In this document: one piece after another, positions 1-64,000 of the stretch
Position numbering within the stretch: the stretch's first letter is position 1
Layout: each line of letters starts with the position of its first letter
Assembly (NCBI GenBank): GCA_034226945.1
Contig: CP120459.1
Coordinates: 558,001 to 622,000 of the forward strand
DNA from: Picochlorum sp. SENEW3
Lineage: Eukaryota
DNA: 64,000 nucleotides
Direction: 5' to 3'
Position numbers and translations under genes: made by a program
The notes under the pieces: model-generated
What the model saw: only the letters and a program-made list of their open reading frames with translations
Databases searched by the model: none
What the model was told of the DNA's origin: nothing

Positions 1-101
1 TTATGTGGGGCACGTTTGGATTGCAGTCATGTTGCTTTTAGGCGTCATCATGCCTCCAAAAAAGTCAGACAACACGAAGAATAAAAAAGAGTGATGTTAC
101 A

Positions 102-3100
102 TCATCTTTTGTTGAATGAAATGTAAGTAAGTGCAATGACTGCCACTGCTCTAAAAAAGACAATGTATGCAAACACAATCAGTATGCACCACCATGAAAA
201 CCCAGGATCGTAGCCCCAGAATGATTGTACATACTCTCCAATTGTTATTGTGGATACACCTGGTTGATCCAATGGTACATCGCTATCAGCTAGCTGTGTT
301 CCAGCTAAACCGTACAAAATCCATGTTGTTGGACTGATACGAGACATCCATTGCCATCCAGCAGGAGTCTGTGGATATGGCACTAAAAATCCATTGAATA
401 TTGTCCACATTTGATTGGAAAATGCAGCCAATAGCTGAGCCAGTAGCTGATTTGGACATATGATGACCAGACATTGGCCCAAAAATGTGTACATGGTCAC
501 TGATAGGAAGAACATCAGGAGAAAATAGAAGAACTTCCACGCAACAGGTTGAAATCCGACCATCCAATAGGTGAGGACCACCATGACGATTGCTTGCGCT
601 GCCAGATAGGGAATTTCAGCCACCCCTTGTGCTAGGGCCAGAGCTCTTGCAGAATACATCGACGCTGCTTTATTGCGATAATATACTGACCTTTCGCCAA
701 AGATAATCGGCATAACTGTCATGCAATTGAACATGCCATTGAAAATAGCTAACGAAAACATCAGACCCATGATATTTTGGACAGTGGATAGTGATGCTGG
801 TTCCGATCCTGCTCTTACTGCCTTGCCTTCGTTCAGGTAGATGAGACCATAAATCAGGGCAATGGTAAGAGTCATAATGATTCGAATGAAGTTGTAATGT
901 GGAGCCCTCCAGTAGAAAGCAAAGTACTTTCTCAGAAGCATTTTTGCCTGGATACCAAATGACGTTGCATACTGCTGATCTATTGTCAAAACTGTGGTGG
1001 ATTTTAATGATTCTTGTACCAAGACTTCCATGTTGGACAGATTTTGCTCCTCCAGTGTACTCTTCGAATACTCCAAAGGAAAATCAATATCTGCAGCTTT
1101 GAAAGTCGTTGCCATTGAGCCACCTGTTACTTCAAGCATCCACGTTGCTGGATTATAACCTGGCTTGATGGCAGGGACGCCAGGATAGGATTCTAGGTAC
1201 GAAATCAAAGTTTCGCTATTCTCGCCCAAGGGACCAAAGTACGTCAGACGACCACCTTTCTGTAAGAGAACTAGCATATCAAAGGCCTCAAAGATTTCCA
1301 TCGATGGTTGATGGATTGTCACAGTCACTGTTCTGTTGCTGCTGGCGACATTTCGAACTGCCCTCATCACAACAGCTGCTGCTCGTGCATCCAATCCACT
1401 GGTGGGCTCATCCATGAATAGGACGGAAGGATTTCCAACAAGTTCCACACCAATACTCAAACGTTTTCTTTGTTCGATGGACAGACCTTCTCCACCAGGA
1501 TTGCCAACGACTCGACCTCGCAATTCCTTCAACTCTATAGTAGACAAGGTTTCCTCAACTATTGCGCATACTTGAGAATCTGACACACTACTTTCTGAAA
1601 GTCGCAGTCGTGCAGCAAAGTGCAAGGTTTCACAGACAGTGATACATGGAGAGTGCAGGTCAAGCTGTTCTACATAGCCAACAACACGAGACCAAACCCC
1701 AGGTTCTATTTGGCGACCATTCGCCAAAATGTCACCCCTGATAATTCCTTGAGTTTTTCTACCGGCAACAACATCCATTAATGTGGTCTTTCCTGCACCA
1801 GAGCCTCCCATGAGAGCTGTCAGCTTACCTGGCTCTGCGTAAAAGTCAATGCCTTGCAACAATTGGAGCTTGCCTTCAATTTCTTTATCATCAGAACCTT
1901 TCACAACATCTTGGCGCGTTCCTTTCGAAGGATCGTTCACATAATACTCCAAATTTCTACAAACAAGACTGATGGGCGTGAACGGGACAGGCTCCACTTT
2001 TTCGAATCCATCAGTGTTGGCTGACGACATCTTATTCTTCCTCTTTGAAGGTGACATGGAGATTTCTGTCGATGACAGAGCACCTTTGATGCTCTGCCCT
2101 GCTCTCGTCACCAGTTTTTTGAACTTTTTCCTGCGCAGGTATCTATCAAGGCCCTCTTTATTTTGGGATTCCGTATCATCAAGTGACACAGAAGGTTGTG
2201 GTGGTGGTGGATTTATGTATTTCAAAGCAAGCGAGCCCACAATAGTCACTCCAAACAAAAAGACCCAATTGAACAAGACAGCCATCCAGATCCATATTCT
2301 ATTAGAAGACAGTGCAAATGCAGACAGTACAACATCACCCCCTGCTCCCCACTCTGGAGATGTAAGCTCATTAATAGACAGGGCTCTCACACCATATGAG
2401 AGAGGGTTTAGTCCGTAATAAATCCAGATCAGATAATCAGGTATAGAGGTTCTAATGATAGTAAATCCATTTGTCAACATCAGCAGCAACAAAATCAGCG
2501 ACCCCAAAGCATTAGCTCTCACCATATTTGGCGTGACATATGCAAGAAGACGGAACACTCCAGCAAGAGAATTTGAGCATGACCACGTCACAAGAAGAAA
2601 GATGAAGAAATTCCCTGCTGTTCTTGTCATTCCAGATATGAAATACACGGATACTGAGAAAAGGATCGATTCTGCTGTTGAGGATGGAATCTGCGAAATC
2701 AGATGAGCAACAGCAAATGCCCAAGGAGGGAAAAACTTGTTATCCCTATGCTTGTAAAACACCCCCTTAGTATTGAACACAAACCCTAACACAGGCATGG
2801 AAGACATTGACAGGTAAATGATGGAGAGCACGCATAGAGACAGGACTTTTCGCCCCTGAGCGATCGTATCTTCTGGATTCGCTGGAAGTGGTGGTGGTGC
2901 CACAGAAGCAAAAAATGAAGAGATGATCAATCCCATCAGCACGCTCTGAATCACCCTCGCGATATAATATGCTCTATCGCGCTTCATCAAAAGAATTTGT
3001 CGCTTGAATGCGAACCAACTCAATAGTAATCCGCTTCTAGCATATTGAGTTCTAGCAAGAGAATTTGGATTTCCTCTGGCTCGATCAAATGGGTGATTCT

Positions 3101-4766
3101 CCAGTTGATCCATCATTGTCCTACCTTGCTCAGATTCCCAAAATACCTGTCTAATCTCATTCATTCCTACCAGCAAGTCTTTCGGAGGATTCTTCATTAA
3201 TTTTTCGAACTCTCTATCAGCTTCAGTGAATCCATGCGCCTCCAACAGAGCAGGACTGGCATAAATCATTTGGCCAATAGGAGACGTCACCTCCTGCAAA
3301 AAAGACCCCGGGTCCTTCCTCACCGGGCAATCAAAACCAATTTGAGAGAAGAAAGGAATGGCCCCAGCCAAACTACCATGATATAGCACCTTTCCATCCG
3401 TCAGCAGCAGCAAATCATCAAAGAGCTCCATCACCTCTGGAGGGGGCTGCAAAAGACTCACGACTACAGTTCTCTCAAAAACATGGCACGCATCTCTGAG
3501 AGAGTTGATCACAGAAAACGTCGTCGCCGAGTCTAAACCTGTCGATATCTCGTCCATAAAGATTGCCCACTGAGATCCAACCATGACTTCAGCAGACGTC
3601 ACCCTCTTTTTCTCCCCTCCTGACACACCTCGAAGCGTCTCATCTCCAACAAACGTATTCACAACATTACTCAACCCCAAAATATGCAGTGTAATGTACG
3701 GTTTCGCTTTCGCCATCACGGCAGACTGCAAAAGCTCCAAGAATTCCTCATCTATGCGTGAATCCCCAGTCCCAGATAGCCCTGTAACATCACTCATAGA
3801 CCCTAATTCAGCAAAGACATGATCCACTTCTTCCTTGACTTGCTCTTCATTCATTCTACCCTTCCGAACAGACCCATCCTTGTTCTTCCGAACAGACCCA
3901 TCCTTGTTCTTCCTTCTTCGAACTATAGAAAGCTGCTCCTTCAAACCTGCCAACAAATTAACAACATCCTCCTCCGACACCTGACATCGAGACGCAAAAT
4001 TCACAGTTTCTATCACTGTCATATTCGGAATATGCTGATCGTATTGATCCACATACCCAGCTGTCCTCTGCACAACAAAATCCTTCATATCCTCCCCATT
4101 ATACTTGATATCACCGCTCATCCTTAAACCTTTATGCAACCTCAACCGACCACTCAGCATTTGCAAAAAGATACTCTTCCCAGACCCAGGAGGCCCCAAC
4201 AACAGGGTAAACTTGCCAGGCTTGATCACACCATTGGCACTATCCAACAATGTAACCCGTTTCTTTTGCAAGCTCGCTCCAGCGAATGGAATGAATTTTC
4301 CAATCGTCTCCTTTGCAGCATTCCACACAGTTGGATTCTGAGAACTCCCAACCAGCGCATCAGCTTCAATCGTGACATTCTTATACTCCACCTCCACCTT
4401 GTGCAACCCCCCTGGCTGACGCCTACACACACATCCATCATCAACACCATCATCGCCATGCAACGACACATCACACGTATACACATACTTGAACACCTCC
4501 ACCAACCGAGAACGCACTGCGTCTGTCGACAACACTTCCTTTGCCAACTCTTGCTTCCTCTCCTGTTTCACAGTTTTACCTCGTCGCATCCTCACTTCCT
4601 CTCGAGCAGCAGCAATCAACGCCAATTCATCCGTACGAGATAGTTCATCACTCAGCATGGACTGGCTGTCATCAGGAAAGACGAAACCGGAAGCAGGGTC
4701 AAAAGCGCCATTTTCATACGTGCCTGCTCGGACCTGTTGAGGCCGAAACAGAGATCCGATAGCCAT
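102..4766 (-). CDS. Full-size ABCG/PDR (pleiotropic drug resistance) transporter, NBD-TMD-NBD-TMD
   Basis: 1554-aa intronless ORF with LLLGPPGSGKS and LMGGSGAGKTT Walker A motifs, GVSGGEKKRV and GLSIEQRKRL signatures, DEISTGLDS/DEPTSGLD, the PDR motif GYNPATWMLEV and two hydrophobic TM blocks. Confidence 0.96.
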   Translation of the reverse strand: MAIGSLFRPQQVRAGTYENGAFDPASGFVFPDDSQSMLSDELSRTDELALIAAAREEVRMRRGKTVKQERKQELAKEVLSTDAVRSRLVEVFKYVYTCDVSLHGDDGVDDGCVCRRQPGGLHKVEVEYKNVTIEADALVGSSQNPTVWNAAKETIGKFIPFAGASLQKKRVTLLDSANGVIKPGKFTLLLGPPGSGKSIFLQMLSGRLRLHKGLRMSGDIKYNGEDMKDFVVQRTAGYVDQYDQHIPNMTVIETVNFASRCQVSEEDVVNLLAGLKEQLSIVRRRKNKDGSVRKNKDGSVRKGRMNEEQVKEEVDHVFAELGSMSDVTGLSGTGDSRIDEEFLELLQSAVMAKAKPYITLHILGLSNVVNTFVGDETLRGVSGGEKKRVTSAEVMVGSQWAIFMDEISTGLDSATTFSVINSLRDACHVFERTVVVSLLQPPPEVMELFDDLLLLTDGKVLYHGSLAGAIPFFSQIGFDCPVRKDPGSFLQEVTSPIGQMIYASPALLEAHGFTEADREFEKLMKNPPKDLLVGMNEIRQVFWESEQGRTMMDQLENHPFDRARGNPNSLARTQYARSGLLLSWFAFKRQILLMKRDRAYYIARVIQSVLMGLIISSFFASVAPPPLPANPEDTIAQGRKVLSLCVLSIIYLSMSSMPVLGFVFNTKGVFYKHRDNKFFPPWAFAVAHLISQIPSSTAESILFSVSVYFISGMTRTAGNFFIFLLVTWSCSNSLAGVFRLLAYVTPNMVRANALGSLILLLLMLTNGFTIIRTSIPDYLIWIYYGLNPLSYGVRALSINELTSPEWGAGGDVVLSAFALSSNRIWIWMAVLFNWVFLFGVTIVGSLALKYINPPPPQPSVSLDDTESQNKEGLDRYLRRKKFKKLVTRAGQSIKGALSSTEISMSPSKRKNKMSSANTDGFEKVEPVPFTPISLVCRNLEYYVNDPSKGTRQDVVKGSDDKEIEGKLQLLQGIDFYAEPGKLTALMGGSGAGKTTLMDVVAGRKTQGIIRGDILANGRQIEPGVWSRVVGYVEQLDLHSPCITVCETLHFAARLRLSESSVSDSQVCAIVEETLSTIELKELRGRVVGNPGGEGLSIEQRKRLSIGVELVGNPSVLFMDEPTSGLDARAAAVVMRAVRNVASSNRTVTVTIHQPSMEIFEAFDMLVLLQKGGRLTYFGPLGENSETLISYLESYPGVPAIKPGYNPATWMLEVTGGSMATTFKAADIDFPLEYSKSTLEEQNLSNMEVLVQESLKSTTVLTIDQQYATSFGIQAKMLLRKYFAFYWRAPHYNFIRIIMTLTIALIYGLIYLNEGKAVRAGSEPASLSTVQNIMGLMFSLAIFNGMFNCMTVMPIIFGERSVYYRNKAASMYSARALALAQGVAEIPYLAAQAIVMVVLTYWMVGFQPVAWKFFYFLLMFFLSVTMYTFLGQCLVIICPNQLLAQLLAAFSNQMWTIFNGFLVPYPQTPAGWQWMSRISPTTWILYGLAGTQLADSDVPLDQPGVSTITIGEYVQSFWGYDPGFSWWCILIVFAYIVFFRAVAVIALTYISFNKR
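3861..3908. repeat. Perfect 24-bp tandem duplication inside the ABCG CDS (encodes RKNKDGSV twice)
   Basis: cttccgaacagacccatccttgtt occurs at 3861-3884 and 3885-3908; the frame is preserved. Confidence 0.95.
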
Positions 4767-5137
4767 GGCGATGACTCTTATCTATCGTAAAATCAACAAA
4801 TGATGTAAATTAAGTATTGGAAAGAACATAGACAAGGCTCTGATTCCAATAAAACGCAAACCGTAAAGAAAAGGTACACAACAGGTACAGTCTTACGGGA
4901 GAAGCGTATCGATTCTTTCGTCAATCATCCAATAGTCAAATTTTTAGATATATCAACAGTATACTGATGAAATGAAAGCATGCAGAGTCCGTATGTAAGA
5001 GTCACGTCTCCTTGCCATGAGGCCAATATTAATATTGAGCACCAAGTTTATTAAGATTGCATCCCAATACGACTCATGGGGTCGTTCATGCTGGGGAAGC
5101 AGTACTTTCATTATTACGTATTTTATATATTCTATAT

Positions 5138-6838
5138 ATGAATATGGAGACTACGACGACGACGACGCATAATGAAGTCTATTTCAGTATATACCGGCTG
5201 GAGAGTTCGAGAAGAGGGAAAGAGGAAGAGTTGGAACGTGCAGACGTTCAACGCTGTGTGGATGGCATACTGAGTGATATTGGATACATATGGCAGCGGG
5301 ATACATTTCAGTTTATTAATGTGAGAAAGGATTGCCTGTATGGCAAGGTGAGGTTTGATGAGAATATGGATGATGAATGGTTTGTTGTGTGGTTGCTCAA
5401 ACGGATCTCGGAACAAGTGCCTGGCCTTGCTGTGCACGTGTGGGATAATGATGGGGAGTTTCTGTTGATAGAAGCAGCGTATTCCTTGCCTCGATGGTTA
5501 GAGCCTGAGGTGGCGGAGAATAGAGTATGGATCATGGGTGGCAAGGTTCACTGTATACCAAAGCTGGTGCAGCCTTCTGGTTGGCAGGGTATTGAGGGGC
5601 CAGTCACGCTGGAACAGGCGATGGATGCGTTGCAAAATCATTCAGAGGAGACTGAAGAATGTGGGAGAGGAATAGATGAGGTTGTTCAGAGGAAGATTGA
5701 TGTGTACCCTGGGTATGCCATGGAGACCATGCACAGGAGCCCAGTTATTCTTCCGAGGAGCATTGCATCGCCGATCATATCAGATCCGCAGTGTATATCT
5801 CGTGCTGTGCGTGCATTTCACACGAGTGGTCCAAAGGAACGACGCGCTGCGTCGAAGTTTGACAACTACCCATTAGACAATGGTGTCATCCCTATAGTTG
5901 TTTGCATGAATAGGTGCCAGTATAGCCAACTCATGCTGACTGAATATCAGCCACCAGACGATTCTCCGTGGAATAGGGTAGTAGTACAAAGCAAGGACGA
6001 TGATGTATATCGGCATGCATGTGATCTGGGATTCAAGATTGCGCTTGGATTTGACATGATGGGGCCCATGGTCATTCCTGATCTCTCGTGTGTTGATGAA
6101 TACAAACTCGCGCCATATTCCGAAAACGCATGGAATGAATATATAGATGATGATTCATGGCTGTACACGGCCTCTGATCGATTACAGGAGGAACTAGGTG
6201 CGAGAGAGAAAGAACAGGAACTGCATGGGTTTGACCCAGATGAACTCTCAAAACGAATGAAGCAGTTTGTCGATACAATGTCGACAATGAATGGTGCTGA
6301 TATTGTGGATGAAGAAATACAGTTTGATCCCGACGCATTTCTCAACATGTTTCGGGAAGTGGATGATGATGATGGTGATGCATCATCGGTGAGCGAGGGG
6401 TCATCATTCTATGCTCTTGGGAGCAGCAGCGATGATGATAGGCATATATACTATAGTAGAAATATCACCGTGAACACAGACACAGATAGCGACGACGACG
6501 ATGTGCGGCGTGAGGCCCATGCCAATGCTGGCAACATGGCAGAGGGAGATGCCAACAACCAGTCTGGTGCAGATGATGCATCATTTACAGAGGCGTACAG
6601 CGAGGTTCTCGCAGATCAACTTCGAGGCACATCATTGGATGCATCTTTTACTGGGACCTCGGGCGATGATGGAACCATGAATCCTGTAGATGTTGACGTG
6701 AACCTCGTGTCACATCTACTGGCCTCATACGAAGAGCAGGGTGCTCTCCCAGGACCAGCGAGCACGCTCGCTGGAATGCTTGGTATATCGCTTCCTCGTC
6801 GAATACATAAAGACACGTCGGAGAATGACGCAACGTAG
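5138..6838 (+). CDS. ECD: Ecdysoneless (ECD/hSGT1 family) protein
   Basis: YIWQRDTF, FDENMDDEWFVVWLL, WDNDGEFLLIEAAYSLPRWL and the C-terminal VDVDVNLVSHLLASYEEQGALPGPASTL motifs. First in-frame ATG is at 5138 (the ORF track starts at a TTG). Confidence 0.9.
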   Translation: MNMETTTTTTHNEVYFSIYRLESSRRGKEEELERADVQRCVDGILSDIGYIWQRDTFQFINVRKDCLYGKVRFDENMDDEWFVVWLLKRISEQVPGLAVHVWDNDGEFLLIEAAYSLPRWLEPEVAENRVWIMGGKVHCIPKLVQPSGWQGIEGPVTLEQAMDALQNHSEETEECGRGIDEVVQRKIDVYPGYAMETMHRSPVILPRSIASPIISDPQCISRAVRAFHTSGPKERRAASKFDNYPLDNGVIPIVVCMNRCQYSQLMLTEYQPPDDSPWNRVVVQSKDDDVYRHACDLGFKIALGFDMMGPMVIPDLSCVDEYKLAPYSENAWNEYIDDDSWLYTASDRLQEELGAREKEQELHGFDPDELSKRMKQFVDTMSTMNGADIVDEEIQFDPDAFLNMFREVDDDDGDASSVSEGSSFYALGSSSDDDRHIYYSRNITVNTDTDSDDDDVRREAHANAGNMAEGDANNQSGADDASFTEAYSEVLADQLRGTSLDASFTGTSGDDGTMNPVDVDVNLVSHLLASYEEQGALPGPASTLAGMLGISLPRRIHKDTSENDAT

Positions 6839-7519
6839 CGCACGCAGAAACAGATAGGGCCTTGAGTGGGCATCATAAGAAAGTCGGAATGCGATTCGTG
6901 GCTCACAATGGCCCGTTGATGGGAGGAAGGCCGCTCAGGGTGTCCCCTGACCACGAGATGGCGTATCACAGCGTCGCCGTCCTAAAGATGCCTCCCAGGG
7001 ACAAAGTGCATCATAGGGCACATTGGACATGTACATCGCAGAGAGGACGACACAGGGCGTATACTATATGAATGAAACAAAATATTGACGTATTCGAAGG
7101 ATACGAAGGATATACAATAAACGTTGGACGGGGACAAGGTGCGTGGACATGTGGCGTGTGCGCACTCAGCGTCAGACCGTCGCCGCATTGACGTTTTTAC
7201 ATGCATGAATACCATTATAATATATAAAATATATCAAATAATAGTTTACCATGCTCTGTTGTGTGATCTTTTGCAGAGTTGTTGGTGCAACGGCACTGTG
7301 CAGGATGAGCAAGGTTGCGTGGGAATAGGGATTCTTATTTTTAATTTGGAAGGATTATAGCATTCAGACATATCATTTAATTGTACTGAAACTATTCATA
7401 ACGAAAGAAGTGGCGAATTCGCGGCATAATTTTTTCAAGGTGCAAGAGCTTTGTTTTGTTGGACGAGCTTACGAATTTGAACAATATACGCTCAAAAACT
7501 AGAATAGGAAAACGTGACG

Positions 7520-10500
7520 ATGAATAATAATGATCAGGGGGTTCGGGATGGATATTATGCATCGAATATGAATGATCAGAATGTCCATGGATTGTTTCAT
7601 GGTCTGAATTTGGGTCAACAGCAGTTTGACAGTGTTGGGGACCACCATCACAGTGGCAATGGAGGACACTATCAGGGTAATCACGGGGGACACTATCAAC
7701 AGTTTCCACCGACTTCATTTGGTTTGGCTCAGAGGAGTGGGTCGATTGGGAATCCAGTGCAGCCCATACTAGATCTTGCTGACGGTGGGGTTGCAACAGA
7801 GGTGCCACTGGCTGGGAACGTGAATCCATACCAGGCTGCTGCAAGTTTTCCTCATCATCACATGAATTTCATGCAGTATTCTGCTGCTGGTTTGGACCTG
7901 CATCACGGGCAGGATGTGCCGGGGATGTTTCAAGGAGGGCATGGCTCCATGGCACCATCCTTGGTTGGATTTGAGAGCCACGGGATGCCTCATCAATCAC
8001 ACATGGGATGGGGTGGTCAGGCTATTGAAGATACTCAGAATGGACAAAAAGCCATGTGGTTTGGAAAGGGACAGCCCCAGAATCGTCATTACCAGAACGG
8101 GAATGGCAACAGGAGAGGCCGATACAGAGGCAAGTCTCAAGGACGCAGTGGCACACGAAATTTCTCAAGGCAACGATCTGGAACGTATGATGGATCGAGC
8201 GATTCTTCTGATGTGTCTATCGACGATATACTGATGACTGTGTCACAAACTCCAGAGCATGAGGCAGTTGGGAGCAATGTCTTTGATAGTCTGTTGTCGC
8301 TTGATAGCAGGGCTGTGGCGTCCCTGCTCAAGGAATTGCTTCGCATGGGGCTTGCTGCGAGAGCGGTGGAGATTTTTGATCGTATTCGAACATCTGACCC
8401 AAATAGTCCCTTGAGTCTGTCACTGATGGATGTATTTACGTATACTGCTGCGATTTCTCTGTGCATTTCTACACAGGATGTTGACAGAGCCTTGTCTCTG
8501 GCCTCTGAGATGAAGCAGAAGAGGATCCAATGCAACGTTCATACATACACTGCATTGATGAATGTGTGCATTAAATGTTCTAGATATGGACGTGCGCTCG
8601 AAACATATGAGGCGATGAGAGCAGACGGTTGTGTCCCAAATGTCGTTACATTCAATACGTTGATTGATGTGTATGGCAAAACAGGTGCATGGGAGCAAGC
8701 CATCCAAGTGCTGGATACAATGAGAAGAGAGGGCGTGAATCCAGTGTTAAGAACATATAATACCCTCTTGATTGCATGCAATATGTGCAACCAGCCTAGG
8801 GAGGCAATATCTGCATATAAGAGGATGTTGGAGGAAGGTTTTACACCGAATTCAACCACATACAATGCATTGATATCAGCCTACGGGAAGTGTGGACAAC
8901 TGGATCGGGTGATGGAAGTTTTCCAAGAGATGACGAGCAGAGGATGCGAGAAAAATGTCATCACCTTTTCTAGTCTCATCTCTGCATGTGAAAAGGCTGG
9001 TCAATGGCAGCTTGCACTCGACTTGTTCAAGGAGATGAGAAGAGAGCGCTGCAATCCAAATACAGTCACGTTTAATTCTCTGATCACTGCTCTGGGACAA
9101 GGAGGCCAATGGGAAAAAGCACTTCAGATATTTGACCAGATGAAGTCAAGAAACTGCACTCCTGATGTAGTGACATACACTGCTCTGATATCTGCAATGG
9201 AGAAGGGTGGCCAATGGAGATTGGCTCTCGAGTCTTTTGAAAGGATGAAAAGACAGGGCTGCAAAGCCGATGCTATTGTGTACAACGCAGTAGTGAATGC
9301 CTTGTGGGAGACAGGTATTGTGTGGGCGCAGAAGCATGCATTGCGGGTTTTCAAACAAGCTGTATCAGAGGGTCACTTCCCCCAGCAAACGTTGGTACCA
9401 GGCTTGCTGCGTGCAGAAGTTAACCTCCATGCAACAACGTCGGGTGTCGCCATGCTCTCTTTGTATGAATGGCTGCAAAATTTGCAACAGTTTATTCAAG
9501 AATATGGAGAAGGGTCTGTTCCGTCAAAGGTTACCATTGTCACAGACAGGGGCCGTGGAGCGAGAGAGCAGGGAAACCTTGTCGTAAAAGAAGCTGTTAC
9601 TGCGATGATGATGCATTGGAAATCCCCCTTCATGCTTTCTGGACAGAGGCATTATGCTAGTAGTCCCTCTCTGGAAGCAACAGGAGCAGACTTGGCTGCA
9701 TGGGTCATTTCTGAAAGTTTTGACAAGGGAATTCATTCATTCTTCTCTTGCTCTAATTATGGTGCAACAGAAGAGTTGGATGACCCTGGCGAACAAGTAG
9801 AGAAGGAGGTCCAAGAGAGGTGCTCGGCAGCATTTGCTGCTGTCAAACACTTTGAGAAGACACACTCCTTGTCAGTGCAGAATATGGGTTACCTTTATCT
9901 GCAAATGCGAGCAGATTTAGTTCAGAACTGCATAAAAATCAATACTGAATTGGGTGGTCCCGAAGAGTCTGTACAAGATGCAGTTCTATTGATGGACCGG
10001 GTCATGTCAACCAGTTTGAACTTTGCTTCTGAGGTTTTCGATCTTTTGGCCGCAGCGTGCGTTCTCATTGCATATAACCAGCTTGAATCGTCATCTCCGT
10101 TGGAAAAATGTGACAATGCACAAGTGGAAAAGGCTGCTGGACTTCCCATGTGGGCAATCAAGAGAATGGAATGGAGCATCCTTCAGGTTTTGGGCCAAGA
10201 CACTGCTTCCATATCAAGCATACGATGCGTCAAGCTCTTCATGGAGAGGCTTGGGACAGAACAATTACCTAAAGCTGCAGCAGACGCACTGATGGGAGAT
10301 GCTAAAGGACTATGTCTGGACTGTGTATCGGACACAGCCTTTCTGAATTGCCGTCCTTCAATAACAGCAGCTGCTGTCATTTACGTGGACAGGAGGAATA
10401 GAGGAATCATTCCTTTCTGGCCATCATCTTTGGCAAAACTCAGTGGGTATACGGACGTCTCTGCCTTGGAATTGTCAATTGCAATCAAATCTGCTCAGCG

Positions 10501-10852
10501 CATATGTGGAAGCAGAAGTCAGGATTTGGAGAATGAGTTTGATGATTTGCATCAATCAGCAGAAGTCTTGCAACCTTCTATAAAGCATTCATCAAACGAG
10601 GCCTACTTGCTCTCACAAGATGGCGGCGATGTGGCTGCTCCTCAAAGCACTGTTGCAAACATTTCAGCAGACAGGCAAGCAATCCTGGAGTCTCTTCAGC
10701 AAATGGTTGCTCGATCGGTTGGCCCAACTACACCTGAAGATACAGATGTGAGTGCCCAAGGAGGGAGCAGTGGGGATCAGTGCTCGACAAATCCAAGTTC
10801 AAACAATGAAAATTCGTCCTCTGGCCAATCGAGTGAAGATGGCAAGGCATAG
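7520..10852 (+). CDS. PPR-SMR-cyclin multidomain protein
   Basis: About 9 tandem 35-aa P-type PPR repeats (e.g. PNVVTFNTLIDVYGKTGAWEQA), then an SMR-like segment (VNLHATTSGVA...VTIVTDRGRG) and a cyclin box (MRADLVQNCI...SVQDAVLLMDRVMS...LAAACVLIA...MEWSILQVLG). First ATG is at 7520. Confidence 0.9.
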   Translation: MNNNDQGVRDGYYASNMNDQNVHGLFHGLNLGQQQFDSVGDHHHSGNGGHYQGNHGGHYQQFPPTSFGLAQRSGSIGNPVQPILDLADGGVATEVPLAGNVNPYQAAASFPHHHMNFMQYSAAGLDLHHGQDVPGMFQGGHGSMAPSLVGFESHGMPHQSHMGWGGQAIEDTQNGQKAMWFGKGQPQNRHYQNGNGNRRGRYRGKSQGRSGTRNFSRQRSGTYDGSSDSSDVSIDDILMTVSQTPEHEAVGSNVFDSLLSLDSRAVASLLKELLRMGLAARAVEIFDRIRTSDPNSPLSLSLMDVFTYTAAISLCISTQDVDRALSLASEMKQKRIQCNVHTYTALMNVCIKCSRYGRALETYEAMRADGCVPNVVTFNTLIDVYGKTGAWEQAIQVLDTMRREGVNPVLRTYNTLLIACNMCNQPREAISAYKRMLEEGFTPNSTTYNALISAYGKCGQLDRVMEVFQEMTSRGCEKNVITFSSLISACEKAGQWQLALDLFKEMRRERCNPNTVTFNSLITALGQGGQWEKALQIFDQMKSRNCTPDVVTYTALISAMEKGGQWRLALESFERMKRQGCKADAIVYNAVVNALWETGIVWAQKHALRVFKQAVSEGHFPQQTLVPGLLRAEVNLHATTSGVAMLSLYEWLQNLQQFIQEYGEGSVPSKVTIVTDRGRGAREQGNLVVKEAVTAMMMHWKSPFMLSGQRHYASSPSLEATGADLAAWVISESFDKGIHSFFSCSNYGATEELDDPGEQVEKEVQERCSAAFAAVKHFEKTHSLSVQNMGYLYLQMRADLVQNCIKINTELGGPEESVQDAVLLMDRVMSTSLNFASEVFDLLAAACVLIAYNQLESSSPLEKCDNAQVEKAAGLPMWAIKRMEWSILQVLGQDTASISSIRCVKLFMERLGTEQLPKAAADALMGDAKGLCLDCVSDTAFLNCRPSITAAAVIYVDRRNRGIIPFWPSSLAKLSGYTDVSALELSIAIKSAQRICGSRSQDLENEFDDLHQSAEVLQPSIKHSSNEAYLLSQDGGDVAAPQSTVANISADRQAILESLQQMVARSVGPTTPEDTDVSAQGGSSGDQCSTNPSSNNENSSSGQSSEDGKA

Positions 10853-11214
10853 TTCAGAGATGCTTACAAAAGCATTTCAATTTTTTGAGAATGGATGAAC
10901 ATGCACACGCATGCGCAATGGATTACGTTTCCGTCTGTGTAGATCTGAGTATAATAGAAAGAAGATTTTTTTACCAACGGATGCTGCAGAAGAAGAGTGT
11001 ACATGATATCAATGATACCAGCATATCAATTTGATTGTTACGGGACTGCTTCCGCAATAATGCTGCACATTGGCAGCAATACTACTACGATACGATTTTT
11101 TTCCACTCTGTTATGATATCTTATGAAGAAGAAAAAACTACTCTACATTGTTTACTGAGTTACATGTGACCTTGTATGATAATCCTGTTAGCATTCTGTA
11201 GACTCTTGTCAAGA

Positions 11215-11984
11215 CTATGCTGCTGTAGGTGCCGCCCTGCTCGATAATGCAGCCACACCAAACCCAATGCCAACCAAAACTACCCAACCGGCAACGTCAT
11301 ACCAAAAATCACTAATCATTGGCTCTTTTCTGTTTCCTGCTGCTGCATCTCCCCCAGAGGCTTTTCTCCCCTCACCTCCACCCATGGCTCCTCCTGCAGC
11401 TTGCAACTGTTTCTGTAACTCTGCATACAACTGTGGGGCTTTAGAAGACATCTCAAGAGCCCTTTTGTAGGAATCATTCGTTGGCTCGAACTCGACTGCC
11501 TTTTTAAAGCAATCCCCAGCCTTGTTGAAAAACTCATCTGCCTTCTCAGACGTTGGCGACAAAAATCCTTGCGACGTGTACGCATTTCCAAGACACCAAA
11601 GAGCGTCATGACGTGCATCATCAATATCCAGTGCCTGCTGAAACTTGGCAATAGCATCCTCAATCATGGAGTATGCCTCCTGCCCTTGTCTAAAGTGTGC
11701 CAACTCCAACAGAGCTCCGCCCCACTTTGTCAACGCCTGTATACATTCAATAACCACGATTAATGTAAACACACAGTCAGTAGGCACGCAGATAAAGGGA
11801 ATCCGCACCAGGGCATCCTTATTGTTTGCAGTAAATTCTCTTTCGGCCTGCTCCCGCGCTTGTTCAAAGAACATCAGCCTACATATCATATAAATTTAAA
11901 TGTTATTTACGAATATGCGTATAGATGTGCGCCAACCAGAAGGAAAACACACCTTTCAATGTCTTCTCTGCTCAGTGACTCCAT
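11215..11984 (-). CDS. TOM20: Plant-type mitochondrial import receptor TOM20 (3 exons)
   Basis: Spliced product MESLSREDIERLMFFEQARE...ALTKWGGALLELAHF...ALWCLGNAYTS with a C-terminal TM (SDFWYDVAGWVVL). Inferred introns 11879-11952 and 11737-11808. Confidence 0.88.
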
Positions 11985-12051
11985 GATGTCGTTATTCAGC
12001 GGCGTATATCAATCGATCTATGCTATTCTATCTCTAATTTAAATTAATATA

Positions 12052-12618
12052 TCAATAACCCAATTCTTTATCGATATCTTTTGCTATTGCCGACCCATCC
12101 TGTGGAATGTATGGTTTCAAGGATCTCCTATCAAAATGTTCAACAGCCTCGACCAAAGTCCTCGTTGTTGCTACTTGCAGATGACCAAGGCGTTTCAAAT
12201 GGTTGGCCAGTTCCATCTGATGATTGTCCATCAGGCTCTCATTCGGCACAGTAATAAGGCCAGCGCCGGAGGAGAGTGTTTCAAATATGCTCCCAGCCCC
12301 AGCATGGGAAATAACCAGATCACAGTCATTGATGATGGTTTTCAGAACAGGCGTGTATCGGAACCATTCCACTTGAAACATAGATCCATCGTGGTTGGGG
12401 ATGGAGGCCTTTCCCGAGTCGTCATCCGGGTCTGATGTGGGGCATAGGTGTAGGGGAACATGACTTGAGGATCCAATCTGAAGTAGCAGTTTTGAGTATC
12501 CTTTTTCTTGTAATATACGGACAAATTCCATCGAATCTGCTGCTTGTGTTAATTCATTGAACTGTGTCGTTCCTACGGTGACGAGAACAGGGCCGAGTTT
12601 TCCACCTTCTCTAGACAT
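12052..12618 (-). CDS. ALG13: UDP-GlcNAc transferase catalytic subunit ALG13 (GT28 C-terminal domain)
   Basis: VLVTVGTTQF, VISHAGAGSIFETL and VPNESLMDNHQMELA motifs. Confidence 0.93.
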   Translation of the reverse strand: MSREGGKLGPVLVTVGTTQFNELTQAADSMEFVRILQEKGYSKLLLQIGSSSHVPLHLCPTSDPDDDSGKASIPNHDGSMFQVEWFRYTPVLKTIINDCDLVISHAGAGSIFETLSSGAGLITVPNESLMDNHQMELANHLKRLGHLQVATTRTLVEAVEHFDRRSLKPYIPQDGSAIAKDIDKELGY

Positions 12619-12627
12619 CGTTGTTGC

Positions 12628-13227
12628 TCACAATTGGACACACGCTTTTCTCTCTTCCTTCTCCTGCGTTTCCTTGCAAATCATACACGTCTCATCCAAC
12701 GGTATCATAAGATCCCCAGTAGTCTGACTCCTACAGGATACCACCCCCAGGCCTTTTTCAGCAGTTGTCAAGTAGTATGCTCGAGCGTCCCCCAAAGACA
12801 GCACCTTTGCTCTTACAATATCTCTTGGTCTAAAACAACGATGAACTTCTAGTGCGTCAATATCGCTCGACCGAATATCTGAGTTTCGAATCAATCCACT
12901 GAATTTTTCAACAACGTCCTTGCCTTTCACCTGTAGTATATCTAAAAAGACGTGTTTCTGAGATATTCTGACAACCTTGCACACAACTACATCCCCAACG
13001 CGGGGGATCAAGACGGGACTAGGGTGCTCTTGAACAACGTGTACCACAATGTAAGAATCTCCGTCTTCTTGAACCGTCTTCTCTACCACCTTGCCCACAA
13101 GAGACGAGCAAATGTAGTTCCCACTCTCAAATGTTCCTAGTCCAGCTCTGTACTGCGTGGTTCCATCCAGCACTGACGCGAGTCTTTCTCCAGGGGTACA
13201 GAATCTATCAGTATTCTCATCAGTCAT
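12628..13227 (-). CDS. CSL4: Exosome complex component CSL4
   Basis: FCTPGERL, YRAGLGT, an S1 domain (PRVGDVVVCKV; CFRPRDIVRAKVLSLGD; YYLTTAEKGLGVV) and a C-terminal ribbon (CMICKETQEKEERK). Likely start is MTDEN at 13227; the upstream ORF extension is not CSL4-like. Confidence 0.92.
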   Translation of the reverse strand: MTDENTDRFCTPGERLASVLDGTTQYRAGLGTFESGNYICSSLVGKVVEKTVQEDGDSYIVVHVVQEHPSPVLIPRVGDVVVCKVVRISQKHVFLDILQVKGKDVVEKFSGLIRNSDIRSSDIDALEVHRCFRPRDIVRAKVLSLGDARAYYLTTAEKGLGVVSCRSQTTGDLMIPLDETCMICKETQEKEERKACVQL

Positions 13228-13663
13228 ACTGAATGAAAAATGAATCAAGTTGCAAAACCGGTATGCCACGTATATGCATGCGTTTGCACCACGATGGTCG
13301 TCACCCATCAACAACCTTTTTTGATAGGAGGACGCCTCTCCATCAGAATCGCTGGATTCTCCGTAAAAAGATGACAAAAAATGACACACAAGTGAGTAGA
13401 CCATGGCCATCATGTGGCAGTATTATTTGATCAGGGATTCATCAAGTAATAAAAGCATATACCACTTTCCATGTACGTTGTAAAGAGGCATGCGAGTGCA
13501 AGCCAACGGTGGTGGCATGTCTCGTCACCTTGACTGCGGCGGCCTAAAGTTTCTCTTCGAAACAGGCCTAGCGATGTGATTGCCGAGTTCATTTTGTTGA
13601 CAATAATAATTATTATACTTCTGTGACGCAGATAGTAAACATTGTTGACAAGACCATAGAAAA

Positions 13664-14314
13664 ATGTCCAAGGTATCAGGAGACACCCTCAGGGAGGCCA
13701 TCCAAACCATGCTCAAGGGAGCTGAGGATAAGCCAAGAAAGTTCCAGGAGACTATTGAGCTTCAGATTGGTTTGAAGAACTATGATCCACAGAAGGATAA
13801 GCGTTTCAGTGGAGCCGTGAAGCTTCCATACTGCCCACGCCCATCCATGAAGGTTTGCGTTCTTGGAGATGTGAACCATTGTGAGCAGGCTACTGCTCTC
13901 GGTGTCGATGCTATGAGTGTGGAAGATTTAAAAAAGTTGAACAAGAACAAGAAGCTTGTGAAGAAGCTCGCCAAGAGATACGCAGCTTTCCTTGCCTCTG
14001 ACTCTGTGATCAAGATGATCCCACGTCTCTTGGGTCCAGGATTGAACAAGGCAGGAAAGTTCCCAACCCTCGTGACGCACAATGACTCTCTGGAAGCAAA
14101 GATTACCGAAATCAGATCTACTGTTAAATATCAGTTGAAGAAGGTTTTGTGCATGGGTGTTGCCGTAGGAAATGTTGGCATGGCTGAGAAGGAACTCTTT
14201 GTCAACATTCAGATGGCCATCAACTTTTTGGTGTCTCTATTGAAGAAGAACTGGCAGAACGTCAAGTCTCTTCACGTCAAGACCACCATGGGTAAGCCAG
14301 TCCGTCTCTTCTAA
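13664..14314 (+). CDS. RPL10A: 60S ribosomal protein L10a (uL1)
   Basis: [34 protein letters not shown] and [12 protein letters not shown]; 216 aa. Confidence 0.98.
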
Positions 14315-14619
14315 ATGTATATGGGAAATGTATACGATACCAAAATGCTGCTGGTGCACAACACAATGTCCATGCATTCTTCATGCCTGACTATATCTCA
14401 TCTTTGCGTTACAAAAATGAGACATAAGAAGAACATAAGAAAGAAGAGATGCATATAGCATCTTCCTGGGCAGCGCCAACAGTCTTATTGGGAGCTCTCA
14501 TCATGAGGGCGCTTGCAATCTATGCGAGTTACAGTATGAATCCCCACATGTAAAAATACACAATTTCTATTCTTACAGAGGGTTACAAAAACAACCTGTA
14601 TCATGAATATCGTATGCAT

Positions 14620-15747
14620 TTATACTGGACCTTCAATGGCCATCTTTCCTATGTACTTGTCGTAATATTCTGCAGCCTTCTCAAACTCTCCCATCTCAGT
14701 GTAGATATCTGCAATCGTTCCGTATGCATCAACATCACCAATATGATCACCAGTATCGTCCGAAATCTCCAGCACTTTGCCTAGATAATCGATTGCCTGC
14801 TGATATCGACCCATCAGTCTGTTGGCAGCAGCAAGACCTCGCACTGCTCGCCTCTCCCTCACTTTATCCCCCATGGATCGAGCCAACATGAGAGCCTTTT
14901 CGAATCTCACCATGGCCGGGCCTGCATCTTGCTCTTTCAACAATCTCTTTCCTTCTTTCAGTGCAATCTGGCACTGCTTCACCTCTGGTCTCATATCATC
15001 CTCATCAAGACTCGCAAGGCTGACATTTGGAGATTGGTTTGCCCCATTACCATTCATTGCCGCTGGTGCACTTCCTTCCTCTACTGGTTTCTTTGAAGGT
15101 ATACTCACACTCTTTGGCTGTGTAGCAGCAGAGTTCATAGCACCAGTTGGTAGACTCACCTTTGTGGCAGATGGAATCTTTGCAGGAGCAGACGGTGCGT
15201 ATGTCAACCCTGGTGCATACAGTGTCCCAGCCCTTGCTTGCTGACGAAGCTGCGTATTAATCGTTCTGAGCTGTTCATTCAATTTCTCAACCTCATCCTT
15301 TCTCCTGCGAGCCGACAATCCCCCCACAAGAGCCCCTGTAAGAGCAATAGCCTCAGTAATCCCAACCACATCCACACCAAACGGTGTTGCACACAATTTG
15401 CCATCATACGTCTTCTTCGCTTCCTCTTCAAACTCAGACCGTGCTTCCTCCAACTCCTCCCTCACCTTGCCCTCCTCTTTCTGACGCAGTCGAAACAACA
15501 TCTCTTCCTCCTCAGCCAAAATACCCCGCCCCCCAGTCTTTTTCAGAAATGTACTTCCATCTGCCAATGCAGGAGATGCCGTCGCAATCAACCATGCAGC
15601 CGCCAATCCAAGAGCAGGACCATATGGCTCCCGCTGCTGCCCCTGTGCCACAACAGAGTGCACAGCACGGCGACCTCGTCCTCGTCCCCCAGACAGCGTG
15701 TGTGAGTGATTATACGCTGCTGGCGCTGTAGCTTTCCCAAGCATCAT
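14620..15747 (-). CDS. FLU: FLU-like (FLP) chloroplast TPR regulator of tetrapyrrole synthesis
   Basis: Transit peptide, hydrophobic segment, coiled coil (ARRRKDEVEKLNEQLRTINTQLRQQAR) and C-terminal TPRs (ERRAVRGL...DAYGTIADIYTEMGEFEKAAEYYDKYI). Confidence 0.85.
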   Translation of the reverse strand: MMLGKATAPAAYNHSHTLSGGRGRGRRAVHSVVAQGQQREPYGPALGLAAAWLIATASPALADGSTFLKKTGGRGILAEEEEMLFRLRQKEEGKVREELEEARSEFEEEAKKTYDGKLCATPFGVDVVGITEAIALTGALVGGLSARRRKDEVEKLNEQLRTINTQLRQQARAGTLYAPGLTYAPSAPAKIPSATKVSLPTGAMNSAATQPKSVSIPSKKPVEEGSAPAAMNGNGANQSPNVSLASLDEDDMRPEVKQCQIALKEGKRLLKEQDAGPAMVRFEKALMLARSMGDKVRERRAVRGLAAANRLMGRYQQAIDYLGKVLEISDDTGDHIGDVDAYGTIADIYTEMGEFEKAAEYYDKYIGKMAIEGPV

Positions 15748-16177
15748 ATTTGCTCTCTCTTTCTATAAATATATATATATATATATAAATCAAAATATAT
15801 GCCTCTCTTCGATGAATGAGCCTTCTTCTTCTGGACAAATACGATACCCAACAACAGTACGGAATACACGAGCTCTTTCTGTCTGTCTGTCTTCTTTCGG
15901 TGACAGGTAGATATATGTATGCGATAATAATTCAAAATATATTCCAATGGATGTATCTCCAATGGGTATTGAGCTTTGTGTATCATGAACAAACGTGTTG
16001 ACACGTGCCACAAGTGTGCCCATTATCCAAATCTATCCAGATGATGGATCCGGACCATGCATGGTTTTTATTACATCTATATACGGACGTTCATTTTAAT
16101 ACATCTATATACGGAATCATAACCATAGTAGCCCAGGTATCCCCAAAACAAAATCATTCATATATAGATGTATATAG

Positions 16178-16975
16178 ATGAACAGAGTGATAGAAATGAC
16201 ACGAAAGTGTCGAATAGGCCCATCCCTATCTCATTCGGCCTGGTCCAGTGTGGCAACATTTCATGACTCCCAATCCGTTCGACACGATGATCCAGAGCAG
16301 CCATCATCCTCGTATTCAAAGGATGATGATAAAAACAACAACAATAACAGATTTTTGTATTCGAAAGATTCTACCAACCCACTGTATGCGCTGGTGCGAA
16401 TGGTGACGACTTTGAAACAAAAGAGGAAGAGTGCAAATGAATATTATGTTAGACGAGTGCTGAGAGAGCAGATTGGTTTTACAGAGTATGATGTTGATCG
16501 GATGTGGAACTCTCCTGTAGAAAGACGTGTGTTTCAGTTGAGTGTGAGAAATAATATAGAACCTGTGGTGTCATACCTGAAGAGTTTGGACATTACAGCA
16601 AGTGCCTTGGTGTCCATCCTGACAGAGGAGCCTTTGATTCTCAGCAAGCCGGTGGATGACCACATTATCCCAATAGTGACGTGGTTGTTCAATGTCGTGG
16701 GTAATCAAGCACCGGCGGTGCTGCTGCGATGCCCAAAGCTGATGCTGCAGGTGACTCCAGACCAGCTCTCTAGTATACAAGATGCCATGCAGCCACGAGA
16801 AGATCTCCTGCGACGTTTCGTCTGGGAGCATCCCCGGGAGTTTGGAGTCGTGTGTAGAATGTCTCGTCAGCAGCAGGAGGAATGTATCCCCAAGATTCTC
16901 CGTGCCATGCAAGGCGCCCACAAGGTGGGTGATTCCAACCACACACATTCGTCACTCGAAGAAATTCTTGAATAA
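16178..16975 (+). CDS. mTERF-repeat-like protein, probably mitochondrial
   Basis: Arg/Ser-rich presequence and mTERF-like repeats (SVRNNIEPVVSYLKSL...ILTEEPLILSKPVDDHIIPIVTWL...VLLRCPKLM). Confidence 0.6.
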   Translation: MNRVIEMTRKCRIGPSLSHSAWSSVATFHDSQSVRHDDPEQPSSSYSKDDDKNNNNNRFLYSKDSTNPLYALVRMVTTLKQKRKSANEYYVRRVLREQIGFTEYDVDRMWNSPVERRVFQLSVRNNIEPVVSYLKSLDITASALVSILTEEPLILSKPVDDHIIPIVTWLFNVVGNQAPAVLLRCPKLMLQVTPDQLSSIQDAMQPREDLLRRFVWEHPREFGVVCRMSRQQQEECIPKILRAMQGAHKVGDSNHTHSSLEEILE

Positions 16976-17049
16976 TAAATACACATGACGCTGTTATTAT
17001 TTGCATTTTATCAGATATAGTTGTAAATAAATTAGTGTTGTTGGCAGAA

Positions 17050-17880
17050 ATGACAGTGTCCAGTACGCAACGCCGCGTGAATCCAGACCGTCCAATGGAA
17101 ATCATGCTTGTTGACCTGGATGACTGTCTCTATCAGCAGCCAGGAATGGCACAACAAGTTTCTCGTAATATTCAAAAGTACATGGTGGAGTATTTGGGAT
17201 TCTCTGAAGATACAGTGCAGGAGGAGTCGAGGGCATTGTATCTCGAACACGGAACGACCCTGAGCGGACTGGTAAACGCTCTGGGCAAAACAATCGATTA
17301 CGATCATTGGCATTCACATGTACATTGGAGTTTAGACTATGAAACATATATTCGTCCGGATTCTACTCTCAGAAAAATGCTTGATGGAATTCCTGTGAAA
17401 AAGTTCATTTTTACCAATGCTGATAAGCGTCACGCGGCAATATGTCTGGACCTGTTGGGGCTCACCGACTGTTTCAGTGGGGTTATTTGCTTTGAGACAA
17501 TGCTTGAGTTGGTGGGAAAGTATCCAGATAGGGTGGCCAAGCACGATATTTCACCAGAGGGTGGGGTCTTGTGCAAGCCACACCCTCTTGCGTGGGAAAT
17601 GGCGCTTGCTCACGTGGATGGAGACGCGAGCGTGGCCATGTTTTTTGATGATTCTCCTAGGAATATTGCTTCGGCGCATGCATATGGTATATACAGCGTG
17701 CTGGTGAATCCAAACAGGATTGATACTGCATATGACTGTCATATTCCAAGCATGCATCATGTCCCATCCCATCTTCCGTGGCTGACGTCTGTTGGGGATG
17801 GTATCGATCACAGCCGTGACAAGGATGAGGAGGATGTATTGGTTGCGGCGGAAGAGACTCCTGTGGTTGTGCAGGCCTAA
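17050..17880 (+). CDS. HAD-superfamily pyrimidine 5'-nucleotidase (SDT1-like)
   Basis: DLDDCLY motif I, LYLEHGTTLSGL, FTNAD, CKP and FFDDSPRNI. Confidence 0.9.
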   Translation: MTVSSTQRRVNPDRPMEIMLVDLDDCLYQQPGMAQQVSRNIQKYMVEYLGFSEDTVQEESRALYLEHGTTLSGLVNALGKTIDYDHWHSHVHWSLDYETYIRPDSTLRKMLDGIPVKKFIFTNADKRHAAICLDLLGLTDCFSGVICFETMLELVGKYPDRVAKHDISPEGGVLCKPHPLAWEMALAHVDGDASVAMFFDDSPRNIASAHAYGIYSVLVNPNRIDTAYDCHIPSMHHVPSHLPWLTSVGDGIDHSRDKDEEDVLVAAEETPVVVQA

Positions 17881-18211
17881 TACTGCTTTTTTGTTCTTTT
17901 GGGTGGAATTCACCTCTGCTGATACTACTACTACGAATCGCTGTATTTTGTTATACTTGATATTGTAATATATAGACACCGCGCGTTGTGTACGAGTCTC
18001 GATGATGATGATGGAGAGCTGATTGTTGCATGCTATGCTGCTCGTCCAATTCATTAGTATGTAGCTGGGTGAGAATCAATAGAATCCTGGCGGAGATGTC
18101 GGTCCGGGAATAGAATTGAATAGCATTTGAATCGTTTAATACATACTGGTGATCGTAGATACCTGTATTCTGTAGTATCACGTGGCGGCGTTTTCTTGAA
18201 CAATTCTGACC

Positions 18212-19069
18212 ATGGCCACGACGGACGCTGCTGTTCTCACCTTGCCTGTTGGTGCCACAGAGAACACCGTTCGAGTACATCCAGTGGTTGTTTTTACAAT
18301 ATCTGATGCATATATCCGTAGAAATGAGAATCAGGAGCGAGTTATTGGGACGTTGCTTGGGACGATTGGGGACGGCGTCGTCGATATTACAAACTGCTAT
18401 GCGGTTCCCCACAGCGAAAGTAATGATCAAGTAGCAGTAGATGTTGTTCATCATCAGACTATGGCAGAACTTCAGAAGAGAGTGAATGGTAGGGAGCGTA
18501 TTGTGGGTTGGTTTTCGACTGGGACTGATGTGTCTGGAAGTGACGCTTTGATTCACAATTTCTACACCAATGAGTGTCCGAATCCAATTCATCTCATCTT
18601 AGATATATCTTTAAATGGCGAGGATCGGGCAGTGAAAGCATATGTGTCTCGGGTGTTGAGTATTCAAGGGAACCAACTGGCAAGGGAGTTCCAAGAGGTG
18701 CCGTGTGAGGTGAGGGCGAGCGAGGTGGAGCGTATTGCTGGGAATCTTCTTCTATCAGAGTCGACAGAACATTTACCAAATGAGCTGGAAGGGTTGGTTG
18801 ATAGTTTGAAGAATTTAGACGAGCTGATTCAGGCGGCAGAAAGTTATGTAGATCAGGTTGTTCAGGGGTCCTTGCCAGGGGATGTGTCCATTGGCAGGCA
18901 GCTTGCAGAGGCGCTGTCGGCTGTCCCACGCATGACTACAAAAGATTTGACCAAGTTGGTCAGGAATAACCAGAACGATATACTGCTCACGACATATCTG
19001 TCTGATTTGATTCGAGCACAGATTTCACTGAGCGATAGGCTTGGAACAATGCAGCTTCCGCTCATGTAG
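18212..19069 (+). CDS. eIF3f: Translation initiation factor 3 subunit F (MPN domain)
   Basis: VHPVVVFTISDAYIRR, RVIGTLLG, TNCYAVPHSE and IVGWFSTG. Confidence 0.92.
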   Translation: MATTDAAVLTLPVGATENTVRVHPVVVFTISDAYIRRNENQERVIGTLLGTIGDGVVDITNCYAVPHSESNDQVAVDVVHHQTMAELQKRVNGRERIVGWFSTGTDVSGSDALIHNFYTNECPNPIHLILDISLNGEDRAVKAYVSRVLSIQGNQLAREFQEVPCEVRASEVERIAGNLLLSESTEHLPNELEGLVDSLKNLDELIQAAESYVDQVVQGSLPGDVSIGRQLAEALSAVPRMTTKDLTKLVRNNQNDILLTTYLSDLIRAQISLSDRLGTMQLPLM

Positions 19070-19140
19070 ATGCCGTATATGTTGTTATTATTATAGATAT
19101 ATTCATGTGAACTACGATGAAAAAGCAAGATGATGTCGTT

Positions 19141-20397
19141 TTATGAATCGGATGCTTCTTCCTGTCCATGTGGAGCTTGTGTCGAAGCATAGGCTGATGT
19201 GGGGACTGGCAAGAATGGGAGAGGCGGTTGAATGAAATCAGCATGGCGTCTGATATCTGATACTCCTGGCACTAAAGCTGGTGGTAATGATGGATGCTGT
19301 ATCGCGTGTCGTTCCACCCCATCATCTCCCTGGAACATACCCAGTAACCTAGCATGTTCCATGAGCAATGTCATCCTATCCTCCCCAGTGTTTGGAATTC
19401 TATGAAGCAGAAATGATATCATAAATATAGGTAGGTGTAGCAGTGATGCACGGAACAGTATTCTGGCGTTGGTATTGGATGGCTTGGCATAGAAATTTGC
19501 TGCCGTCAGCAGCATACCTGCACTGATGAAGGCAGATTCGTATGCAAAATATGGCGATGTAATTCCCAACCAGGTCGATAAAGCCCCCAATGGTAACAAA
19601 TACATGCAGTTTCTGAGCGCACATGCCGCTGTTCTCTTCCCTGTTGGATCCACAAGGGATAACATCTTGTACCCTCCTGCTGCATAATCCTTCCTACAAA
19701 GCCATGCCAGAGACATAAAATGGGGCATTTGCCAGAAATACAGGCCTGCAGCAAGAAGGAAAGCACCAGAATCCAATTCTCCATGTGCACCTGCCCATCC
19801 CATCAGCGGAGGAATGGCACCCACAACAGCACCAATCCATGTGTTGACAATACTAATCTGCTTCAGGGGGGTATACACCCCAGCGTACAATGCTATGTTG
19901 CCTCCACCAAGAACTGCAGCCGTTGTATTCACTTTTTCGTTCAAAATATACACCCCTGAGACACCAGTGATGAGCGCAAACGCGAGCGCATGTCCCCTCG
20001 ACATTCTCCCCATTGGCAAGGGCCTTATAGCAGTCCTCGACATTCGAGAATCGTTCACCACCTCGTACACTTGGTTCAGTGCATTCGCCGATGAAGATGC
20101 CAGCATAGTTCCTAAACACGTCCATCCGAATCCCCTCCAATCCACAGATTCTGTACTCGCTGCGACATATCCAGCAGCAGCTGTTGCCACCACCAACCCA
20201 CTCAACCGAGCCTTTGACAACTGCTTGTAATCTCTCATCCTCGATCGCACATGTTTCCACACTGAAGAAGATGAAGATGTTGTACTCGTACTCGCAGTGC
20301 TAAAACAGTGCTGCGTGGTGGACCAACTATGCCGTGTCTCTTCAAGCAGAGACACGACCGAGTCCTTAATAAGCACGCCAGCCCTTTGCCGCACCAT
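19141..20397 (-). CDS. COX10: Protoheme IX farnesyltransferase (heme O synthase), mitochondrial
   Basis: SANALNQVYE..DSRMSRT..RPLP, YTPLKQ, NTWIGAVVGAIPPLMGW and WQMPHF. Confidence 0.96.
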   Translation of the reverse strand: MVRQRAGVLIKDSVVSLLEETRHSWSTTQHCFSTASTSTTSSSSSVWKHVRSRMRDYKQLSKARLSGLVVATAAAGYVAASTESVDWRGFGWTCLGTMLASSSANALNQVYEVVNDSRMSRTAIRPLPMGRMSRGHALAFALITGVSGVYILNEKVNTTAAVLGGGNIALYAGVYTPLKQISIVNTWIGAVVGAIPPLMGWAGAHGELDSGAFLLAAGLYFWQMPHFMSLAWLCRKDYAAGGYKMLSLVDPTGKRTAACALRNCMYLLPLGALSTWLGITSPYFAYESAFISAGMLLTAANFYAKPSNTNARILFRASLLHLPIFMISFLLHRIPNTGEDRMTLLMEHARLLGMFQGDDGVERHAIQHPSLPPALVPGVSDIRRHADFIQPPLPFLPVPTSAYASTQAPHGQEEASDS

Positions 20398-20629
20398 ATC
20401 ACGAATGCTCCTACCTAAATTCTATAAGAATTTCAATTGAATTTCTCATCTTCTGTAAAGGTTGTAGCACCTGTACAACCCAATGACATTTTGGGGGATT
20501 TTTTTCCAATCAAGGAACTTCCCTTCTCCACAAAAGAGGAAGAAGAATGGAACACCCCCGATCGACAAAAACCAAGTTTTTCACAGGACCCTGTGTCCAG
20601 AACTATATCCGATATTCAGAAAAGCAAGA

Positions 20630-21316
20630 ATGAGGACTCTCTCATACCATCAAACAGCGTGTTGCAAGAATCATACCACCAAGGTGACGGTGCAGTGTCG
20701 CTCTCTGAGTCGTCGCCAAGCTTTACAGCAACACATGGCATCCTCAACATCATTTCTAGGCATCATGCTATTGGTACAACAGGCACAGGGTGTTGGAGAT
20801 GCCAATGCACTGGGGTTCAAGAAGGAATTGAAGAACAGGAGAAAGAAGACTATTGATGTTGAGGAATACACAGAAGCCTTGCAAACCCCTGACGGTCAGG
20901 AGATCAAGTACTATGACAGTGCCAAAGGAAACACATTTGGCGGTGTTGCTAAAATTGGCGACACAGTCTCTGTCCATTTCGACTGTATGTATAGAAACAT
21001 TGATGTGGTGTCAACACGATCTGCACGTCTCCTAGGTGAGAACAGGATCATTGCTGAGCCACTGCAGTTTACTGTAGGCGCATCCAAACAGCAGTCAGCA
21101 GCAGCAGTCAATGTCGATGGCGGAGGAGGACTATTCTCTGGGATGAGCGGCCCAAAGGCACCTCCTGCCCTGGAATATGCTGTGCAAGGAATGGCTGTAG
21201 GCACCAAGAGGCATGTGCTTGTCCCTCCAGAACTGGGATATGGGGAGCAGGGAGAGCAAGAGATCCCACCAGGAGCGACATTTGAACTTGTGATTGAGTT
21301 GTTACAAATACAATAA
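20630..21316 (+). CDS. Thylakoid-lumen FKBP-type PPIase, FKBP18-like
   Basis: Twin-Arg signal (SRRQAL), STRSARLLGENRIIAEP and GMAVGTKRHVLVPPELGYG...EIPPGATFELVIELL. Start is uncertain (20483 or 20630). Confidence 0.88.
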   Translation: MRTLSYHQTACCKNHTTKVTVQCRSLSRRQALQQHMASSTSFLGIMLLVQQAQGVGDANALGFKKELKNRRKKTIDVEEYTEALQTPDGQEIKYYDSAKGNTFGGVAKIGDTVSVHFDCMYRNIDVVSTRSARLLGENRIIAEPLQFTVGASKQQSAAAVNVDGGGGLFSGMSGPKAPPALEYAVQGMAVGTKRHVLVPPELGYGEQGEQEIPPGATFELVIELLQIQ

Positions 21317-21319
21317 ATA

Positions 21320-21565
21320 TCATCGCCATCCAACATACGCCTTTAAAGAAGAAGAGGGACTAGAAGGGGGTTGGTACCCAACAGTCATGAGTTTGAACTT
21401 TTGTATCACATACCGCCCTTTGCTTGTGTGTTTTCCTTCATTACTGCATCCTTTACCTTTATAATATCCTATTGGTCCTATTTTGGAAGTTAATTGCGTG
21501 AATCCCTGCCGAGGAACCCGTCTCCCTCGTTTCATGATGTGAGACAGGAACGAATGAAGCACCAT
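21320..21565 (-). CDS. Mitochondrial ribosomal protein mL41
   Basis: LTSKIGPIGYYKGKGC..EGKHTSKGRYVI...LKAYV, the mL41 (yeast MRPL27) family pattern. Confidence 0.88.
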   Translation of the reverse strand: MVLHSFLSHIMKRGRRVPRQGFTQLTSKIGPIGYYKGKGCSNEGKHTSKGRYVIQKFKLMTVGYQPPSSPSSSLKAYVGWR

Positions 21566-22294
21566 CCTGCTCTGCGACTACTACTACTAATACAATCAAT
21601 TCATAGCCAAATGCCTGGTACTGCGAGTTTTCTATTCTGCTTACGAGCACGTGGTTGCCATGCAATAAAGATGTTGTTTCTTCTGTAATTGACCATCCAA
21701 GCACGTGTTCAATGGGAGACGCATGCCATGTTGCTCAATCACCTGCCCTATGCTCCCTTGGCGCATTCATGCTACATGACAGACCAAACACGTCGCCTTG
21801 GCGTTGTCAGAATAGTATTACAGTATTGTTTTCTCAAATATACGGGGCCGAACAGACCGTATAGCTAGATAGAGCGCAGGGTATTGTACGCGAAGGATTT
21901 AACAACACCAAAGACCGTGTGTGGCCGTGTATTCCATCAATGTGTGGCATAAGAAGGGCTTAGATGTTTCTAATGCCAAGTATGATTTGCTGGAATGCCA
22001 TTTTTCAGAAGCAGGACTCGGCACGAGGTATAGTGCGTGCTGGGAGCAGGGTTTGCTTGTAGCATCGGTCAAACAAGGTGTGTGATTGGGGTTGTTTGCT
22101 AGGTGAGGCACGTTCGTGTGTTGGCGGAGCCGGGGTGGCTGCTCGTGGGTCGCAACCGTACGTCTGATCGTGTGGGTTCCGTGCAGGAAGTACACGTAGA
22201 ATTTTTGTAAAAGATTAGTCTTATTGGAGTGAGAAGTGAGAGTGCTCCGTGCCGTGCTTGACGTATAGGTCGAGTGAGTAGCAACTGGGTCGCT

Positions 22295-24910
22295 ATGAAT
22301 TCTTCTGTAGCGGAGCGGATGAAGGAGGGTGGCGACGAGATGTATCAACATCTGGTGAGCAATGGGGTGAATGATTCTTCGACACCTCATCGCCACGAAC
22401 GAAACCTTTCGGTGTTAAGTACCCCAGGGGACTCTGCCTTTGTGGAAATGGACCCCTCTGAGCGGTATGGAAGGTTTGATGAGGAGTTGGGTCGGGGTGC
22501 ATGCAAAATTGTGTACAAGGCTTTTGATACACAAGAGGGGAGAGAAGTTGCTTGGAACAAGGTTGATCTTTGTGATGTTCCTTATGGAGGACAGGATGGT
22601 ATTATGAACAACGAAGAGCAGGACAAGATCTTGGCTGAGATTCGGGTGCTGAAGGCTCTGAAGCATAAGAACATCATGTCTTTTTATAAATGGTGGTATA
22701 ATGAGAAGAAGGGTGAGGTTAACTTTATCAGTGAGATGTTTGCATCTGGGACATTGAGGAAGTATCGCAAGAAGCACAAGCATTTGGGGGATGATGTGTT
22801 GAAACACTGGGGTTGGCAGATTTTGTCCGGATTGGTGTATTTGCATGGGCATAATCCTCCAATAGTTCATCGGGACTTGAAATGTGATAATATTTTCATT
22901 AATGGTGCCGATGGTGTCGTCAAGATTGGTGATTTGGGACTGGCAACCATGCTCCATGGAAGGACAGCGCCTCAGTCTGTATTGGGTACTCCAGAGTTCA
23001 TGGCACCAGAGCTGTATGAGGAGTACTATGATGATAGAGTTGATGTCTACGCATTTGGTATGGTGATGCTCGAGTTGGCGACTTTAGAGTACCCATATTC
23101 GGAGTGTTCTAATGCTGCTCAGATTTACAGAAAGGTAACCTTGGGAGTAAGGCCTGTTGGTCTTCAGAAGGTGACTTGTAGAGAGTTGGCTGACTTTATC
23201 AATACTTGCATCGCGCCACTGGAGCAGAGGCCAAGGTCAAGACAGTTGCTCAAGCATCCATACTTTGCATCAATTCGATCAACATTGCATCCAACAAAGA
23301 GTGAACTCCTTTTGTCTGCAGCAAGTTCACAAAATCCTAGCGGCTCTCACCAATTTAGCAGAAGTAGAATGCCAACATCTGGTGGGAGTCATGCATCTTT
23401 TGCAGGCATGCCATTATCTAGAACTGCTTCTGAATCACCCATGGTGGATACATTACGGGGTGGCGAAGGAATCAAGCATCAGCGTTCCACAGCATCAGAG
23501 CTCATGAAAGAGTTAGAGAAAATGCCTAGCGTCAAGGTGACCAAGACGTCTAGCGGAGAGAAAGATGCCTCAGACGGATCAGTCTCTCCAGTTGGGAGTC
23601 CCTTCAAGGAATCTGCACTTGTTCCACCCTCTACAGGCAAAAGTAGAAAGGGAGTCTGTCGTTGTGCAGCGACAAATAGATGCTTTGAGTTTGCAGGAAA
23701 GTATCGGGAAGACAGGGACAAACGGCTGTTGAACTTGCGTCTGAAGATTTTGGAACCAGATGAGACAAGCAGGACTGTCGAGTTTGAGTTTGATATGACA
23801 AGTGATACTGCCACAAGTGTGGCGTCTGAAATGGTGGGCGTGCTGGAATTGAGTCCTGAAGATGCTGAGGCTATTTCAACGGCGATGGAGGCTGAAATTA
23901 CGACGCTCCTCTCATCACTGGAGGGCCAGGCATCGACCAAGTTGGCAGAGGCAGCTGCCGAATTGCAGCAAGAGCTCAGGGACACTGCAATTCAGCAGGC
24001 CACAGGTGGAGAAGAAGACTATAACGGAGTTCATACGAGTTATCCAGGAAAGTCTGAGAGCATTCCATGTCAACAGCATATGGCAGCACGCATGGCATCT
24101 GGATTTGAGAGCATGGCATCATTCCATTCCATAGAATCTGCTCAGAGCAATGGCAGTGCCATGCAGAGCGCTCACTCCTCGCCAACAAAGTCTTCTACAC
24201 GATCCGGAAGAGGGTCAGAAGACACTGGCATAGTGAGACGTATTAACTCTGGTGACTGGTCGCAGAAGGTAAATCGTGCCATGTCCTCATTCACACCCCC
24301 GGAAGGTGCCTCACGTCGCCCATCTCTTGACAAGCCTGGCGGGCGAGAAAAACCTAACGGTTCGCCTCGAAGCGGGATGAAATCTCCAGAAGGAAATGGA
24401 AGGGATATAAGTTTGGAGAAAAGGTCCCTGAGCAAGTTGTATGAAAATCTCCTTGAGGTTGCCGATGTGAGGCAAACGTCACTCACGCCACCTCCACCAA
24501 AGCCTCCTTTGCATCCTTCAGCATCAAAGTCTTCTCTATGTCTGAGCAGTCCAGCATCGCTGAATGGAGACTCGGATTCTCCAATGGAGGAGAGCAAAGG
24601 GGATGGCCCTCACATGTGTGAGAAGCAGAATGACAAGCACGCAAACCGCCAAAAGGCTCTGGATGCCTTGAAGGCAGTCGAGATGAGATCCTTGACGATG
24701 CTGGGAGGTAATACTGGAAATGATTGCGGACGAGGTGTTCCTATGGCAAGCTGTAAGTTGTCAGAAACTGGCATCAATACTGCCTCGTCGTCAAGGGAGT
24801 CAAACATGGACAACATTGTCACGTCTCATCCAGTGGAACTGGCAACAGTAGATTCAATAAATAACAAACTCGGCGTTACCAAATTGGACAGCAACAGTGC
24901 GGATTCCTGA
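22295..24910 (+). CDS. WNK (with-no-lysine) Ser/Thr kinase
   Basis: LGRGACKIVYKAFD, EVAWN, HRDLKCDNIFING, KIGDLGLA and GTPEFMAPE, plus a CCT-like domain (VEFEFDMTSDTATSVASEMV). Confidence 0.95.
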   Translation: MNSSVAERMKEGGDEMYQHLVSNGVNDSSTPHRHERNLSVLSTPGDSAFVEMDPSERYGRFDEELGRGACKIVYKAFDTQEGREVAWNKVDLCDVPYGGQDGIMNNEEQDKILAEIRVLKALKHKNIMSFYKWWYNEKKGEVNFISEMFASGTLRKYRKKHKHLGDDVLKHWGWQILSGLVYLHGHNPPIVHRDLKCDNIFINGADGVVKIGDLGLATMLHGRTAPQSVLGTPEFMAPELYEEYYDDRVDVYAFGMVMLELATLEYPYSECSNAAQIYRKVTLGVRPVGLQKVTCRELADFINTCIAPLEQRPRSRQLLKHPYFASIRSTLHPTKSELLLSAASSQNPSGSHQFSRSRMPTSGGSHASFAGMPLSRTASESPMVDTLRGGEGIKHQRSTASELMKELEKMPSVKVTKTSSGEKDASDGSVSPVGSPFKESALVPPSTGKSRKGVCRCAATNRCFEFAGKYREDRDKRLLNLRLKILEPDETSRTVEFEFDMTSDTATSVASEMVGVLELSPEDAEAISTAMEAEITTLLSSLEGQASTKLAEAAAELQQELRDTAIQQATGGEEDYNGVHTSYPGKSESIPCQQHMAARMASGFESMASFHSIESAQSNGSAMQSAHSSPTKSSTRSGRGSEDTGIVRRINSGDWSQKVNRAMSSFTPPEGASRRPSLDKPGGREKPNGSPRSGMKSPEGNGRDISLEKRSLSKLYENLLEVADVRQTSLTPPPPKPPLHPSASKSSLCLSSPASLNGDSDSPMEESKGDGPHMCEKQNDKHANRQKALDALKAVEMRSLTMLGGNTGNDCGRGVPMASCKLSETGINTASSSRESNMDNIVTSHPVELATVDSINNKLGVTKLDSNSADS

Positions 24911-25276
24911 TTATATTCCTTCTTCCATTTCTACAAGCTATTTGGATTTTTATCCATGTTACATGGATTTACTTTTTTCGTACTAATAATATGTATACTG
25001 TGTTGTCAACGTCTGAGATACTGAGTGTAAAATAAATGACCCTTTTTGTAGAACACCACTCCTAGAGGATGCTTATGCGTCGCCATATACCATGAAGGTC
25101 GTCCACATGGCAAAATACCTCCTGGACTCACACAGGATGCAGAAGTAAATGGGAGATCAAAGGTGCGACAGACCCATTAAGAAATTATCATTGAGATTCT
25201 TTATCGAATGAAAGATCAGATGAATGATTCGGGAACACAAACTTGGCCGAAGGAGCTTTGTTAAGTGTGATTTGAC

Positions 25277-28011
25277 ATGCTGAAACTCGCAGCAAGGAAA
25301 GCGAGCACGTTCTACCCTCTTTCGAGGCATTTTTACTCTTTGAATTTACAAAGAAATCATTCTACTGTGACATCTGTTGCATGCATGGCGCAATTAGAGC
25401 TAGGAAAGGCGGTACGTTGTAACCAAGAAACAGTCTGCCACACCAATTTTACCTATTACTTTATGCGCAGGCTATCGTCAGGATGCTACCGAATGAGCCT
25501 TCCATGACAATTCAGGTCCAAATAGGTGGCAAGGTGAGGAATTTAGACAGGCCTCAGGATGAACTGGTCGAGAAGCCACTGATGAGACTACAAAAGTCTG
25601 CTTGTCAGAATCCGAAGAAGAAGAAGAAGAAAAATTCTGTCGAGGCCGAGGTTGTTCAAGCAGAGGTTCCCCAGGTATCAATTTATATGGGTCCTGATGA
25701 ATCGTATCCGGCGTTGGATCCGGGTACAACAACGAACAGAGATGCTTGGAGGCAAGACTATCTTTTGAAAATTGGACAGGCTGCATATTCAATAATTGTG
25801 AACCCTCCAAGCGTTGAGAAGCTCCATGTCCATGGAACTGTTTTCTCCGGAATCCCTATTATACCACATCTTGACGCGGTTTTCACGGACTTTGTAGAGT
25901 GGCAATGGGAAGTTCGAAATCAGAGTAATGAATGGGTTTCTGTGTCTCGAGGAAAGCATCCAGCATGTACTCCCTCAGAAAATGATGTAGGATGCATGTT
26001 ACGAGTTTCTTGTACACCAATTCAAAATAGAAGCAAGTTAATTCATGAATCGCGTAAGGAGTATGAGCTGCGAGGATTTGGATCAACGTTGGAGATTGGG
26101 CCAGTACATCCAGCCCCACCCAGTGCATCTTTGGGACGGATCCCCAACGACCATTCCTGGACAACGCCTCCAGAATTTAGAGTGATGACGTATAATATAT
26201 TGGCTGATCAGTATGCGTCAACAGATACTGCAAAGAATGAAATTTTTTCACATTGCCCAAATGAATTCTTGGAATGGCAGTACAGGAGGCCATTGATTTT
26301 CAAAGAAATTCTCGATTATAAACCCGATATTGCTTGCTTACAGGAAGTAGATGCTTCTGCTTTCAATCTTCTACTGGATCCTAGCCTGAAAGAATTTGGA
26401 TTTGAAGGCGTGTACACGAACAAGGCCGGGCGCGTTACTGAAGGTAGTGCTACATTCTGGAGAAGCGATAGATTTCAATTGGTGGATAGATTGGAGATGG
26501 AAATGAGGCAATTCTTTCCAAAGAACTCTTCCCAGGAGGAAATCAGCCAATCACCTTTGGGACCTGCACTAAGACCCATGTTGCAGTCGTCGCCAAATTT
26601 GTGTGAAGCACTGCAAAAGGTTGGAACAATTGCACAGCTGACATTGCTTGTTCCCCATGGCCCTCCGTCAAGCTGGGGTCTCTCGCGGCCTCTCTGTGTC
26701 ATCAACACTCACTTATTTTACCATTATGCTGCCCCCCATATTCGAACTATCCACGTCTGGACAATGTTGCGTCAGGCAGAGGAATTTATTAAGAGGGCCA
26801 TGGTTGATCATGAACATGCCCTTGGAGGATTAAGGCCAAGTTTGCTCTTCTGTGGTGACTTGAACTCGGACATAAATGATGGTATTCCTGGTACAGTCCA
26901 ACTTCTTCGAACGGGAAACGTGAGTGAGGATTACTGGGATTGGAGATTCGGTACAGACTTTGCCTGGGGAAATGCTGGGAGAGGTCAAGATGAGGAGGAA
27001 TCAGGTGAGTTGGCCAAGATGGTCCACTCTGATGTTGAAGGCCTCAGCCCGGTGCGTCAGGCAGATTCAAACCTTCCGATTGTTCCTGGAGTATCCCTCA
27101 AATCTTTTTTTCCTCTAGAAACTGCCGACGGTATGATTCCAGAGTTTACAAACTTTGTCAAGGGATATCAAGGACTGTTAGATTACGTTTGGTTCCAGCA
27201 GGACTTTATTCGGGTGAATGGAGTTGCACACTGCCCGACTAAAATGAAACTAGGTGGTTATCTTCCATCAGAACAATATCCATCTGATCATCTTGCTGTC
27301 GTGGCTGACTTGGAATTTGTAGAGGAGCAACAGCAGATTGCTAAAACAATGATGCATCCTCACGGGACCCACATGGAAGCAGCATTTCGTAATGTACCGT
27401 TTGCTGAAGATGCTCTGCAGAGAGAGCAAGTTATCGCTGTACCAACAGATACGATTTATGGTATAGCCGGTCTCGCATCATCATCAAAGTCTATTCAAGA
27501 AATCTATGCAATCAAGCGAAGGGACTTTGAAAAGCCGCTTGCTGTTTGCGTTGCAGACCACGAAGACATACCAGACATATGTCATGTAGACCATCTTCCA
27601 CCAAATATTCTGAAACGATTGCTTCCAGGGCCTGTCACCGTGGTATTAGATAGGAAGAAAGGGTGTCCCGGGCTATCTGATGATTTGAATCCAGGCATTG
27701 ATGCACTAGCTGTCAGAATCCCAGATTTCCCCTTTCTCAGGGCAATTTGCAGACAGGTTCAAACCCCTTTAGCACTGACATCAGCGAACATTAGTGGAGA
27801 TCAAAGCCCAGTACGAACAGATGAGATGGGTGGCGTCGCAGAACAATGCGCACTCATATTTGATCATGGGTTCCTCGGTGAGCAGAGGTCAGGATCCACA
27901 ATCATAGACTTGCGAAAGCCTAGCGCATTTTCAATCATTAGAGAGGGCTCGGCGTTTGAAGAAACAGTGAGCATTCTAACACAGAATGGACTTGTTCTTG
28001 AAGAACGATGA
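25277..28011 (+). CDS. Fusion protein: PDE12/CCR4-type EEP deadenylase plus C-terminal YrdC/Sua5 threonylcarbamoyl-AMP synthase
   Basis: Exon 1 25277-25411 (presequence-like), intron 25412-25470, then one open frame. EEP motifs: TYNILAD, CLQEVD, CGDLNS, LDYVW, PSDH. YrdC motifs from about 27349: VPTDTIYG, KRRDFEKPL, PGPVT, TSANISG, STIIDL. Confidence 0.9.
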
Positions 28012-28056
28012 CGATACATGAGCATTACTTGGTCTTACACAAATTGCATACATACA

Positions 28057-29200
28057 TCAAAGCCTATCAGGCACCTGGATTGTCAAATCATACAAATACA
28101 CATTCTTGTCAAACACAGCTCCCAAATCGGCCAATTTATTGAAGAACGTGATGAAATCAATCTCATAATCTTGTCTAAATGTTGTCGCTCTGCTCTTGTC
28201 ATACTTTTGTTTCCAAGCATCAAATGTGGGATCTTGTGCAAAAGCAGCCTCTGCTGCAGCTGGATCATCCTCTGAGGCTGTCCACAACAAAAATGTAGGC
28301 CTCTCCCAGAAAGGAGCCTTCTTACCAAGTGGCCCTCCAAGTTGAGAAGGGTCCTTCACGTTCAATGCACCCATGAATGCCTGCACCTCGGCTGAGGAGG
28401 ACCCTGGTCCTGGGATATTCACATCAGGATCAGGCCCAGTACTGTCCACCCTGCCAAGCTTGACTTCGAATGGGTTTCCAAACTGCTGAGCAAGAGTCTG
28501 ACTCTTTTCTGACCGCGCAGCCTTTTCTTTATTCCACGACAGCTCAGTCGTCACCTTGGTAGCCAACACAATTGTATCTGCCCAAGACACCATTGCCTGT
28601 GCTGGAGGCCCATTCGCCTTCACCGCCTCCCGAACTTTACGCAATTTGCCAACCAAAGCATTTAAATCGCGATTCACAGGGCGTTTCAATTCCTCAGCCG
28701 TCGCAATTGACCCGTTCATGCCACCAGTCTTGGTCTTGGCATCAAATGTTGCAGCATCATGAATCAACAATCGCATCGCCGCTGGGGCATCAGCGGCAGT
28801 CAAAACACTCTTCATCTCCTTCTCAATTCGTTTCTGCATCATTCAACAATATTCCAGGCTCATGATGGATGGATCACACAACCACGCTGAAGAATACATC
28901 AACATCATCAAGCACACACATTACCTGAAAATCAGCCAACAAGTCCCTCTTCTGAAAAGCAGATAATGCGCTGCCCTTGATCACTTTGTCCACCAGCTTG
29001 GCCTCTGCAATATCAGGTACAATCAACTGGGTCCCCACAGAGACAGCCATACCTCCAGCAATGCCCGTCAAAACCTGACGTCGATCTGGATCAGCGACCG
29101 AGCAAACCACCCTGGACACCCTTCCATTCAATCCAATCTGCCCAGAGTATGCGCTTTTTGATAGATTGATTTTCTGAGATCCAATCAGACCCGCCTTCAT
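28057..29200 (-). CDS. Thylakoid lumen 29-kDa protein (TL29/APX4-like peroxidase fold)
   Basis: Twin-Arg signal (DRRQVL), RLLIHDAATFD..TKTGGMNGSI, SWADTIVLA and KLGRVDS. Inferred intron 28834-28924. Confidence 0.85.
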
Positions 29201-29850
29201 CGTTCAATGTGTGTACCAAGAGGAAGAGAAGAAGAAGAGGAAGAAGAAAGTTCACCAATAGCCACTCCTGTAAGGAACCGTACGATGAATACCTCTACGT
29301 GCTGAATATCCCAACAGAAATTCTAAAATAATCGCATATGTAACTGGCAATGGCGGATCATAGAATCTCTGCCTTATCCCCTCCAGGGGCGCCTTCACGG
29401 AGACCACGCCGAGGGGCGCCTGAATTGCATTTGAAACCGTTGGCTCACTGGCATGATGCAGCAATACTGCGACTGCATGCATTCTAAACAATTACACATA
29501 CAATATATAGACTGTGTTGGATATTCCAGTGACTGAATATCAGAGATTGCGGATCGACTGTGTCGTATTCTCGAATTTGAAATTGAACCGAATTCTCGAC
29601 GGAACAACGCCATGTTTGTCAAAAGGGCTTTTATCGCAATGGGTGTGTGATACTTTGTAATATTTTGTATAAAAGAATACATTTTTGGATGAATATACCG
29701 TATTGAGGTGCAATCGATTGGATGGGTGGGTGACGTCAACTACCCCAGAGAAGGGTGGTTGCATTGTCGGTTCTCGTCATGATGATGTGTGCTGATATTG
29801 TAGGCAAGCCTGTGCGCTGGATCAGACGTGTCATACGACAGAAGAAGAAA

Positions 29851-30426
29851 ATGTCGATTGTCATCGAGGCGCATTCGAAAGAAATGGAGGCGATTTTGGA
29901 GATGCATAGGAAACAGATGGAGGCAATCTGTGCGTGGAACGCGGATGAATTAGACCTGACATTTCAGCGATATAACATTGGGCTTGCTTTGGTATTTGAA
30001 AGGTTTATTGAGCAGTTGGAGGCTGCGTTTGTTAGAATGTCTCAGGAGGCTGCGCCAAAGGGTCCATGCTCTCAGAGGACAGATCCACAGGTCATGAAGG
30101 ATATGCCACATTTGTTCCCAATCAAGGGTGGCATTCTATTGGATGACTCGCGAGATATTATTACCACTGCTCCAAGCCCCCCAAAGCCTTGCTTGCTGCA
30201 AGAGGTATCGGTACAGGATTTGATGGCAACGTCTGATGATGACACTGATTCAGATAACAACACGGAGCATGCATCTGATGCTGAGATGGCAGAGCAAGCC
30301 AGGCAAAGAGCTGCTCGTGAGGAGAAGATGCGCATAAAACAGTCGCTGCGACATCAGGTAAAGCAAATGCCTCGACACAGAAAATCAAATTATAAGATGA
30401 ATAGAACATTCTTTGCTCCAATCTAA
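29851..30426 (+). CDS. Hypothetical protein (no recognised family)
   Basis: Open frame of 191 codons with protein-like composition (helical N-terminus, acidic middle, basic C-terminus). A branch/acceptor (tgctgatattgtag, about 29790-29803) upstream suggests a 5' intron. Confidence 0.6.
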   Translation: MSIVIEAHSKEMEAILEMHRKQMEAICAWNADELDLTFQRYNIGLALVFERFIEQLEAAFVRMSQEAAPKGPCSQRTDPQVMKDMPHLFPIKGGILLDDSRDIITTAPSPPKPCLLQEVSVQDLMATSDDDTDSDNNTEHASDAEMAEQARQRAAREEKMRIKQSLRHQVKQMPRHRKSNYKMNRTFFAPI

Positions 30427-30433
30427 CATTGCA

Positions 30434-31528
<1,095 letters not shown>

Positions 31529-31921
31529 TCAGTATCAATACAATTTAAAACGCAAAAATCTGGATTTGATTGGACATGCAACGAAAATGAAAGAGCATGC
31601 AACCAATCACAGTCGCATCCACACAGAGCCCTGCATATCCATGTGTCTTTTGAATAGTACTGTAAATATTTCTATTGTATCGACGCTGCGTTGAAGATCC
31701 CTCATATGAGGCATTCTCCTGAGAGGTCCAAGTTTCTCAATTTATCTATTTAAGCAACACATCATGGTCATTCTTTGCACAGGCAATGCAGTCTGTTTAA
31801 ATCAATTTAAAAATTATTTTCGATGTTACCTGTAGTCGTATAGTGTGCTGTGGGCGAATATACACTCCCTGAACGCACCCAACCCGCCTTTGCGAAAGCG
31901 AACGGCAGTTAGTACATTAGA

Positions 31922-32863
31922 ATGGCATCGGATGCCGGCCGTAGAGATGTACCAGATACCAAAATCAATGTAGAAGCAGAAGATAGAGAGGCGGAGGAGG
32001 AAAAGGAGGATCCTCTTGTGAAGGCCAAGAGGGAGCAGGAGGAGTTGGAACAAGCACTGGAAGCAGCTCGAGATGTAAACCCCAATGATGATCCGGCGAT
32101 GAAGGTATGTGGTCGAGTGAATGTGATGCTCTACAATACAGTCATCTTCTGAATGAATGTTACGTGAATTTCTTCGTAGGCATTCTATGCTGATATGAAA
32201 GAGGTGGATAGAGAAAATCAAGTGAACAGGGTCTTGGGAGCTTTTAAATTGAATCCTTACGAAATGCTGGGTCTCCGATTTGATGCCCCTGATGAGGATA
32301 TTTCTCGTATGTATCGTAAAGTCTCGTTAGCAGTACATCCTGATAAATGCTCACACCCAAGGGCCAAGGATGCATTTGAAATTATTGGCCATGCTCAGAA
32401 GGAACTTCAGGATCCAGAGAAGAAGCAGAGGTTGGACTTTGTGCTGGAGCAGGTGAAGGACTCTGTCATATCTGATTGGAAGAAAGCAGCAAAGGATGAT
32501 CCAGCGTCGCAGCTCGCTGTCGCTGTTGACGGGCTTGAGGCAGTTGTTCAGAAATGGCTGGCAACTGATGAATTCCATGATGCATGGAAAATGAAGGCGA
32601 GGGATGTTTTAGCAAAAACAGAATGGCGACGACGAAAAATGGCAAAAAGACTTGAGGAAGAAACTGAGAGGGCAAAGGAAGAGTCGAAAAAGAGAAAGGA
32701 GGAGATCAAACAGGCTAGAGATGAAGAAAAAAAGTGGGAGACCACGCGGGATGACAGAGTAGGAAACTGGAGGGATTTTATGAAGAAGAAGAAAAAAAAG
32801 AGCAGAGGAGGAAGTTCAGTGCTCGGTGGACTAAAACCGCCAAAGTCAAAGATTGCAAAATGA
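31922..32863 (+). CDS. DNAJC8/Spf31-like J-domain protein (2 exons)
   Basis: LNPYEMLG, YRKVSLAVHPDK and the family C-terminus WETTRDDRVGNWRDF. Inferred intron 32105-32179. Confidence 0.88.
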
Positions 32864-32866
32864 TAT

Positions 32867-34021
32867 TTATTGGGTACTATTGCCAAACATATTTCTAAAT
32901 GACGCCTCTGACTTTTTATCCTGAACTTTTGTCACTCTCATGAGCTTTTCAATCTCTGGAAGCTCCTCAGAAAGCATATTTAAATCTCGTAGGTGTTCTG
33001 TAACCTGATCAGCTGCGTCATATTCGTGCCTCCCTATCAATGCCTTTGCCTTGCGAGCAAGCGCCTTTTGGCACTCTGGATCCAGTTCCAATGCATCATT
33101 ACATGCCTTGACTGCCGCTCCGAAATCTTTCGTCGCCAGATTCACCGCTGCAATATTACAGTTTACTGCAATCCTATTCGAGATCACTTCAATCTGATCA
33201 GCTTGACTCAGCCCTTGCACAAGATCAACAATAGATTTGGCCCGTACATAATGATGCAATGCCTCTGCAAATGCCCCCTTCCTATACGCATCATTTCCCT
33301 TTCTCCTCTCGACAAGCTGCAATGTTCAATTGTAATTTCAATTTTAAATTCTGACAACAGCACACAAACGTGGATGACACGCAAGATGACAGAAAACAAC
33401 GCACATGCTCATTCAATGCCTGCACAAGCTGATCTGTAGGCAACCTAGCAACCTGCCTCGTCTTTGCCTCAAACTCCTCATGAAACTCATTCGACGGATC
33501 TTTCAACAATCGAATAAAATACTCTTCCATCTCATCCTCTGTCATCCGGCCTTCATCCATCATTTTCTGAGCAGTAGACAACATCTCAATCACCCTTGGA
33601 TTCTTTGCCCACTGCTCAAAATCCCCATTGGGATCATTCGCAAATGTCATCACCACCTTTTTCAACACCCTATTCTTCAGAAAAGGAGCAATAGACAATT
33701 GCGCGTCATAATCAGACTCCAAAACCGTACTACGAAATTTCAAGGCATGTAGCTTCTCTTGCAACTTGAGTGCCTGCTTCACCTCTTTCCTCTGATGCTT
33801 TTCTAGAATAGGCTGATTCTCCGGACGAGCCAGAAACTCTTTAAAACTCGCCTCCTACACACCCAAAAGTATAGTACCTTTCATGACGTATCCACAAAGA
33901 ACGAGAGAAGAATACTAAAAGACACACACAGAGAACAACAATAAGATTACAAAAACACACGCACCATTGCCCCACCAGGGCCCCCTCCCCCCATAAAATC
34001 ATTCCCTGGAGCACTAAACAT
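32867..34021 (-). CDS. TPR-domain co-chaperone-like protein (3 exons)
   Basis: Carboxylate-clamp-like TPRs (RRKGNDAYRKG, CNIAAVNL, ALELDPECQKALARKA). Introns 33317-33404 and about 33855-33964 join the two ORF-track pieces to a start MFSAPGNDF at 34021. Confidence 0.75.
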
Positions 34022-34628
34022 AGTACTAGGTATACCCAACTGCCTCTATTCCGTTCGTCGTTGACCAACACGACCAATCCAATTCGAATCAGGAATCGAA
34101 TATGCAGACAAGAACCCAACAACACCTCTATCGTCCTCTTATCAACCTATATAGGTGTAATATACTCGTATAGAGAACCAGTCACCACATCTACCCCATA
34201 TAGACTGGCTTCAGCCATCGCTGTCTCAAGGTACTGCGAATGAAGAAATGGTACTGCGATGTTGACCAATCCTGACTCGCCCGTTCATCCATCCTTTCCT
34301 TTCCCTCTGGTCTCTATTACCATTATTATAGAATAATCACATATAAATACTCATAGTACTGGTATGTATCGATTGATCAGTGGTATAGCCTCGTTGGTAT
34401 TGTCGTCGTTGACATTTTCCCCCAATCACTCGTCTATTCTGTCGTCGCCTTTCATAGTTTGTATCTACCCATACATACACTATATATAACGTTATGAACA
34501 GACTAGAGGGCAATCACGATTGGATTGGTTCAACGTCTACTTCCTCTTTGTTTTTTCCTTTCCTTCTTGTTATGTATTATGAGTTCCCCTCCATACTACT
34601 GCAGGTATATATATATTACATTGCCACC

Positions 34629-35297
34629 ATGGAGGAGATTATGAAAAAGAGGCAGAAGGAGATTGAGGAGGCGTATGAGAAGCAGTGGGATGGTGGCAAG
34701 GGAGCCCACCACCCAGACTATGATCCTGAAGCAGTTGGGCAGGATGTTGTCAAGGCGAACAGAGCCACAGAGGAACTGTACAATGCTATAGTGAAGAATG
34801 ATATCAAAAAAGTGTATGCAAAGATTGAAGAGGGCGCCGATGTCAACTTTGTGTTTGGAAGGGCGTACCGCTGCCCAGAGGGATACACACCCCTCATGGT
34901 TGCTGCCCACAGGGGGCGCCTCGAATGCGCCAAGGCATTGTTGCGTGCTGGAGCTGACCCAAACTATATCAATGGAGCCGGTGATTTGTGCGTGTTCTGG
35001 GCCATTGATGGTGGGGTAGAGATGATCAAATTGTTCCTGGACTATGGAGTTGATCTGGATGCCACCACACCAAAGGGATGGACTCCACTGAGCTACTGCA
35101 AGGCCAAGGGCAAGTATGGTGCCACTGAAGAAAAGGGCATCTATCCAGAAGACGTTCTCAAGTACTATGGCGCAACCAAGTATGGGACTGGGCCACCTGC
35201 TCTTGGCCAGAGGTCTCCACGTGAATCGTACAATCCAGAGGCGGACAATTTCATGCGCGAGAGAGGCAGCTATCAAAAGCATCCAGAAGATCCATAA
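34629..35297 (+). CDS. Ankyrin-repeat protein
   Basis: GYTPLMVAAHRGRLECAKALLRAGADPN and GWTPLSYC. The ATG lies in a gccaccATGG context. Confidence 0.88.
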   Translation: MEEIMKKRQKEIEEAYEKQWDGGKGAHHPDYDPEAVGQDVVKANRATEELYNAIVKNDIKKVYAKIEEGADVNFVFGRAYRCPEGYTPLMVAAHRGRLECAKALLRAGADPNYINGAGDLCVFWAIDGGVEMIKLFLDYGVDLDATTPKGWTPLSYCKAKGKYGATEEKGIYPEDVLKYYGATKYGTGPPALGQRSPRESYNPEADNFMRERGSYQKHPEDP

Positions 35298-35410
35298 AAA
35301 AATATGTGATCCATTGTGTTGTAATACGTCAATCTATATAACAGATAAACACACATATATATATATATATATACATGATAGTTGTCTGTATTGAGTAGCA
35401 GAACTGGATC

Positions 35411-35956
35411 ATGGACGAGGTGGTTCGCCACGTGTCGAATGGCTGTTTGACTCTTGCCTCTCGTTTGGATTCTGTTCGACGCCGAGGTCACGCATTTTTA
35501 TTTGATAGAAATAATAAGAAAGTAGTAGATGATGTATCCTCTCAATGGAATGGGATTGGGACTGGAACAGGCAGGTGGAAAGGGTCTCGTCAAGCGGTGA
35601 GCAGGGAGGAGGTTGGGAGGGCGTCGTGGACGTTTTTACATACGCTTGCGGCCCAGTACCCGGAGAGGCCGACACGGCAGCAGAAGAGGGATGCAAGGAA
35701 TCTGATAGATATTTTAACGAGGATGTATCCGTGTGGAGAGTGTGCGAGGCATTTCAAAGAGGTGGTGCAGGCTCACCCCCCAGAGGTGGATACGAGGGAA
35801 GAGTTTTCGCAATGGATGTGTCGGGTTCACAACGTGGTGAATCGATCTCTTGGGAAGCCGACGTTTAACTGCAAGTATATAGCCTCTCGGTGGGAGGGAA
35901 TCGAATGTGATACGGAGGATGCGTGCTCACTGGACATGGGAGCCAAGAAGCGATGA
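35411..35956 (+). CDS. ERV1: ERV1/ALR FAD-linked sulfhydryl oxidase
   Basis: GRASWTFLHTLAAQYP, YPCGECARHF, WMCRVHNVVNRSLGKP and a C-terminal shuttle cysteine pair (CDTEDAC) as in plant ERV1. Confidence 0.93.
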   Translation: MDEVVRHVSNGCLTLASRLDSVRRRGHAFLFDRNNKKVVDDVSSQWNGIGTGTGRWKGSRQAVSREEVGRASWTFLHTLAAQYPERPTRQQKRDARNLIDILTRMYPCGECARHFKEVVQAHPPEVDTREEFSQWMCRVHNVVNRSLGKPTFNCKYIASRWEGIECDTEDACSLDMGAKKR

Positions 35957-35972
35957 TTACGATATATATTTA

Positions 35973-37274
35973 CTATGCATAGTAATTCAAATTTGCCTTC
36001 TTCTTTGCTTGTACTTCAATGATGGCGTCATTAAAGTCTTCGTGCTTGATGACAGTGGCATCTCTTCGGAGTGCCAACATGCCAGCTTCGACACAGACAG
36101 CCTTGAGCTGTGCTGCATTGAAGTCGTCTGTTGAGCTCCCCAGTTCGTCAAAGTTGACATCGGCTGATACATTCATTTTCCTGGAATGGATTTGCAAAAT
36201 CTTTGCTCTGGCCTCTTCGTTTGGATGGGGGAATTCAATCTTTCGATCCAATCGTCCAGATCGCATGAGCGCTGGGTCCAATATGTCTGGTCTATTCGTC
36301 GCGGCGATAATCTTGACATCATCGGCGGAGGAAAATCCATCCAATTGATTCAGCAATTCAAGCATTGTCCTCTGCACTTCTCTATCTCCACTGAGTTCGC
36401 TATCTCTTCGTGTTGTACCAATAGCATCAATCTCATCAATGAAAATGATTGCCGGGGCTTTCTCCTTGGCCAGAGCGAATGCATCGCGCACCATTTTTGC
36501 ACCGTCACCGATGAACATTTGTACAAGAGATGGCCCTGCTAATTTTAAAAATGTTGCATTGGTCTGTGCTGCACATGTCCTAGCAATAAGTGTTTTTCCT
36601 GTTCCTGGAGGACCATGAAGCAGCACTCCCTTTGGAGGCTTTATACCAATGGCAGTAAACCTATCTTTATGGGTAATAGGAAGTACAATCGCCTCTCGCA
36701 ACTCTTGAATTTGCTTGTCCAAACCTCCCACATCAGAATAGTCCTCTGTCGGCTTCTCATCAACCTCCATGGCCTTGACTCGAGAATCGTACTCTGCTGG
36801 TAGAGTATCCAATATCAAATACGAGTCTTTGTTCACACCAACCAAATCCCCTGGCTTTAGAGTCTCTGGGTCCACCAATCCCGGCACTGGAAGAAACACA
36901 GTCTGACGAGTTGAAGTCTTCAACACCACACACTTTTTATTCTTATCACTTCCCGCCTCCTGGTAACTCACACCTCCATCTTCCTCATCTTCTTCATCTA
37001 CTTCCTGATTATCCAACACCTCTACAATATTCCCCACAAGGTATGGCAACTGATTATTCAGTTTAATCTTCTCCTTATTCTCCCTGATCCTCTCATCCAA
37101 CCCAGCCTTTTGATGCGTCAACCTATTCGATTCATCCCTCAACACCCTAATCTCATTGTCCAACAACCGCACCCGCCTCTCAATATCCTCTGCCGACATT
37201 GTCTCGAACTCCTCTGGCAAAGCAAATTCATCCTGTCCTCCTTCCGTCCCAAAAATCTCAGCCTCCATGTCCAT
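35973..37274 (-). CDS. RPT5: 26S proteasome AAA-ATPase subunit 6A
   Basis: [35 protein letters not shown] and the C-terminal HbYX motif LNYYA. Confidence 0.97.
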
Positions 37275-37672
37275 GGCTCCAATCTACTTTTATATAAATA
37301 TATGTATACAATATCTATGGCAATGACGGGTCGAATGAAACACGTGTGTTGAAATACCTCTTCTTCTGATCACAGATATACACAACCACCAAAAACGACG
37401 ATCAGGTCCTGTCCTTTGCTGACTACCTCGCAGGTATTATGTTTTATTTATCAAATAAATTGATATCGTTTCCAATATGTAGGCATCGAGTGGATATGAA
37501 CGTGGTCACCATGAGGACCTGCTATGCTTCCGTAAATAAAAATCAGCAGAGTTAACTCTTAACTCTCTCAAACGTTTGAACCGTGGTTGATGCCATCCTG
37601 TGTAGGGGAATTTCAATTTTCAGAATACTGTATACAACGTTAGGTATCTGATATTGGCAAAAACCAGCCCAT

Positions 37673-39096
37673 ATGGATGCTCAAGAACAAGAGCAGGAAG
37701 CAATTGCTTTGGAAGCAGAGATACAGGCATTGCGACATAAATTGCATGCATTAGAGTCGCAGTATTCCAACCATATGGCACGGGATACTGGAGTGTCCTC
37801 GCATCACCGCAGTGGCACATGGGATGCATCTGGTCATGGGTTGTCGAAAGGGCAGGTTGAACGATACAGCAGGCAGATTATACTTCCCAGTTTTGGTGTA
37901 TCAAGTACGTGATGCATCTTCATTGGTACATAGTGTGCAATGCTGATGTATTGTATGGTACATGTGCAGGTCAGTCAAAACTCTGTAGAGGGTCTGTTCT
38001 TGTTGTTGGAGCAGGTGGTCTCGGTAGTCCTGCGCTATTGTATTTGGCTGCTGCGGGGGTGGGAAAGATTGGTATTGTCGATAGAGATGAAGTCGAATTG
38101 AGTAATATTCACAGACAAGTCATCCACAGGGAAGCTGATGTTGGAGTGGCCAAGACAACATCAGCAGCAGAGGCTATCAAGCAGATCAATTCATCGATTG
38201 ATGTCGAAGAATACACGGATGGTTTTACACCCAAAAATGCCCTAGATATCATTGAAAAGTATGATGTTGTCATGGATGCGTCAGATAATGCGCCAACAAG
38301 ATATCTCATTAGCGATGCATGCTGCATTGCACAGAAACCGCTGGTGTCAGGGGCAGCAATAGGAACAGACGGGCAACTGACCGTGTATTGTTACGGAGAC
38401 GCTGGGCCATGTTATCGATGCTTGTATCCAAACCCACCACCAGCGCAGAATTGTGCTCGCTGTGCAGATGCTGGTGTTCTAGGTCCAGTTCCAGGAGCTA
38501 TTGGTACACTTCAGGCATTGGAAGTGATCAAGATCATCTCTGGCATTGGGGAAATACTGTCAAAGAAGATGTTGATAGTGGATGCGTTATACTGTCGGTA
38601 TATGACTGTGAAACTACGGTCAAAAAGCGACTCGTGTGTCTCATGTGGATCAAACCCATCAGTCACAAGGGATTCCTTGCCCACCTTTGATTATTTTGCT
38701 TTCACTGGTCAACCCAGCGCTTCAGACGCGCCCACAAGCCTGAATCTAGTGGATCCTACCCATCGTATTACAGTAGCAGAGCTAGTAGAGAGAATGGAAA
38801 AGGATCCAATGCATCTTGTTGTGGATGTCCGACCACGACACCAGTTTGATATTTGTAGCATCCCTGGATCCATCAATGCTCCAATGCAGGAACTCGGTAA
38901 TCACATTGATACCATCAAGGGAATGATACAACAAGATGGTGATGCAGTGCCAATCAGTGTCATATGCCGCAGAGGCAACCAGTCCCAAAGGGCTCTACAA
39001 GAGCTCCATGGACTGGGGTTCACACACGCTGTCGATGTGATTGGAGGAGTTCAATCTTGGAGCAGTTCCATCGACCCCTCATTCCCATTATATTAA
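37673..39096 (+). CDS. MOCS3: Adenylyltransferase/sulfurtransferase MOCS3/CNX5/UBA4 (MoeB + rhodanese)
   Basis: RYSRQIIL, GAGGLGSP, SNIHRQ, CYRC and rhodanese CRRGNQS. Inferred intron 37905-37969. Confidence 0.95.
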
Positions 39097-39142
39097 ATAT
39101 ATTCATGCAATCCTCGAGTGAATAAACAGGTATTCTGTAATA

Positions 39143-40189
39143 ATGGTGTCGTCGTTCCAACAGTTGCGACATGGGTCACCGAAACCCTTGGGTTATTGCC
39201 TCTCCAATGGAACATTGCCGAGATATTGGTACAGATATTCCATGAATAACCAACTAGGTTGTTACAAGAGCCGAGAATCATTCCGAGGTGGTGGTAGCAT
39301 AAGGGTATCAGCACAACAGAGACCAGAAGACACAGAAGAGGTGAATTTTTATTCAATTCTGGGTACATCTCCCTTGGCAAGCAAGCAGGAGATCAAAAAG
39401 AGGTATCGAGAGATGATGAAACAGTACCATCCAGATATGGACAGCAGTAACAGTATGGATGGTGATGATGACTTTGCAACCATCCTAAATCTTGTCTATA
39501 CCATACTAATGGATGATGAACAACGGGCAGAGTATGATCTCTTGGCTGGATTTTCGGTATCCAGCAACAATAATCCTTTCAATGGTATTCCATATGGAAA
39601 CAAAATGCGCTCAGAAGAGGCACAGTATGTTTTTGTCGATGAATACTCGTGCATAGGCTGCTTTGGATGTGTCAACGTTGATAAGAAAGGATTTGCCATC
39701 GAGGATTCGTATGGAAGAGCCCGATGCATCAATCAAAATAGACCACCAGATACTGTTCAGCAAGCCATGGATGTCTGCCCCGTCAGTTGTATTCATTGGG
39801 TGAGTGCAACACAACTCACCTTGCTTGAAGAAGTGATGGCTCGTATGGATAGGATTGACAGCTTTCTTCTCATGCGCTCTCAAGGAAAAGGAGCAAATCT
39901 TTCTGTATTTTATGAGGCATCTCTTGAATGGGCTAGAAGGCAGTCGAGGATGAGAGAGATGGAGATGAAGATCAAGTATGGGTCCTCTCCCTTTGTGGAC
40001 TTTATGCCCAATGGTCCTGCAGGGGGGGCCACAACTCGCGGTGACTCCTCCCAACAGACACAGCAAGCATCTCGAGGCATGGCCTCCATCATCAACATGA
40101 CTCGCAAGTGGAGAGATTACAAGCGACGAATGGATGATTCATCAGGCACCCCATCCTTCTTACTTGGGGATGGCACAATCGACTCGTAA
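39143..40189 (+). CDS. Chloroplast DnaJ-ferredoxin protein (CDJ3/4-type J domain + 4Fe-4S domain)
   Basis: J domain with HPD, then VFVDEYSCIGCFGC...GRAR...CPVSCIHWV. The start could instead be the ATG at 39242. Confidence 0.9.
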   Translation: MVSSFQQLRHGSPKPLGYCLSNGTLPRYWYRYSMNNQLGCYKSRESFRGGGSIRVSAQQRPEDTEEVNFYSILGTSPLASKQEIKKRYREMMKQYHPDMDSSNSMDGDDDFATILNLVYTILMDDEQRAEYDLLAGFSVSSNNNPFNGIPYGNKMRSEEAQYVFVDEYSCIGCFGCVNVDKKGFAIEDSYGRARCINQNRPPDTVQQAMDVCPVSCIHWVSATQLTLLEEVMARMDRIDSFLLMRSQGKGANLSVFYEASLEWARRQSRMREMEMKIKYGSSPFVDFMPNGPAGGATTRGDSSQQTQQASRGMASIINMTRKWRDYKRRMDDSSGTPSFLLGDGTIDS

Positions 40190-40361
40190 TTGTATGTACC
40201 ATGAATTAAATCAATAATAATGAATTGCATTCATACATGTATTGTAAAAATAACTCAATAAAAGACGACTGTGTGACAGAACAGCAGGACATGTTCAAAT
40301 TCGCTGTGTTGAAACAGCCAATGCCGATATAAGTCTACAACCATGGTCGGAGAGTGCATAT

Positions 40362-41850
40362 AATGATGGAAATTGAATGTCGAGATGGAGACAAGCGTCG
40401 TGCGATTCGTCAGAAACTCGATAAACGCATCTTACCTTGGCTGTTTGCTCTAGGGGTTGTTTGCTATCTCGACAGGACCAATTTGAGTTATGCTGCTGTT
40501 GAACTCAACAGGGACTTGCAGTTCTCATGCAAGACATATGGTTTGGGGGCTGGTCTCTTCTTCTTAGGATACGCTGTCTGTCAGGTTCCTTCAAGCAGAG
40601 TATTTTTCTACTTTGGGATGCCTTATCTCTGTTCAACAATCATCCTGTGGGGCATTGTTGCTGGTAGCTTTGCATTGGTACAATCTTCTACTGCGTTTCT
40701 TTTGCTTCGAGTATTACTGGGTGTGTTTGAGAGTGGTACATTTCCGTGCATGTGGGCGTATCTGGCTCGTTTTTATTCACCAGAGGAACTCGGAGCATCC
40801 TATGCATACATTTCAACATCAACAGCGCTGGCTCAGATTATTGGCAGTCCCATTGCGGCTGGTATATTATTGATGGATGGCTTTGGAGGTATTTCGGGGT
40901 GGCAGTGGCTATTTATCATCGAGGGCATCACCTCTGTCTGTTTTGGAATCATTCTGTACCATGCACTTCCATCAGCTCCAAAGACTGCACTGTTTCTGAC
41001 ACCAGAGGACAGGGAATGGTTACAAGAGAAACAGGATGGATATATAACAAAACATCAAACCCATAAAGATGGTGCACTCTCCACGATATGGCGCGAGTGT
41101 TGCCGATTTTGGACCGTCATGAAAGATTGGAGAACATTGTATCTCTCAGTTGTGCTGTTTGCAATCACTCAAGCAATGTACGGATGTGTCTTTTTCATCC
41201 CCATGATTATCCACAGTTTTTTCTTTTCTTCCTCATCGACCCAAGAGGGAGATGTAGCGGTGAGTGCATGCAGTGACGGGGAATCATCATCCGGCAGTGG
41301 AGAGGGCGCTGTGGTGGCAATACTCAGCATGGTGCCCTTTGCATCTGCAGCCATATGCATGATCATCGTGGGGAAAATGTCAGAGTCCGCGAACGAGAGG
41401 CGATACCATGCTGCAATCCCAGTCTGCCTGGGAGCAATTTTCATGATGACAACACCAGGCATGATGCATCTGGGAATTCCAGTGATGGCATTCATCTCCC
41501 TCACTCTAGCAGCAGCTGCTTTATGGTCTTACCACGGACCATTCATGACATGGCCGGTCGTTTTCTTCGAGAGAGAGAACGCCACCCTAGCCTTTGCGAT
41601 TATGAACAGTATTGGAAGCGCAGGGGGCTTTTTTGGGAATACCATTCTCGGTATTCTAGCAGAAGCCACTGGTGGCTATGGCATTGCCATGGTCTGTATC
41701 GGCATTGTTCTACTGTTGGGAGGTCTTGCAATCATCCTCATGCCACGCCCAGAGAGAGAGATGTCACGTGATGATGTGGAATCAGATACCCTGCTCGGAG
41801 AGGGTGCTCTCCGTAGAAAAAATGATGAGATGACTACTACAGGTACATAG
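40362..41850 (+). CDS. MFS transporter, anion:cation symporter family (tartrate/nicotinate/allantoate-permease-like)
   Basis: KLDKRILP, YLDRTNLSYA, YGLGAGLFFLGY, LRVLLGVFESG and GWQWLFIIEG; about 12 TM segments. Confidence 0.9.
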
Positions 41851-42009
41851 ACCCGTTGTGTGCGACAGAATATCGCAGATTTCATTCAAAATTTGCATCA
41901 TATCTTAAGATTAAAACTATTCTTTTCTTTACATTCAACTGAAGGGTTGAATAGGTTGATTTATCCTCGATAGGTTTATCCACTCCAACACGCATTCCTG
42001 TCCAGAAAC

Positions 42010-43599
42010 ATGAGAATTTTGTCTGTACATGCTCAAAACAGATCCTCGATAGGCATACTCAATTCTGCAAATTCTAGACCTGTGCCTGTTGTCAAGGGAT
42101 GGATAGGGGCGAGGCCCGCTGTTTCTAGAAACCGATTGACATGTGGCCACATAGTTGTCGGTCGTCGTGGCACTCCTGTGGTCGCAGCACAGTCTAGTTC
42201 AGCCTCTGAGGATGCTGATGTTGACAATGTAGTAATTATTGGCAGTGGTCCGGCTGGATACACGGCTGCCATCTATGCCTCGAGGGCGAGCCTGAGTCCA
42301 CTCGTGTTCGAGGGATATCAGGCAGGTGGAGTCCGTGGAGGGCAGTTGATGACGACGACCGAGGTTGAGAATTTCCCTGGTTTCCCTGAAGGGATTACAG
42401 GGCCAGATTTGATGGATCGTATGAGGCAACAGGCTGAACGTTGGGGTAGCAATTTGTTGCTGGAAGATGTGGAGTCTGTGGATTTGTCTGTGAGGCCATT
42501 TGTGATCAAGGGCACAGAGACAACGGTGAAGGCGCATAGTCTGATCATCGCTACTGGAGCAACAGCAAAGCGCTTGAATATTCCTTCAGAGGAAACATTC
42601 TGGAGTCGCGGGATTAGTGCGTGTGCTATTTGTGATGGGGCATCTCCAATATTCAAAGATCAAGAGTTGGCTGTGGTTGGTGGTGGGGACACTGCCACGG
42701 AAGAGGCTGTGTATCTCACAAAATACGGTAAGCATGTTCACTTGCTTGTCCGTGGACCAACGATGAGGGCGAGCAAGGCTATGCAGGAGAGAGTACTTGA
42801 GAATCCAAAGATCACTGTCCATTTCAACACGGGTGTGGAGGATGCATATGCTGATAAGAAGGGTGCCATGGGGGGATTGCATTTGTTGAATAATGAGACA
42901 GGAGAGAAGAAAGACTTGCCTGTTCGCGGGCTGTTTTATGGAATTGGTCATAATCCAAACAGTGCCTTCCTTGATGGACAGGTTGAATTGGATGAGGCTG
43001 GATACGTCAAAGTGAAGAATGGTGGTCCATGGACCAACGTCGAGGGTGTGTTTTCTGCGGGAGATTTACACGATGTGGAATGGAGACAAGCTATCACTGC
43101 AGCTGGAAGCGGATGCATGGCTGCATTGGCGGCAGAGCGATACCTGACTGGAAATAACTTGGTTGTTGAGAAGGAAAAGAGTGAGGAGCGTGTTTCAGAA
43201 TCAGAGCAGAAGAAGAAGAAGGATTCCGAGGAAAAAGAGGAGAAGGGCAAGATGTCTATGGAAGAGGAATTCAACGTGTATGCTGACAAACATCGTGGAC
43301 AGTATGCTTTGAGGAAGCTCTACCACGAGAGTGACAGACTCGTCACTGTCTTGTACACCTCGCCAACCTGTGGACCATGCAGATCTTTGAAGCCAATCTT
43401 GAACAAGGTTGTGGATGAGTACTCTGGAAAGATACACTTGGTCGAGATCGATATCGCAGAGGATCCAGAGATTGCACAGGCTGCAGGTGTGAATGGAACT
43501 CCAACTGTCCAAATGTTCAAGAACAAGGACAGAGTGGCAAACCTCCCAGGCGTCAAGATGAAGAATGAATACAGAAAGTTAATTGAAGGAAACTTGTGA
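42010..43599 (+). CDS. NTRC: NADPH-dependent thioredoxin reductase C
   Basis: Transit peptide, [21 protein letters not shown] active site and a C-terminal thioredoxin domain (TCGPC). Confidence 0.96.
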
Positions 43600-43637
43600 A
43601 TTACATACTATTTTATTTGGTAAATCATACTACGTGT

Positions 43638-44433
43638 TTAATAATAGTAGTCCTCAGAGTATCCTTCTGAAGGCTCACTACTCCAACCTTCATCTGGATA
43701 GTCATTCCCATAATATCCTTCCGCATTGCTGTCTTCGGTATCGTCAAAACTATCCTCATGATCCATATCCTCTTCTGGTGCATAGAAATCGTCGTCATAA
43801 ATATAAAAATACGGTTGGTGCTCTCCCACATATGTTGTGTCATCTCTGGCAATATACAAGTCATACACATAGTCATCCTCCTTTTCAGCATCCTGTGACC
43901 TTTCACTGCACTCAATGTCACATACTTTTCCCAAAGCTCTCAAAGGATCAGGTAACATTTCGGCTTCCTCAAATGCAGTCCTCCCTCGCTTCTTTGTCAC
44001 AACATCGAAGGAAGCATGGTACAACTCTGTGTCTTCTGCAGTCTTTTCAATTTTGCCCGGCTCTTCCACCCCAGACACAGCAAACAAACTCTCCAAATAC
44101 ATATGAGATGCTGACCCTAGTTCTTCCGCCGTCATAGTCGCCATCTTTCGATACGTTCGTGGCCTTTTCCTACCAGAGTCCTCAAGAGACAAACTTGCCA
44201 GATCCACATCTTCCCTGCCACCCTCTTGAACATCTACAGAATCCGATACATTGTGAGACATATGATCATATCACATCGTAACCTTGATACCGATGCGTAC
44301 ATAAGCTAGTTGGCGCCTGGATTGCTCGTTTACGTTTCAGACGAATAACTTGCAGTTGGCTCCTTCCTTCACCAGTAGGGGCAGTGCTTGTAGGACTACA
44401 TCCGCCATCATCTCTACCTCCCAATTCAACCAT
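43638..44433 (-). CDS. IWR1/RDM4(DMS4)-like RNA polymerase import factor (2 exons)
   Basis: Exon 1 encodes VIRLKRKR; inferred intron 44234-44300. C-terminus has YVYDLY and DTEDSNAEGYYGNDYPDE, the Iwr1 signature. Confidence 0.8.
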
Positions 44434-44680
44434 TATATTCTTATCTTATTTTACGTTGTGAATGCAGCATGCAAGCATATATGTATGGGTGCAAAATTGC
44501 AAAATTGAATTGAATGTGTTTATTATTAAGGAAGTTCCACATGCATGATCGAGCCAAAAACGTCCTTAAAGACAATGGACACATATCAAGATATTTAAAA
44601 ATTGAGCATAAATCAATTCAGATTCGTCTGAGTGGACTCTGTGCGAGAAAGAGTGCTGCAAGTGCTGTGCATTGGTCAGA

Positions 44681-46684
44681 ATGGCACCCAAAACACTGTT
44701 TGATGACAATGAAGAAGAGGGATTTGATGGTGGATTGAAAATTAACACTGAATTTGCTCGAAGATTTGAGGTGCGATCAGATATGTGTGATTTGCAGTGA
44801 TAGTTTTGTTTTTCCATGTCGCATGCAGTTGCTCACAAGGAGCCTGTTGTGTTGCAGCATAATAAAAAGCGAGAGGAGTTGCACCGGTTGAAAGAGAAAT
44901 TTCCCGAGCAGGCTGCTCGGCTTGAGGCAAAGGGTGTTTCTGCGCTTATGAATGATGAGGAATCATCCAGCAGTTCTGAAGAGGAGGATGATGGAGTTAT
45001 ACCTCAGAAGACGGAGAAACAAATTCTGGAGACGATATTGAAGATTAGGAACAAGGATACGTCTATTTATGATCCGAATGCAAAGTTTTATTCTGAAGAC
45101 GAGGAGGAGGAGGTGAGAGATGCAAAGAGGAAGGAGAAGCCAGTGTATTTGAAAGATGTTGTGTACAAGGAGGCCATGGAGTTGGCGAATGGAAATGGGA
45201 GTGATGCTGATGAAGACGAAAAAGATAGAGGGAAATCGTATGTTGAGGCGCAGGAGGGTCTGAAACGTGCATTCTTAACAGCGTATGAAGAGGAGGTTGG
45301 CGATGCATTGCAGTCAGAGGGGGACGGTTTTGGAGGAGTGCTTCAGAAATCAGAAACGCTCAGGAAGGAAGCTGAAATTACGGATGAAGAGACTCAGAAA
45401 CTAGTTGATAAGATTTTCTCAAAGGGAGATAAGGAAAAGTCTACGATGACAGAAAATGACAGATTTCTGAGGGATTATATTCTGAAACAAGCATGGATGA
45501 GGGATTCTGATGATGAGGACGAGCATTTTATGGATGATGGTGTCGTTGATGAGGAAGAAGACGAGCAAGCAATGGATGCAGCAGAAGCCTTTGAAGCAAG
45601 CTACAATTTCAGATTTGAGGAGCCTGGAGGGACTGAGATTGTGACGCATCCTCGTGAGATTGAAGGAATTGTGAGGAAGAAAGACGATCGAAGAAAGCAA
45701 AAGAGAATGGAAAAGGCTGCCAGAAAAGCACAAGAAGAGGAAGAGCGTAGGAGGGAGTTGAAGCAGCTGAAGAATTTGAAAAAGATGGAGATTGAAGATA
45801 AGCTCAAAGAAGTAAAGAACATAGCAGGTTCTGGTGTGGCTGAAGAAGACCTCATCGGAAAATTACTTGATGGTGAGTTTGATCCAGAAAAGCATGACCA
45901 AGCCATGCAAGAGGCTTTTGGAGAGGAGTATTATAATGTTGAAGAAGAGGAAGATGTAGAAGATGAAGAATTTGACAAAAAATTGGCTGCCATGGCAGAG
46001 TATTCTTCAGATGAAGAGGTAGATAATACAATCTCAGCAATGCTTGAGAGAAAAAAGAAGAAAGAGGACGATGATGATCCAGAAAATACTGCAAAGCAGG
46101 ATGTCAAAAAGCTCCTGGATGAATACTACAAACTCGATTACGAGGACCATGTTGGGGGCATTCCAACACGCTTTCGATACAAAGAAGTAGAGCCTGAGAC
46201 ATATGGGTTGACATTCGAAGAAATTTTGATGATGGATGATAAGGAGCTGAATCAGATCATGGGTTTGAAGAGAGTAGCAGCAACATACCATGATGGTCCC
46301 AAGAGGAGGCCAAATTACGGACGACTGAACGAGTGGAGGAAGAATGCTGATATCAAAGCCCATGATAGAGAGTCCAAGTATCGAAATAAACACAAGAAGA
46401 TTGTAGAACACAGGGACGACTCTGTTCAGAAAAAGGAGGAAAAGTCTTTAGAAGAAATGGAGGCTGATAGGCGAAAAGACACCTTTAAGAAACCATCATT
46501 AAAGAAGAGGCGCCGGGAAGGACATCAGGAGGATACTTACAAGAAGGAGAAAAAGGTGCAGCAATCTCAAACGCCTCCTAATCCAGCCCTAGCTGGCTTA
46601 ACTAAAGCGCAACGAAAAAATCTCAAGCGCAGCCAAAAGAGGCAAAAGAGGCACAGTGAACTAGCTGAACAAAACGAATCATGA
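44681..46684 (+). CDS. KRI1: KRI1 40S biogenesis protein (2 exons)
   Basis: LKINTEFARRFE|HNKKREEL across intron 44771-44857, YNFRFEEPG, and EYYKLDYED...TRFRYKEV. Confidence 0.93.
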
Positions 46685-46755
46685 TATTGATGCTTAATTT
46701 ACAGTGTAATTGTATCATTCGTAGTGATAAATACAGCATTCGTTGAAATATTTGC

Positions 46756-47844
46756 TCAAATGATGTAATCCAAAATCAAATCATAGATTTGGTCCATATC
46801 CTTTGTCGGCACATTATCGTCGTCTAATCGCTTCACTACTCGGGCTGGAACGCCCACTGCCACACAGTGAGGAGGTAAATCTGTCACAACTACTGATCCC
46901 GCTCCAACTTTAGTACAATGGCCAAGGACGACTGGCCCAAGCACACTTGCACCGGCGCCAAGCAGGACACCATTCCCAATGATGGGATGTCGTGTTCCAG
47001 TTCCTGTTCCACTACCTCCCAACGTCACATGGTGCAACATGGAGACATTGTCACCAACAATAGCGGTCTCACCAATGACAACACCACTCGCATGGTCAAT
47101 CATCAGACCTCTGCCTAGAGTTGCCCCAGGGTGGATATCCACATCAAAAACCTCGGACATTCTAGACTGCAATGCCAATGCCAACGACTTTCTATTATTC
47201 TGCCACATCCAATGAGCTATACGATGAACTTGAATAGCCTGAAATCCTTTGAAAAACACGAGCCCTTGCAAGTACGTCTCACATGCAGGATCCCTATCAT
47301 AGACAGCATTCAAATCAGCTACGCATGCCTCAATCAGACCAGGATCGTCCTTGTACGCATCCAGAATCAACCGTGTCAACTGTGTCCCAAGCAATGTTGG
47401 ATTTGCTAATTTATTCGCCAGGAGAAATGCGAGGCTCTTCTCCAAAGAATTATGCATAATCACCGTCATGTGAAAAAATGATGCCAACACAGGCTCCTCC
47501 TTTGCTGCCTTCTTTGCCTCGTTCAAAATTGTCTGCCACAACACCTCATTATTGCGATGATTTGAAGATGGAGCCCAACCGCAATTGTTCAATGCTTCCT
47601 CCCGCGACACAGTCCTATCCATCCCAGGCCCCAGCAAACGTTCCTGCCACAACTGCTCGTTTATCTGCTTGTTCTTCGCTTTCGCCCGTGCATGCATAGC
47701 AGCAACACTCTCCGACGGGTCAGCTGCAATATTCACTACCTTGCCAGCATTAATACGGTGCGCAACGCTCCTTGGACTGCAGAGCAGCCTTCCCCGTGGC
47801 AACCCACACGTCTTCGGAGACAGGGACACGTGACCCAAGACCAT
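46756..47844 (-). CDS. Serine O-acetyltransferase, organelle-targeted
   Basis: DRDPAC, FKGFQAIQVHRIAH, VDIHPGA, IDHASGVVIGETA, RHP and AVGVPARVV hexapeptide repeats. Confidence 0.95.
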   Translation of the reverse strand: MVLGHVSLSPKTCGLPRGRLLCSPRSVAHRINAGKVVNIAADPSESVAAMHARAKAKNKQINEQLWQERLLGPGMDRTVSREEALNNCGWAPSSNHRNNEVLWQTILNEAKKAAKEEPVLASFFHMTVIMHNSLEKSLAFLLANKLANPTLLGTQLTRLILDAYKDDPGLIEACVADLNAVYDRDPACETYLQGLVFFKGFQAIQVHRIAHWMWQNNRKSLALALQSRMSEVFDVDIHPGATLGRGLMIDHASGVVIGETAIVGDNVSMLHHVTLGGSGTGTGTRHPIIGNGVLLGAGASVLGPVVLGHCTKVGAGSVVVTDLPPHCVAVGVPARVVKRLDDDNVPTKDMDQIYDLILDYII

Positions 47845-48126
47845 TCTCGTATCTAATGCGATCAATAGATGAAAATTATATATCTTCTTGTTTAAATAGC
47901 AACTAATAGCGCAACTACGATGGTCAGTCCACCGTGAAAAATACCGAGTGACGATTGATCCGACCAGCACTCGGCGTTGATGTTCCTTATTTCTTATATC
48001 CTTGACGTTGTTTTACATACTATTCTTAAATTGAATAATAACCAACTGACCAGGGAACAGGTGAATATATCCCTCGAAGAGCCACGCGATGATGACGATG
48101 AGCCATAGGCTCATGAATTCGTGGTC

Positions 48127-50414
48127 TCAAGATTCCTCAGAGACCGTGACGCTCTTGGCTAGATTGCGCGGCTGATCCACATTGTGACCTCTATTGACAG
48201 CCAAGTGGTATGACAGTAGCTGCAGTGGTATGATGTTGACGATGGGCTGAATGTATTCGTGGAGACTTGGAACTGGTAAGATGGTGGCACCACTGCCAGC
48301 CGTTGACATGATTTTGTCATCTTCTTCACTGCAGATGACAATCATATTTGCTCCTCTGGCCCTCAATTGCTCAATCACACTTATCATTTTTGTGTATACA
48401 GAGTCTGGGGTGGCAATAACGAGAATGGGCATGTGCTCGTCGACCAAAGCAAGGGGACCGTGTTTCATCTCACCAGCGAGAATACCCTCACTGTGCATGA
48501 GAGAAACTTCTTTGACCTTGAGGGCTCCTTCAACTGCTGTTGCGAAATTTGAGCCACGGCCAAATATAAGTAAGGAATGCTCGTTTGCCAGAGATGAGGC
48601 CAAGGCACTGATTTTGTCATCCAATGCCAGGGCCTTTTTGACTGCTTCAGACAGTGACTCGAGTGCTTCAATAACCTTTTTTCTCTCTTCAAACGAGGAG
48701 ACGGTATCACCACTCAACGATAGAGCTAACAACATCAGAACCACAATTTGGGAGGTGTACGCTTTTGTGCTTGCAACACCAATCTCAGCACCAGCATTGA
48801 GATGGACACCACAGTGGGTGAGACGTGCAATGGCAGAGCCCACTGTATTTGTTATGCCAACACACAGTGCCCCTCTCTTCAAAGCAAATTCCAATGATCG
48901 CAATGTATCAGCAGTCTCTCCACTCTGACTCATGAAAATACATGCATCGTCTCTGAATATAGGAGTCTGTCTGTCGAGCAAATCAGATGCTAGTTCACAC
49001 GCAACAGGCATGGAGATGAGGTTCTCAAGAGCTGGTCGACATGCAAGACCAGCATTGTACGATGTACCACATGCAACAATCACAAGTCTTCTACACCTTT
49101 TAATTGTTTCGATATGCTCTACCAAACCTCCAAGTTTAATCCTGGATTGGTCCATTGGAAGATCTTCGAAAATAACACGCCCCCTCATTGTTTGTAACAA
49201 TGTCTCTGGCTGCTCAAAAATCTCCTTTTGCATAAAATGTTCATATCCCCCCTTCATAATCTGCTCAACTTCCATATCAAGCTCCACTAATTCAGGATTC
49301 TTTCTCATCCCATTGATCCCATGTCCATCATTCTTCTCAAGCGTATTAAAAATAGCCAGCTTACCGTCTGACAGATGAACAACATCTCCATCTTCCAGGA
49401 CAAACACTTGCTTCGTGTGTTCCACAATGGCAGATGCGTCGCTCGATAAAAAGTATTCCAACTTATCGTTTCCATCCTTGACGTCACCGGAAAGAAGCGC
49501 CGTCCGTGGGGATGCCAAAGGACTCTGATTGCCAGCCTTCAACCCAAGAATGAGCGGTGAACCCTTCTTGCAGGCAAGTAGCTGTCCAGGATAATGCGTC
49601 GATCGAACGAGCAACGCATATGAGCCTTCCAATCGAGACATAACATCCATCAACATCTATATATATAATGATACTAGATTTGGATCAGGCAGGACATGAC
49701 AACATGGTGCAATGAAACAACAGACAAGGTGGACATGGAAAATCATGTACATTGCGGGCAGAGAGTGGGCTTACATCATGGCATAGAGACATCATATATA
49801 CAGATACACTAAATCGAGACACCTACCTCGGGAAAACTCGTGCTATTCCCCAGCGAATGATGCACAAACTTGCACATCTTGGCAATCACCTCTGTATCCG
49901 TATCAGACACAAACTCCTCCCCTTTGCTTTGCAAGAATTCCTTCAGAACATGGTAATTCGTAATAATCCCGTTATGAACGACCAGAAACTCGTCTCCATC
50001 CCCAGAAGACTGTGGATGTGCATTCAACGAAGAGGGCCGTCCATGGGTGGCCCATCTAGTATGGGCAATTCCACACTGAGTAACACCACCAGGCGCACTC
50101 CCCATGTCATGCCCCAGCCTCGAGAAGGTTGCCTTTGACAGCACTCTTAAATCCTCCACCTTGCCTTTCGCCTTCACCACGAGAGGCACGTCCCCATCCG
50201 TTCCATCAATGGCAAACCCAGCAGAATCATACCCACGGTATTCTAGTCTTGCCAACCCCTGAAGCAAGCAATCCACAATCTGCTGTCTCGTACAGCCAAC
50301 ATGATATGAATATAATCCAAATATTCCACACACTGTACAAAATACTCAGTCGTCAGCATACGAAGAAACCCTCATCAGTATCATCATCCACTTGGGTACA
50401 GGTATATACGCACT
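48127..50414 (-). CDS. GFAT: Glutamine:fructose-6-phosphate amidotransferase (GFAT/GlmS)
   Basis: (M)CGIFG, RLEYRGYDSAG, HTRWATHG, SQSGETADT, GVASTKAYTSQ and VDQPRNLAKSVTV. Introns 49657-49826 and 50333-50413; the latter splits the ATG. Confidence 0.95.
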
Positions 50415-50613
50415 CGTCTTCGAATTGATCCACTAATTTCTTCTCTGTTGAAGCATATCAAGAATGTATGTTGAGGCGCGAATGACCACGATGGATAGGG
50501 CAAAGGCCTTCAAGTTTCCTTGCAATTCTTTCCTCGCTTGAACCGGATCAGGCTTTTGAGGTGCAAACATAGTTCTTGAAAAAAGATTTTCTGAATTATT
50601 ATATTCAATTCAA

Positions 50614-51396
50614 CTACAGACCATTAAAGATGAGCGTGTCCTTTTTCACATCAGCGGGATTGGTAGGTCCGCAAGGATTTGCTGATGCATTCCACACAGA
50701 CACAGGATCCATCGTCACGTAGTACGGACAGTAGCATGTCGCATTGAACTTGTTCGCATCTGGGAGGTATGGACTAGAAGGACGTGCATCATAGCACGCA
50801 GCAGAATTACAATTGGTGTACGTCCCTCCATTGGGACACTGCACTGCTGCTGGGATATATCCTGCTGACTCGGCCCATTTGTTCGGATTAAAGGTGGATA
50901 TGAAATCTGGATTTGCTTTCGAATAGAGCGTCTTGTCATTCATCTCTTTGCAGAAGAGCGCCTGATTTGGATTCTGCTCAGACCCAATAGAGCACACTGT
51001 TGTATTTGTTCTGTCCTTGCAGACCTGCTTCATGGCATCCTTGATGGTCCGATCAAGGGTTCCTACGATCGCCCCTCTATTCAATACATTTTCAGGATAG
51101 GAAAAGCACCCACACTCTGCCACGGGTGGATCACTGTTGGGTACCTTGACGCATGTTGCATAGGCACATAATGCAAAGGGGCCTTTGCAATGCAACGCGC
51201 TCTTGGCATATAGTTTCGGATTGCTTGCTTGAGGTACTGCATTGTAGAATTGTTTCCAGTTTTGGGGTTTGACCGGGTAATCCCTTCTTTGTTGTACTGG
51301 GTCTTCAGTACTGCCACTCCAAATTCCTCGACACTGACCGTATCTCGCGCTGAAGAGTATTGCTGCGATGATTATTATTATTATCTGTAATTTCAT
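50614..51396 (-). CDS. Secreted cysteine-rich protein of unknown function
   Basis: 260-aa intronless ORF with a signal peptide (MKLQIIIIIIAAILFSARYGQC) and about 14 Cys in the mature part. Confidence 0.75.
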   Translation of the reverse strand: MKLQIIIIIIAAILFSARYGQCRGIWSGSTEDPVQQRRDYPVKPQNWKQFYNAVPQASNPKLYAKSALHCKGPFALCAYATCVKVPNSDPPVAECGCFSYPENVLNRGAIVGTLDRTIKDAMKQVCKDRTNTTVCSIGSEQNPNQALFCKEMNDKTLYSKANPDFISTFNPNKWAESAGYIPAAVQCPNGGTYTNCNSAACYDARPSSPYLPDANKFNATCYCPYYVTMDPVSVWNASANPCGPTNPADVKKDTLIFNGL

Positions 51397-51674
51397 GATG
51401 GGTGATTTTTTATTTTATGGAAAGCGCGATTGCATCATCATCTGGGTTGTACTGCATGATGCCAAACTGGCAGGGGATTCACACATTGCATTTTGGCAAG
51501 ACAGATCTAGATCTCCAATATTGGATTAATCCTGGGGATCTCTTATGTAAGAGATCTCGCCAGGAGGAGGTTGAAATTGAAAAGCCCATCCGATCCCATG
51601 ATACGTCCGTGATGGTTTACATAACAAAAATAATAGTTACTCCCAACACATATGCAATAAATAATGTCGATGGG

Positions 51675-53571
51675 ATGATGGATGAGGAGAGGGTAAAGAG
51701 AAATACGAGTGAAGAATTGTTTGCAGCATCTTCTCAATTCCAAGGTTCTCGGGAGGGATACTATTTTGGATGCGGAGACAGGGGTGTAGGATATTATATG
51801 GATGATGTATATGGTACGAAGAAGCGGCTAAAGACGGATCGATTTGCAGAGGTACGAGGTGGTGACGAATTGCTTCAACTGGTTGAGAAGGAGGCTGGGA
51901 TGTCGTCCCGTGGCCAGGATATCGATGCGAAGGGGTTGAAGAGGTTGCTTCAGAATCTAGAGAAGAGGTTTAATGTGAATGTGGAGCAGCGAGTGAAGTA
52001 CTCTGGGGAGCCACAGAAGTTTATGGAGTCTGAAGTGGAGTTGGATGAGGCTGTGTGTGCTCTGAATGTAGGTTGCGTTCTTTTATGGATCTGAAGACAT
52101 ATATTTCATGTCGAGATGATATTGTTATGTTTTTATTGTTGTAGGCTGTGACTGCTTCCGGGAATTTATATCATATGCTTGCGAGTCCGGATATTATTCA
52201 AATATTCTTGGCATTGGTTCAGCATGAGAATGGGGATATTGCCGCTGATACAATACAGCTCTTGTCAGAGCTGACAGAGGCGGATGCCGTTGAGAGTTTC
52301 GTACGTATATTCTTGATTGAATTAATTGTTGATGTGTATCGATTTGTCGTCACGCATAACATCAAATGTATATTTAGGAGGAGGAGGCTGGTGGCCTGAT
52401 AGATGCCCTTTTGGAGGGAGGATTGGTTCGCGTTCTTGTACAGACGTTGGAAAAGCTTGATGAATCTGTGAAAGAAGAGGCATCAGCAGTGTATAGTTCG
52501 TTATCTGTCTTGGAGAACTGCATCGATGTGAGGCCTGAATGTGCTCCTGGGGTGGCTGCGACAGCAGGTGTGATGGAATGGTTTTGCAACCGACTCAGCC
52601 CCAAGGCAGCGGTTGATAGTAATAAGCAGTATTCGTCAGAGGTGCTTGCTGTCTTGCTTCAATCAGCTGGTGTGGATGCACGGGTGAAGTTTGTTGAACT
52701 TGGTGGGGTCGATACGGCATTATTATCCATTGCTCCATACAGGTCCAAGGCGATGCAGACACCAGAGGAGGAAGAATTCGTAGAAAATGTTTTCGACGTG
52801 TTGTGTGCAGTGTTGATGGAAGACTGCGCAAAGCTGTCATTTTTAGATAATGAAGGAATCGAACTGATGATTCTGATGATCAAGGGCCGAACTGCAATCA
52901 GAACAGCTGCAATCAAGTGTTTGGACTTTGCAACGACAAAGTTCAATAAAGCTTGCGAACGCAGCGTAAAGAAGGGTATACTTGCTGTTATTTTTGGTGT
53001 TTTTATGGGAAAGCTGAAAATTAAAAAAGGGGACAAAAAGATGAATAAGAAACATATGGAGACAAATAGAAAGGAGGAAGAGATCCGTTGTGTCTCAGTA
53101 GTAAATAACCTTTTTGTGGGACTCGTCGATGATGAGGAGGGCAGGGCAAGATTGATTAGCAAATTTGTAGAATCAGAATATGAAAAATGTGATAGGTTGA
53201 TTGAGGTTTTGGTAGAATATGCTTCTAAAGTTGCCGTCGAAGAAGAACGGATCGCCCATGTCTTTGGTCAGGGTGGGGTGGTTGATGAGGATGAGATACT
53301 TTTAGCGCGAATGGATGCAGGCCTTTTCACGCTTCAACAGTGTGCTCTGATTATTGCTGAACTTTGGGCATCCAAGGATCATGGATTGAGGAAGAGAATA
53401 TTGCTCTTGCTACACCAGCACGAGTACACACTAGGGCTCATTCGAACATTAGTTGCAGAGTATGTAAAGTCTTTGGGCCCGATTGAAGAAGCAACGTCAG
53501 ATGGCTTACACAACCCCCAACTCCATATAACCAGAGTTACAGAGTGCCTCGAAATGCTTGTTAATCAATAA
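51675..53571 (+). CDS. CTNNBL1: Beta-catenin-like protein 1 (spliceosome NTC component), 3 exons
   Basis: PQKFMESEVELDE, HENGDIA, NKQYSSEVLAVLLQ, EEEFVENVFDVLC, KFVESEYEKCDRL and MDAGLFTLQ. Introns 52068-52144 and 52301-52377 restore the frame. Confidence 0.92.
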
Positions 53572-53580
53572 ATATTGTAT

Positions 53581-54480
53581 CTAAACCTGTTGTAATGGGC
53601 GCTCCAACACCAATGTAACTGGGCCATCAGAGACATATGATCTTTTCATAGCAGCTGCCACATCTGAAAATTTTTGGCGATCCGCTCCAAAGACAACGAT
53701 TTCTCTCTCAGGACCCTGTGCTATCAATGCCCCTTCTTTATATGTGACGACAGTCGTCGTTAGAGCTCTCAGTACATCACCAACAGCTGGAACCTTGTTG
53801 GAGATGGACGGGTCCAAAAGGGCTCTTTTACTCTGAGACTCCGCTTCGCTGTCGGGAATGAACTCTGCAACAAATACCCGCTTTAACCGTGGATCTTCTT
53901 CAAATATTATACCTAACGGTTTGGGAAGCGTCACAGTAACTAATTGGCTTGGTTCTCTCAAGATCTTGTCAAACAAATAGCTCTTGGGAAGGGTCCTCCC
54001 CACTGGACCTACGTTAATCCGTATACACTCGTCATCAGGCCCTTGCTCTGTGAGCCATGGTGTATATCGAACTGCTCGATATGCTATTTCGCCTTTCGCA
54101 TCCCGCGCAACCAGACTTTCTTCGTCTGCATCAACTTCATACTGTGATGTTCCAGTATACTCATTGGAATCCAGGCTAACAATACCATCCCTTCGTCTAC
54201 CGATCAAATACGCTGTTAAAGATCCAAAGACAAGCAATGGAATCGCAATGGATAGGATGAAGAATGTATCCTTGGATGCCTGGCATTCTTGATCAAAGCA
54301 GGTGGACACTGGTGGAACGAAAGCAAGAAAAGAGGATACGTGACACGCGGTTTTCTCTGATGCACATCTGGATTGTTTTCTTAAAATGCAAGGACTTTGG
54401 GTAATCCTGAGTGGATTTCGATGTCCGCCTAAAACCCGAGGTGCAATCTGTGCCCGTGAAAAGGATATCACAGGCTTCAT
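53581..54480 (-). CDS. Chloroplast membrane protein with a PDZ-like domain
   Basis: Transit-peptide-like N-terminus, one TM segment, VTLPKPLGIIFEE...VGDVLRA...VTLVLERP. Confidence 0.7.
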   Translation of the reverse strand: MKPVISFSRAQIAPRVLGGHRNPLRITQSPCILRKQSRCASEKTACHVSSFLAFVPPVSTCFDQECQASKDTFFILSIAIPLLVFGSLTAYLIGRRRDGIVSLDSNEYTGTSQYEVDADEESLVARDAKGEIAYRAVRYTPWLTEQGPDDECIRINVGPVGRTLPKSYLFDKILREPSQLVTVTLPKPLGIIFEEDPRLKRVFVAEFIPDSEAESQSKRALLDPSISNKVPAVGDVLRALTTTVVTYKEGALIAQGPEREIVVFGADRQKFSDVAAAMKRSYVSDGPVTLVLERPLQQV

Positions 54481-54592
54481 GGGGTACGACGATAAAGTTC
54501 CATGAATAGCAGTATCAACAAGAAAACTTGGAATTATTTATCATGATTGAAAATTTTGCAATTAGTCATACATGAAGTGCCTTCTGATACGT

Positions 54593-56539
54593 TCATTTTG
54601 AAAACGTTCCTTTGACAGGTACGTCATAGCCAGATGAGCACATTCCGGTCTTTGGGTCTCCAGGAGACCCAGGTGGGCATGTCCATTCGACCACTTTCAT
54701 GCATCCTGCATCCTCATGTTGCAAAAAGTGACAATGGACGACACTGATTCCGTAATATGGGCCTGGCTGTAACCGAACTGGAATACTGGATCCTCTCACC
54801 ATTGGTAAGAAGAGGGTGTCATGATAGTCACCTACTTCAAAATACTCTGTCCACCTGCTCCATGGGCGGATTGCCGAACTTGGGAGATCAATAATTTGGA
54901 ATGGATTTGTGTGAAGATGCAAAGGATGATTCCACAGCATGAACCACGACCATTCAACGATGCTACCCATTGGAGCCTGAAGGGGTGCCTTGTCTGGGAA
55001 TGAGAATTTCTCCCCTCCGATAGTGCACCCGACAGGAGAGCCTTGGAATGTTGCTCTTGAATCATACACAATTTTATTTGTTGCTTTATTAGCTTTGAGG
55101 TTGGCATCTCTGAGATCCGCAGCATAATCTGGTCTCAGAGGCCTGCATTTCTTTTGGCCAAGTGCCTCTTGCTCTTCACCCTTGCTGACCTCGATAAAGG
55201 CAAGCGTGTCTTGCTTGAAGGAGTGGTCAAGCATACTGTTGCCTCCTCCACCTCCTCCTCCATTGCCTCCTCCACCTCCACCTCCTCCTCCTCCATTGCC
55301 TCCTCCTCCACCTCCTCCATTGCTTGTCAAAAATGGAAGAGGCTCGTGTCCGGAAGAGAGTCTCAACTTTTTTGAAACACTATTCGTGCAGCGCACAAGA
55401 ACTTCCACTCGGCCTCCGGAAGGAAGTAACAAGTAGCTGACCTGTCTGGGAATGGCCAATGGATACACACCATCCTTGGCAATCAGTTGCATTTCACACC
55501 CATCTGCCACATCATCATTCTCATCAAGAATTTGCAATGCTGCAAATCGCTTGAATCCTGTCATAGCAAATCTCCATCTTTGCCATTCACCATCCTTCAA
55601 TTTGATGGTTGGCTGCCAACCGCCATTGATAAATCCTAGATCCATTTCGCTGCCAGTTCCATATAGAGCTTTCTTGGAATCATCATCATCATCACAGCAT
55701 AAAGCACTGTTTCCTACTTCTGATACCAATTGAATATTTGCATCATTCCAAGGATCCGCTGACATTGGAGCAGCAAATGTCATCAGAGAAATCTGTAGCA
55801 ACACATCTGGGCTATCCTCCAGAACCTCTCGAATCTGCTTACAACCGTTTGCATTTGGCAGCCATGCTGGGTCATCCTCAATCACGATCATCCCACTCGC
55901 CGAGTATGTCTGAGATGTGGTTGATCCATGCACATGTGGATGGTACCAATGAACACCGGGTAAGTGATCCTTAGGTAACCTGGATGTCAGCCTCAAGGTT
56001 TTTGTTTTATCGCTTGCCTTCTTCTTTCCTTCCAGCACAAGAAAAATATTGTCACCATTGGTCGTCTCATCCGTAGGATCCTGGTTATACTTTCCAGTAA
56101 CAGCATGTAATCCATGAGTATGGAAGTTGGTGTGACCAACATTGTTCTGCAGACTTGTATCCGATGAGGTGGACACAATCAGGTCATTTGCAACATCCAC
56201 TGTGAAGGAATCACCACGCTTCAATCTCAGCGTTGGCCCGAATAAATGAACAGTCTTCCCTCCATCACCTGAGTATACTGGTGCATTGACATGCAGCAGG
56301 GTGCTCTTACCAATCTTTGCCTCGACTGTAGCTCCCAAGATGGTCACGTTGACATTGGGCTCACCCCCCTGAAGAATCTTGGCTCCGGGCAATTTGTCCA
56401 AATCAACCCCAGGCCCAGGGACTGATATGACTGGATATTTGCCTTGAACAGGCATCATCATCCCGATGAAAACGCTCACATAGCGCAGAAACTGTAAGAC
56501 ACCGAGCATTGTAATGACAGAGACAGTGCCAGAGTCCAT
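54593..56539 (-). CDS. Secreted three-domain multicopper oxidase (laccase/CueO-like)
   Basis: Signal peptide and all four copper motifs: TNFHTHG, WYHPHVHG, HPLHLH and HCHFLQHEDAGCM. Confidence 0.93.
   Translation of the reverse strand: MDSGTVSVITMLGVLQFLRYVSVFIGMMMPVQGKYPVISVPGPGVDLDKLPGAKILQGGEPNVNVTILGATVEAKIGKSTLLHVNAPVYSGDGGKTVHLFGPTLRLKRGDSFTVDVANDLIVSTSSDTSLQNNVGHTNFHTHGLHAVTGKYNQDPTDETTNGDNIFLVLEGKKKASDKTKTLRLTSRLPKDHLPGVHWYHPHVHGSTTSQTYSASGMIVIEDDPAWLPNANGCKQIREVLEDSPDVLLQISLMTFAAPMSADPWNDANIQLVSEVGNSALCCDDDDDSKKALYGTGSEMDLGFINGGWQPTIKLKDGEWQRWRFAMTGFKRFAALQILDENDDVADGCEMQLIAKDGVYPLAIPRQVSYLLLPSGGRVEVLVRCTNSVSKKLRLSSGHEPLPFLTSNGGGGGGGNGGGGGGGGGGNGGGGGGGNSMLDHSFKQDTLAFIEVSKGEEQEALGQKKCRPLRPDYAADLRDANLKANKATNKIVYDSRATFQGSPVGCTIGGEKFSFPDKAPLQAPMGSIVEWSWFMLWNHPLHLHTNPFQIIDLPSSAIRPWSRWTEYFEVGDYHDTLFLPMVRGSSIPVRLQPGPYYGISVVHCHFLQHEDAGCMKVVEWTCPPGSPGDPKTGMCSSGYDVPVKGTFSK
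55241..55322. repeat. (CCT/CCA)n trinucleotide tract encoding poly-Gly blocks punctuated by Asn in the multicopper oxidase
   Basis: Directly visible; the protein reads NGGGGGGGNGGGGGGGGGGNGGGGGGGN. Confidence 0.95.
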
Positions 56540-56710
56540 GCAGTACTCAACAACGACTGATGTATATATGTATCACGATCTATATCCTTTCTTCCTCGAC
56601 AATGAAGAAAAATAATCATTAATTTATTTTATTTTTGTCGGAACCCTTTTGGTAAGTGTGACGCGTTGATGAGAATGGCTCGGATCGACACGTTGACTGC
56701 ATGTCGTGAT

Positions 56711-56747
56711 ACGTGACGTCACAGCGCTGTGACCTGCAGGTCACGTG
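56711..56747. promoter_or_regulatory. Cluster of interlocking palindromes (TGACGTCA, GTCAC/GTGAC arms, CACGTG) upstream of the multicopper oxidase
   Basis: gtgacgtcac 56713-22, gtcacagcgctgtgac 56718-33, gtgacctgcaggtcac 56729-44 and cacgtg 56742-47. The regulatory role is inferred. Confidence 0.5.
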
Positions 56748-57016
56748 CTGTGCCCGTGAACCACCAATCGGATTGACAGTGTGTTGTGATGTGTACCCTT
56801 CCTTGTTGATTCAGTTCAGCGTGATGAATTGAATGTTGACAGTGTTACAAATACTATTGCCTGTGGAGTATGCTAAACCAAGGTTACTTGGTTGATTTGA
56901 GCAATTTGAAAATTCTTCTGCCTACAGAGTGCATCAGCCACTTTGACAAGTCATTGCTGATGCATGCGTTCTATTACCATTCCAGAGGAATCAAAACGTG
57001 TGTACACTAACACAGG

Positions 57017-58426
57017 TCAGTTAGGTCTGATTGATATTGGTTTTGCCGACATCATGGTGCCCTGTCCAGGCACATTATAGACGGCATATGTTGCTGTTCC
57101 GACAAACAGCTGCTCATGCGAAACAAAGGTAGTTTCTTTCTCAACATGCCCAACGATTGGATAGGGATGCAGTGGGCTCAGCAAACTTGGATCGATGTAC
57201 ACGTATGCATGCCGTTCAGATGAGTACTCATAGTTGTCCAATGGCCAATTCTTTTCCTCCTCGGGGAGAGGCTCCTCCACAGTTTCTGACTCTGCGTCAG
57301 GACTCCGACAGGAGTGTGGTATACAATCTCTGATGCCTTCAAACCATATGTGGTTCAGAACAACTTCTGCTGATGGTCTTTGCGCAGGATCAGCACGCAA
57401 AAGATCCCCAATGAGCGACATGGCAGCATTGTCAAATCCAAGGACTTTGAATTGGGTATTTTTACTGTGGACTCCATCACTTGGCCCATGGTCACGAGCA
57501 AGTCTGTTCACATCTCTCATCTTTGATTCTAGATGAGAATCCATCCATTCTTGCTGCCTGTCAACTGATGAAAACATAGTTTGACCCCCACATATACCGA
57601 CGCCAAGCTCTCCAAAAGGCATCTCACCTCCGGATAAGAGGGAAAACAGGATACAGCCAAAGCTCCACATGTTGCCTTTCTCTGTCACTACAAGTGCATT
57701 TTCTGAGCAATATACATTCTCGGGAGGACAGAAGCCATCTATTTCCCTCTTCGCGCCCATTCTGGTGGGAAATGCCTTGCCCAACAAGGCTATTTCCTTT
57801 GCATTGTCTTGTCCTGCCTGTATAGATGCCCGGGCTGCACCATCAGCAATTTGCAGAACAACTGACTGCAAGTTCATCTTCTGATGCACACTATTTCCTG
57901 CGTGCATCTCGAGCAAATCTTTTGCAACGCTGTACAACATTGCTTTTATTTCCAGGAGGGTGATGCCATGACCCCGTTCAGATTCCAAAAGGTCTGAGAG
58001 AGGAATAATTGGATCCTGCGCATCACACTTTACAGCACTCGACTCCTCTGTCCCCTGACTTGATGTCCACATGGTTGAATCCCCCCCAGAAGAATTCCAA
58101 AAATCGGTGTCTGTCAAAGCACTCGATCCGCTACCTACTCCAAGACTCCCTGTTGTGTCATTACCCACAGAGGCACCATGTGCAGGGACTGCTGCATCAA
58201 AAAGTGTTTGAAGATTTTTCCTCACAACTGGCCTCTTTCTCTTCAGAGGACGAGATTCAAGACACATTGTATACAAATCATCGCATTTGTTGCTATATCC
58301 ATGGGGAAAACTCCCATGGGCAAATTTCTGTCCCGCCTGATCTGATGTTCGAGTGGCCTCCCACTCACTCTGCTGCGAGTCGAGAGACTCGACATAGTCA
58401 GCCTTCTCTGGAAACTGATTCATCAT
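57017..58426 (-). CDS. Protein-kinase-like protein, probable pseudokinase
   Basis: C-lobe motifs present (FCPPE, NMWSFGCILFSLLSG, LLRADPAQRPSAEVVLNHIWF), but HQKMNLQSV replaces HRDxKxxN and there is no DFG or Gly-rich loop. Confidence 0.75.
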   Translation of the reverse strand: MMNQFPEKADYVESLDSQQSEWEATRTSDQAGQKFAHGSFPHGYSNKCDDLYTMCLESRPLKRKRPVVRKNLQTLFDAAVPAHGASVGNDTTGSLGVGSGSSALTDTDFWNSSGGDSTMWTSSQGTEESSAVKCDAQDPIIPLSDLLESERGHGITLLEIKAMLYSVAKDLLEMHAGNSVHQKMNLQSVVLQIADGAARASIQAGQDNAKEIALLGKAFPTRMGAKREIDGFCPPENVYCSENALVVTEKGNMWSFGCILFSLLSGGEMPFGELGVGICGGQTMFSSVDRQQEWMDSHLESKMRDVNRLARDHGPSDGVHSKNTQFKVLGFDNAAMSLIGDLLRADPAQRPSAEVVLNHIWFEGIRDCIPHSCRSPDAESETVEEPLPEEEKNWPLDNYEYSSERHAYVYIDPSLLSPLHPYPIVGHVEKETTFVSHEQLFVGTATYAVYNVPGQGTMMSAKPISIRPN

Positions 58427-60092
58427 ATATCTTCAAAATAACCTATAAACTTGTGAATATGCGGCAAATGTCTCTATCTATGAAAACGTCGCGACAGCAG
58501 TATCGCTGTCGATGCCAGAGTATCCCACACAACTGTTATTCTACCGGAAAGCAGCTAGAATTTCCTACATGATAGTAAATAGTTCTTGATCCTCTTATTC
58601 CATGAATATAACCCACAAATTGGAAATAAACAATGACCTAGACCCGAGGGAGCGCTTGCATTTTGAAATCGAGCGCGGTTCACTCTCTCCGAGGCAACGA
58701 GTTTTTGAACGCCAAATGGCACGCTGTTGCTTCGAAGCCAACCAAACACTCCCATCAACCCTCCCTCGTGATAGGACATCACGTCAAAGTAGGGCCACCA
58801 GAGGGACTCCCTCGTCCCCATCCGGCGCCCGCACAACACGTAAAATACGCCCTCAGACGACTAGGTTGAAGCAACGAGAGATATGCGACCTACCTGGAGC
58901 CCGTATATAACGCCGGTCTCCCTGACTCAGTTGTGCTGGTGGTGACCTGGAACCGCTGTGGTGTGACACGATCCTGGCCCAAACGATGGTTTTTGTGCAC
59001 AGTTTTATGTAAATACTTAACAGTGTATAGAATATCACTGCTACTTGCGATTCTTTGTTCTACTATTTGAATAGCGGCTTGATGATTGGTCCACCAAGTG
59101 CTTAAGCAGTATCGCAAGTTCTACCTAAACTATCAACCTGGTATTCTACGCTCTTATGTGAAATACGATCCATATCCAATTCATATTGCTCAACTGTGAG
59201 CTACATCTGACATCTTCTATGACAGGACAGATTTCATCCGGTGGCTGCACGATGCCCTCGACGGATTCCACGGGATTCGGGAATACTGGGAGACCCCACT
59301 CCATTCCATTCAAGGCACCAGATAAACCAGTCTATGTGTCTATCCATACGATCCAAGGTATCTATATGATGCTGATGGAGCGGTCTCCAGGGCGACATGG
59401 CACAAATTTTCTGTGATGCTTTGTTGTTTTATCCCAAACCAGAAAAAGTTTAAAAAGCAAGAAAGTGTTTGCCCTGCAAGGCACGGGCCCCCTAGTCGTA
59501 GGGTACCTTGTTGTCACTGAGTCGCCAAATTCAAATGGCGTCATGTAGAACATGAATTGCCAGAATAGTCAGGACATCCCTGCTGCGACGTGGGGCACCA
59601 GGTCACGTGTATGGGAATCTGTGTTAGGCCGATAACGCAGGTTATAACCTTTAATTAAAGGTCGCGCCAGCGCGCCCTTGGGAGCAGCGCGCACCCTCTG
59701 GTCTGAATTTTTTTGGACGGTTGCCTTGATGCTACCCTTGCCAGTCACCACCATCACAAAAGCAACCGTACGATTCGAGTAGAGATTGAATAAATAAATG
59801 TATAAAAACGTCGTTTTCGTCATATTCAGTCCAGGTGTGTTGCAGAATACGTAGCGACGAGGTAGATTCGGCCGAATAACTGAATTCTGTGCGAGCCTAC
59901 AAAGACCAGCTCTCTGGAGTGAATCCATCTTTCTGATGTATCAATATACTCTCAAATTGATATTTTGGGCTACATGTGCAGGATTGAGACGTTACGAGGC
60001 TCCACGGCGTTGTTCTGCGAGTTGTTGTTGAGTGCGATTAGATTGCAACGGTTTTACGGGGTGCAGCATAGGGATTATCTCACAGAAGCAAT

Positions 60093-61155
60093 ATGGTGCG
60101 ATTAAAATGTCATTTTGTCTCGTGAATGAGGATACCTGTGGTGGTGGTGGTTGTATGTCGTTGTCGTCGTCTAGTTAAGTTCATCCTTGTATTTGCAGGA
60201 TAATTACGAAAAGTTGGAAAAGATTGGTGAAGGTACCTATGGCAAGGTTTATAAAGCTCGAGATAAAACCACAGGAAAGATTGTGGCTCTGAAAAAGACG
60301 AGGTTGGAAATGGAGGAGGAAGGTGTGCCTTCCACAACACTGAGAGAAATTTCACTCCTTCAGATGCTTTCAGAGAGCAATCACATTGTGCAACTGCTCT
60401 GCGTAGAGCATTTGGAAGAAAATAATAAGCCCTGTCTCTACCTTGTGTTCGAGTATTTGACGACAGATTTGAAAAAGTACATGGATAGGAATGGCAGGGG
60501 ATCGAGCCATCCTCTTGATCCCAAGATTGTCCAGATAGCAATGTATCAGTTGCTGAAAGGGACCGCGCATATGCATAAATTAGGAGTGATGCACAGGGAT
60601 TTGAAGCCGCAAAATTTATTGGTGGACGATTCCAATCCAGATATTCCTCTGATCAAGGTGGCAGACCTTGGACTTGGAAGGCACTACTCTGTACCGATCA
60701 AAGCATACACCCACGAAATCGTCACTCTGTGGTACAGAGCTCCAGAAGTTCTGTTGGGAGCAACCCACTATGCACCAGCCGTTGATATGTGGAGCGTCGG
60801 GTGCATTTTTGCAGAGTTGGCAAGGAAACAAGCCATTTTCCCAGGCGATAGTGAATTGCAGCAGCTCTTACATATTTTCAAGCTTTTGGGAACTCCTAAT
60901 GAAGGCGTATGGGAGAATGTTACTAAACTTAAGGACTGGCACGAGTATCCACAATGGAAGCCTCAGGATTTGTCCAAAGTTTTCCCTAGATTGGATGAGC
61001 ATGGAATTGATCTCATGAAGAAAATGTTTGAATACGATCCAGCAAAAAGGATAACTGCAATGGACGCATTGCAGCATCCGTACTTTGATTCCTTGGATAA
61101 AGTTGCTGTGGATTTGTTGGAAAGGGAATCCATGAGGCAAGCCCATTTGGAGTGA
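60093..61155 (+). CDS. CDKB: Plant/algal B-type cyclin-dependent kinase
   Basis: GEGTYG, EEEGVPSTTLRE, HRDLKPQN and YTHEIVTLWYRAPE. ATG at 60093-95 is followed by intron 60096-60198, giving M|DNYEKLEK. Confidence 0.95.
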
Positions 61156-61284
61156 TCCCTGCCCTATATAACACTGATTCTTTTAAAGAAAAGAATAGGA
61201 ATGATCCTGGGCTCAATCAATGATTACCTGTACCGACATACGCAATAATATATAATATTAAATTGATTTTGTTGCAAAATACAA

Positions 61285-63168
61285 TCAAGCTTGGAACATG
61301 CCCCACGCATGCTTGAGCACATCAAATATCATCTCAGCCCTTGTAAGTTGTTCCAAGCTGCCATTCTTTTGCTTCACTTTGTCCGGATGAACAACAAGAT
61401 TGGCCTTCATATACCATTTCCTCACACTTGCTGCTTCCATGACATCCACCACTGATGGGGATTTCCAGCTGGATCCTTCCCACATGACCTTGTCCATGGT
61501 ACATAGCAAGGACCGAATGTTATCCTTTTTCCCTGCACACCATTCATCAATCTCTGGACGTAATCTTTCTCGAATCATCACGCGTTCTTCCTTTTCAGAA
61601 GCATCCTTTTCTTCTTTATCCCTTGCTGCCGCTACTTGCTGAGCAATCCTTTCCTGCTCCCTAGCCATTCTTTGTTCACGAAGTTTCCTCCTGATTTCTG
61701 GCTCCTTTCCTTGGTCAATGTCTCCCGAGGGAGCGCCCGTCGATTGTGAGACATTTACTCGAGGTGCACCAGTTTCCTGGAAAATATCTATATCATCTTG
61801 TTCATTTGGTGTAGGCTTGTGCGATCCAAACAAATCATCCTCCCACTGCGTTTCCACTCTGGTAGATTTTCCATCCAAATCTAGCAGATCAAAGGAGGAT
61901 TCCTCCGGCACCTTGGTTACCGATTCTGAATTTCTACTATGATCTCCAACAACGTCATCGTATGGTGGGGGTGGGGCTGGCTCTTCATTCTGCACAGGAC
62001 TCTCTTCCCATATCATCTCATCTATGATTTGCTGCACGGCCATGCGATCAAATTCTTCCATAGCTGCCAGAGCAGCCATTCTATCTTCTGGAGTGACCGA
62101 CATGAGCTGTTTCGCCCACTGTACATGGTGCTCTTCTGCCATGAAATCACTCATTGGGGTGTCAATGATAGATCGCTGTCTGGAATGCTTTTTGCGAGAT
62201 GCACGAGCATCAATTCTAGATTGCACATCCCGAGCAATATTTTTACTTGTGTTAAAAAGCCACTTTTTTCCGATTTGTAAAGCTTTCGCTGCCTTGTGTC
62301 CAATATCTGCCATAGCCTCTCCAGCATTGTGATGATGAGACGATGACTCTGGTTGTTTAGATGCAGCCACGCTTGGCTGCACATCATCCCTCATGGATCT
62401 TTTCTCAAGATGTTCAAACACTGGTAACGAGTTCCCTCGCGAGTGATTTGGAATATGTTCAGTTTCGAGTTCTCTGTATTCATGGGTTGAGCTTGCCACA
62501 TCGGATTCACTTGGAATACTCTCATGCGTGACTTGCTCAATTTCACGAGAGGGTGTTCCACCAAAAATATCAAGAGGATCCTTAACGATGTCATTTTCTC
62601 CAGTCAACATTGCTTCTCGCGCATCTAGTGAGAGGAAAGGGTCATCATGAAGTTCAACATATTCATGACTCCCAGAACATGGCTCCTGCTCGTCCATGGA
62701 ATCTACTCCAACGCCAAACGGATTTTCCGCCTTTGATTTTTCGTTCAAGTTAATATCTTCAAACCTTGAGAACACATCAACCCCACTACAATGGCATGCA
62801 GAACACATCAACTCCTGCCACAAAAGTTGCCTCATCCAAAAACCAACATACCTGTCGCTATTCGAATCATTTTTGACATCTCCCATCTCTAACTGAGACC
62901 AATCCAGATCATCAATCTGATGATGCATCATATCCTCGACCCCAGCAGCAGGTTCTTGCCACTTCTTCTGTTGGACAGCACCTGCAGGAAGTTGACTTTG
63001 ATCTGTTCCCGGAGAACTTCGACTCGGCTTTGGTACATTGGAACCATTTTTCATATCAGTCCTCTTCATTGTCTTTAATGACTTTGGACGTGACATTATT
63101 GATCCCTCTACGCCATCGAGCCCGCTCAACAGCCTATCGAGAGACTCGGGTGCCCCGGACTCCCCCAT
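61285..63168 (-). CDS. Auxilin-like C-terminal J-domain protein
   Basis: WCAGKKDNIRSLL...VRKWYMKANLVVHPDK...AEMIFDVLKHAW. Probable in-frame intron 62786-62851; start MGESG is inferred. Confidence 0.85.
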   Translation of the reverse strand: MGESGAPESLDRLLSGLDGVEGSIMSRPKSLKTMKRTDMKNGSNVPKPSRSSPGTDQSQLPAGAVQQKKWQEPAAGVEDMMHHQIDDLDWSQLEMGDVKNDSNSDRYVGFWMRQLLWQELMCSACHCSGVDVFSRFEDINLNEKSKAENPFGVGVDSMDEQEPCSGSHEYVELHDDPFLSLDAREAMLTGENDIVKDPLDIFGGTPSREIEQVTHESIPSESDVASSTHEYRELETEHIPNHSRGNSLPVFEHLEKRSMRDDVQPSVAASKQPESSSHHHNAGEAMADIGHKAAKALQIGKKWLFNTSKNIARDVQSRIDARASRKKHSRQRSIIDTPMSDFMAEEHHVQWAKQLMSVTPEDRMAALAAMEEFDRMAVQQIIDEMIWEESPVQNEEPAPPPPYDDVVGDHSRNSESVTKVPEESSFDLLDLDGKSTRVETQWEDDLFGSHKPTPNEQDDIDIFQETGAPRVNVSQSTGAPSGDIDQGKEPEIRRKLREQRMAREQERIAQQVAAARDKEEKDASEKEERVMIRERLRPEIDEWCAGKKDNIRSLLCTMDKVMWEGSSWKSPSVVDVMEAASVRKWYMKANLVVHPDKVKQKNGSLEQLTRAEMIFDVLKHAWGMFQA

Positions 63169-63431
63169 ATATCGCTCTAAAACACAAAATGAATCTTCTA
63201 TGGAATTATAGTATTGTTTCCTCCCTCTCTCTTGACGCCTGCCACCTTCTGAGCAGCTTGGACCCATTGCAAAACAGTAGCGACACACCTTGAACGGTCA
63301 AAGAAACGTTTGATCGGTAGGTAAAATTTGAAGCCACGTGGCCCTACTTTGTCCCCACCGTGTCATCAAGACCATTTTAATTTTCATACATCATTCATAG
63401 ATCTAAAATTGAATTAAAATATACTGTGAGA

Positions 63432-63991
63432 ATGAGCGCTCGAACGATCATTCCTTCGATAGCTAAAAACACTCGCTTTGGGTTGGCACGAAGCAAAACT
63501 TCTTTGAGTACGTGGTGAATACAATCCCAAGATTGTAATATTATGTACAAATGATAGTGCATTACCGGGATTTATGATTTCTAGAGGGCGTACTGACCAA
63601 TAAGACACGGTGATACTACAACGCAGGGCCTTTTCGAACAATAGGAGTTAGCGTGCAGGCCTCTTCCGCTGATCCTGTGTCACTGATCAAGCAGAAGAAT
63701 GAAGAAAATCCAGTCATGGTGTATTCGAAGACCTACTGTCCATTCTGCTCGGAAGTCAAGTCTTTGTTCTCCAACCTGGCTGTTGATGCCAAAGTGGTAG
63801 ACTTGGATACCCTTGCTGATGGCGATGCAATCCAGGACGCATTGATGGAGGTTTCTGGTATGAGAACAGTCCCACAAGTGTTCATCGGAGGGGAATTAGT
63901 CGGCGGATGTGATGATACCATGGGCGCGTACAGGAATGGCACACTTGTCACCCTGCTGAAATCTGTTGGAATCGCACCAAAGGCAGACTAA
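63432..63991 (+). CDS. Class I glutaredoxin (CPFC) with organellar transit peptide, 2 exons
   Basis: YSKTYCPFC, RTVPQVFIGG and GGCDD. Exon 1 (MSARTIIPSIAK...) joins via an intron from 63508 to about 63626 with a tactgac branch point. Confidence 0.9.
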
Positions 63992-64000
63992 TCATCCTTT

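Follow-up and report, generated by a model that had tools for sequence, protein, structure and literature searches.

The window analysed here, a stretch of 64,000 nucleotides of contig CP120459.1 of Picochlorum sp. SENEW3 (positions 558,001 to 622,000, forward strand), holds on its + strand a gene of two exons, 25277-25411 and 25471-28011, with a 59-nt GT..AG intron between them. Computed joining of the exons (135 + 2541 nt) yields a product of 891 aa with a single terminal stop, in which a predicted PDE12-type nuclease is followed by a YrdC domain. The main frame is an ATG-to-stop open reading frame (ORF) of 842 codons (25483-28011, + strand); upstream of the ATG it extends without a stop to 25423, preceded by an in-frame TAA at 25420, inside the intron. 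Residue numbers given below for domains and motifs count from the ATG at 25483 and not from the spliced start. The features are:

25277..25411, + strand: exon 1, with the start codon and 45 codons of N-terminal extension, as read from the DNA
25412..25470, + strand: intron of 59 nt (GTACGT...CAG), skipped exactly in a contig of RNA run X11
25471..28011, + strand: exon 2, with all further codons down to the stop at 28009-28011, from the ORF and the splice computation
25483..25485, + strand: second ATG in frame, at codon 50 counted from the spliced start, directly behind the extension, from the sequence
25486..26184, + strand: PDE12-type N-terminal region, ORF aa 2-234, with NRDAW...NPP at aa 85-109 and an Ig-like beta-sandwich at about aa 102-200, from BLASTP and phmmer
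26185..27318, + strand: EEP (endonuclease/exonuclease/phosphatase) catalytic domain, aa 235-612, from PF03372 and the PDE12 structure alignment
27319..27387, + strand: linker, aa 613-635, VEEQQQIAKTMM..., from the end of the PDE12 alignment at aa 612 to the start of the TIGR00057 match at aa 636
27388..27966, + strand: YrdC/TsaC (Tcs1, type 1) L-threonylcarbamoyladenylate synthase domain, aa 636-828, from PF01300 and TIGR00057

The preliminary description had placed the start at 25277. The ATG at this position is real, but it stands in a different frame, which meets a stop after 76 codons unless the intron is removed. The intron was first predicted from the N-termini of homologues and afterwards seen spliced in RNA run X11, where a contig of 1742 nt (depth 178.8) makes a precise 59-nt skip with GT..AG ends. 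A second X11 contig covers 27004-28100 gap-free, across the PDE12/YrdC junction. Given that the two contigs abut at 27003, within the EEP domain, that none spans the whole gene and that contigs do not show transcript ends, a single transcript covering the entire coding sequence is no more than likely. The break itself tells nothing about an internal transcript start, since each contig has a single depth value and contig 2 extends over the convergent downstream gene as well. Short contigs from the X20 metatranscriptome are 90-95% alike and one begins inside the intron; they may represent a relative's DNA or its unspliced RNA and were therefore left out as evidence. Rfam and tRNA scans of the window gave no matches.

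The junction between the two domains, which had been singled out for a check against reads, contains neither a stop nor an indel. It is bridged not only by the X11 contig but also by contig 16 of DNA run X5, from an independent study (26792-27989, 3 mismatches, 0 gaps), and all four sequencing runs are free of indels within 25277-28011. Codon position 3 accounts for 24 of the 39 listed strain variants. A misassembly of two neighbour genes, a sequencing error in a stop codon or read-through could be suspected, as no single contig or read crosses the whole gene; otherwise no support for such an artefact was found, and we regard it as hardly credible. The linker of about 25 aa is in frame, and 106 fetched proteins share the architecture, among them transcriptome-derived ORFs such as the Stichococcus MMETSP record. 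Misassembly and read-through are effectively refuted by these like proteins together with the independent contigs, and the gene is real, nuclear and spliced, in a trebouxiophyte-like green alga with a compact genome.

Both domains that the preliminary description had placed in one frame are complete within the 842-codon ORF. The first, Exo_endo_phos (PF03372), is matched by Pfam at aa 235-603 (E 9.9e-11, 42.2 bits against a cut-off of 24.5). Using phmmer, the best structural relative is the solved human PDE12 (4z0v, E 2.8e-45, aa 102-612, chain residue 1 corresponding to query aa 102). PDE12 chains score from 2.8e-45 to 2.3e-42, compared with 2.4e-22 for CNOT6, 4.7e-22 for nocturnin and 3.7e-15 for ANGEL2, and the Atlas clusters ranked second and third are PDE12 clusters. 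Fish PDE12 is colinear with the window protein end to end from aa 2 (BLASTP; 30% identity over 635 columns). Both this alignment and that of 4z0v show the PDE12-like Ig-like domain ahead of the EEP domain, where Pfam gives a weak IG_AIR9 match (aa 140-182) under its cut-off. PF21171 (PDE12-like_N), found in relatives, is absent from the Pfam matches of the window protein at E <= 0.01.

The nuclease motifs named in the preliminary description are all in place, with NRDAW...NPP at aa 85-109 and the EEP signature codons at N238 (26194), E288 (26344), D290, N408, H410, D459 (26857), N461 (26863), D567 and D602-H603 (27286-27291). Among these, N238, E288, D459, N461, D567 and D602-H603 align with the PDE12 structures and are common to fish and octopus PDE12; the role of each residue (N, E, D..N, D, D-H) we take to be that in EEP nucleases. 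In 33 fused proteins D567 is nearly invariant and the other metal-binding and catalytic EEP residues are invariant. From its motif, LQEVD, the Glu would correspond to E351, the residue mutated in dead human PDE12. Compared with human and animal PDE12 (human structures 4z0v, 4zkf and 4z2b), the NRDAW...NPP region, the Ig-like domain and the EEP domain follow in identical succession, every catalytic residue is shared and both proteins start in a presequence-like manner. The window protein differs by extra loops within its EEP domain and by what follows it: animal PDE12 is without YrdC and stops where the linker begins (fish aa 579 of 580). The alignments thus support assignment to the PDE12 type rather than to CCR4 or nocturnin.

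To our knowledge, no enzyme other than PDE12 clears mitochondrial tRNAs of spurious oligo(A) in humans. Homology predicts the N-terminal module to be a Mg2+-dependent 3'-to-5' exoribonuclease, and its target would be spurious oligo(A) on the non-coding RNAs of an organelle (tRNA, rRNA). The human enzyme is located in mitochondria (PMC3177208). It might instead be argued that the EEP module acts on a small nucleotide (2',5'-oligoadenylate, an NADP(H)-like compound or stray adenylates such as TC-AMP) and proofreads for YrdC, given that PDE12 also cleaves 2',5'-oligoadenylate, that nocturnin is reported as an NADP(H) phosphatase (PMC9181182, partial text) and that the YrdC product is a reactive adenylate. 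This appears very improbable to us, as the closest relatives are PDE12 and not nocturnin, the RNA-facing N-terminal architecture of PDE12 is wholly retained and the nuclease persists where YrdC is lost.

The linker text named in the preliminary description, EFVEEQQQIAKTMM, is found as stated. The linker belongs to the shortest class in the fusion family; its flanking SDH and PTDT motifs lie 50 aa apart, and 33-105 aa apart in the 33 fused proteins. The linker methionines at aa 623, 624 and 631 were considered as possible starts of a separate YrdC protein and rejected as unsupported, being unconserved in the relatives read and beyond what contigs, which do not show transcript starts, could reveal.

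Few tRNA modifications are universal, and threonylcarbamoyladenosine at position 37 (t6A37) is among them. The second domain, Sua5_yciO_yrdC (PF01300), is matched by Pfam at aa 644-822 (E 3.4e-42, 144.4 bits) in the same frame as PF03372. TIGR00057 reaches 128.4 bits (cut-off 123.2), and NF007919, the model for E. coli-type TsaC, stays at 73.5 against a cut-off of 175, so the domain falls outside the enterobacterial subtype. The KxR and SxN motifs reported earlier are borne out as K678-R-R680 and S767-A-N769 (codons at 27514, 27520, 27781 and 27787); they align with the same motifs of Sua5/TsaC structures and are invariant in the 33 fused proteins. A KxR/G ... SxN signature tells YrdC/Sua5 from YciO (PMC3223725, partial text). 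No SUA5 C-terminal domain is among the family matches and the protein ends 14 aa past the TIGR00057 match, as in type 1.

The YrdC part is 48% identical to a plant protein of the AT5G60590 kind over 200 aa (aa 641-840 against 75-273), and the best stand-alone YrdC matches among the 120 listed are streptophyte YRDCs. Like it, plant (Arabidopsis AT5G60590 type) and human YRDC are of type 1, with KxR...SxN and no SUA5 domain; in plants and animals, however, YRDC is a stand-alone protein of about 275 aa with its own N-terminal extension, whereas here it follows a nuclease at the C-terminal end. The recombinant Arabidopsis enzyme produces TC-AMP (PMC11077089, partial text). Taken together, the motifs and models support a t6A-type TC-AMP synthase, and the domain appears to be orthologous to the single YRDC of plants. 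By homology, this module is predicted to be a type-1 synthase turning threonine, bicarbonate and ATP into threonylcarbamoyl-AMP, which would pass to Qri7/Kae1-type transferases that install t6A37.

Although the preliminary description implied that the architecture is rare, it is found in at least 14 named green-algal species (three classes) and in one haptophyte record. Both Pfam families occur in 38 of the 54 proteins obtained by homologue search, and both parts in 106 of 389 fetched proteins, always with PDE12 before YrdC (106/106) and in lineages as distant as 35-64% identity. All 19 signature residues are retained across fused proteins of 37-64% identity; together with the 38 of 54 homologues, this excludes chance. 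The carriers belong by name to Trebouxiophyceae, Ulvophyceae and Sphaeropleales, next to the haptophyte record. Entries of the same architecture include Micractinium conductrix ('2,5-phosphodiesterase 12'), Auxenochlorella protothecoides, Ostreobium quekettii (UniRef 'Threonylcarbamoyl-AMP synthase'), Ulva mutabilis and Raphidocelis subcapitata. These share the two Pfam families, their order and the signature residues, and their identity to the window protein is only 35-46%; the closest relatives of the latter (55-64%) are metagenome proteins. In our trees the window protein falls within the fusion family beside Chlorellales-type rows.

To a large extent the fusion is therefore both widespread and annotated, a situation that the preliminary description had set against its own proposal. 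Its suspicion that the fusion was undescribed holds for the literature, as our search found no published description of a PDE12-YrdC fusion, but not for the databases, where UniRef, NCBI and JGI entries already bear automatic names, and only these ('Threonylcarbamoyl-AMP synthase' or '2',5'-phosphodiesterase 12').

The fusion descends through the core chlorophytes. Members of Chlamydomonadales have an intact nuclease with no attached YrdC, and in the trees eight of these unfused proteins (seven in the second tree) lie inside a Chlorophyceae clade with fused Sphaeropleales. Chlorophyceae are reported to have gained a fungal-like Sua5 (PMC10321239, 2023), and in Supplementary Table 1 of the same source Sua5 is present in 7/7 Chlorophyceae, 0/6 other Chlorophyta and 0/113 Streptophyta. 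The nuclease-only state of Chlamydomonadales and the Sua5 of Chlorophyceae suggest that elsewhere the general supply of TC-AMP falls to the fused YrdC; being replaceable by Sua5, it would have done that general job. Nonetheless, replacement by Sua5 is an incomplete account, because Sphaeropleales are Chlorophyceae and yet retain the fused YrdC.

PF01300 is missing from the precomputed lists for Trebouxia P0235, Chlorella sp. A99 P0045 and Caulerpa P0252, though their clades are otherwise fused. Only 4 of 41 branches in the tree of the YrdC part are well supported, so that it neither places the fused domains relative to streptophyte YRDC nor allows fusion events to be counted; its 5 state changes are untrustworthy, since 'stand-alone' rows may be fragments. 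An Atlas search with P0287 returned no taxon for the deep-branching fused lineages. No PDE12-type protein of streptophytes is among the 120 matches listed, and streptophytes have YRDC alone. The 33 large ORFs of the window include no second YrdC/Sua5 gene.

Being apparently orthologous to the single plant YRDC, and with green algae other than Chlorophyceae lacking Sua5, the YrdC module is probably the only TC-AMP synthase of the cell (from orthology and published proteome counts), and for the same orthology it probably serves the whole cell and not only an organelle. The 45 aa encoded by exon 1 nevertheless look like an organellar presequence. With 1 D/E, 6 K/R, 8 S/T and 13 A/L, the extension is basic, hydroxyl-rich and acid-poor, and it is colinear with the N-termini of homologues P0002, P0005 and P0009. 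Judged by context and composition, it would target the long form to an organelle, with the mitochondrion as the likeliest destination. Polytomella, which has likely lost its plastid genome (PMC5363391, partial text), keeps an intact unfused PDE12-like gene. Basic-rich extensions of 46-88 aa are present in 11 of the 28 homologues with the anchor motif (52 proteins examined); the 17 models without one may reflect a gene-calling effect.

If the long form is organellar, a form without presequence would need to remain cytosolic, for which the ATG at 25483 is a candidate start. Yeast Sua5 offers a parallel, with two in-frame AUGs of which the first encodes a presequence, comparable to the ATGs at 25277 and 25483. 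Yeast Sua5 and human YRDC each supply cytosol and mitochondria from one gene; in the window gene, by difference, an intron separates the ATGs, and therefore intron retention could also matter.

This second ATG, the 17 of 28 models that begin at the conserved block and the mostly cytoplasmic location of human YRDC (PMC5951830, partial text) could also be taken to mean that the protein is chiefly a cytosolic housekeeping TC-AMP synthase, with the PDE12 module serving cytosolic RNA turnover or RNA binding and the extension being no transit peptide. We consider this improbable: exon 1 is conserved as protein in relatives and present in a spliced RNA contig, its composition is presequence-like, and the invariance of all EEP catalytic residues argues against mere binding.

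On balance we favour, with somewhat better than even confidence, an enzyme of tRNA maturation that has two functions, is targeted to an organelle and is probably dual-localised, and in which both putative activities, as assigned by homology, reside on one 891-aa polypeptide. The fusion would mainly ensure that two tRNA-maturation activities acting on one RNA pool are expressed together, delivered together and present in a 1:1 ratio, while the chemistries of the two modules would stay independent.

A closer, mechanistic coupling can be imagined, in which the two heads work on the same tRNA and the fusion is a quality-control device: YrdC or a bound transferase might hold an ANN-decoding tRNA during 3' trimming, or the state of the 3' end might gate t6A. 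The fixed domain order (106/106, across lineages 35-64% identical) and the short linker fit such a device. Consistent with it are also the partial texts reporting that E. coli YrdC binds t6A-lacking tRNA-Thr (PMC3223725), that archaeal KEOPS grips the 3' CCA end via Cgi121 (PMC11077089) and that human PDE12 and YRDC both act on mitochondrial tRNAs (PMC8348895). Still, TC-AMP synthesis requires no tRNA, Arabidopsis KEOPS modifies CCA-less tRNA, though more slowly (PMC11077089, partial text), and streptophytes combine a lone YRDC with no PDE12-type match among the 120 listed. Since Chlamydomonadales retain an intact nuclease without YrdC, coupling is not obligatory, and on the whole we think it unlikely. 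Shared expression and delivery by one polypeptide remains our preferred account.

Fusions of YrdC as such are already known; the combination with an EEP 3'-exonuclease is unremarked in the literature found. In Sua5 (YrdC with SUA5), HypF and TobZ (YrdC with a Kae1-like domain), TsaN and Mycoplasma TsaC/HemK, a TsaC-like domain is joined to a partner from the same or a related pathway. Here the partner is a nuclease, unlike the carbamoyltransferase, SUA5 domain or methyltransferase of those proteins. The window protein has no SUA5 or Kae1/TsaD-like partner, its other families being Exo_endo_phos and the weak Ig-like match, and the hypF model scores 26.7 against a cut-off of 466. Rosetta-stone logic for TsaC-like fusions has been used in t6A research, and an EEP-YrdC fusion is not mentioned in the available parts of the same three sources on YrdC fusions (PMC4615747, PMC10321239 and PMC9654439).

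A broader scenario can be put forward tentatively, as a possibility on the doubtful side. In core green algae, and in at least one haptophyte record, the sole TC-AMP synthase would be tethered to a PDE12-type 3'-exonuclease, so that one machine proofreads 3' ends and licenses t6A37 on the same tRNA; the tether could have been cut only once, in Chlamydomonadales, after TC-AMP supply had passed to a foreign Sua5. If true, the fusion would be a Rosetta stone predicting a functional or physical link between PDE12 and YRDC in animal mitochondria, a link that is not mentioned in the accessible portions of the t6A reviews and PDE12 literature examined. The maintenance of the fusion over several algal classes provides comparative evidence for one functional neighbourhood of PDE12 and t6A. 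An evolutionary experiment is offered as well, the YrdC half being gone in the one order whose class reportedly gained the fungal-like Sua5, and the fused protein is a natural construct to test the link of 3'-end status with anticodon-loop modification. For annotation, the consequence is more immediate: pipelines name the fused proteins after one half only, and counts of algal 'TsaC users' silently take in a nuclease fusion.

Both domains are encoded in one frame, as the preliminary description had it: a Pfam scan of the 842-codon ORF finds PF03372 as well as PF01300. The start proposed at 25277 stands only in part, since it is a genuine ATG but lies in another frame than the main ORF, and an unspliced reading from it stops after 76 codons. 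The peptide read from 25277 is matched by the N-termini of three homologous proteins (P0002, P0005 and P0009), which then continue into the main frame. Together with the GTACGT and CAG signals in the DNA this leads to a two-exon gene model (amino acids are numbered along the main ORF):

25277-25411, + strand: exon 1, from the relatives' N-termini and DNA splice signals
between 25411 and 25471, + strand: intron of 59 nt (GTACGT donor directly after 25411, CAG acceptor ending at 25470)
25471-28011, + strand: exon 2
25483-28011, + strand: main ORF of 842 codons, from the ORF scan
aa 235-603: Exo_endo_phos domain (PF03372; Pfam, E 9.9e-11)
aa 613-635: linker of about 25 aa
aa 644-822: Sua5_yciO_yrdC domain (PF01300; Pfam, E 3.4e-42)

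The spliced product, computed from both exons, is 891 aa long and its only stop is the terminal one; the in-frame stop upstream of the main frame (at 25420) falls within the intron.

The top solved relative of the N-terminal half is human PDE12 (4z0v; E 2.8e-45, aa 102-612), with weaker matches to CNOT6 (E 2.4e-22) and nocturnin (E 4.7e-22). BLASTP against fish PDE12 is colinear, aa 2-612 corresponding to fish aa 40-579 of 580 (30% identity over 635 columns), and the NRDAW...NPP motif falls within this alignment. Given this end-to-end colinearity the nuclease half represents PDE12 in full, comprising the N-terminal region, the Ig-like domain and the EEP domain. The Pfam PDE12-like_N model, present in many relatives, gave no match on the protein at E <= 0.01.

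The C-terminal half scores 128.4 bits against the equivalog TIGR00057 (L-threonylcarbamoyladenylate synthase; cut-off 123.2) and can be aligned with Sua5/TsaC structures. A SUA5 domain is absent. The KxR...SxN signature is present (K678, R680, S767, N769), described in PMC3223725 as the criterion separating YrdC from YciO. Among the 120 rows listed, its best stand-alone relatives are streptophyte proteins named 'YrdC domain-containing protein, mitochondrial' (AT5G60590 type), one of which aligns end to end over 200 aa at 48% identity. Recombinant AtYRDC is reported to produce threonylcarbamoyl-AMP (TC-AMP; PMC11077089, in part).

The continuity of the gene is supported by independent reads. 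Twenty listed runs from nine studies match the stretch wholly or partly; in all four compared in detail, no indel occurs within 25277-28011, and indels appear only past the stop, from 28013. DNA contigs of run X5 (another study) cover 25206-26756 with two mismatches and 26792-27989 with three, both gap-free. In run X11, a 1742-nt contig omits exactly the predicted 59 nt (ends GT..AG), and X11 therefore contains spliced RNA, from a strain diverged by about 2%. A second X11 contig covers 27004-28100 gap-free: it begins in the final third of the nuclease domain and takes in the linker and all of the YrdC domain. The two contigs abut at 27003, within the nuclease domain and away from the linker. 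Transcription as a single full-length mRNA is thus likely but not proven, because the contigs do not reveal transcript ends. Codon position 3 accounts for 24 of the 39 listed variant places, as purifying selection would predict. A 261-aa peroxidase-family ORF (28057-28842, - strand) converges with the fusion gene, 45 nt separating the stop codons; an X11 RNA contig covers both, so their 3' ends probably overlap.

The fusion had been implied to be rare, which the architecture search contradicts: 106 of the 389 fetched proteins match both halves (each at E <= 1e-10), all 106 in the order PDE12 to YrdC. Both Pfam families occur on 38 of 54 matches in the whole-protein search, and 34 of the best 50 representatives at 50% identity are fused (22 of them at least 800 aa long). 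The top ESM Atlas cluster (56 members, all eukaryotic, Chlorophyta commonest) has PF01300 in 100% and PF03372 in 98%. Named carriers are found in Trebouxiophyceae (two Micractinium, Auxenochlorella, Elliptochloris, Myrmecia, Apatococcus, two Trebouxia, and Stichococcus as a transcriptome ORF), Ulvophyceae (Ulva, Bryopsis, Ostreobium) and Sphaeropleales (Raphidocelis, Tetradesmus), and in one haptophyte record, Diacronema lutheri. All named carriers conserve the 10 signature residues of the nuclease and the 9 of YrdC, apart from gaps at the KxR of Tetradesmus and at D567 of Myrmecia. The SDH and PTDT motifs lie 50 aa apart here and 33-105 aa apart across 33 fused proteins. A Pfam scan of named proteins finds both families in 6/6 fused proteins tested, while 4/4 Chlamydomonadales proteins tested have the EEP domain only and terminate with it. 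Three PDE12-like models without PF01300 in the precomputed lists (Trebouxia sp. C0005 P0235, Chlorella sp. A99 P0045, Caulerpa lentillifera P0252) are exceptions, coming from clades otherwise carrying the fusion; truncation of the model, paralogy and independent loss are candidate explanations.

Several fused entries are automatically named '2',5'-phosphodiesterase 12' or 'Threonylcarbamoyl-AMP synthase'. As far as we searched, the architecture is thus public yet undiscussed: no published description was found, bioRxiv supplements and most subscription journals lying outside the search. The accessible parts of the t6A reviews name HypF, TobZ, Kae1-Bud32 and TsaC/HemK fusions, not PDE12-YrdC (PMC4615747, PMC9654439, PMC10321239), and those of PMC8348895, PMC9181182 and bioRxiv 10.1101/2022.11.12.515357 gave no description either; a table in PMC9181182, a mitochondrial-RNase review, places PDE12 in animals only.

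Two trees were built for the nuclease half (IQ-TREE quick mode, SH-aLRT support only) and one for the YrdC half. The clade of our protein has 100% support in both nuclease trees (seven and five rows, respectively) and in the first is nested in a 97% clade with Micractinium and Auxenochlorella, which places the organism among Chlorellales-like trebouxiophytes. Unfused proteins in these trees are confined to Chlamydomonadales (Volvox, Gonium, Edaphochlamys, two Chlamydomonas, Haematococcus, Sanguina) and form a single group (support 94 and 89), nested in a Chlorophyceae clade (99 and 97) shared with fused Sphaeropleales; Polytomella has a long branch and is unplaced in the second tree. In the simplest history, the fusion would be ancestral to core chlorophytes and the YrdC half lost once. 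Diacronema and four unnamed fused lineages fall outside the core-chlorophyte clade (99) in the second nuclease tree, so the fusion is older or wider than this group; the same five regroup (96) in the otherwise poorly supported YrdC tree (4 of 41 branches supported). The Diacronema (Pavlova) lutheri record (P0286 cluster) is fused, 823 aa long and has 19/19 signature residues; it may reflect a fusion predating green algae, a transfer or a contaminant.

According to the accessible part of PMC10321239, in which the nuclease fusion is unmentioned, Sua5 occurs among green algae in Chlorophyceae only (7/7 proteomes, against 0/6 in other Chlorophyta and 0/113 in Streptophyta), that of Volvox being closest to mucoromycote fungal Sua5. 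PMC4615747, likewise in part, gives AT5G60590 as the sole Tcs1/Tcs2 gene of Arabidopsis and both types within one genome as rare. The YrdC half was thus lost in an order of the very class that gained a foreign Sua5, which fits our inference that the fused YrdC was the general TC-AMP synthase of the cell; against a simple replacement, Sphaeropleales retain the fused YrdC despite being Chlorophyceae.

Among the first 45 aa, one is acidic and six are basic, while Ser/Thr make up 8 and Ala/Leu 13. The anchor motif is present in 28 of 52 proteins examined, 11 of the 28 having a similar basic-rich extension (46-88 aa). Human PDE12 is reported as mitochondrial, stripping poly(A) or spurious oligo(A) (PMC3177208, PMC8348895, in part). 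An intact unfused nuclease persists in the colourless alga Polytomella parva (P0245/P0393; residues checked) despite the likely loss of the plastid genome in Polytomella (PMC5363391, in part), which argues against a plastid-RNA enzyme. Both observations would favour a mitochondrial role of the nuclease half. If the YrdC half is the cell's only one, part of the fused protein must also serve the cytosol. Dual location is described for yeast Sua5 (two in-frame AUGs) and human YRDC (weak presequence); the ATG at 25483, directly behind the N-terminal extension, is a candidate second start of the Sua5 kind.

Our favoured reading of the product is a bifunctional enzyme, both halves active and delivered together to the site of organellar tRNA maturation. 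Direct tRNA hand-over between the two heads, as proposed in the preliminary description, is possible: E. coli YrdC binds tRNA lacking t6A, and in archaea the CCA end is held by KEOPS. However, TC-AMP synthesis does not need tRNA, tRNA that lacks CCA is still modified by Arabidopsis KEOPS, and the stand-alone nuclease persists in Chlamydomonadales.

Other genes of the window are:

7514-10852, + strand: one 1112-codon ORF with many PPR repeats (aa ~267-562) and cyclin N-/C-domain matches (aa 779-983)
11215-11889, - strand: plant-specific TOM20
12628-13413, - strand: exosome CSL4-like subunit
30434-31495, - strand: rRNA adenine dimethylase
37909-39096, + strand: ThiF-rhodanese protein, MOCS3/Uba4-like (tRNA thiolation pathway)
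42010-43599, + strand: NTRC-type thioredoxin reductase-thioredoxin fusion
51402-52094 and 52411-53571, + strand: two ORFs with the halves of a catenin-beta-like (CTNNBL) protein

TOM20 and the NTRC-type fusion confirm green-lineage nuclear DNA. The further RNA-maturation genes within the same 64 kb (ThiF-rhodanese, rRNA adenine dimethylase, CSL4-like) are probably a coincidence in a compact genome. The cyclin matches are barely over the Pfam cut-offs, and the ORF concerned may encode an unusual protein of PPR-cyclin-like type, or may be two genes read together. The CTNNBL ORFs presumably belong to a single gene interrupted by an intron of about 300 nt, longer than the 59 nt of the fusion gene.
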